DNA of 32,000 nucleotides, from the NCBI GenBank assembly GCA_030614005.1, contig JAUWKS010000001.1, positions 90,001 to 122,000 on the forward strand, given 5' to 3'. The notes under the pieces were generated by a model. That model searched no databases and was not told where the DNA came from. It worked only from the letters and a program-made list of their open reading frames with translations. The stretch is from Candidatus Heimdallarchaeota archaeon (lineage in GTDB: Archaea > Asgardarchaeota > Heimdallarchaeia > JABLTI01). The translations under genes and the position numbers were made by a program. Of the stretch, positions 1 through 32,000 are shown piece after piece (positions within the stretch are counted from its first letter, which is position 1; each line of letters starts with the position of its first letter).

Positions 1-129
1 GAAGGGAATTATTGGTCAGATTTAATTTGGAATGAAGATAGCGAATATCTTATAGATGGTGGAATTGCAATAGATCAATATCCATTATTTGAACAACCAA
101 TAATTGAACCTTGGGAGGATTTAAATTGA
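1..129 (+). CDS. 3' end of a NosD-like / parallel beta-helix protein (partial, runs off window start)
   Basis: Frame 1 reads EGNYWSDLIWNEDSEYLIDGGIAIDQYPLFEQPIIEPWEDLN* (TGA 127-129). This closely matches the C-terminus of 507..1769 (EGNYWSDLIWNEDSIYQIDGGNATDQYPLFEPPIMESWERLH*). Confidence 0.9.
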   Translation, partial: EGNYWSDLIWNEDSEYLIDGGIAIDQYPLFEQPIIEPWEDLN

Positions 130-461
130 ATTTTTGGTTAATTGCTTGCATTAATTTACTCGGAATATCAGCTATTGTTGGATTAACCTATCTAATGATA
201 TGGCTAATATCAAAACGAAAAGAATCATTCAAGTTACAACCAAATGGAATGTTACTTGGAGCATTAATTTCATTTTCTGTTTCGCTAGCAACTATTACAA
301 CGGGAATTACTTCAGCTATACCAGCAGATTTCCTATGGAAACTTGTAATAATAATAAGTTGTTTATTAATAGCTTCAACAACTACAGTAGTATTTATTAT
401 CTTACTTGCCTTTTACATCAATTCAATAGCTGTTAATGAAAATAATGTACAAGTTTTTTGA
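126..461 (+). CDS. Small 3-TM membrane protein, copy 1
   Basis: ORF track gives 111..461. The in-frame TTG at 126 overlaps the upstream TGA (TTGA), lies about 8 nt after GGAGG, and is conserved in the paralog, so it is the preferred start. Three hydrophobic segments; paralog of 1766..2128. Confidence 0.8.
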   Translation: MNFWLIACINLLGISAIVGLTYLMIWLISKRKESFKLQPNGMLLGALISFSVSLATITTGITSAIPADFLWKLVIIISCLLIASTTTVVFIILLAFYINSIAVNENNVQVF

Positions 462-506
462 ACAAGAAAAAAAATTGAAAGATGCTATCAAAGGAGTAGG
501 AGAAAA

Positions 507-1769
507 ATGGGAAAGCTAAAAAGAAATACGAAAATATCATTGGCAGTTCTTTTTCTAGCGCCAATAATCCTATCAACAATCGGATTGTCGGTTTATGGTG
601 TTTTGGATAAAGTATTGTATCAAAGGTCTTTATTTGCTCAAGGTGAGATTGTCATTCTAAATGATGGAGATTTTTCCAAAAGATATTCTTTTCCAGGTTC
701 GGGAACTGCTGAAGATCCATATCTAATTGAGAATTATTGCCTTGATGACCCGGATACAACTGCAATCGTTATTAGAGGAACAACAAAACATTTCGTTATT
801 AGAAATTGCTCGATTAAAAAACATGGACAACCGATATTTATTTCTAATATAGGATTTAATACTGGGACAGTAATTAACAATACCTTCTTTGAAGATATGA
901 CATTAGATAAAGAGGTAAAATTCAAAGACTCTCGAGAGAATGATAGGAACTGGTTTGTCCATAATTGTGTTTTACCATTCGAAGATGGGTTTACTTTTAT
1001 TATTAATGCACCAGGAATAAGAATTGAGAATAATCATTTTCGATGTAGTCTAGAAGGAACTGAATATGGAAGAACGGGTTTAAGTGTACTGTCTTCAGAT
1101 TATTCTGTTATTAATAATAATACTTTCTCATTTTTTTATAGAGGTATAAATCTACTCGAATCTCTTTATTTGACTGTAGTAAATAATTTCTGCTACAATA
1201 ATTCAGATGGTATATTTATTGATGAAATTGAAGAATCTCTTATAATGAATAATAAATGTACTAAAAACGGAGTAGGGTTGGTAGCTTTGTATTGCGAAAA
1301 AGTGCTTTTTATTACAAATAATCTTAGTTATAATAGACACTGTGGTCTTAACTTGATTAGACGAGTCATCTCATGTCAAATCAGAGGTAATCTCATTGAG
1401 GGAAATGGAAGATACGGACTTTATTGTGATGCTATTAACAGTAATATTACTTACAATTACTTTAGTTCAAATAGTAACTATGCAATTATAACTAGTGAAT
1501 ATAACGCTAATGGGAATTATATTCATCACAATGCTTTCATTGATAATAATTATGAAAGTTTATTACTTGGAAAAAAACAAGCATATGATAATCCATATGA
1601 GGATAACTATCAAAACTACTGGTGTGATGATTATTCAAAAGAAGGGAATTATTGGTCAGATTTAATTTGGAATGAAGATAGTATATATCAAATAGATGGC
1701 GGGAATGCTACAGATCAATATCCATTATTTGAGCCACCAATAATGGAATCTTGGGAGAGATTACATTGA
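507..1769 (+). CDS. Secreted or N-anchored right-handed parallel beta-helix (NosD/CASH, pectin-lyase-like) protein
   Basis: N-terminal basic plus hydrophobic segment; GSGTAEDPYLIEN motif; Asn-rich ~22-aa coils (INNNTF, VVNNFC, IMNNKC, ITNNLS, IRGNLI, ITYNYF, IHHNAF); C-terminal GNYWSD...DQYPL. AGGAG upstream of the ATG. Confidence 0.85.
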   Translation: MGKLKRNTKISLAVLFLAPIILSTIGLSVYGVLDKVLYQRSLFAQGEIVILNDGDFSKRYSFPGSGTAEDPYLIENYCLDDPDTTAIVIRGTTKHFVIRNCSIKKHGQPIFISNIGFNTGTVINNTFFEDMTLDKEVKFKDSRENDRNWFVHNCVLPFEDGFTFIINAPGIRIENNHFRCSLEGTEYGRTGLSVLSSDYSVINNNTFSFFYRGINLLESLYLTVVNNFCYNNSDGIFIDEIEESLIMNNKCTKNGVGLVALYCEKVLFITNNLSYNRHCGLNLIRRVISCQIRGNLIEGNGRYGLYCDAINSNITYNYFSSNSNYAIITSEYNANGNYIHHNAFIDNNYESLLLGKKQAYDNPYEDNYQNYWCDDYSKEGNYWSDLIWNEDSIYQIDGGNATDQYPLFEPPIMESWERLH

Positions 1770-2128
1770 ACTATTGGCTTGTAGCTTGCATTAATCTATT
1801 TGGAATAGCGGGTATTGTTGGACTAACCTATCTAATGATATGGCTCTTTTCAAAACGAAAAGACTCATTCAACATACACCCAAATGGATTGTTACTTGGG
1901 GCTTTAATTTCATTTTCTATTTCATTAGCAACTATTACAACGGGTATTACTTTGGCTATTCCTGTAGATATTATTGAGAAAATTGTTATTACAGTAATAT
2001 GCATAATGATATTTGTAGTTCCTGCAGTATCATTTCTTGTTTGTATTGTTTTTTACAAAAATTCAATTACAGTTGATGAAAATTCAGCTAAGTTATATGA
2101 ACAAGAAAGTATCAAAGAAAGCTATTAG
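1766..2128 (+). CDS. Small 3-TM membrane protein, copy 2
   Basis: ORF track gives 1751..2128. TTG at 1766 overlaps the stop TGA at 1767-1769 exactly as in copy 1. MNYWLVACINLFG versus MNFWLIACINLLG. Confidence 0.8.
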   Translation: MNYWLVACINLFGIAGIVGLTYLMIWLFSKRKDSFNIHPNGLLLGALISFSISLATITTGITLAIPVDIIEKIVITVICIMIFVVPAVSFLVCIVFYKNSITVDENSAKLYEQESIKESY

Positions 2129-2285
2129 AGATTTTTTTCAAATCACAAACATTATGCTCGTCATTAACTTGGAATCAGCTGAGGCAAAATAGCTATGAAA
2201 CAAATGTAAAAATAATATAACCAGAGTTAAACAAAACTCCCAAACCTTTTTAATTGGCAAAAATAACTACCTTTTTGTGAGAAAA

Positions 2286-2786
2286 ATGAAGAAATTTACA
2301 AAAGTTCTCTTAGTATCTTTCTTAATGTTATTTGCAGTTTTACCAATTAGTACTGTAATTGGGGAACTATATGTAACAGATAATGAAATAACAGTGATAA
2401 TAAACATTACAGACGCATACTATACAGCTTTGGACAACGACGGCATAGAAAACGATATTGTTGCGAACTTCGACATGACTATTTTCAAAAATGACAGAAA
2501 ATATTCCAATGAACGAATAAAATTCGATCTCTATGTAGAGCTAATTTTACCTTCTGGACTAAACTATATTTACGGCTATCGAGTGAGCTGTAAACGATGT
2601 GTGAGTGTTTCACCGGTCATTTACCTTTACAATCACGCAACAGAACCAGGATGGTATACAATCGTTTTAACATGTGTTCTAGCAGATAGAGGACTCGTTA
2701 CTGGAATGGGATCAGAATACTTAGTATTTGATCCACCTGGCGGAACACCTGGAACAGAACCAGGTTCATGTATAATCATTGTTTAA
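2286..2786 (+). CDS. Secreted hypothetical protein, probably a single beta-sandwich domain
   Basis: ORF track starts at GTG 2277; ATG 2286 gives a classical signal peptide MKKFTKVLLVSFLMLFAVLPISTVIG. Beta-strand-rich body with a LDNDGIEND acidic loop and a PPGGTPGTEPG tail. Confidence 0.75.
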   Translation: MKKFTKVLLVSFLMLFAVLPISTVIGELYVTDNEITVIINITDAYYTALDNDGIENDIVANFDMTIFKNDRKYSNERIKFDLYVELILPSGLNYIYGYRVSCKRCVSVSPVIYLYNHATEPGWYTIVLTCVLADRGLVTGMGSEYLVFDPPGGTPGTEPGSCIIIV

Positions 2787-2844
2787 AAGAGAAAAATGCA
2801 ACGGAGAAATCTGTGCATTTTAATTTCATTGAGAAGGTATGTAA

Positions 2845-3933
2845 TTGAGTTTAAAATATGAAGACTTTGCCATAATGTTGGCTTTGGAATCAGACCCATT
2901 TATGCCGATGACAGAACTAGCAGAAACACTAGGTGTCACTAGGATTACTGCTAAAAAAAGAGTAGATGATTTGAAAAGTAGAGGGATTATCAAACCATCT
3001 ATTGCAATCTATAACAACAATGCATTGGGTTTGAACCGCATCAATATTTACGCTAAAGTTTCTACAAATGAAAAACTTGCACTATTAGAAAAAGCATGCG
3101 ATGAACATCCATATACTTACTATCGTGTAAGAGCATTTGGTGGAGGGTTTGGACTATTTATGCAATTCAATATTCCATCAAAATCAAATACATTATTGCA
3201 AGGATTCATTGAAAAGCTACGAAAAGAAGGAATAATAGAAAAATACGAATGGTTAGAAAGTAACCAACATAATGTTGAATCATACTCGAACTTGTCCCGT
3301 TTTAACAGTGAATTTTCACATTGGGAATTTTCTTGGGAAGATTGGTTTAAACAGTTACGAAAACCAAAAGCTACCTCTCCGAAGATCGATAATCCAAAAG
3401 TAGATTATTCTACATTTAACCCAAGTCATTTCAAAATTCTTAGATTATTAACAGCAGATGGTTCTTTAAAACAAACGGATATCAAAGTGAAACTAAATCT
3501 TAGCAGAACCCAAGCACACAGGGAATTCAATTATGTAATGGATAATTATATCGAAAAAATTCGATTTATGTATGATCGTGAAATATTTGATTTGAATGAA
3601 ACGTATCTTGCAATTGGTAAAGAAGTTGAACAAAATTTTTCAAATCAATTATTCAATACAATAGTATCCAACCCCCCACCATTTAGATTAGCATTAGATA
3701 TTAGTGATGATAACAAAATACTTCTTTGGGCTAATATGACACATTCTCAGGCATCAGGTTTCGCCTTTTCGATTTGGCATGAAATACCTTCAGCTAAAAT
3801 ATACGTTCTTGATACAAAAAACTCTATGATGTATTGGTTCTATCCAGAGAATTTTGATTTTGATTCTATGTCCTGGAAAACATCTAAGGATTATATGATA
3901 AATAAGCCCCTTGAACGTCTCAATAAAAAATAG
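2845..3933 (+). CDS. Lrp/AsnC-family transcription regulator with two tandem wHTH + ligand-binding modules
   Basis: HTH1 ALESDPFMPMTELAETLGVTRITAKKRVDDLKSRGII; HTH2 FKILRLLTADGSLKQTDIKVKLNLSRTQAHREFNYV; about twice the length of a normal Lrp. TTG start with AAGGT upstream. Confidence 0.8.
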   Translation: MSLKYEDFAIMLALESDPFMPMTELAETLGVTRITAKKRVDDLKSRGIIKPSIAIYNNNALGLNRINIYAKVSTNEKLALLEKACDEHPYTYYRVRAFGGGFGLFMQFNIPSKSNTLLQGFIEKLRKEGIIEKYEWLESNQHNVESYSNLSRFNSEFSHWEFSWEDWFKQLRKPKATSPKIDNPKVDYSTFNPSHFKILRLLTADGSLKQTDIKVKLNLSRTQAHREFNYVMDNYIEKIRFMYDREIFDLNETYLAIGKEVEQNFSNQLFNTIVSNPPPFRLALDISDDNKILLWANMTHSQASGFAFSIWHEIPSAKIYVLDTKNSMMYWFYPENFDFDSMSWKTSKDYMINKPLERLNKK

Positions 3934-4001
3934 TTTAAGAAATTCATTTTTTTCTATCAAAACACTACTTTTCTCAACAAATAGAATTTGGAACTGATGT
4001 T

Positions 4002-4017
4002 AAAAATACTTATAAAG
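4002..4017 (+). promoter_or_regulatory. Candidate archaeal BRE/TATA box for the caspase-family gene
   Basis: AAAAATAC followed by TTATAAAG (4010-4017) about 70 nt upstream of ATG 4089; GGAG RBS at 4075-4078. In AT-rich DNA this could be chance. Confidence 0.35.
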
Positions 4018-4088
4018 TAATTAACATATGTTCCATTTGTACCTTTGAATCATTTAAGATTCTTGGACTATATTGGAGAAGTTATAAA

Positions 4089-5408
4089 ATGAAAAAAACA
4101 AAGTTATTCGCAATTCTTATTGTATCAATATTTATTGGTACAAGTTTTGTAGTTTTTGCTCCCAATATTTCTATGACTAAAGCTGTAGCAAGAGCAACAA
4201 CACCAAGGGCTTTAATTACAAGCCCCACAGACGGTGATACAGTTTCTGGTACAGTTACAATTACAACTACTTCTGCGGCCGATATATTCATTGACGGTGT
4301 TAAAAAAGTTAAAAAGAGTACTAGCTACTCATGGGATACCACAAGTTATGCTGATGGTGTTCATGAAATCAGAGCCAAATATAGACGTACAAATGAAATT
4401 ATCCACGTCACAGTTAACAACGATGGTGAAGATACTACACCACCAACAATTAGTATTGGTTATCCAGGAGATGGTTCCACAATAGCCACTACTGATGTTA
4501 CTGTTACATGGAGCGGTTCAGATTCCGGCAGTGGAATTGACTTCTACGAAATTCAACTTGACGGTGGTGCATGGACGAACAAAGGAACAAGCACAAGCCA
4601 CACTTATACAGGATTAGCAGAGACAACTCATACAGTTAATGTTCGCGCATGGGATGTTGCTGGAAATGATGCTACCGATACAGTTACCTTTACTGTTGAC
4701 ACTTCAGTAACACCAGCTACAAAATATGCAGTACTAGCAGGTATTTCTAATTACAAAGCAATTAGCGATCTTTCTTACTGTGATGAGGACGTTAACGATT
4801 GGTATAATTACTTACTTTCTGTTGGCTATGAGTCCGAAAACATCATTGTTTTAGGTGACCACACAAGTCAATATGACAAGTATGATGGTTTAGCTACGGA
4901 ATACAACATTAAATTCCATGTAAATTGGTTGATCAACCTTGATTGTGATGAGATCCTATTTATTTCCTCAGGCCACGGCGGAGGAGATGGAAACGGCAAT
5001 TCATTCAATTGCGCATGGGACTATGGATCTGGTGAGAACGGCGAAGACGGGTCAATAGAAGATTACGAATACGAAGCTATGTTTAGTGGAGCCCTTGCTT
5101 CAAAAATATTTGTTTTCATGGATCACTGCTATTCAGGTGGTTTAATACCAGAATTCTTTGCTGCTTGCGGAAATGCACTTTACATTACTACTACATGCAC
5201 TGAAGACGGATATGGCTGGGATGTCAGAACTTATGAAAATGGCGCTTGGACATATTTCTTCTTAGAATACTCTTTAATCAACCACTTCGGTTCAAATCCT
5301 GATACCGCTATGGAAGATGCCTTTGCTTATGCAGCAGCAGATTATCCATACGGTGGTGGAGACACTCCTCAAGAGGGTGACTACTACGCAGGTCCATTTA
5401 CACTTTAG
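4089..5408 (+). CDS. Secreted caspase-family (clan CD, metacaspase/orthocaspase-like) protease with two N-terminal Ig-like domains
   Basis: Signal peptide; Ig-like domain 1 (LITSPTDGDTVSGTV...YSWDTT..DG.HEI) and domain 2 (DTTPPTISI...RAWDVAGN...VTFTVD). Protease domain KYAVLAGISNY..LSYCDED, SGHG (His codon 4974-4976), FMDHCYSGG (Cys codon 5127-5129), GAWTYF. Confidence 0.88.
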   Translation: MKKTKLFAILIVSIFIGTSFVVFAPNISMTKAVARATTPRALITSPTDGDTVSGTVTITTTSAADIFIDGVKKVKKSTSYSWDTTSYADGVHEIRAKYRRTNEIIHVTVNNDGEDTTPPTISIGYPGDGSTIATTDVTVTWSGSDSGSGIDFYEIQLDGGAWTNKGTSTSHTYTGLAETTHTVNVRAWDVAGNDATDTVTFTVDTSVTPATKYAVLAGISNYKAISDLSYCDEDVNDWYNYLLSVGYESENIIVLGDHTSQYDKYDGLATEYNIKFHVNWLINLDCDEILFISSGHGGGDGNGNSFNCAWDYGSGENGEDGSIEDYEYEAMFSGALASKIFVFMDHCYSGGLIPEFFAACGNALYITTTCTEDGYGWDVRTYENGAWTYFFLEYSLINHFGSNPDTAMEDAFAYAAADYPYGGGDTPQEGDYYAGPFTL

Positions 5409-5432
5409 ACTACAACGAATTAACTCACTTAA

Positions 5433-5472
5433 AATAGGTTAGCTTTTTGCTACCTATTACTCTCTTTTTTTT
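5433..5472 (+). terminator. Hairpin plus T-tract terminator-like element
   Basis: aatagg-t-tagc / ttttt loop / gcta-cctatt (5433-5458), followed by a T8 run at 5465-5472, just after the stop at 5408. Confidence 0.6.
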
Positions 5473-5577
5473 ATAAAATTCTTTCTAATTTCCAATTTTT
5501 GCTCTACAGACCAACAATCTTACTGCACTAAACAATAGCTTTTTTTAATCCTTAATCAAATAATAAAGTCGGTTACC

Positions 5578-6393
5578 ATGTTTACGGTTGGCGAATATAC
5601 GAAGGGTGACTTTCCAAAAAATAGAGAAATAATGATTGACGCATTAGATGTATCAAAATACTATAATCACATAGTTGGACTATTTGATCTCGATGTTACT
5701 GAAGCTATGCTAGTCTTTGATGCTCAAAAAAAGAAAGGCAAACCATTATCCTTTACAACTTGGATAATGAAATGCATCGCTCAAGCTGTTTCTGAACATA
5801 AATTCATCCAAACTATGAGAAAAGGTAAGAAAAAGCTAATTACCTTTGAAGATGTTGATATTAAGTGTATGGTTGAAAAAGAAGACGCTACTGGAAATAA
5901 AATTCCTATCCATCACATTATCCGTAAAGCAAATGAAAAAAGTTTTCTAGAAATCCAAGAAGAAATTCGAGTTGCTCAGAAATATAGGGAAGAGCGACGT
6001 AAAGGTGAAAAACCAATTAAAAAGAGACAAGCAAACATAATGTCTTTTCCAAAATTCATACGCAATATTATTTGGCACACAGTTATGACTAATCCTTTCA
6101 AAGTGAAAAAACATCTTGGTACTATTGGTGTCTCTGCTTTAGGAATGTACGGGAAGGGTATGCGTGGTTGGGCTATTCCAAAAACCCCTCATTCAACTCA
6201 GTTCCTTTTAGGATCAGTTTTAAAATTGCCAGTTGTTACTGCTAATGATAAAATCGTTATACGTAAGGTTCTCAATGTGACTGTTAGCTTTAATCATGAT
6301 ATTGTTGATGGTGGGCCTGCAGTTAGATTTGTTGCGAGACTTCAAGAATTAACAAATGAAGCATTTCAGCTACAAGATTTTATGAAGGAATAA
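5578..6393 (+). CDS. Stand-alone 2-oxoacid dehydrogenase E2-type (CAT-fold) acyltransferase catalytic domain
   Basis: DLDVT, LSFTTWIMKCIAQA, GTIGVSALG and the catalytic HxxxDG motif (FNHDIVDGG, His codon 6295-6297). No lipoyl or E3-binding domain. Confidence 0.85.
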   Translation: MFTVGEYTKGDFPKNREIMIDALDVSKYYNHIVGLFDLDVTEAMLVFDAQKKKGKPLSFTTWIMKCIAQAVSEHKFIQTMRKGKKKLITFEDVDIKCMVEKEDATGNKIPIHHIIRKANEKSFLEIQEEIRVAQKYREERRKGEKPIKKRQANIMSFPKFIRNIIWHTVMTNPFKVKKHLGTIGVSALGMYGKGMRGWAIPKTPHSTQFLLGSVLKLPVVTANDKIVIRKVLNVTVSFNHDIVDGGPAVRFVARLQELTNEAFQLQDFMKE

Positions 6394-6449
6394 TCCAGTT
6401 ATTATTCCTCGATTATTTTTTCTTCTACAGTTAAAAAGTTCAAATCATT

Positions 6450-8030
6450 TTAAAAATAGACATTTTCATCTTGTGTATACTCTGTTTTTTTGTAACGTTT
6501 TTTAGCAAAGAATGTAAAGGGAAGTGAAAATGTTAACATAAATGCTACTAATAAAAACATCGAATAAAAGTGATTCACTCCAGGATACCAATTTACAATA
6601 TCAAAATTATCTAAAATAGAAACCACAGACAAACCACAATAAACTAAGCCAATGAGAGATAAGATTGTTGATACAAGATACAATTTGACTTTTCTATTCC
6701 ACTGCGTTTTTCCTGGAGTAATTTTATTCATTCTAAGTAATCCCCTAACAGTTGGTATAAATAGTATTGGAGCAACAAATGAACTGAATAGTAAATAAAG
6801 CATTATTTGCAAGAAGTTTAATTTGTAAGTGCTATTTTTAATAGAATAAATGCTTGTTGCGGTAATCATTATACAATAAACACCAAAAATTAGTAACGGT
6901 ACTATTAACATTGCAATATCATCTAAGTAAAGTGCCCTAAAAATGGGAACTTGTAATCCATAGATTATGGCGTAAATCACTCCTACCAAATATAACGAAG
7001 ATAATACAAGTGTTAATGTTGAGGAAATATAAAGATCGATTTTTTGGTTTAACTTTAGTTTGCTTTTTAGGAAATCTTTCCAATGATCAATAACTGCACC
7101 TATTTGTCCTGTTGTCCATCTGTACATCTGGGACATTTTATGATCAAAAGTATCTGTAGCTAAAGTTGTGACACCTAGCTCTTCCAACCAACAACCATAA
7201 TGACCTTCTTTTAGTAAATTAATTGTATGATCATAGTCTTCAGATAATTTTCCTTCAGGTAGCGGATAAGAGTATTCTTTTCTAAAACAGGCATTACATC
7301 CATGGAAGAGTACATTATTAATTCTCATTTTTCCACTTTGCGCACAAGCTAATTGATAATAGGAAATCATTTCCCAAGTATGCAAGAGATTCTTAACTTC
7401 ACGAAAATCGAATTTGGCTTGAACAAAAGCATATTGAGAATTCTGCTCTAATATGGCAACAAATTTATCTAAAATTTTTGGTTTAGGGATTTGATCAACA
7501 TCAAATATTGCTATATATTTCGCATCTACTTGATCTATTACTTTATTTAAAATTCCAGCTTTAAATGAACGTTCATCATCATAAAAGTAGTTGACTTTCA
7601 TTGCTTTTGCTAATTTCTGATAATCCGCAGCATATTTTTCATCTGAATTATCATCTCCAACCCAGATTTCGTAATTTGGATAAGTCTGTTTTACAAAACC
7701 TTCTAGAGTATCCTTTAATATTTTTGGATGAGCATTTCTCACAGGAATCAATACAGCGACTTTTGGAAAATCGGTCAATTTTTCAAGGCTATATTCTACT
7801 TTGTTTACTTGAAGGATACCATCTATCAATTGTACCATAAAATAAATAACATAAAATGGTCCGACCATCTCGAATATTAAAACTAGTACATTTAACAGTA
7901 ATCCCCACCATTCCAACTGATTGCTATTGATTACCAGAGCAGCAACTGACGTTCCAAAATATCCAAGAAATAAAAGTAAGAATAGTGAACCCACTAAGTG
8001 ATTAAGCACAATCCAGATTTTCTTTGCCAT
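6450..8030 (-). CDS. Polytopic GT2 glycosyltransferase, cellulose-synthase/BcsA-like catalytic core
   Basis: 2 N-terminal TMs; VAVLIPVRN, GDDNSD, KAGILN, IFDVDQ, FVQA, SED and QMYRW (D,D,D,QxxRW signature); about 5 C-terminal TMs. Confidence 0.9.
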   Translation of the reverse strand: MAKKIWIVLNHLVGSLFLLLFLGYFGTSVAALVINSNQLEWWGLLLNVLVLIFEMVGPFYVIYFMVQLIDGILQVNKVEYSLEKLTDFPKVAVLIPVRNAHPKILKDTLEGFVKQTYPNYEIWVGDDNSDEKYAADYQKLAKAMKVNYFYDDERSFKAGILNKVIDQVDAKYIAIFDVDQIPKPKILDKFVAILEQNSQYAFVQAKFDFREVKNLLHTWEMISYYQLACAQSGKMRINNVLFHGCNACFRKEYSYPLPEGKLSEDYDHTINLLKEGHYGCWLEELGVTTLATDTFDHKMSQMYRWTTGQIGAVIDHWKDFLKSKLKLNQKIDLYISSTLTLVLSSLYLVGVIYAIIYGLQVPIFRALYLDDIAMLIVPLLIFGVYCIMITATSIYSIKNSTYKLNFLQIMLYLLFSSFVAPILFIPTVRGLLRMNKITPGKTQWNRKVKLYLVSTILSLIGLVYCGLSVVSILDNFDIVNWYPGVNHFYSMFLLVAFMLTFSLPFTFFAKKRYKKTEYTQDENVYF

Positions 8031-8157
8031 GATAATTAAATCCCAAATACCTTATAGTAAATAAGATTGATACATTATAAATAGTAATCTCATTACTTTA
8101 ATTTGGACCCTATCAAAAAACAGAATACTTATTTTTGAGTAATGAAAAACGATGATT

Positions 8158-9360
8158 TCATTTAATATGAGAATCTAATGCATTCAATATTCGTTCTAAA
8201 GCTTCTTCCAAAATCGATTTTGGGCAAGCCAGATTAAACCTTTGGAATCCACTACCAAGTTCACCAAACATTGCACCATCATCCAAACCAACTCTAGCTT
8301 CTTTCTTGATAATTTCATCTAACTTCTTTGGGTCCAAACCTAATGCACGGAAATCAACCCATGCTAAATATGTACCTTCCAAATCAAACACTTTCACTTC
8401 TGGCATTTTCTCTTCAACATATTTTACAAGAAAATCAAAATTGGATTTAAGATATACCAATAAATCATCCAACCAATCCTCACATTCGTTGTAAACAGTT
8501 TCGAGTGCTAACCCACCAAAAATTCCTGGTGAACGTATTGAAACATTTTGCATTGTAATAGCTAGTTTTTCTCTCAACAATTTGTTAGATATTATTGTGT
8601 TACTTGTTTTTAAGCCAGCAGTATTGAATGTTTTTGAGGGAGCAGTGCAGGTTATAGAATTATCAGCAAATTTCTTTGAGATAGTTGCATAAGGAACGTG
8701 TGTGTGACCAGGAAAAATCAGATCACAATGAATCTCATCTGCTATGACAAGAATATTATGTTTATTACAAATCTTCCCTAATTTTGTGAGCTCCTCTTTT
8801 GTCCACACTCTTGCCACAGGATTGTGAGGACTACAAAGAATAAGCATTTTTGCTCGAGGTGTTTTACACTTTTCCTCTAAATCCTTAAAGTCGATTTCAT
8901 AATGACTGTCTTTGATCACTAATTGATTGTTAAGGACAATACGACCATTTTCTTGAATACTCGATTTGAAAGGATAATAAACCGGTTCTTGGATGATTAT
9001 TTTATCACCAGGTATAGTATACGTTTGAATAATGAACTGGATAGCTGGAACTACTCCAGGGGCAAATAGTAACCAATCTTTCTCAATGGTCCAATTATGT
9101 CTTCTTTGAAACCAATCAATTACCGCTTTATGATATGTATCTCCAGGTAGAGAATACCCGAAGACACCGTGCTCAACTCTTTTTTTAAGAGCATCAAGAA
9201 GTGCCTTAGGAGCGCGAAAATCCATATCAGCTACCCAAAGAGGTAATAAGTCTCCATCAATTTTGAAATGTTCTTTCATAAACACTTGGTCCCACTTTAT
9301 TGCATTTGTGCCTTCTCTATAGATTACTTCATCAAAGTTCCAGTTTCGCTCTTGTGGCAT
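8158..9360 (-). CDS. patB: MalY/PatB-family PLP-dependent C-S lyase (cystathionine beta-lyase-like)
   Basis: LPLWVADMDF, HGVFGY, LCSPHNPV.RVW, DEIHCDL, APSKTFN (PLP lysine), GTYLAWVDF, RFNLACP. Confidence 0.93.
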   Translation of the reverse strand: MPQERNWNFDEVIYREGTNAIKWDQVFMKEHFKIDGDLLPLWVADMDFRAPKALLDALKKRVEHGVFGYSLPGDTYHKAVIDWFQRRHNWTIEKDWLLFAPGVVPAIQFIIQTYTIPGDKIIIQEPVYYPFKSSIQENGRIVLNNQLVIKDSHYEIDFKDLEEKCKTPRAKMLILCSPHNPVARVWTKEELTKLGKICNKHNILVIADEIHCDLIFPGHTHVPYATISKKFADNSITCTAPSKTFNTAGLKTSNTIISNKLLREKLAITMQNVSIRSPGIFGGLALETVYNECEDWLDDLLVYLKSNFDFLVKYVEEKMPEVKVFDLEGTYLAWVDFRALGLDPKKLDEIIKKEARVGLDDGAMFGELGSGFQRFNLACPKSILEEALERILNALDSHIK

Positions 9361-9476
9361 AAGATCAGATCCAATCGTTTAATAAATGAAAATAATTACA
9401 CTTAATATTTTTGACTTATATTTTAACTATCAAGTATAAATTTCATGATAAAAAGTAGTATTATTCAAAACTCAAT

Positions 9477-9698
9477 TCAAATATTTTTTTCATTTGTGGT
9501 GATTTCTGTAGAACGAGCATGAAATATTTTGGCGTCTTTATCTATTGTTATTTGTACTCTTTCAACTATTTTAATTTCAATAACGAATCTTTTTCTTAAC
9601 ATTTCCAATTGAGACACATTAATCACATACTGATATTTAATCAAATATGAAAATGGAAGAATAATAACCCCAAAAAAAGAAAGAAGAACAGTAAACAA
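9477..9698 (-). CDS. Possible short membrane-anchored protein or gene remnant
   Basis: 73-aa ORF with TTG start and a hydrophobic N-terminus followed by beta-like segments. An in-frame stop lies two codons upstream and there is no clear RBS. Confidence 0.25.
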   Translation of the reverse strand: MFTVLLSFFGVIILPFSYLIKYQYVINVSQLEMLRKRFVIEIKIVERVQITIDKDAKIFHARSTEITTNEKNI

Positions 9699-9716
9699 CA
9701 GTTAAATTTAGGTTCG

Positions 9717-10119
9717 TCATGAAAGTTCGTTGGAACTAAAGTCATTTTCATCATCAAAAGTAATATCAAAACCAGATACTATTATTCCAAATATCTCAAC
9801 GAATATTTTCAAAATCAACTTTGACAATGCATCCCTTAACAACTCAGATTCAACATTGAATACACGATTATAATTTACATCTTGAGGTTCCATAACAAAA
9901 ACTAATGCAGTTATCTTTCTGATTTGTTTTGAGTTTAATTTTCGTTTATACGGCAAGAAATTATTTGAAACTATTTCACAATAGAATTCATTATTACTAC
10001 ATTGAGTGAATTGAACGTATGCATAATCAATGATCTTTTGGTGAAATTTTTAGAAAATTGTCTTCGTACTCTGGGGCAACTAGTTTTTCAAAATAAGGTA
10101 TAATTTCTTGATATGCCAA
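9717..10119 (-). pseudogene. Frameshifted gene resembling the TY-Chap (YopN/CesT/YbjN-type chaperone) domain
   Basis: Frame A from TTG 10119 reads LAYQEIIPYFEKLVAPEYEDNFLKISPKDH* (stop 10029-10027). Frame B reads KFHQKIIDYAYVQFTQCSNNEFYCEIVSNNFLPYKRKLNSKQI... to stop 9717. Removing one base near 10032 fuses them (PKD-IDYAYVQF). Family assignment is by recalled motif (YVQF...CE.VSN.FL). Confidence 0.5.
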
Positions 10120-10212
10120 TAGCCTTTCATCTCTAACTGATTGTTACTTATAACTTGTTTTATAATTATACTTTTTTTATAGGTTATCACCTTATCTCGA
10201 TGTGTAGCGAAA

Positions 10213-10935
10213 TTACTTTTTCACTCCAATTAGCAAACCACGATCAAATTTAGGATCGTCTTGGAATATTGTTGTTACTAAATTGTTTTCAACCATTAAA
10301 GATTGAAGCAACTCAGTTGGATACATTGCTAACTCATGATGCTCTACAAAATGATTTACCGCCTTCCCTCTTTCAGCAACTAAATAATGCATATCAAATA
10401 TTGATATTTCTCCTTTCACTTCAGAGGTGTTCACTCGAGTAATTATGAGATCGTCGTTTTTGTAAGTAGTAATGTGTGGTTCTCCTGCTCTAAAAATAGC
10501 TTTATCAAGCCACTGTTCGATAAGCACAATGCCTCCTGGCTTTAGGTGGTCAGCAAACACTTTGATAGTTTTTGATAACCGCTCTTTGGATATTATATAA
10601 GCAATTGAACTGAACAAGCAAGTTATTACATCAAATTTCTTACCAAGATTTAATTCGGACATATCTGCAACTTCAAAATGAACTTCAGGGTGTTTTTTCT
10701 TTGCAACATCAATCATTTCAACATTAAGATCAGTGCCTGTGCAAGTAAATATCTTTTTCAAATAAGTCAAATGGGCCCCAGTTCCGCAAGCAATATCAAG
10801 TAGTTCTTTCCCATCACTTTTCTTGTATTGTTTGATCAATTGTTTTAGGATTTCTGATTCGCCTTCATAGTCCTTCAACTCATAGACCTTATCGTAATAT
10901 TTTGCTAGAATTTTGTATTTATTTGCGTCAGTCAT
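10213..10935 (-). CDS. Class I SAM-dependent methyltransferase (sugar/amine N-methyltransferase-like, TylM1/DesVI-type architecture)
   Basis: AKYYD, LLDIACGTG (motif I), GTDLN, ADMSELNLGKKFDVITCLFSSIAY, HLKPGG. Confidence 0.9.
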   Translation of the reverse strand: MTDANKYKILAKYYDKVYELKDYEGESEILKQLIKQYKKSDGKELLDIACGTGAHLTYLKKIFTCTGTDLNVEMIDVAKKKHPEVHFEVADMSELNLGKKFDVITCLFSSIAYIISKERLSKTIKVFADHLKPGGIVLIEQWLDKAIFRAGEPHITTYKNDDLIITRVNTSEVKGEISIFDMHYLVAERGKAVNHFVEHHELAMYPTELLQSLMVENNLVTTIFQDDPKFDRGLLIGVKK

Positions 10936-11178
10936 ATTTTACAATATATCTAATTAAATATCAATTTTCGCATTTCCTTCTTTAGTCAATTTTCTATTAA
11001 GAATTCAAATACTAGCGACAGATAATTTTTTTTACTAAAAAATAGGGCTGTCAGGTTCTTTTCTTGTTCTTCATTATTTAAGAATGATTTTTTTGGAAAC
11101 AAAACTAAATAAACAAATTATTTTTAGATTTGGAAAACTATCTGATGATTTTAATAGAGTATTGTACAAGAGAAAACC

Positions 11179-12039
11179 ATGGGCTATCTATTTCGTAAAT
11201 TAGTAAGAAATGATATACAGGCAATAGCTGAAATAGCTAGTTATATGCCTTCCTATTTTCAAAATATAATTGAGTATGCAGAATTTTTTATGGATGATCC
11301 TAACAGCTATTACTTTGGTATGTTCCAAGAGAATAATCTTCTTGGTGTTGGAAATCTAAAATATAAGACATCGAAATTTGCTTGGATAGAATCAATTCGC
11401 GTAGCACCTAATAATCAACTGAAGGGTATTGGTACAGCTCTTTTCAATCATGGAGTAGAGAAAGCAAAGGAAGAAAACTACCCAATGGTTGCATTTGCAA
11501 CAGATGAAGGCAATCAAGGCTCATGCAATATAGGTAAGAAACTAGGATTTCAATTAGTAGAAGAAATGAAACCTCACTGGATAAAACTTGCAAATCTGAA
11601 TATTGATAGAGAAAATATACAAGTCAACCAACACGTAATCTCACTAGATGAAGCATTTGAACTATTGAAAATTATTCCAGATGGTCCTAAAGAAGAAGTT
11701 TCTATTGGCTGGAGTTATATTCCATTAGATAAAACATTCTTTGCTAATCAACCAGATATACGATTTTATGCTATTAAGAAAACTCTACTTCTTGAATATA
11801 TAACACGGGACTTGAAAACAAATAAGATTCGTACCGTTAGTGCAATAGTTTTTGGATCTGAAAAACACACAAAAGAATTACTCAACGAGTTTATTAGACG
11901 AAATGATAAACATGAGTTTCTTTATTGTTTCATAAATGAAAAACTTGAGCATAGCCCACAAGAATTAGGATTTAAACAAGAAGTCACATCTACAGGTATA
12001 CCAAATAAAATACTTTTATGGAAATTAAAACTGATTTGA
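11179..12039 (+). CDS. GNAT-family N-acetyltransferase
   Basis: AWIESIRVAPNNQLKGIGTALF (motif A, Q/RxxGxG/A) and N..S..IGKKLGF (motif B), followed by a C-terminal extension. Confidence 0.85.
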   Translation: MGYLFRKLVRNDIQAIAEIASYMPSYFQNIIEYAEFFMDDPNSYYFGMFQENNLLGVGNLKYKTSKFAWIESIRVAPNNQLKGIGTALFNHGVEKAKEENYPMVAFATDEGNQGSCNIGKKLGFQLVEEMKPHWIKLANLNIDRENIQVNQHVISLDEAFELLKIIPDGPKEEVSIGWSYIPLDKTFFANQPDIRFYAIKKTLLLEYITRDLKTNKIRTVSAIVFGSEKHTKELLNEFIRRNDKHEFLYCFINEKLEHSPQELGFKQEVTSTGIPNKILLWKLKLI

Positions 12040-12093
12040 TAGTTATTAGTCCAACTGACAATAATATAATCTCACACATTGTAGGGAAATTTA

Positions 12094-12909
12094 CTATTCT
12101 TTTAAATGAATATAACTAAAGCATCTTGGGATATGAGAATCATAAACACCATGAGCATTTAAGGACCAACCTGGATGTCGGGTTACTTTCACAGCATTGT
12201 AACTTAGTTTTTGGAAACGCGAAAAATCCATTCTCAATGTATCCAGATTCTCGAGTGGAATTATTTCTTTACCAAATAATGATTTCATACCTTTCCAAGG
12301 TAAAGCAATTTCCACAGTCCAACCCTCATCCCGATCTGAAGCATCATTTAATGTCCCTTGAATTTTTACTTTTGCTTTTAGTTCAGGAAAATCCCAATCC
12401 ACAAAAGCCCACCTTTTACCTCTGGGATGAGCACCATATCTAGATTCATCTTGAAAACCACCAAGAACATCAACATTGTTTGTGATTAAATCGAACTCGG
12501 GAATTTCGAATCGACTACCTTTTTTATAAGCATCTTGCCACACAAAAAACACTTCATAACAAGTTCCAAGTGCATTTATTTCAAATTCATAATAGCAATC
12601 CTTACCGGCAATAAATAACTCAACGTCATTTTCTGTAAAAATTAATGAATCTCTTTTTGTCAATTTAGCTTGTATGTTCGGTTCTTCAATCCAATAAGCA
12701 ACATATAGATTGTTCTCATCCCATAATGCAGCCATTTGAGTTTGCAGAAAAGCAGGTTCGCCTGTGACCATATCTACAAATGGAGAAGATTTTTGGGCTT
12801 TTTTCCAAACTTCTTTTTCTAGGTTACCATTAATATTTATGGAAGTATGAGTTCGTTTACAAATATAATGTACAATCTGTTCTTCTTTGCAACCATACAT
12901 CTTTGTCAT
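12094..12909 (-). CDS. Carbohydrate-binding family 9-like (CBM9/DOMON-like) protein
   Basis: INGNLEKEVWKKA, ALWDENNLYVAY, ENDVELFI, YYEFEINALG, GWTVEIALPW, LRMDFSR. No signal peptide. Confidence 0.85.
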   Translation of the reverse strand: MTKMYGCKEEQIVHYICKRTHTSININGNLEKEVWKKAQKSSPFVDMVTGEPAFLQTQMAALWDENNLYVAYWIEEPNIQAKLTKRDSLIFTENDVELFIAGKDCYYEFEINALGTCYEVFFVWQDAYKKGSRFEIPEFDLITNNVDVLGGFQDESRYGAHPRGKRWAFVDWDFPELKAKVKIQGTLNDASDRDEGWTVEIALPWKGMKSLFGKEIIPLENLDTLRMDFSRFQKLSYNAVKVTRHPGWSLNAHGVYDSHIPRCFSYIHLKE

Positions 12910-12986
12910 CCTACAAATTTAATATTTGAATGCTCTTTAGCTTTTTGTTTGAAAAGTAATGCAGAAGTTTGTTAAAAGTATTTTTT

Positions 12987-13331
12987 TTATTTTAAATCAA
13001 TATAGATATCGAAAAACTCAGTTTTATCTTGAACTTTAAAATATATATCTTGTCCATTTGATGACCCTTTATTCATAATAGAAAACTCTGTTTTTAATCC
13101 AATTTGAAGCATTATCGATAGAGTTTCCAATTTTGGATTCACTAAACCTACTTGTACATTTCCTGGAAGTTTCATTCCTGTTTTGAATATTTGAATGTTG
13201 TATCGTTCGTACTCACCACTAAATTTCACTTCCCAACGTTCACTCAGAAAACCTTCTACTTGATTATTGAATAGGATTGAAAATCCACCATTCTCAAGAA
13301 TTGTTGCTATTCGTTCACTTATTTTCTGCAT
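12987..13331 (-). CDS. Hypothetical protein (114 aa)
   Basis: ATG-initiated ORF co-oriented with its neighbours with plausible globular composition; no family recognised. Confidence 0.6.
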   Translation of the reverse strand: MQKISERIATILENGGFSILFNNQVEGFLSERWEVKFSGEYERYNIQIFKTGMKLPGNVQVGLVNPKLETLSIMLQIGLKTEFSIMNKGSSNGQDIYFKVQDKTEFFDIYIDLK

Positions 13332-13401
13332 ACTGTTATTTTATTTGAAATGTTTTTGGGTTTTTCCATTAGAAAGCATACCAAAAAGTGTTCTTTCTCT
13401 C

Positions 13402-14406
13402 TTAGAACACTATTAGAAAGTATAAGAATTCGTTAAAGTGTTTTAATAATTGCTCCTTAATTGGAATACTAGAAAGAATTATTTTTGAAAGAGCCTCAGA
13501 AAGAAGGGTAAGATTCGAGTAAGCAATTTTTTTGTTAATTGTTTTAACCAACAGTTCAACAGCTTTAGGAGATTGTTGAGCAATGATTTGAGGTCTAAAT
13601 TCCTTTTCAGTTGCTAAAAGCAAATTTCTATTTTCCGTTAGCAATGTTTGATAATTATTTGTATTGGCTAAAATCTCATTAATTATCTGATGAGTTTTTT
13701 TTCTAAAATATTCTTTAAAATGACCGAAATTATCTTCGATCAAAGCTTTATAATGAGGTTTTTTCATTCCTTTTTCAAGGACAATTGATAAAAATCGATC
13801 ATTAATATTCTCAAAAACTCTGTATCTAATTTGATTCCAATTTGGCAACTCATTGATTTCTAAAAAATGCCGCTTGTGGATTTCAATCAAAGATTTTGCA
13901 TATAGCACATAGTCTTGTTTTATTTTTGATTGACCAATGTCTAATTCGACATTCACAATAATCTTAGAATCAGCAGAAAAGTCAGCCTCGTCAAATGAAA
14001 AAGAATCATCAATATTCGCCAAGGGTATTTTTTCTATATCAACAACATTTATTGTTTTTTGTTGAGCAGGTCTATTTTGAAATTTACGCTTTTCAATGGT
14101 AATTTCTTGATTACTATCTTTAGCATTTTGAGTAATAATTTTACAATAAATAGGTTTCTTGATTAAACCCAATGCGTGGGATATATTCCATTCTACAAAA
14201 AACTTCCTTGAAGTATAATCCATTTTATCGGATGCGATTATTCTTCTCTCCCAGAATTTCGTTGAATCGATTTCTGTCTGAAGAATGTTAATATCGTCTT
14301 CAATAATTGCATCTTGAATTATAGTTTGATGTTTATCATTACTATAAATTTCATTTGATTGATGGAGATAAGAAATGATGGAGAGTTTTTTTTGGGTATG
14401 ACTCAA
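13402..14406 (-). CDS. Hypothetical protein (334 aa), beta-rich N half and helical C half
   Basis: Long ORF in AT-rich DNA; GGTG upstream of the ATG; no family recognised. Confidence 0.75.
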   Translation of the reverse strand: MSHTQKKLSIISYLHQSNEIYSNDKHQTIIQDAIIEDDINILQTEIDSTKFWERRIIASDKMDYTSRKFFVEWNISHALGLIKKPIYCKIITQNAKDSNQEITIEKRKFQNRPAQQKTINVVDIEKIPLANIDDSFSFDEADFSADSKIIVNVELDIGQSKIKQDYVLYAKSLIEIHKRHFLEINELPNWNQIRYRVFENINDRFLSIVLEKGMKKPHYKALIEDNFGHFKEYFRKKTHQIINEILANTNNYQTLLTENRNLLLATEKEFRPQIIAQQSPKAVELLVKTINKKIAYSNLTLLSEALSKIILSSIPIKEQLLKHFNEFLYFLIVF

Positions 14407-14477
14407 ACAAGTAGCACCTAAATTAGTTTGACTGACTGATAATTAATCAGGTTCCATATTAAAGGAAAGTGAAAAAG

Positions 14478-16781
14478 CTACTTGAGTTTTCTTCTTAAGA
14501 AACTCAAGTTTGTTAAACCCAAAATAGCAATAATTAACCAAATATTGAGATTGATTCCACCTTGATAGGATGTTGTGCCCACAGTAATAGTGAATTCGCC
14601 TTCTCCTGAGACACATTTTACAACCACATAAATATCTCTTGCAGTACGTGTACTATATGTTATTGTTTCAGTAATTCCAGCAGTTATTTCGGCGCTCGCG
14701 GCGAGATATCCTCCTTTTGTCGCACTAAAATCTTCAGCGGCATCATAGATAAAAAGATCATAATCAGCTGTAGCAGGTAAAGTGACACTAAAAGTCAGGG
14801 TAGTTTTTCTTGGAACTTTTATGTTTCTAGCCCAACTTTGATCATCAAACGGATCGGGTCCAAGGTAATGTGATATACTGTCACCAATTTCTATTTTCGT
14901 TAGGTACGCATCAATTGCCGCATTTGAATGTATTTTACCAAAACCTTCTATCTTGTCTCTTTCTCCTCGATTTAAATCAGGAATATTACTCATATCATCA
15001 TATGTTTCACCATCAAAAACCTCTGTTGCTGTTCCGCAAATTAGATTCTTCACTAAGAGAGCATTTTTTTGAGAATAGGACCAATCTTCACCCATTGCTT
15101 CTATAATTAAAGCTGCTAATCCAGAAACGTGAGGAGTTGACATACTCGTCCCCATACGTTCTGTATAATCATCAAACATCTTTTCATCTGAGAAATATCT
15201 GTTAACGCCATACAAATCAAAAATTAGATCTGCTTCTACAAAATCTGCATCGTTGGTATCAGCTGCAATAATCTTCCAACCACTATCATGAGATAAAGTA
15301 CTCCCACCAGGAGCAACAACATCTGGTTTGGTGTATGGACCCAGATACTCACCATTCGATGAATAATAGGCTATATCATCTTGTGAATTAATCGCCCCAA
15401 CAGTAATAGCTTTATCAGCAGTTCCAGGAGAACCGATACGAACACCTTCTTGAAAACTATTTCCAGCTGCAACTACACAAACAAACCCTTGCTCAACCAG
15501 ATTATCTATTGCTTTGTCTATCGATGCTACCTCTTCTGAGAAACCAATCGAACAACTTACTACTACAATACTATATTCTGTTCCAAAATTAGCAATCCAA
15601 TCAAAAGCATCTAACAATGTTAAACTATTTCCAATACCATAATCATCTAGAATTTTCAAGCCAACAATTTTACAATGAGGAGCTATACCTTGATAATTAT
15701 TATTTGCATCACTCAAATCTGCAGCAGGACGAGTAATGTTAACTTGGATGATAGAAGCACCAAGTTCCCCACTAGTTTTTTGTCCAATGAGATACCTGTA
15801 TCTACCGGGTATTGCAAAACTATAATTTAATTTCAAGGACCCTGCACTAAAATCACCAAAAATATGTAGGTCTTCTGTTGCATTTGCAGCATCATCACCA
15901 TTAGTATCTAAAGTAATAAACAAAGTATCGTCTGGAGCATTTCCAGAAAAATCATTCCAAGAAATATCAAAGTAAATAGTCCCATTTTGTTCCACATCAA
16001 CATATGAAGCAAACCCATACATTTCAGGTACATTCGGTGGAAATTCCAATGTTCGAGACAAACTCACGTACTCATTTTTTCCCGCAACCTCGCCAGTACC
16101 CGCAGCAATAGAAGCACAATGTGTGCCATGCCCAAAATAATCGCACGGAGAAGAATATTCATCATATTCATAATCAACATCCCTTCCAACAAAGTCCTGC
16201 CAATAAACTATTTTATCTTGAAAATCGGGATGGCTGTCATCTATGCCTGTATCAAGTATAGCGATAGCTTGATCTGGATCTCCTTTCAATCCAAGGGTAT
16301 CCCAAACATATGGACGAGTATTGATTTGTTGAGAGGATTTACTCAGAAGTGATTTACATTCAAAGTTTTCTGTTATAAAAGATACTTCAGTTTGTTGTGC
16401 TAATGAATACAATCTATCAATTGGTATACGAATAGCTGCTCCAAAAATTATCGACCAAGAAGAAACTATTTCACCTCCAAGAGATTCTACTCGAGAGATA
16501 AAATCATTAGAAATCTCACGGTTAAAAGTAACTATAGTGGTTATTTCTTCGCTTGGTGATTTTTCAGCAATAATTTTTTCAAGATTATCATGAATTTTAT
16601 TGGCATTTTTATCAGAACTTGCTAAAGGCATTACTACTCGACTGATTGTCATTTTTTCTTCCGTTGTTAAAGTTTCAATCTCAAAATTAATTGCCTGAAC
16701 TAATGATGGTAATATCGATGGCAGAATAAATATGCACAAAAGAATAATCAGTAGACTTTTTCTCTTTTTCAGCGAAAACAT
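14478..16781 (-). CDS. Secreted, membrane-anchored S8 subtilisin-family serine peptidase
   Basis: Signal peptide and I9-like propeptide; catalytic Asp (AILDTGID), His (HGTHCAS), oxyanion Asn (AAGN), Ser (GTSMSTPHVSG); ~130-aa insertion after the His; PPC-like C-terminal domain; C-terminal TM plus RRKLK. Confidence 0.95.
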   Translation of the reverse strand: MFSLKKRKSLLIILLCIFILPSILPSLVQAINFEIETLTTEEKMTISRVVMPLASSDKNANKIHDNLEKIIAEKSPSEEITTIVTFNREISNDFISRVESLGGEIVSSWSIIFGAAIRIPIDRLYSLAQQTEVSFITENFECKSLLSKSSQQINTRPYVWDTLGLKGDPDQAIAILDTGIDDSHPDFQDKIVYWQDFVGRDVDYEYDEYSSPCDYFGHGTHCASIAAGTGEVAGKNEYVSLSRTLEFPPNVPEMYGFASYVDVEQNGTIYFDISWNDFSGNAPDDTLFITLDTNGDDAANATEDLHIFGDFSAGSLKLNYSFAIPGRYRYLIGQKTSGELGASIIQVNITRPAADLSDANNNYQGIAPHCKIVGLKILDDYGIGNSLTLLDAFDWIANFGTEYSIVVVSCSIGFSEEVASIDKAIDNLVEQGFVCVVAAGNSFQEGVRIGSPGTADKAITVGAINSQDDIAYYSSNGEYLGPYTKPDVVAPGGSTLSHDSGWKIIAADTNDADFVEADLIFDLYGVNRYFSDEKMFDDYTERMGTSMSTPHVSGLAALIIEAMGEDWSYSQKNALLVKNLICGTATEVFDGETYDDMSNIPDLNRGERDKIEGFGKIHSNAAIDAYLTKIEIGDSISHYLGPDPFDDQSWARNIKVPRKTTLTFSVTLPATADYDLFIYDAAEDFSATKGGYLAASAEITAGITETITYSTRTARDIYVVVKCVSGEGEFTITVGTTSYQGGINLNIWLIIAILGLTNLSFLRRKLK

Positions 16782-16968
16782 CCCCTTAAATTGGTTTATA
16801 ATCTATGTTTATAATAGACAAATTACTGAAGAATAGATTGACCTACAATTATTAAAACATTTAGAGAGATAAGCAAACATCTCAGATAAATTTAATTATA
16901 TCATACTGTTTGTCAATAATACTCACATATTTACGAATGAGATTTACTAGCAAGGGTTTAAGAGAAGC

Positions 16969-17394
16969 ATGCCAAAAAAACCACGAAGAAAAATTGTCAG
17001 ATTGTTCATCAGTCATTCCTGGGACTATTCTGAGGATTACGTAAATCTTGTGAATTTTCTTCGAAGAATTGAAGATTTCGACTTCTATAATTATAGCGTA
17101 CCAAAGCATAATCCTCTTTCTGCAGATACTGACAAGAAGCTTCTAGATGAATTATGTGATCAATTACGAGGGTGTCATATACTAATTGTCTTGGCTACAA
17201 TGAGACCGACTTATAGTGAGTGGATTCAAAAAGAAATTTTGATTGCCAATGTTTATGACAAAGCTGTTTTAGCAATTCTTCCTCGTGGGCAGAAGAGGGT
17301 TGCAAGTATTATTTCGACTTACTCTGATGAAATAGTAAAATGGAACACCAAATCTATTCGAAAAGCGATAATCAAAATTATGGCTAAACGATAA
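16969..17394 (+). CDS. Stand-alone TIR-domain protein (MTH538/DUF1863, Thoeris ThsB-like)
   Basis: RLFISHSW, YNYSVPKHNPL, CHILIVLA, YSEWIQKEI with the putative catalytic Glu (codon 17233-17235), VLAILPRG, IVKWNTKSI. Confidence 0.9.
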   Translation: MPKKPRRKIVRLFISHSWDYSEDYVNLVNFLRRIEDFDFYNYSVPKHNPLSADTDKKLLDELCDQLRGCHILIVLATMRPTYSEWIQKEILIANVYDKAVLAILPRGQKRVASIISTYSDEIVKWNTKSIRKAIIKIMAKR

Positions 17395-17401
17395 ATCTAT
17401 T

Positions 17402-17983
17402 CTAAGTTGAAGGAAAAGTTCCTGATATTAATGCTGGGTTTAATGCTATAATTACTATCATTAAAATCAGTCCTAATGTATAAAGTATGATTAAACTTAC
17501 TGGTATCCAAATCTCAATGTTAGTTAAACGGCGATGTTTCTGTTTTGTATCTTGTGCTTTCCAAAGTTTCCACTCAGTTAAAAATCCTTGAACAGGTAAC
17601 CTAGCTTCAACTGCGTTAATAACTCTGTACTTGCAACTATTCAACCCCTTATAGTATTGAATTAAAAGCACCCAACCAACACAGAACGAAATACCCACAA
17701 TTAGAATTGTTGGAACAAAGATGAATAATTGAGAATTACCAAAGAGTGCACCCATAGCAACGAAGAGAAAGCTGTTAGCGGTAAGAAAGAAACTATTTGT
17801 TGTAGCTCTCCGAGCACTAACATTGTCAGCCATTTGCACATACAACTTATATTGTTCAAAAGTATAGCTTACATCAAACGACATTTCTTCTTGGGGATTG
17901 AATAACTCATCAAAAGGGTCAGGTGTTTTTGTTGGGTCTTGGTCCGATTCTAGGTCTTGATCAGGTTTCGTTGTTTTTGTCAA
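17402..17983 (-). CDS. Small membrane protein resembling the RipA-like octameric membrane (pore-type effector) family
   Basis: TTG start with GGTGA RBS. Motif EQYKLYVQMADNVSARRATTNSFFLTANS, two TMs, W..LI.YYK.LNS.KY.VI..VE.RLP...F..EW, then a third hydrophobic segment. Family label is recalled, not searched. Confidence 0.7.
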   Translation of the reverse strand: MTKTTKPDQDLESDQDPTKTPDPFDELFNPQEEMSFDVSYTFEQYKLYVQMADNVSARRATTNSFFLTANSFLFVAMGALFGNSQLFIFVPTILIVGISFCVGWVLLIQYYKGLNSCKYRVINAVEARLPVQGFLTEWKLWKAQDTKQKHRRLTNIEIWIPVSLIILYTLGLILMIVIIALNPALISGTFPST

Positions 17984-18085
17984 TTAATTCACCGTGGAAC
18001 GACTAATTTTTTCTTCTACTTTAGCAAGCTATTCTCTCTTAATAAATTTTTAGAGAGAAAATCGAAGAGACAATATATCGCATCA

Positions 18086-18093
18086 TTTATATA
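18086..18093 (+). promoter_or_regulatory. Candidate TATA box for the 18143-22969 operon
   Basis: TTTATATA about 50 nt upstream of ATG 18143; AAGGAG RBS at 18134-18139. Confidence 0.4.
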
Positions 18094-18142
18094 TATTGGA
18101 AGGAATTGATAAATTTGAAGAAAGGTAGAAGGAAAGGAGTTA

Positions 18143-19492
18143 ATGAATACAAGGGTACTAGATGAAGGAAAAACAGTGAAATGGAATAGTATATCGATTA
18201 TTCTATGTTTTATAACAATTCTAATTCTTACTATCTGTGTATTTAGTCCAATTATTAGGGTTGAATCAATCGCACATAGTATGTGGGGGGGCGCTCCTTT
18301 AGATTATAATTATAGACAATTTATTTATTTTACAGGTCAACGTTTGATTATTTCTGTTTCAGGCGAAACTGGAGAAATTTTAGAGGATAGTTGGATACAA
18401 TGGAATAATGATAGAAATAAGCAATTTACAAGTGCTAACACAGTCTTACTATCAATTGCTTACATTTTAATCCTTATTGGGTCAATACTTTGGACAATAT
18501 TCGAAACCCATAAGAGATTAGATACAAAGAAAAAATTTACTAGAAAGCTATGCGTACTATCTATTCTTTCTATAGCAGGTAGTATAACAGGGGTTACATC
18601 GTGCATTTATTTACTCTTGATAGATTTTACTCCTTATGAGAGTTACTTGGATGCAAGAATGCAATTGGGGTACTATTTGTCATTTATCCTCTTTTGTTTA
18701 TATTTTATTTTAGGATTACTAAATATCAAAAGAATAAAGTCTCTAAAAGAAAAAATAGATTTTGAATCCCTTAAAATAAATACTACTATTTTACGAGAAA
18801 GAATGAAAAAAAATAAAAAAACTATATCAACATCATTTTTTGTTTTAGGGTTTAATTTAATAGGTCTTGTTCTTTTGTTATTTTTTCCTTTAATGAAACT
18901 TAAATATATGGAATTTTCAGAAAGTGATTATTATTATACAGAATATATTCGCATCGAACGAATATTCTTCAGTGGTTTTATTAGACAAACTCGAATAAAT
19001 ACGATAATTGATTTGTACGTTGATTATGTATTGGATAGAAGTAACTATAGTTGGTGGAGGTATACTTACATTGTAAATCCTGAGAGTCGTTGGAGCAATT
19101 TTCCGACTGTCACTACAATTTTAATAATATCTGCAGTGATTATTTCAATTTTAATCTCAATAGCTTTGTTTTATCTCGCTACCCATAAACTATCTAAAAT
19201 TAGATATAATTGTGTACCTTATCTTTTAGCCTCGTTCTTTATTGTTGCGGGAGTAATTGGAATTATTGGTTTAAGTTTTATCATTCCGTATAAAACATTT
19301 CTAAATATTGAAGGATCACAGCCTTTTCAATTCACTTTTAGTTGGTACTTTGGATTCATTCTTTTCATAGTCAATACCTTAATTGGAATAGGAATATTCT
19401 TCGGAACTTCTCATAAAGGCTATGAAAATGCAAAAAAGATCACTCTTTGGGGTTTTGGGATGAATGAAGGAGATACTACAAATGAAAACTAA
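18143..19492 (+). CDS. Polytopic membrane protein made of two tandem 4-TM units
   Basis: Eight hydrophobic segments. Each half has TM1, a long loop, TM2, TM3, a PY-containing short loop and an aromatic-led TM4. Confidence 0.8.
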   Translation: MNTRVLDEGKTVKWNSISIILCFITILILTICVFSPIIRVESIAHSMWGGAPLDYNYRQFIYFTGQRLIISVSGETGEILEDSWIQWNNDRNKQFTSANTVLLSIAYILILIGSILWTIFETHKRLDTKKKFTRKLCVLSILSIAGSITGVTSCIYLLLIDFTPYESYLDARMQLGYYLSFILFCLYFILGLLNIKRIKSLKEKIDFESLKINTTILRERMKKNKKTISTSFFVLGFNLIGLVLLLFFPLMKLKYMEFSESDYYYTEYIRIERIFFSGFIRQTRINTIIDLYVDYVLDRSNYSWWRYTYIVNPESRWSNFPTVTTILIISAVIISILISIALFYLATHKLSKIRYNCVPYLLASFFIVAGVIGIIGLSFIIPYKTFLNIEGSQPFQFTFSWYFGFILFIVNTLIGIGIFFGTSHKGYENAKKITLWGFGMNEGDTTNEN

Positions 19493-21623
19493 AATTAGAT
19501 GTTCTATCATCATAATACTCACTTGTTTCTCCATTTATCCATTTTTTTTGGAAGACAGTGTAGGATGGAATCAAGATTACTCGAGTGATGTTTCAGTTGC
19601 TAGTTTTTCCACACATTCCTGGTTAGCTCATGAAGGATTACTACTATATTCTTCACCCTCAAAAATCGTATGGTTAAGCAATAATATACAACAATATTGG
19701 CATGGGGTTGAGGCACCATATAATGCAGATATTTGTTTGTTATATGATAATATCTCATCAGAAAATTATGGTGATATTGGAGATTTAACATTAAAATTTG
19801 ACAGTACTGGTTCAACTGTTTTGAACGATTCTTTAGCCACTCGAGCTATGGTAGAATACACGAAATTAATTACGGAACTCCAAAAGGAAGAAACCAATTT
19901 TCAAATTGCAGCATTTTATGCAGGAGCTATGACCCATTATATCTCACAAGCTAGCTCTTGGTTCACTCTTTGGAATACAACACTTTGGGGGACTATTGAC
20001 CTTATAAAATATAACCAATATGAAACAGTTATTGAAGAAGGATTAGATGCTACTTCATCCATCGATCCAAGTATCACTTGGAAACATAATTATCTTGAAT
20101 TAAATCCAAATAGCACAGCAGAACTAACTGGTTATGATGCAACTACTACACTAGGTGAAAAATGTTATCCATTTGCAGAATCACTTCAAAATCTTTTCAT
20201 CGAAACGTCCAGTGTTAAGGAATGGGAGAATAGCTACAAGAAGACTGTGGAACTGATTCTATCTTATTCAGTAGAAGCAATTTATGCTGCCTTAGAATCC
20301 GCAATGAATGAGAGTAATTGGAAATATCTTTCAATTCCAGATCCAATTTACAATTTTGATAATGAAACTGCGCATTTGGAAATTCCTGCGTTTACTGTAA
20401 CAGTTAGAGAAAAAACAATTAGCTATAATCTTAATGACAGTTTGACGATACAAGCAAAAGTCTATCTAGTGGATTCTTTTTTTGATGCTCTGAGTGCACA
20501 ATCCTTCCCAAGTATTTCTTCAATAGGATATAATTTAACATTTACCGATGATGCATGGTCATTTCCAAACCAAATGATAAGTGGGTTAGCATCGTATACA
20601 AATTATAATATAATATACAATTTCCAACTTCAAGAATATCCCCCTACATGGAGCAATATCTCTATTGCTGAATTTAATACTGAATATTATTCACTAGAAA
20701 TTAGTAACTTCACTGCCAACTATAACTGGAATGATTGGACATTTTCTGTGGAAAATATTTCTGTTTCGTGCCCAAATATCCCAGAGATAGGTATTGTTGA
20801 CAGTAATGATATTAATTTTGCTGAATGGCAACTTTATACAACAGGAGACTCATATAGTCAATTAACAGGCGTCCAAGCAAAAGATACAGAGGGGAATTTT
20901 TTACAGGGTTCTCTCCTATTCAATGAAACAACTGAAAAATGGTTTTCATACCAAAATGATATTGGCATGGTTTTCAACCATGTCAGGCAAATTTTCTTCA
21001 TTTGTGTTCGATTTAATTTAACTGACGTACCTGTTGGTACATGGAATATAGTTGCTGGAGACTATTCCAATGACTATTTTTTGCCATTTGCTCGTGTTTA
21101 TTCTAATAATACATTCACAATAAGAAATCATTTATCTTTTAGTTCAAAACCAGATATTATTTTTAATGCCGAAAAACTAACAATCAGTGCTTATAACATA
21201 ACAGCTTATGTTGATTACCATAATAACGCAATTGACTATTACGAAATATATGAGAGACTTTACTTGTATGGAGGATATAATAGGTTTGCTAAATTTCGTG
21301 TATTGCCAGATCTTGATCCTAACGACTGGATAAATGACCCTCCATTTGGTGATTTGTCTTGGAATGAAGAGAAGGAGAGTTGGTACTTTGAAGATAGGGA
21401 TATTAGTTACTTGCAACCAGGGATGTATTATGTTAGATGCTCTTTCAGGACTATGAATACAAATTACACAGTTGGTACAGTAGGTTCACCTTCTGATATC
21501 TTTGTAATAGTAAATCCTTATGCACGAACGATTGTATTGGTCTCCTCTGTAATTATATTAACTTCAGTTATTATTGCACCTATTATTATCTTAGTTCGTA
21601 AGAAAACTAGCAGCAATAGATGA
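19482..21623 (+). CDS. Large secreted, C-anchored protein with an N-terminal degenerate Zn-dependent phospholipase C / S1-P1-like domain
   Basis: ORF track starts at 19464; ATG 19482 follows AAGGAG and begins the signal peptide. Mature N-terminus WNQD...THSWLA, GVEAPY, FYAGAMTHYISQ; many N-x-S/T sequons; C-terminal TM plus RKK. Confidence 0.7.
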   Translation: MKTKIRCSIIIILTCFSIYPFFLEDSVGWNQDYSSDVSVASFSTHSWLAHEGLLLYSSPSKIVWLSNNIQQYWHGVEAPYNADICLLYDNISSENYGDIGDLTLKFDSTGSTVLNDSLATRAMVEYTKLITELQKEETNFQIAAFYAGAMTHYISQASSWFTLWNTTLWGTIDLIKYNQYETVIEEGLDATSSIDPSITWKHNYLELNPNSTAELTGYDATTTLGEKCYPFAESLQNLFIETSSVKEWENSYKKTVELILSYSVEAIYAALESAMNESNWKYLSIPDPIYNFDNETAHLEIPAFTVTVREKTISYNLNDSLTIQAKVYLVDSFFDALSAQSFPSISSIGYNLTFTDDAWSFPNQMISGLASYTNYNIIYNFQLQEYPPTWSNISIAEFNTEYYSLEISNFTANYNWNDWTFSVENISVSCPNIPEIGIVDSNDINFAEWQLYTTGDSYSQLTGVQAKDTEGNFLQGSLLFNETTEKWFSYQNDIGMVFNHVRQIFFICVRFNLTDVPVGTWNIVAGDYSNDYFLPFARVYSNNTFTIRNHLSFSSKPDIIFNAEKLTISAYNITAYVDYHNNAIDYYEIYERLYLYGGYNRFAKFRVLPDLDPNDWINDPPFGDLSWNEEKESWYFEDRDISYLQPGMYYVRCSFRTMNTNYTVGTVGSPSDIFVIVNPYARTIVLVSSVIILTSVIIAPIIILVRKKTSSNR

Positions 21624-22969
21624 GTTTAATTAAGAAAGGGTTTTTTGGAACAAGTATTCAGAAGGCATTTCTAGTGATAAGTGAGAACACTGATGAAAAA
21701 ATAGATGTTGAAGAGAATAATGAAATTGGTGGTACAAAAAGCACCAGACTTTTACTCTATTTGATTGCTGGTCTATCCTCTTCAGCAACATTCATTGGTC
21801 GAATTTTTATCGGTTTGTATGCTGCTTTTATTGATTCCTCTGCTCTAGCAATTTCCTTCATTGTCTCTTTAAGAAATCTAACCATGCAGATATTTCAATT
21901 TACTTTTGGGAGAATCTCCGATCGCGTTGGTAGGAAAATAGTGATGCTCATTGGTATTATTGTAGCAGGTGTTAGTATTGCTTTATTTCCACTGATCAAG
22001 AATGGCTGGGTTCTAGTAGGTGGAGTAGTAGGATTTTCAATTGGATTCTCAATGTATTATCCATCATTTACCGCTATTCAAGGAGATATTACAAATAAGA
22101 AAAATCGTGCTGGGTTAATCAGTTTAATTACAATTATTGGAGCGTTTGCTACTCTTATTGGTTTAATTGTTGTTGGTTTTGCAGGAGAAATTGGCAGTAC
22201 AGAAGCAATGCAATACACAATAATCTTAGAGCTAACAGCGGGTATTTTTCTACTGGCAGCTATTGTTAGCGTTTTCTTGCATGATCCACCTAGAGAGAAG
22301 CTTAAAGAGAAAACACCTTTTTCATTTGATCCTTTACGTGCAAACCCTAATTTTCGTCGATTTGTTATTATTAATAGTATTATGTCATTTACAATGGCAA
22401 TTGGATGGCCAATTTTCCCAATTGTTCGAGAAGAATACGCAACAACAATTCAAAACACGTGGATTTGGGCAGTTTTTGCTGCATGCCAAATTATAATCTT
22501 AGCGTCGACTTACAAACTAATTAATCGAATAGGAAGAAAACCATTGCTTTTAATAGGACGAATTGCTATGTTCATTGTTCCATTGATTCTAGCTATTTCT
22601 ATCAGATGGTTTCCAGATTGGAGAATCTATTTTATCTCTGGTTCAATTAGTGGTGCGTGTAATGCATTTTACATGGTAGGTCAAAACAGTTTCATTTTAG
22701 ATTCTGCTTCAGAAAAAGAAAAAGGAACATATACTGGAGTCTATAATTTTTTTATTGGAATATCAACTTTTCTTGGTTCTTTAATAATGGGATTCATTGC
22801 AGATTTTTACATTGCTCGGTATGAGAAATGGACAGTTATTTTTGTACTTACTCTAGTTATTACTGGTGTAAGATTTCTTGGTGGATTTGGATTCTTTTTC
22901 CTGAAAGAACCAGTTCAAACTCAGATTGTTAAAAAATTAGCTGATGATACGAGCACCCAAACCAGTTGA
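21620..22969 (+). CDS. MFS transporter
   Basis: About 12 TMs; motif A FGRISDRVGRK and its second-half repeat LINRIGRK; ATGA overlap with the upstream gene. Confidence 0.92.
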   Translation: MSLIKKGFFGTSIQKAFLVISENTDEKIDVEENNEIGGTKSTRLLLYLIAGLSSSATFIGRIFIGLYAAFIDSSALAISFIVSLRNLTMQIFQFTFGRISDRVGRKIVMLIGIIVAGVSIALFPLIKNGWVLVGGVVGFSIGFSMYYPSFTAIQGDITNKKNRAGLISLITIIGAFATLIGLIVVGFAGEIGSTEAMQYTIILELTAGIFLLAAIVSVFLHDPPREKLKEKTPFSFDPLRANPNFRRFVIINSIMSFTMAIGWPIFPIVREEYATTIQNTWIWAVFAACQIIILASTYKLINRIGRKPLLLIGRIAMFIVPLILAISIRWFPDWRIYFISGSISGACNAFYMVGQNSFILDSASEKEKGTYTGVYNFFIGISTFLGSLIMGFIADFYIARYEKWTVIFVLTLVITGVRFLGGFGFFFLKEPVQTQIVKKLADDTSTQTS

Positions 22970-24013
22970 AATAATATAAGACTTACCACCTGAGTCTTTT
23001 ATTGCATCTGATACTTCTTCCTCTTTACCTGGAGCATATGCCAACATAGTTCCACCACCACCACTACCATTTAATTTGCAACCCAATGCTCCAGCATTTT
23101 TTGCTTCAGCAATCATTTCTTCAATTTTCGGAGTAGATCTTTTGAAACCATCACGTATTAGAGCATGATGTTCATCAATCATTTTACCCAGTTGTTCTTT
23201 GGTAAAATCTCCTTTTTGCAGAATTTTCAAAGCTTTTCTAGTAAGATCTCTATTTTGTATAGATGTTAAAGTCATTAATCGATTTACCGAGGAAATAGAG
23301 TCTATATGGTTTTCAATTTCTTTTAGAGCAGTTTTTCTGTGACTAAAACCATCAATTAAATCACCTAATTGTTGATATCCTTCTTCAACAATAGTTCTGA
23401 TCATTCGCAAATCTCCTACAGTATCCTCTTTCTTTTCTAAGGAATCACCAATTATCAAACCAGAAAGTGTAGCAGGTACTCTTGTTAGTTTTATTTCTTG
23501 ACCAAAGTCCACATGAATTATCCCTCCAAATGCAGAAGAATAATGATCCATCATCCCACCACTCTCACCAAATTCAACTACTTCACCATTGAAAGCATAC
23601 CGGACTGTTTCCTCTGTAGAGATTTTTACTTTCGCTAGAGAGCTAAAAACCATTACACAAGCAATAGAAAATGCTGAAGAGCTTGAAAGACCAGCTGCAA
23701 TTGGTACTTCCCCGGAAACTACTAAATCTGCCCCATTTTTTGAAAGAATACCATTTCTTTTGAGAACATTGAAACAACTTCTTAGATAATCTCTTTTATG
23801 ACGGTATTCTATTTCATCATCCAATGTAAATGAATCAGTTTCATTAAGATCTAAATAATTGATTCTAAATTCCCTATCTTCTCGTTGTTTAACAACAATC
23901 TTGATAACCTTATCTAGTGCCATAGAAATTACTTCTAAACCCAGATAATCACTGTGTTCACCGAAGAGAAATACTCGACCTGGTGCAATTACTTGAAATG
24001 AAGACTGAAACAT
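22937..24013 (-). CDS. Galactokinase-family GHMP sugar kinase
   Basis: APGRVFLFGEHSDY, VPIAAGLSSSSA (ATP-binding PxxxGLSSSA), GGMMD, GCKLNGSGGGG. Confidence 0.9.
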   Translation of the reverse strand: MFQSSFQVIAPGRVFLFGEHSDYLGLEVISMALDKVIKIVVKQREDREFRINYLDLNETDSFTLDDEIEYRHKRDYLRSCFNVLKRNGILSKNGADLVVSGEVPIAAGLSSSSAFSIACVMVFSSLAKVKISTEETVRYAFNGEVVEFGESGGMMDHYSSAFGGIIHVDFGQEIKLTRVPATLSGLIIGDSLEKKEDTVGDLRMIRTIVEEGYQQLGDLIDGFSHRKTALKEIENHIDSISSVNRLMTLTSIQNRDLTRKALKILQKGDFTKEQLGKMIDEHHALIRDGFKRSTPKIEEMIAEAKNAGALGCKLNGSGGGGTMLAYAPGKEEEVSDAIKDSGGKSYIISTGLGARIIS

Positions 24014-24147
24014 AATATTCTTTTATCCACTTACTAGTTTTCAATATTTTCTTCTTTCTGCTGGTAATAACTTAAAAAATAAGAAGAAATAACAAAAACT
24101 CAAATGAAATTTAGGGGAAATGAATTTTAACTATATTCGAGAGATTA

Positions 24148-25200
24148 TTGGTTATGGAACTTCAAGTGCACGAAGAGGATTTAATAAAAACCATTTTCAA
24201 TAATAGGCTTTTTTGGTTTTTAGTTGCTATCATCATAGGCTATTTGCTATCATTAATGGCAATCATCTTTTTCCCCCAAGAGACAGCAATTAAGACCGTC
24301 ATTGCTTTTTCTTTGATGCTATGCGGAGTTGCATTGATTGTCGCTTTCAGTTCAAAACGGATAATTGATAGATTCGAATTATTTGTAAGAAGAAGTAAAC
24401 CAGTTTATGTAGTACTATCATTTGCTTCAATATTCCTTCCCTTTCTATTAGTAGTCGTTTTTGGAGAAAATATTACTAACAAAGTAATTGCAATGTTCGT
24501 TTTATGGTATTGCATACCAATAATACTACTGATTCTCGGGCAAATTCTTTTCCCCGAAAATAAGAGCATATCTTTTTTCTTGATTATTGTTGGAGTAGCA
24601 TTGCTTTGGATAGGAATGGATCATCGGTACACATTGCTTATTTTCGATGGATTTCAAGACCTTAGCTACAATTTAACCACTATCTGGATTGTAAATATCC
24701 TTCTTATTTGCTATTCTCCATTTAATCTTCAAGATCATAAACAAGTTAGCTCAAAAATAACTTTTAAAGGAATAAAATACACTTTGCTTTTCGTGCCGAT
24801 ACTCTTTCTACTTATCACACCCCTTGGATTATTTTCTGGGTTTTTGGCTTGGAACCCTGATGTATCAACTAGTCCTCTGGAGAAAATTGCATCCTTTATT
24901 GGAATTTACCTAACAATTGCTTTGCCAGAAGAATTCATTTTTAGAGGAGTGATACTAAATGAATTTGATAAAAGGACAGGAAGAAAGTCAAATATTCGAT
25001 GGTTAACCTTAGTGCTTGTATCTTTTGCCTTTGGATCAACTCACTGGAATAATACATCACCAGAATTCATAGTTTATTACGTTCTTTTTGCAACCATTGC
25101 AGGAATTGCCTATGGATATACTTGGCGAAAAACAGGTTTATTTGGTGCTGCTTTACTCCATACAACAGTTGATTGGGTTTGGGCGTTTTACTTCCAATAG
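24148..25200 (+). CDS. CPBP-family (CAAX/Abi) intramembrane metalloprotease
   Basis: EEFIFRG, FGSTHW and H...D (LLHTTVD) motifs after a multi-TM N-terminus; the start may be ATG 24154. Confidence 0.9.
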   Translation: MVMELQVHEEDLIKTIFNNRLFWFLVAIIIGYLLSLMAIIFFPQETAIKTVIAFSLMLCGVALIVAFSSKRIIDRFELFVRRSKPVYVVLSFASIFLPFLLVVVFGENITNKVIAMFVLWYCIPIILLILGQILFPENKSISFFLIIVGVALLWIGMDHRYTLLIFDGFQDLSYNLTTIWIVNILLICYSPFNLQDHKQVSSKITFKGIKYTLLFVPILFLLITPLGLFSGFLAWNPDVSTSPLEKIASFIGIYLTIALPEEFIFRGVILNEFDKRTGRKSNIRWLTLVLVSFAFGSTHWNNTSPEFIVYYVLFATIAGIAYGYTWRKTGLFGAALLHTTVDWVWAFYFQ

Positions 25201-25238
25201 AAGATTCTTTTGAAGAAAGAATTTCTCAAAAGTTCAAT

Positions 25239-26480
25239 TTAACTATAGATTCCAAATTTATATCCTTGCTTGAAAATCTCATCATATTCTCTAAGTATGC
25301 GTTGTAGGTAATGTTTTAATCGTTTATCTTCAAATTCAGAGATATTATCTCTTAGTATTTTTACAGAGCTTTCATCTCCAATCCGGAGGATGGCCTTTAT
25401 TGCAGCTGTTCTCACAAAATTTCGCTTATCTTCAAATACTACTTTTAGTAATAACTTTGCTAATTCTAACTTTCTTGTAAGCCCAAAAACATAAACAATT
25501 TCTCTCTTAATATTCATTTCAGGCTTTGCTGCAAGAAGTTCCTTCAAAGCATCAATACTTTTAGTAGTATTAATTCTTCCAAGAATTCTAATTTGAATTG
25601 TTTTAACCCAAGTGTTCTTTTCTTCTTTCAATACATTGACTATAAACTCTGTTAATTTCTCACCTTGAATTCTTTCTAATTTTAGACAACAACTAGCTCT
25701 AATATTCTCATTTGTATCATGAATTATTGTTTTCTTGAACAAGGTGATTTTTTCATCTATTGAATCAGGAGTTAAAGCATTGAAAGCTGCTTGTTTAACA
25801 GTTACATCCTTATCATCTTTGAAGATTTGTAAAAGCAATGGAATTGAAAGATCTCTTGGAAGTTTCTTTATTACACCAACAGCTTTTTTTCTATCTCTAG
25901 AGGATTCACTCTTTCTAAGATAGTCAATTTCTTCATAAGAACTTAGAGATTTATGGAATGCTTTTAGATCTATTTCTTGGCTTTTTTCTTGGTTTTTTTC
26001 TGATTCTTTTGGAAAATACTTCTTACGCAAGTGATTATATAATCTTCTGTTTTTTCTTTCTTTACTCTTGTCAAGAATTTCCATCAATTCATTCAGGAAT
26101 TCCTTGGACTTGATATTATATTTATACCATGGACTCAATAAGTCATATACTCGATTGGAATTCTTAAATTTCTTAATTGATTCTAAAATGACCTTCTCGG
26201 CACGGGCATCTTCTAATCTAGCTAATTCCTCTAATACTACTAGTAGCAAGAGGTATTCCATATATTGTGGAGTTTTATATTTGAGAGTTTTACCAATGAA
26301 TTTTTTATGATTGATTTTGTTAACTATTAGAGAATAAAATTCAAGATTATCTTCAATATTTTCTTTATCGTTAATTAAACTAAATATTTTAACGATTTCA
26401 AATTTTTCTTCATAGGAATCTGATGTCAACAATTTTTCTTTTAGAATTCTTATTACTTCATCTTTTGGATGATATTGCAA
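25239..26480 (-). CDS. HEAT-repeat (PBS-lyase-like) protein, possibly N-terminally disrupted
   Basis: Repeats such as DRKKAVGVI, DVTVKQAAFNAL, ENIRASCCLKL, TWVKTIQIRILG, NFVRTAAIKAILRIGD. The frame continues upstream past an in-frame TGA (26543-26541) to CTG 26582. Confidence 0.85.
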   Translation of the reverse strand: MQYHPKDEVIRILKEKLLTSDSYEEKFEIVKIFSLINDKENIEDNLEFYSLIVNKINHKKFIGKTLKYKTPQYMEYLLLLVVLEELARLEDARAEKVILESIKKFKNSNRVYDLLSPWYKYNIKSKEFLNELMEILDKSKERKNRRLYNHLRKKYFPKESEKNQEKSQEIDLKAFHKSLSSYEEIDYLRKSESSRDRKKAVGVIKKLPRDLSIPLLLQIFKDDKDVTVKQAAFNALTPDSIDEKITLFKKTIIHDTNENIRASCCLKLERIQGEKLTEFIVNVLKEEKNTWVKTIQIRILGRINTTKSIDALKELLAAKPEMNIKREIVYVFGLTRKLELAKLLLKVVFEDKRNFVRTAAIKAILRIGDESSVKILRDNISEFEDKRLKHYLQRILREYDEIFKQGYKFGIYS

Positions 26481-26639
26481 GAATTTCCCTACAATAAAGC
26501 TTTCTCGACGCTTCTCAAGAGTATAGTTAGCAGCAAGTTTTCAAACTAACCAATCTGCATCAGCATTAATCTCCGAAGTCAGTGTTTCCTTTCTCCTTTT
26601 TTTAATTAAATATTGATTAATTAACAATTTACTTTTACT

Positions 26640-27752
26640 TTACACAAACAAGTTTTCCCATCCCATCATTGCAAAGATTACAATTAAAGGAATGATAATA
26701 AAAGCTAATAATCCCAAGGTATTTAGAACGTATCCTATTTTTCCTGTTAGTGATTTCGAGCTTAGAGCACCAAATCCAACACCAATAATTAGAAATGAAA
26801 AATTGATTGTATAAAGAATTGGTGTGTAATTAGTAAGTGATAATAAAATAAGACCATAAATCATGATCACAGAAATACCAAGAACGGCAGATATAGCACT
26901 AAGGGTTAGTTGAACATTCTTTCTTAATCCTTCAGTGTTTTTATTCATTAAAATAATTAGTCTGATAGAATCACTAACACACCACCAGATTAGAAGTAAA
27001 GCTAACCCGAGTCCAAAAATGGCTATGAACGTTACAGCATATTGGATATTAATCATTAAGATAATCGGGGAAAGCCAAGCAACTAAATAAAATAGAATAA
27101 AAATAATCACTCTTGGATTATTTGCTGAATCAATATTGTTTGGTCCTTTTGGTGAAAGTATCCATTGATAGAAATCCTCTTCAAAAGTAAGTAGAGATAT
27201 TTGTAAAAGAATATTTATCCAGAAATAAATCCCAAATATTGTTGTTGGAGTTGTATCAACGTGAATTAATCCAAACCAGGGGATAGAATTATTGTATTCA
27301 TTAACAAGAATACTAGAAATTATTGGTACTAAATAGATCGCCCAATTGAAGAAAATAAGTAATCTTGTTTTTTTGTAACCCTTAACCAAGAATGTTAAAC
27401 CAGATATTGCAAAACTAATCATTGCAATTGGTACCAAAAAGTAAAAGCCAAGTTTGTATTCGATTATTGGTTTTATCCATATACCAGGTAAAGCCTCTTC
27501 TGTAAAGATCAATCGTATGAAAAAGTTCTCCAAGTAAATCTCTTGGGTGCAAGATTCGCTAGAAACTTCTGTTGGATCAACAAATGAGAATATTAACCAA
27601 GTAAAAATTGCTACTGAGATAGCACTTAGAATAATTGAAATCACTAAACCATAAGGAAAAATCTTTTTTTCAACTATAATGTCAGTTGTTCTACTCTCTT
27701 CATTAGTAATAATCGACTCAGGCACAATAATCCCCTTTGATTTTTCTTCCAC
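26640..27752 (-). CDS. Hypothetical polytopic membrane protein
   Basis: 370-aa ORF, GTG start, about 9 hydrophobic segments; no family recognised. Confidence 0.8.
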   Translation of the reverse strand: MEEKSKGIIVPESIITNEESRTTDIIVEKKIFPYGLVISIILSAISVAIFTWLIFSFVDPTEVSSESCTQEIYLENFFIRLIFTEEALPGIWIKPIIEYKLGFYFLVPIAMISFAISGLTFLVKGYKKTRLLIFFNWAIYLVPIISSILVNEYNNSIPWFGLIHVDTTPTTIFGIYFWINILLQISLLTFEEDFYQWILSPKGPNNIDSANNPRVIIFILFYLVAWLSPIILMINIQYAVTFIAIFGLGLALLLIWWCVSDSIRLIILMNKNTEGLRKNVQLTLSAISAVLGISVIMIYGLILLSLTNYTPILYTINFSFLIIGVGFGALSSKSLTGKIGYVLNTLGLLAFIIIPLIVIFAMMGWENLFV

Positions 27753-27825
27753 AATTAATAAAAAGATTATCTAACATTTATGATTATTCATAACGATATT
27801 TGAATAAACTTTAGAGGTATAATCT

Positions 27826-28176
27826 GTGAGTATTCCCAACCAAGAACAAAAATTTGAATTAGATGAAATAGGTGAAAAAGAGAGAATAGCTAAAACTAAA
27901 TCTCTAAGTAATTTTTCCTTTTATTTTGGTTTTATTTCATTACTGTTATTTTCTTGGTTGTTTCAGCTCATCATTTGGGAAGTTCTCGAAATTATTGGTT
28001 ATAGATTCATTTTGTACTTAATTGCAGCAATAGCATTTCCACTAGGAGGCTTGGTTTGCGGTGTGCTTACAAGAAAAACAAAGAAAGGATTAATTGGTTT
28101 AATAGTAAACTCAATTATTATTCTCTCATTCATCGGCAGCTCTATTGTATTGTTAATAGTTACAACTATTAATTAG
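27826..28176 (+). CDS. Small 3-TM membrane protein (weakly DUF4190-like)
   Basis: GTG start with GAGGT RBS; SFYFGFISLL...LGGLVCG...GLIGLIVN. Confidence 0.7.
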   Translation: MSIPNQEQKFELDEIGEKERIAKTKSLSNFSFYFGFISLLLFSWLFQLIIWEVLEIIGYRFILYLIAAIAFPLGGLVCGVLTRKTKKGLIGLIVNSIIILSFIGSSIVLLIVTTIN

Positions 28177-28301
28177 CTATTAACCAATTTAGTAAAATTA
28201 ACCGACAAAAATATTTTTTCATTTAAATGTGGAAAATAATTAAATGCTTGATATAAAGATAGTATAATTTAGATTAAAGTAAAGATAAAAAGGTGTTTTT
28301 A

Positions 28302-29672
28302 ATGAAAAGTAAATTTTATGCACTAAATTTCATTATTATATTTTCTATACTAAATTTTGGTATAATAACCCAATTTAATCAATTACCTACAGTTAAAGCT
28401 GAAATGGTAATCAGTGAAAAATGGAGTTATGCTGTTGGAGCTGGGATATATTCAAATCCACAAGTTGATGATTTAGAGGATGATGGCAACCTAGAAATTG
28501 TTTTCACTTCTCTTGATAGCAATGTCTATTGTCTGAATGCAAGTGGTATCAAACTGTGGAATTATTCAGCAACTGCGTCTGCTGAACCTACACCCTTGAT
28601 AGCTGATCTTGATAATGATGGATACAAAGAAGTCATTTTTACATCCTTAGATCACAATGCTTACTGCATCACCTATGATGGAAACTTATATTGGAGTTAT
28701 GATACTGGAACAGCTATTGTTAGCTACCCCTCTGCAGCTGATCTAGATGACGATGGTACTTTGGAAGTTTTATTCGGTTGTTTAGATAATAATCTCTATT
28801 GTATCTCTGATACTGGTGTTAAAGAATGGGATTATTTAACAGGTGGCACTGTCTATTCCAGTCCTTTACCTGTTGATATAGATGATGATAATATAGAAGA
28901 GATTCTATTTGCATCAAATGATGGAAATTTCTATTGTTTAGATAATTCTGGTTCTTATCTTTGGGACTATACTCTAGGAGATGGAGCAGGATTTAAAGCT
29001 GCTGCCGCTGATATCGATAATGATAATACGATTGAAGTTATAGTTGGAAGCTACGGCGGAACATTGTCTGCTTATAGAGATCCTGGTATACGTGAATGGC
29101 TTTTCTTTCCGGGTGGTTCATTAAGAGAACCTCTTATTACTGATTTGGACTCCGATGGTAATTTAGAAATTATTATCTCATCCCACAATGGTTTTCTCTA
29201 CTGCTTTAATGGTACGGGGGGTCTTCTTTGGAATGCATATGTTGGTGGTGGTTTAGGTCATCCTTCTGTGAAGGATTTAGACGGGGATAATCACAAGGAA
29301 ATACTCATAGGTGCTTATGATCAACACCTCTATTGTTTTGACTTTCAAGGAAATCAGCTTTGGAAATACGCTTTCAGTGGTGATATATTTGGCAGACCAG
29401 TTGCTGTCAATTTAGATGCTGATAGTGAGTATGAAATAATAGTTCCTGTTGGACATCCTGAAAATACTCTTTACTGTTTAGATATTGCTATAACAACACC
29501 CACTTCACCAACACCAACGACATCTGGTGGTGGTCTTTTAGAAATTCCTTTTCTAGCTCAATGGGGATTATGGATAATAATTGGTTTGGGAGTTTTGTAT
29601 CTACTAACAGTAATTCTACTCTTAGTAATTAAGAAGAAAGGAAAACCAGCAAAAAAGAAAGGTAAAAAATAA
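28302..29672 (+). CDS. Cell-surface FG-GAP/PQQ-like beta-propeller protein with C-terminal TM anchor
   Basis: ORF track starts at 28293; ATG 28302 follows AAGGTG. Signal peptide, eight ~41-aa repeats (ADLDxDGxxEIxFxSxDxxxYCxxxxGxxxWxY), Thr/Pro linker, TM and KKKGKPAKKKGKK tail. Confidence 0.92.
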   Translation: MKSKFYALNFIIIFSILNFGIITQFNQLPTVKAEMVISEKWSYAVGAGIYSNPQVDDLEDDGNLEIVFTSLDSNVYCLNASGIKLWNYSATASAEPTPLIADLDNDGYKEVIFTSLDHNAYCITYDGNLYWSYDTGTAIVSYPSAADLDDDGTLEVLFGCLDNNLYCISDTGVKEWDYLTGGTVYSSPLPVDIDDDNIEEILFASNDGNFYCLDNSGSYLWDYTLGDGAGFKAAAADIDNDNTIEVIVGSYGGTLSAYRDPGIREWLFFPGGSLREPLITDLDSDGNLEIIISSHNGFLYCFNGTGGLLWNAYVGGGLGHPSVKDLDGDNHKEILIGAYDQHLYCFDFQGNQLWKYAFSGDIFGRPVAVNLDADSEYEIIVPVGHPENTLYCLDIAITTPTSPTPTTSGGGLLEIPFLAQWGLWIIIGLGVLYLLTVILLLVIKKKGKPAKKKGKK

Positions 29673-29687
29673 TTAACAATACTTATT

Positions 29688-29715
29688 GAAAGTTTAGCTT
29701 AAAAGCTAAGCTTTC
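29688..29715. terminator. Hairpin between convergent genes (possible bidirectional terminator)
   Basis: gaaagtttagctt / aa / aagctaagctttc: 13-bp inverted repeat with one G-U pair. Confidence 0.55.
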
Positions 29716-29756
29716 GATTTTCTTATTTCCCCAATCTATTCTAAAGAATTGGTGTT

Positions 29757-29936
29757 TTACCTCTTTTTTCCTTTCAGAGAAAATATCATTGGAATGTTGA
29801 AAAGTTCGTTTTGAAAATACCAATACCCATCTTCTCTCTTTTTCATATCCGGATGAAAGTTGAAGAAACAGAAAGGATACTCATGAACATATTCAATTTC
29901 AATGCCAACATCAATTAAGGAATTCAAAATCTCATT
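29757..29936 (-). pseudogene. 3'-terminal remnant of a class I SAM-dependent methyltransferase gene
   Basis: Minus-strand frame reads NEILNSLIDVGIEIEYVHEYPFCFFNFHPDMKKREDGYWYFQNELFNIPMIFSLKGKKR*. This matches the recalled C-terminal pattern EI.N.LI..GL.IE..HE.P......P.M....DG.W......IP..FSL.A.K. No 5' part is present. Confidence 0.7.
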
Positions 29937-30972
29937 TTAATCTCTCAAGAAGGTCTTTTTTATTGAGTTCAAATTCATGAACACAAGTAAATGGTTCATA
30001 TTTGAGAAGACGATTGATCCGTAGCATATGTTCATTACTACCAGCATTACCTGTTCTCCATAATTTAGCCTCAGTCTCAAATAACAATTTCTCAAGCATC
30101 TGATATTTGAGTGCTAATCCTAAACCATGACCTCTGTGGGCTCTTACTATTCCGGTATCACCTTGTCTTACAAGTGTAGGTTGATATTCACTAATGTAGG
30201 AGTTAGTCAATCCAATAGGATCTCCTGATTCCTTGTGTATAGCCACAAAAGTCATTACGTAATCTCCCGTAAGATACCTTCTCTGATTCATTTTTTGAAC
30301 TCTCTCAACTGACAATTTATAATCTTCAAAGGTAAGTTCTTCTCGAGGCATGTCATTCCATATTTCTTCCAGCATTTCAGCATATTTCTGAAAATCAATA
30401 TGTAAAATATGCTCGAGAGCATCAATATAGATTATTTCATATCCTTTCTCATTGGCTTTTTCTCTTTGTGCTTTTGCTTCTTTTTTAACTTCATCTTGAT
30501 TGAATTTTGTTAAATCTGAAATACTGAGTGTTTCTTTATATCCCTCCTTCACTCCTAAAGATTCAATGAAGCGAAGTCCATCTGTATCTTCGAAGGTTTC
30601 AATATATAATCCTGTAATTTGATCTGGAAGATTTTCAATTGATTTAATGAATAATTGAGTACCAAATCCTTTTCTTCGATATTTTCTCGCAATATGAACC
30701 CAAACATATCCCTTATCCAAATTATCATAATTAATATTCCAAGAACATTGACCATATCCAATAACTTCGTCTTCAGAATTAATAGCTAGTAAATAGCTGA
30801 CTTTTTCTTCAGAAGACGAACCTAAAACCCAAACTCTTTTAAAATACCCTATTGAAGGAGGTTTAATTTTTAATATCTCTTGATTATTTATTTGCATTAG
30901 CTTGAATAATTGTTCTAGATATTTCTTTGGAATTTCTTCTTTTGCTTTGGATATGATAGTTATTTGAGACAT
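29932..30972 (-). CDS. Tandem (two-domain) GNAT acetyltransferase
   Basis: Domain 1 VHIARKYRRKGFGTQL; domain 2 QGDTGIVRAHRGHGLGLALK...TGNAGSNEHMLRINRLLKY. Confidence 0.9.
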   Translation of the reverse strand: MSQITIISKAKEEIPKKYLEQLFKLMQINNQEILKIKPPSIGYFKRVWVLGSSSEEKVSYLLAINSEDEVIGYGQCSWNINYDNLDKGYVWVHIARKYRRKGFGTQLFIKSIENLPDQITGLYIETFEDTDGLRFIESLGVKEGYKETLSISDLTKFNQDEVKKEAKAQREKANEKGYEIIYIDALEHILHIDFQKYAEMLEEIWNDMPREELTFEDYKLSVERVQKMNQRRYLTGDYVMTFVAIHKESGDPIGLTNSYISEYQPTLVRQGDTGIVRAHRGHGLGLALKYQMLEKLLFETEAKLWRTGNAGSNEHMLRINRLLKYEPFTCVHEFELNKKDLLERLK

Positions 30973-31072
30973 TATATATCACTGATATTCATTACAAAAT
31001 AATCCATTTTTATTGTCTTTGATTATTTTGTTTACTACCTAAAAAAATAGTAATTATAAAGGATAGGTGTGA

Positions 31073-31123
31073 ATGAAAACTAATAAAAGAATCATTTATC
31101 GTCAAAAAATTTTTGACAGATAA
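31073..31123 (+). other. 16-codon ORF with RBS, in frame with the downstream gene
   Basis: AGGTG RBS, then ATG 31073, MKTNKRIIYRQKIFDR, TAA 31121-31123; same frame as ATG 31157. Confidence 0.4.
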
Positions 31124-31156
31124 CTTTTTTTACGATTATTCCTCAAATATGCTATT

Positions 31157-32000
31157 ATGTCCGACAGAATAATTTCCTTTGATATTCTTCGGGGATGGGC
31201 AATATTAGGAAATTTAATGATTCATACTTTTATGTTGGTTTCACAAATTGAAGGCATTGCGGAAACTGACCCAGCAAATTTACCTTGGTATGGTTTCATT
31301 TTCATGTCATTAGTTATTGTTTTTGGACATTGGCGTGGATTGTTTCTGCTAATTAGTGCAGCAATTCATATGTATATGATGCAAAAGAAATTCAAAAGTG
31401 GACTTTCTAGAGAAGTGATTCTGTTCCAAGAGATATTGAAAGGAATTGTTCTTTGGATTTGGGCAATGTTTTTCTATGTCTTCTTAGCTCAATGGCAAAT
31501 ATCAAAAAGTTGGGTTGAACAACAACCAATTCATCTTGAATGGCGTAAAATTTACCACGCAGATCAATTTGCAAACATTGCTTTTGCCATTATTCTTTCA
31601 GCGATAATATTCTATATTCTCTCCTCAAGTGAAAAGTTAAGAAAACCAGTAGTGAGTTCAATTGTTTTTGGATTGGTAGGATTAGCTTTTATTTTCCCTG
31701 CACAAGCAATTTATCAAGCGGCAAATAATTTCTGGGGTATTGATTTCCACAATGAACTTGGAGTTATTCCTGAATATTTACAAAATATTGGCGATAAAGG
31801 TTGGTGGGATTATATTGTTAGATTTTTTGCTAATCAAGCGACTGGAAGAGAGTCTCCCTTATTCCCGCACTTTGCTTATAGCGCTGTAGGATCCATATTT
31901 GGCATTTTTCTATCTCAAGGTATTCCTAATAAAAAGAAATTTCTCTCATGGGGTTTCGGTTTTGCTGGTTTTTGTATGGTTTTCTCAGTATTTTGGCTCT
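31157..32000 (+). CDS. DUF1624 / heparan-alpha-glucosaminide N-acetyltransferase-like membrane acyltransferase (partial, runs off window end)
   Basis: Not in the ORF track; translated by hand and open to position 32000. MSDRIISFDILRGWAILGNLMIH (R..S.D..RG.A motif), GLFLLISA, multiple TMs, SPLFPHFAYSAVGSIFG. Confidence 0.85.
   Translation, partial: MSDRIISFDILRGWAILGNLMIHTFMLVSQIEGIAETDPANLPWYGFIFMSLVIVFGHWRGLFLLISAAIHMYMMQKKFKSGLSREVILFQEILKGIVLWIWAMFFYVFLAQWQISKSWVEQQPIHLEWRKIYHADQFANIAFAIILSAIIFYILSSSEKLRKPVVSSIVFGLVGLAFIFPAQAIYQAANNFWGIDFHNELGVIPEYLQNIGDKGWWDYIVRFFANQATGRESPLFPHFAYSAVGSIFGIFLSQGIPNKKKFLSWGFGFAGFCMVFSVFWL

What the first reader, a model, noticed from the sequence alone, without database searches (positions are those of the whole stretch)
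16969..17983. Candidate minimal defence module: ThsB-like TIR enzyme tail-to-tail with a pore-type membrane effector
Seen: a stand-alone TIR gene with intact FISHS and SEWIQKE motifs and a small 2-3 TM gene end 7 bp apart on opposite strands. Each has its own upstream region, and the pair is inserted among unrelated secreted-protein genes. Known: Thoeris ThsB TIR domains sense infection and make NAD-derived signals that activate a separate effector (SIR2-SLOG, TM-Macro or caspase-like); small oligomeric TM proteins serve as membrane-disrupting effectors in several anti-phage systems. No SIR2, SLOG, Macro or SAVED gene is present here, and the TM protein has no obvious ligand-binding domain, only conserved soluble helices (YKLYVQMADNVSARR; YK.LNS.KY.VI..VE) and an acidic N-tail. 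Inference: a Thoeris-like variant in which a TIR signal, or direct contact, gates a RipA-like octameric pore, in a probable archaeon and in an unusual convergent layout. This is the best candidate for an undescribed system in the window.
Basis: partly seen in the sequence, partly recalled or inferred. Interest (0 to 1): 0.78.

Follow-up and report, generated by a model that had tools for sequence, protein, structure and literature searches.

The report
TIR enzyme plus RipA-like membrane effector
Two tail-to-tail genes in a Heimdall-type Asgard archaeon encode a Thoeris-type TIR signalling enzyme and a three-helix membrane protein of the 8xMP/RipA family; the two travel together across archaea and bacteria and most likely form an anti-virus system that a 2025 preprint listed as a candidate but nobody has tested.

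Summary
A 141-aa ThsB-type TIR gene (16969-17394, +) and a 193-aa three-helix membrane gene of Pfam family 8xMP/RipA (17402-17983, -) end 7 bp apart.

The adjacency is not chance. Each family occurs once in this 3.6-Mb genome. All 15 strongest 8xMP hits in 399 Asgard genomes have a ThsB TIR within 2.5 kb, in convergent, co-directional or divergent order. So do 36 of the 80 best relatives across prokaryotes.

The genome shows no SIR2, SLATT, DUF2270 or membrane-bound Macro effector.

The pair is not undescribed. Yirmiya et al. (bioRxiv, December 2025) list about 100 "TIR + 3TM" pairs as a putative, untested Thoeris type. One listed TIR is identical to a TIR I found next to an 8xMP gene.

A TIR shown there to make canonical cADPR for a SLATT effector (type VII) nests among the 8xMP-coupled TIRs. 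8xMP itself is unrelated to SLATT or DUF2270 by profile comparison.

This scan reached the same reading six times before on other genomes.

Best reading (about 0.6): the TIR makes an ADP-ribose-derived signal on infection, and the signal opens the membrane effector.

Local points are the Asgard host, the genus-wide convergent layout and the absence of a defence island.

The parts
16969..17394 (+). thsB-like gene: stand-alone 141-aa TIR enzyme. The putative catalytic Glu is E89 in the W85-I-Q-K-E89 motif.
   Evidence: Pfam ThsB_TIR PF08937, E 8.5e-13. PADLOC ThsB models reach E 6.4e-8. F13, S15, H16, W18, W85, I86 and E89 are invariant in 15 relatives. It is 33% identical to the type VII Thoeris TIR of Pseudohongiella. 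It is the only ThsB_TIR hit in the genome.
17402..17983 (-). 8xMP/RipA-family membrane protein, 193 aa, the putative effector. It has a disordered acidic N-tail, a conserved cytosolic helix, a TM1-TM2 hairpin, a basic cytosolic helical loop and TM3.
   Evidence: Pfam 8xMP PF24838, E 1.2e-35, covering 135 of 136 profile positions. AlphaFold2 helices span 38-81, 89-127, 133-145 and 152-181, with mean pLDDT 76.5. Family-wide invariant residues are Q44, Y45, Y48, D53, S56, R58, R59, W104, Y111, K118, E126, E137 and E157. It is the only PF24838 hit in the genome.
17395..17401 (.). 7-bp spacer between the two convergent stop codons.
   Evidence: Read directly from the sequence. The same 7- to 15-bp convergent junction is kept in seven other genomes of the genus.
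16782..16968 (+). AT-rich upstream region of the TIR gene, a presumed separate promoter.
   Evidence: Sequence only. It lies between the divergent S8 subtilase gene and the TIR start. Promoter function is inferred.
17984..18142 (-). Upstream region of the 8xMP gene, shared with the divergent gene at 18143. GGTGA lies 5 nt before the TTG start.
   Evidence: Sequence only. Promoter and ribosome-binding roles are inferred.

Best explanation
This is a two-gene Thoeris-type antiviral module. The stand-alone TIR protein senses infection and converts NAD+ into an ADP-ribose-derived second messenger, most plausibly a cyclic ADPR isomer. The signal binds the conserved, basic cytosolic face of the three-helix 8xMP/RipA protein. 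That protein sits in the membrane as a ring oligomer and then opens or disrupts the membrane, stopping the infected cell before virus is released. Shown here: the family assignments, the intact catalytic motif, the single-copy adjacency, the recurrent co-localisation across archaea and bacteria in several gene orders, and the exchange of 8xMP with verified Thoeris effectors beside closely related TIRs. Inferred: signal production, signal identity, ligand gating, oligomeric state and the defence phenotype.
For: (1) Family assignment comes, and the invariant W85/E89. (2) The own genome has one ThsB_TIR hit and one 8xMP hit, and they are adjacent. (3) In Asgard, 15 of the 15 strongest 8xMP hits have a ThsB_TIR within 2.5 kb, and 14 are directly adjacent. 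They fall in six family-level groups and are convergent, co-directional in either order, or divergent, so linkage survives rearrangement. (4) Of the best 80 relatives across prokaryotes, 36 have an adjacent TIR, usually overlapping or within 40 bp, drawn from at least three deep TIR clades. (5) Within the genus the pair sits in two unrelated contexts, so it moves as a unit. (6) The TIR coupled to the SLATT effector of type VII Thoeris (Pseudohongiella) is reported to make canonical cADPR. It nests inside the 8xMP-coupled clade and is 63% identical to the 8xMP-coupled TIRs of L082 and L089, with support 100. (7) In Table S1 of the preprint, one TIR cluster is paired with '3TM', caspase, CMP hydrolase, SLATT or DUF2270 effectors, which puts the 3TM protein in the effector slot. 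(8) Other 8xMP members sit beside a pentapeptide-TIR_2 fusion, a caspase-like protease, EAD4 or NB-ARC proteins. (9) The family occurs on 31 plasmids, including a ThsB_TIR-8xMP operon on Halorubrum lacusprofundi pHLAC01 next to a second TIR and an IS element. (10) No alternative effector was found in the genome: no SIR2_2, SLATT_1, DUF2270 or TIR_2, and the only Macro protein is a soluble 171-aa protein on another contig.
Against: No member of the TIR + 8xMP pairing has been tested. The preprint tried none of its 3TM candidates and warns that in unverified types the TIR may itself be the toxic NADase. 8xMP has no recognisable nucleotide-binding domain and no solved relative. Its invariant cytosolic residues are also kept in the 44 of 80 relatives that lack a ThsB TIR, so they may serve assembly rather than ligand binding. 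The window holds no defence island. The convergent layout gives no operon-level coupling. No RNA data were available.
Confidence: 0.6

Rival explanations
1. The roles are reversed. The TIR is the toxic effector (an NAD+-depleting NADase), and the 8xMP membrane protein is the sensor, anchor or regulator that activates it, for example on envelope perturbation by a virus.
For: The preprint raises this possibility for its unverified types. TIR NADase effectors are established in other defence systems (background knowledge). 8xMP lacks a known ligand-binding domain.
Against: The TIR is a minimal 141-aa ThsB-type domain. It falls in the same clade as TIRs shown to be signal generators for SLATT and CMP-hydrolase effectors. 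8xMP pairs with three deep TIR clades and with caspase, EAD4 and NB-ARC proteins, as interchangeable effectors do.
Confidence: 0.15
2. Gating is by direct contact. The TIR protein binds the cytosolic face of the 8xMP ring, with or without catalysis, and releases or opens it on infection, in the manner of a toxin-antitoxin or sensor-pore complex.
For: Adjacency is tight and the two proteins diverge in a partly correlated way (Spearman 0.52 over non-independent pairs).
Against: Near-identical TIR clades work with unrelated effectors (SLATT, caspase, CMP hydrolase), which fits a diffusible signal better than a co-evolved interface. In L033 the TIR is 94% identical to ours but the 8xMP only about 70%. 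The catalytic Glu is invariant.
Confidence: 0.08
3. The pair has a resident, non-defence role. The TIR-made nucleotide regulates an 8xMP channel for membrane or envelope homeostasis or stress signalling in this archaeal genus.
For: The pair is chromosomal, single-copy and syntenic in close relatives, lies among ordinary genes and has separate promoters. Many 8xMP members have no TIR neighbour. NCBI names the family after 'RipA'. From memory, and unverified here, that is a Francisella inner-membrane protein linked to LpxA (searches give that protein's biology only).
Against: Within the same genus the pair also occurs in an unrelated context. Its distribution in Asgard is patchy, at 20 of 399 genomes. 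It occurs on plasmids and beside IS elements and other immune-type genes. All of this is typical of defence cassettes.
Confidence: 0.12
4. The adjacency of two unrelated genes is chance.
For: The convergent orientation means there is no operon, and there is no defence island.
Against: The two single-copy families are neighbours in a 3.6-Mb genome. Adjacency holds for 15 of 15 strong Asgard hits and 36 of 80 loci across prokaryotes.
Confidence: 0.02

Closest known systems
Putative 'TIR + 3TM' Thoeris configuration (Yirmiya et al., bioRxiv 10.64898/2025.12.03.692087, Fig. 1C and Table S1)
   Same: It pairs a ThsB-type TIR of the FISHSW-type clusters with a small three-TM protein. The row ga0247831_100024678 ('3TM') carries a TIR domain identical to the L069 TIR, whose neighbour is an 8xMP gene. 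About 100 such rows are in the held part of the table.
   Different: The preprint does not name the family and tested none of these pairs. Its data are mostly bacterial. Here the host is a Heimdall-type Asgard archaeon, and the genes are convergent with separate upstream regions rather than in an operon.
Type VII Thoeris (ThsB + ThsH, a SLATT membrane effector; signal canonical cADPR)
   Same: It combines a TIR with a small membrane effector that lacks a classical sensor domain. The type VII TIR of Pseudohongiella is 33% identical to ours and nests inside the 8xMP-coupled TIR clade.
   Different: ThsH is a 294-aa SLATT_3 + SLATT_1 protein. 8xMP shows no profile similarity to it (hhalign probability 0.6%) and no SLATT Pfam hit.
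Type V Thoeris (ThsB + ThsF, DUF2270; signal 3'cADPR)
   Same: The effector is a small three-TM protein modelled as a ring with basic pockets between protomers. Its topology matches that inferred for 8xMP.
   Different: There is no sequence or profile similarity (no PF10028 hit; hhalign probability 0.2% against one Asgard DUF2270). DUF2270 is nearly absent from Asgard (1 of 399 genomes), against 20 of 399 for 8xMP.
Type I and type II Thoeris (ThsA SIR2-SLOG; two-TM Macro effector)
   Same: The TIR family is ThsB-type, and the logic is a signal generator plus a separate effector.
   Different: The pair has no SIR2, SLOG or Macro domain. The genome has no SIR2_2 hit and only one soluble Macro protein elsewhere.

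Membership tests
ThsB-type TIR (Pfam PF08937) | Score above the curated Pfam threshold over the whole domain | tested here: met
   49 bits against a cut-off of 21.2, covering profile positions 1-99 of 100.
ThsB-type TIR (Pfam PF08937) | Conserved catalytic glutamate in the W-x-x-x-E helix | tested here: met
   W85 and E89 are invariant in 15 relatives. The motif aligns with the W/E motif of the solved TIR 8fz9.
8xMP / RipA family (Pfam PF24838) | Score above the curated threshold; small protein with three membrane helices | tested here: met
   122.7 bits against a cut-off of 30. The AlphaFold2 model has three long hydrophobic helices.
8xMP / RipA family (Pfam PF24838) | Homo-octameric assembly | not testable with these tools
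   At most four copies can be modelled, and no solved relative was found.
Thoeris (general definition) | TIR gene genetically linked to a dedicated effector gene | tested here: met
   15 of 15 strong Asgard hits and 36 of 80 loci across prokaryotes have the two families adjacent.
Thoeris (general definition) | Infection-triggered production of an ADPR-derived signal that activates the effector; protection against viruses | not testable with these tools
   This needs infection assays and LC-MS. No member of this pairing has been tested.
Type VII Thoeris | Effector carries SLATT domains (ThsH) | tested here: not met
   P0002 has no SLATT Pfam hit at E<=1. hhalign of A1 against the Pseudohongiella ThsH gives probability 0.6%. 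The only trace is NCBIfam SLATT_1 at E 0.38.
Type V Thoeris | Effector is DUF2270 (ThsF) | tested here: not met
   There is no PF10028 hit. hhalign of A2 against an Asgard DUF2270 gives probability 0.2%, a weak test with a single-sequence template.
Type I / II Thoeris | SIR2-SLOG or TM-Macro effector next to the TIR or elsewhere in the genome | tested here: not met
   No SIR2_2 hit was found in the genome, which is 90% complete. The only Macro protein is soluble, 171 aa, and on another contig.
Putative 'TIR + 3TM' Thoeris type (Yirmiya et al. Table S1) | The '3TM' label corresponds to the 8xMP family | tested here: met
   The TIR sequence of a '3TM' row is identical to the L069 TIR, which is adjacent to an 8xMP gene. 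Only one row was checked in this way.

The most novel reading that the evidence does not exclude
8xMP is a ligand-gated membrane channel opened by a TIR-made cyclic ADPR isomer. In this Heimdall genus the pair is a vertically kept chromosomal pathway with two separate promoters. Cyclic-ADPR-to-channel signalling would then already exist in the closest archaeal relatives of eukaryotes, possibly with a role beyond virus defence.
Probability: 0.1. Interest if true: 0.8.

Novelty: new member of a known kind. Interest (0 to 1): 0.4.

Why it matters
If the pair works as proposed, 8xMP/RipA is a further Thoeris effector class. The family has at least 4,700 sequence clusters but no solved structure, no known ligand and no tested function in this setting.

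The TIR phylogeny narrows the signal to test first. Canonical cADPR is the leading candidate, because a verified cADPR-producing TIR nests among the 8xMP-coupled ones.

The Asgard occurrences show that TIR-plus-membrane-effector modules are established in Heimdall-type archaea. The Halorubrum lacusprofundi plasmid operon offers a cultivable archaeal host in which to test it.

It is not a new discovery. The pairing is catalogued in a 2025 preprint, and this scan has met it six times before.

Tried and rejected
- **8xMP oligomer model:** Complex prediction on four copies of 8xMP (residues 20-193, alignment A1) returned no verdict, with a score of 0.39 against a mark of 0.42. It counts neither for nor against oligomerisation.
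- **Solved relatives of 8xMP:** phmmer and a profile search of PDB sequences found nothing meaningful. Foldseek and VIA-align gave only generic helical bundles, with Z up to 10, which is normal for helical models.
- **ESM Atlas feature search:** it gave only weak leads, with a best score of 0.80 and PycTM at 0.75.
- **Origin of the names '8xMP' and 'RipA':** literature searches failed to find a founding paper. Searches returned only the Francisella RipA/LpxA biology. I could not test whether that protein belongs to PF24838.
- **Homology of 8xMP to SLATT or DUF2270:** rejected at profile level.
- **Expression data:** no RNA holder was listed among the sequencing runs.
- **PADLOC v2:** it has no model that matches 8xMP. 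The only hit is a CARF/4TM model at E 0.019.
- **Neighbour hits in PADLOC:** the hits of the neighbouring methyltransferase and S8 subtilase are generic domain matches, not systems.
- **Mirror-tree correlation:** the correlation between TIR and 8xMP identities (Spearman 0.52) uses non-independent pairs and is only descriptive.
- **Call errors:** two calls failed on coordinates and were redone.

Full report
**What is there.** The window is low in GC (about 32%). Its close protein relatives carry NCBI names from Candidatus Heimdallarchaeota.

At 16969-17394 (+) lies a 141-aa ORF and at 17402-17983 (-) a 193-aa ORF, with their stop codons 7 bp apart. The first is a ThsB-type TIR: Pfam PF08937 at E 8.5e-13, and several PADLOC ThsB models down to E 6.4e-8. 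The second matches Pfam PF24838, 'octameric membrane protein family (8xMP)', at E 1.2e-35 over the whole profile. NCBI calls its homologues 'RipA family octameric membrane protein'.

The TTG start of the membrane gene is supported by conserved N-terminal residues in homologues and by a GGTGA five bases upstream.

**Anatomy of the two proteins.** In an alignment of 15 TIRs of this clade, F13, S15, H16, W18, W85, I86 and E89 are invariant. A profile of that alignment aligns the W...E motif with that of a solved TIR, 8fz9. The enzyme therefore looks catalytically intact.

The AlphaFold2 model of the membrane protein has mean pLDDT 76.5. It shows a disordered acidic tail and a long helix (38-81) whose first half is soluble and whose second half is TM1. 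A second long helix (89-127) runs from TM2 into the cytosol, followed by a short helix (133-145) and TM3 (152-181). Lys and Arg cluster before TM1 and between TM2 and TM3, so the N-terminus and the large loop should be cytosolic (inference from the positive-inside rule).

Across 30 diverse members the invariant residues are Q44, Y45, L47, Y48, V49, D53, S56, R58, R59, W104, Y111, L114, K118, E126, L129, P130, E137, E157 and P161. Almost all lie on that cytosolic face. No solved structure resembles the protein by sequence, profile or fold.

**Is the adjacency meaningful?**
- *Own genome.* The assembly is 3.6 Mb in 126 contigs and 90% complete. It has exactly one PF24838 hit and one PF08937 hit, and they are this pair.
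- *Asgard.* In 399 Asgard genomes, 8xMP passes the cut-off in 20 and ThsB_TIR in 112. All 15 strongest 8xMP hits (87 bits or more) have a ThsB_TIR hit on the same contig within 2.5 kb, and 14 are immediately adjacent.
- *Gene order.* The order differs between lineages. It is convergent in this genus. TIR precedes 8xMP in G121 and G351, 8xMP precedes TIR in G033, G044 and G068, and the genes are divergent in G089. Linkage has therefore survived rearrangement.
- *All prokaryotes.* A search of one genome per prokaryotic species found 270 relatives. Among the best 80, 36 have a ThsB-like TIR ORF next to the 8xMP gene, usually overlapping or within 40 bp, and most often upstream on the same strand.
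- *TIR clades.* These TIRs fall into at least three deep clades.

Within the genus, three relatives share our gene context of MFS, 8xMP, TIR and S8 subtilase. Five others carry the pair in an unrelated context. The pair therefore behaves as a unit.

**Relatives without a ThsB TIR.** The 44 remaining loci are mostly actinomycetes. Their neighbours include a pentapeptide-TIR_2 fusion, a caspase-like protease, pentapeptide proteins and an EAD4 protein. Others are plain genes such as TetR, MscS and radical SAM.

**Plasmid copies.** 8xMP genes occur on 31 plasmids, one of them beside an NB-ARC protein. On Halorubrum lacusprofundi pHLAC01 a ThsB_TIR-8xMP operon lies next to a second TIR protein, an annotated cyclase-domain protein and an IS element.

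**Is there another effector for the TIR?** I found none. The genome gave no SIR2_2, TIR_2, DUF2270 or SLATT_1 hit, although the SLATT_1 search rang in no control genome and is therefore weak. The only Macro protein is a soluble 171-aa protein on another contig, beside a peptidase gene. The window's other genes are not defence genes.

**What is known.** Yirmiya et al. (bioRxiv 10.64898/2025.12.03.692087, December 2025) surveyed TIR neighbourhoods and proposed 29 Thoeris configurations. They verified types V to XI.

The held part of their Table S1 lists about 100 TIRs whose putative effector is called '3TM', and none was chosen for testing. One such row carries a TIR domain identical to the TIR of locus L069 (a Limnohabitans MAG), whose neighbour is an 8xMP gene. 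Their '3TM' effector is therefore the 8xMP/RipA family, at least for that row.

Type VII in that paper pairs a TIR with a SLATT protein and signals with canonical cADPR. I fetched the Pseudohongiella nitratireducens locus. Its TIR matches the table's sequence and is 33% identical to ours. Its effector is a 294-aa SLATT_3 + SLATT_1 protein with no profile similarity to 8xMP.

In a tree of 56 TIRs, this SLATT-coupled TIR sits inside the 8xMP-coupled clade. It is sister to two 8xMP-coupled TIRs at 63% identity, with support 100. The same TIR cluster in Table S1 is also paired with caspase (type IV), CMP hydrolase (type VIII) and DUF2270 (type V) effectors. This exchange of effectors is what places 8xMP in the effector slot.

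DUF2270 has the same three-TM plan but shows no profile similarity. It is almost absent from Asgard, at 1 of 399 genomes.

**Mechanism.** The best reading is a Thoeris-type pathway. The TIR detects infection and makes an ADPR-derived messenger. The messenger binds the conserved basic cytosolic face of an oligomeric 8xMP ring, and the ring then breaches the membrane. Canonical cADPR is the first candidate for the signal, because of the nested type VII TIR. N7-cADPR and other isomers are alternatives, because related TIRs serve type IV and type V systems.

These steps are inferred. What is shown is the family membership, the intact active site and the genetic linkage.

The rivals are:
- reversed roles, with the TIR as NADase effector, which the preprint itself flags for its unverified types;
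- gating by direct contact;
- a resident physiological role;
- chance adjacency, which the counts exclude.

**Verdict.** The system is not undescribed: it is a new Asgard member of a catalogued but untested Thoeris configuration. This scan reached the same conclusion on six other genomes.

The local particulars are the Heimdall host and a convergent layout kept across the genus. That layout is also seen in two actinobacterial loci. The pair has a single-copy chromosomal location outside any defence island.

Noticed in passing
L033 (Heimdall MAG) compared with window 16969-17983: In one close relative the TIR is 94% identical to ours, but the 8xMP only 69-77%. The changes are concentrated in the cytosolic loop after TM2 (about residues 100-150) and include loss of the otherwise near-invariant P130. 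The effector evolves faster than the enzyme, or an allele was swapped.
   Followed up: partly
window 18143-21623: Two genes, a 449-aa multi-pass membrane protein and a 719-aa secreted or anchored protein with no Pfam hit, lie between the 8xMP gene and the MFS gene here and in L003. They are absent at that position in L033 and L034, where MFS abuts 8xMP. This is an insertion or deletion polymorphism within the genus.
   Followed up: partly
L114 (Halorubrum lacusprofundi ATCC 49239 plasmid pHLAC01, record positions 36057-39580): A cultivable haloarchaeon carries a ThsB_TIR-8xMP operon beside a divergent 282-aa TIR protein, an annotated adenylate/guanylate-cyclase-domain protein and an ISH3-like transposase. 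It looks like a small defence island and would make a practical test system.
   Followed up: partly
L040, L049, L054, L058 and plasmid hit H12: 8xMP genes without a ThsB neighbour sit next to a pentapeptide-TIR_2 fusion (Kitasatospora), a caspase-like C14 protease (Mycobacterium), pentapeptide-repeat proteins (Methanotrichaceae), an EAD4 protein (Coleofasciculus) and an NB-ARC protein (Rhizobium plasmid). The family may serve several kinds of conflict system.
   Followed up: partly
G081:C31:4853-10102 (same genus): One genome of the genus has a second 8xMP gene with two ThsB_TIR genes 2-5 kb away, in addition to the convergent pair.
   Followed up: no
G085:C56:7752-8282, G083:C4:7576-8070, G084:C73:34565-34882: Weaker 8xMP-like hits (45-59 bits, some in longer reading frames) in the same genus have no listed TIR neighbour. 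They may be a divergent paralogous subfamily.
   Followed up: no
window 626-718: ARAGORN calls a 93-nt 'tRNA-Pyl' (anticodon CTA) that lies inside the 420-aa ORF at 507-1769. It is probably a false positive.
   Followed up: no
Asgard phylum scans: ThsB_TIR hits occur in 112 of 399 Asgard genomes, many inside reading frames of about 800 aa in one family. 8xMP occurs in 20 genomes and DUF2270 in only 1.
   Followed up: no
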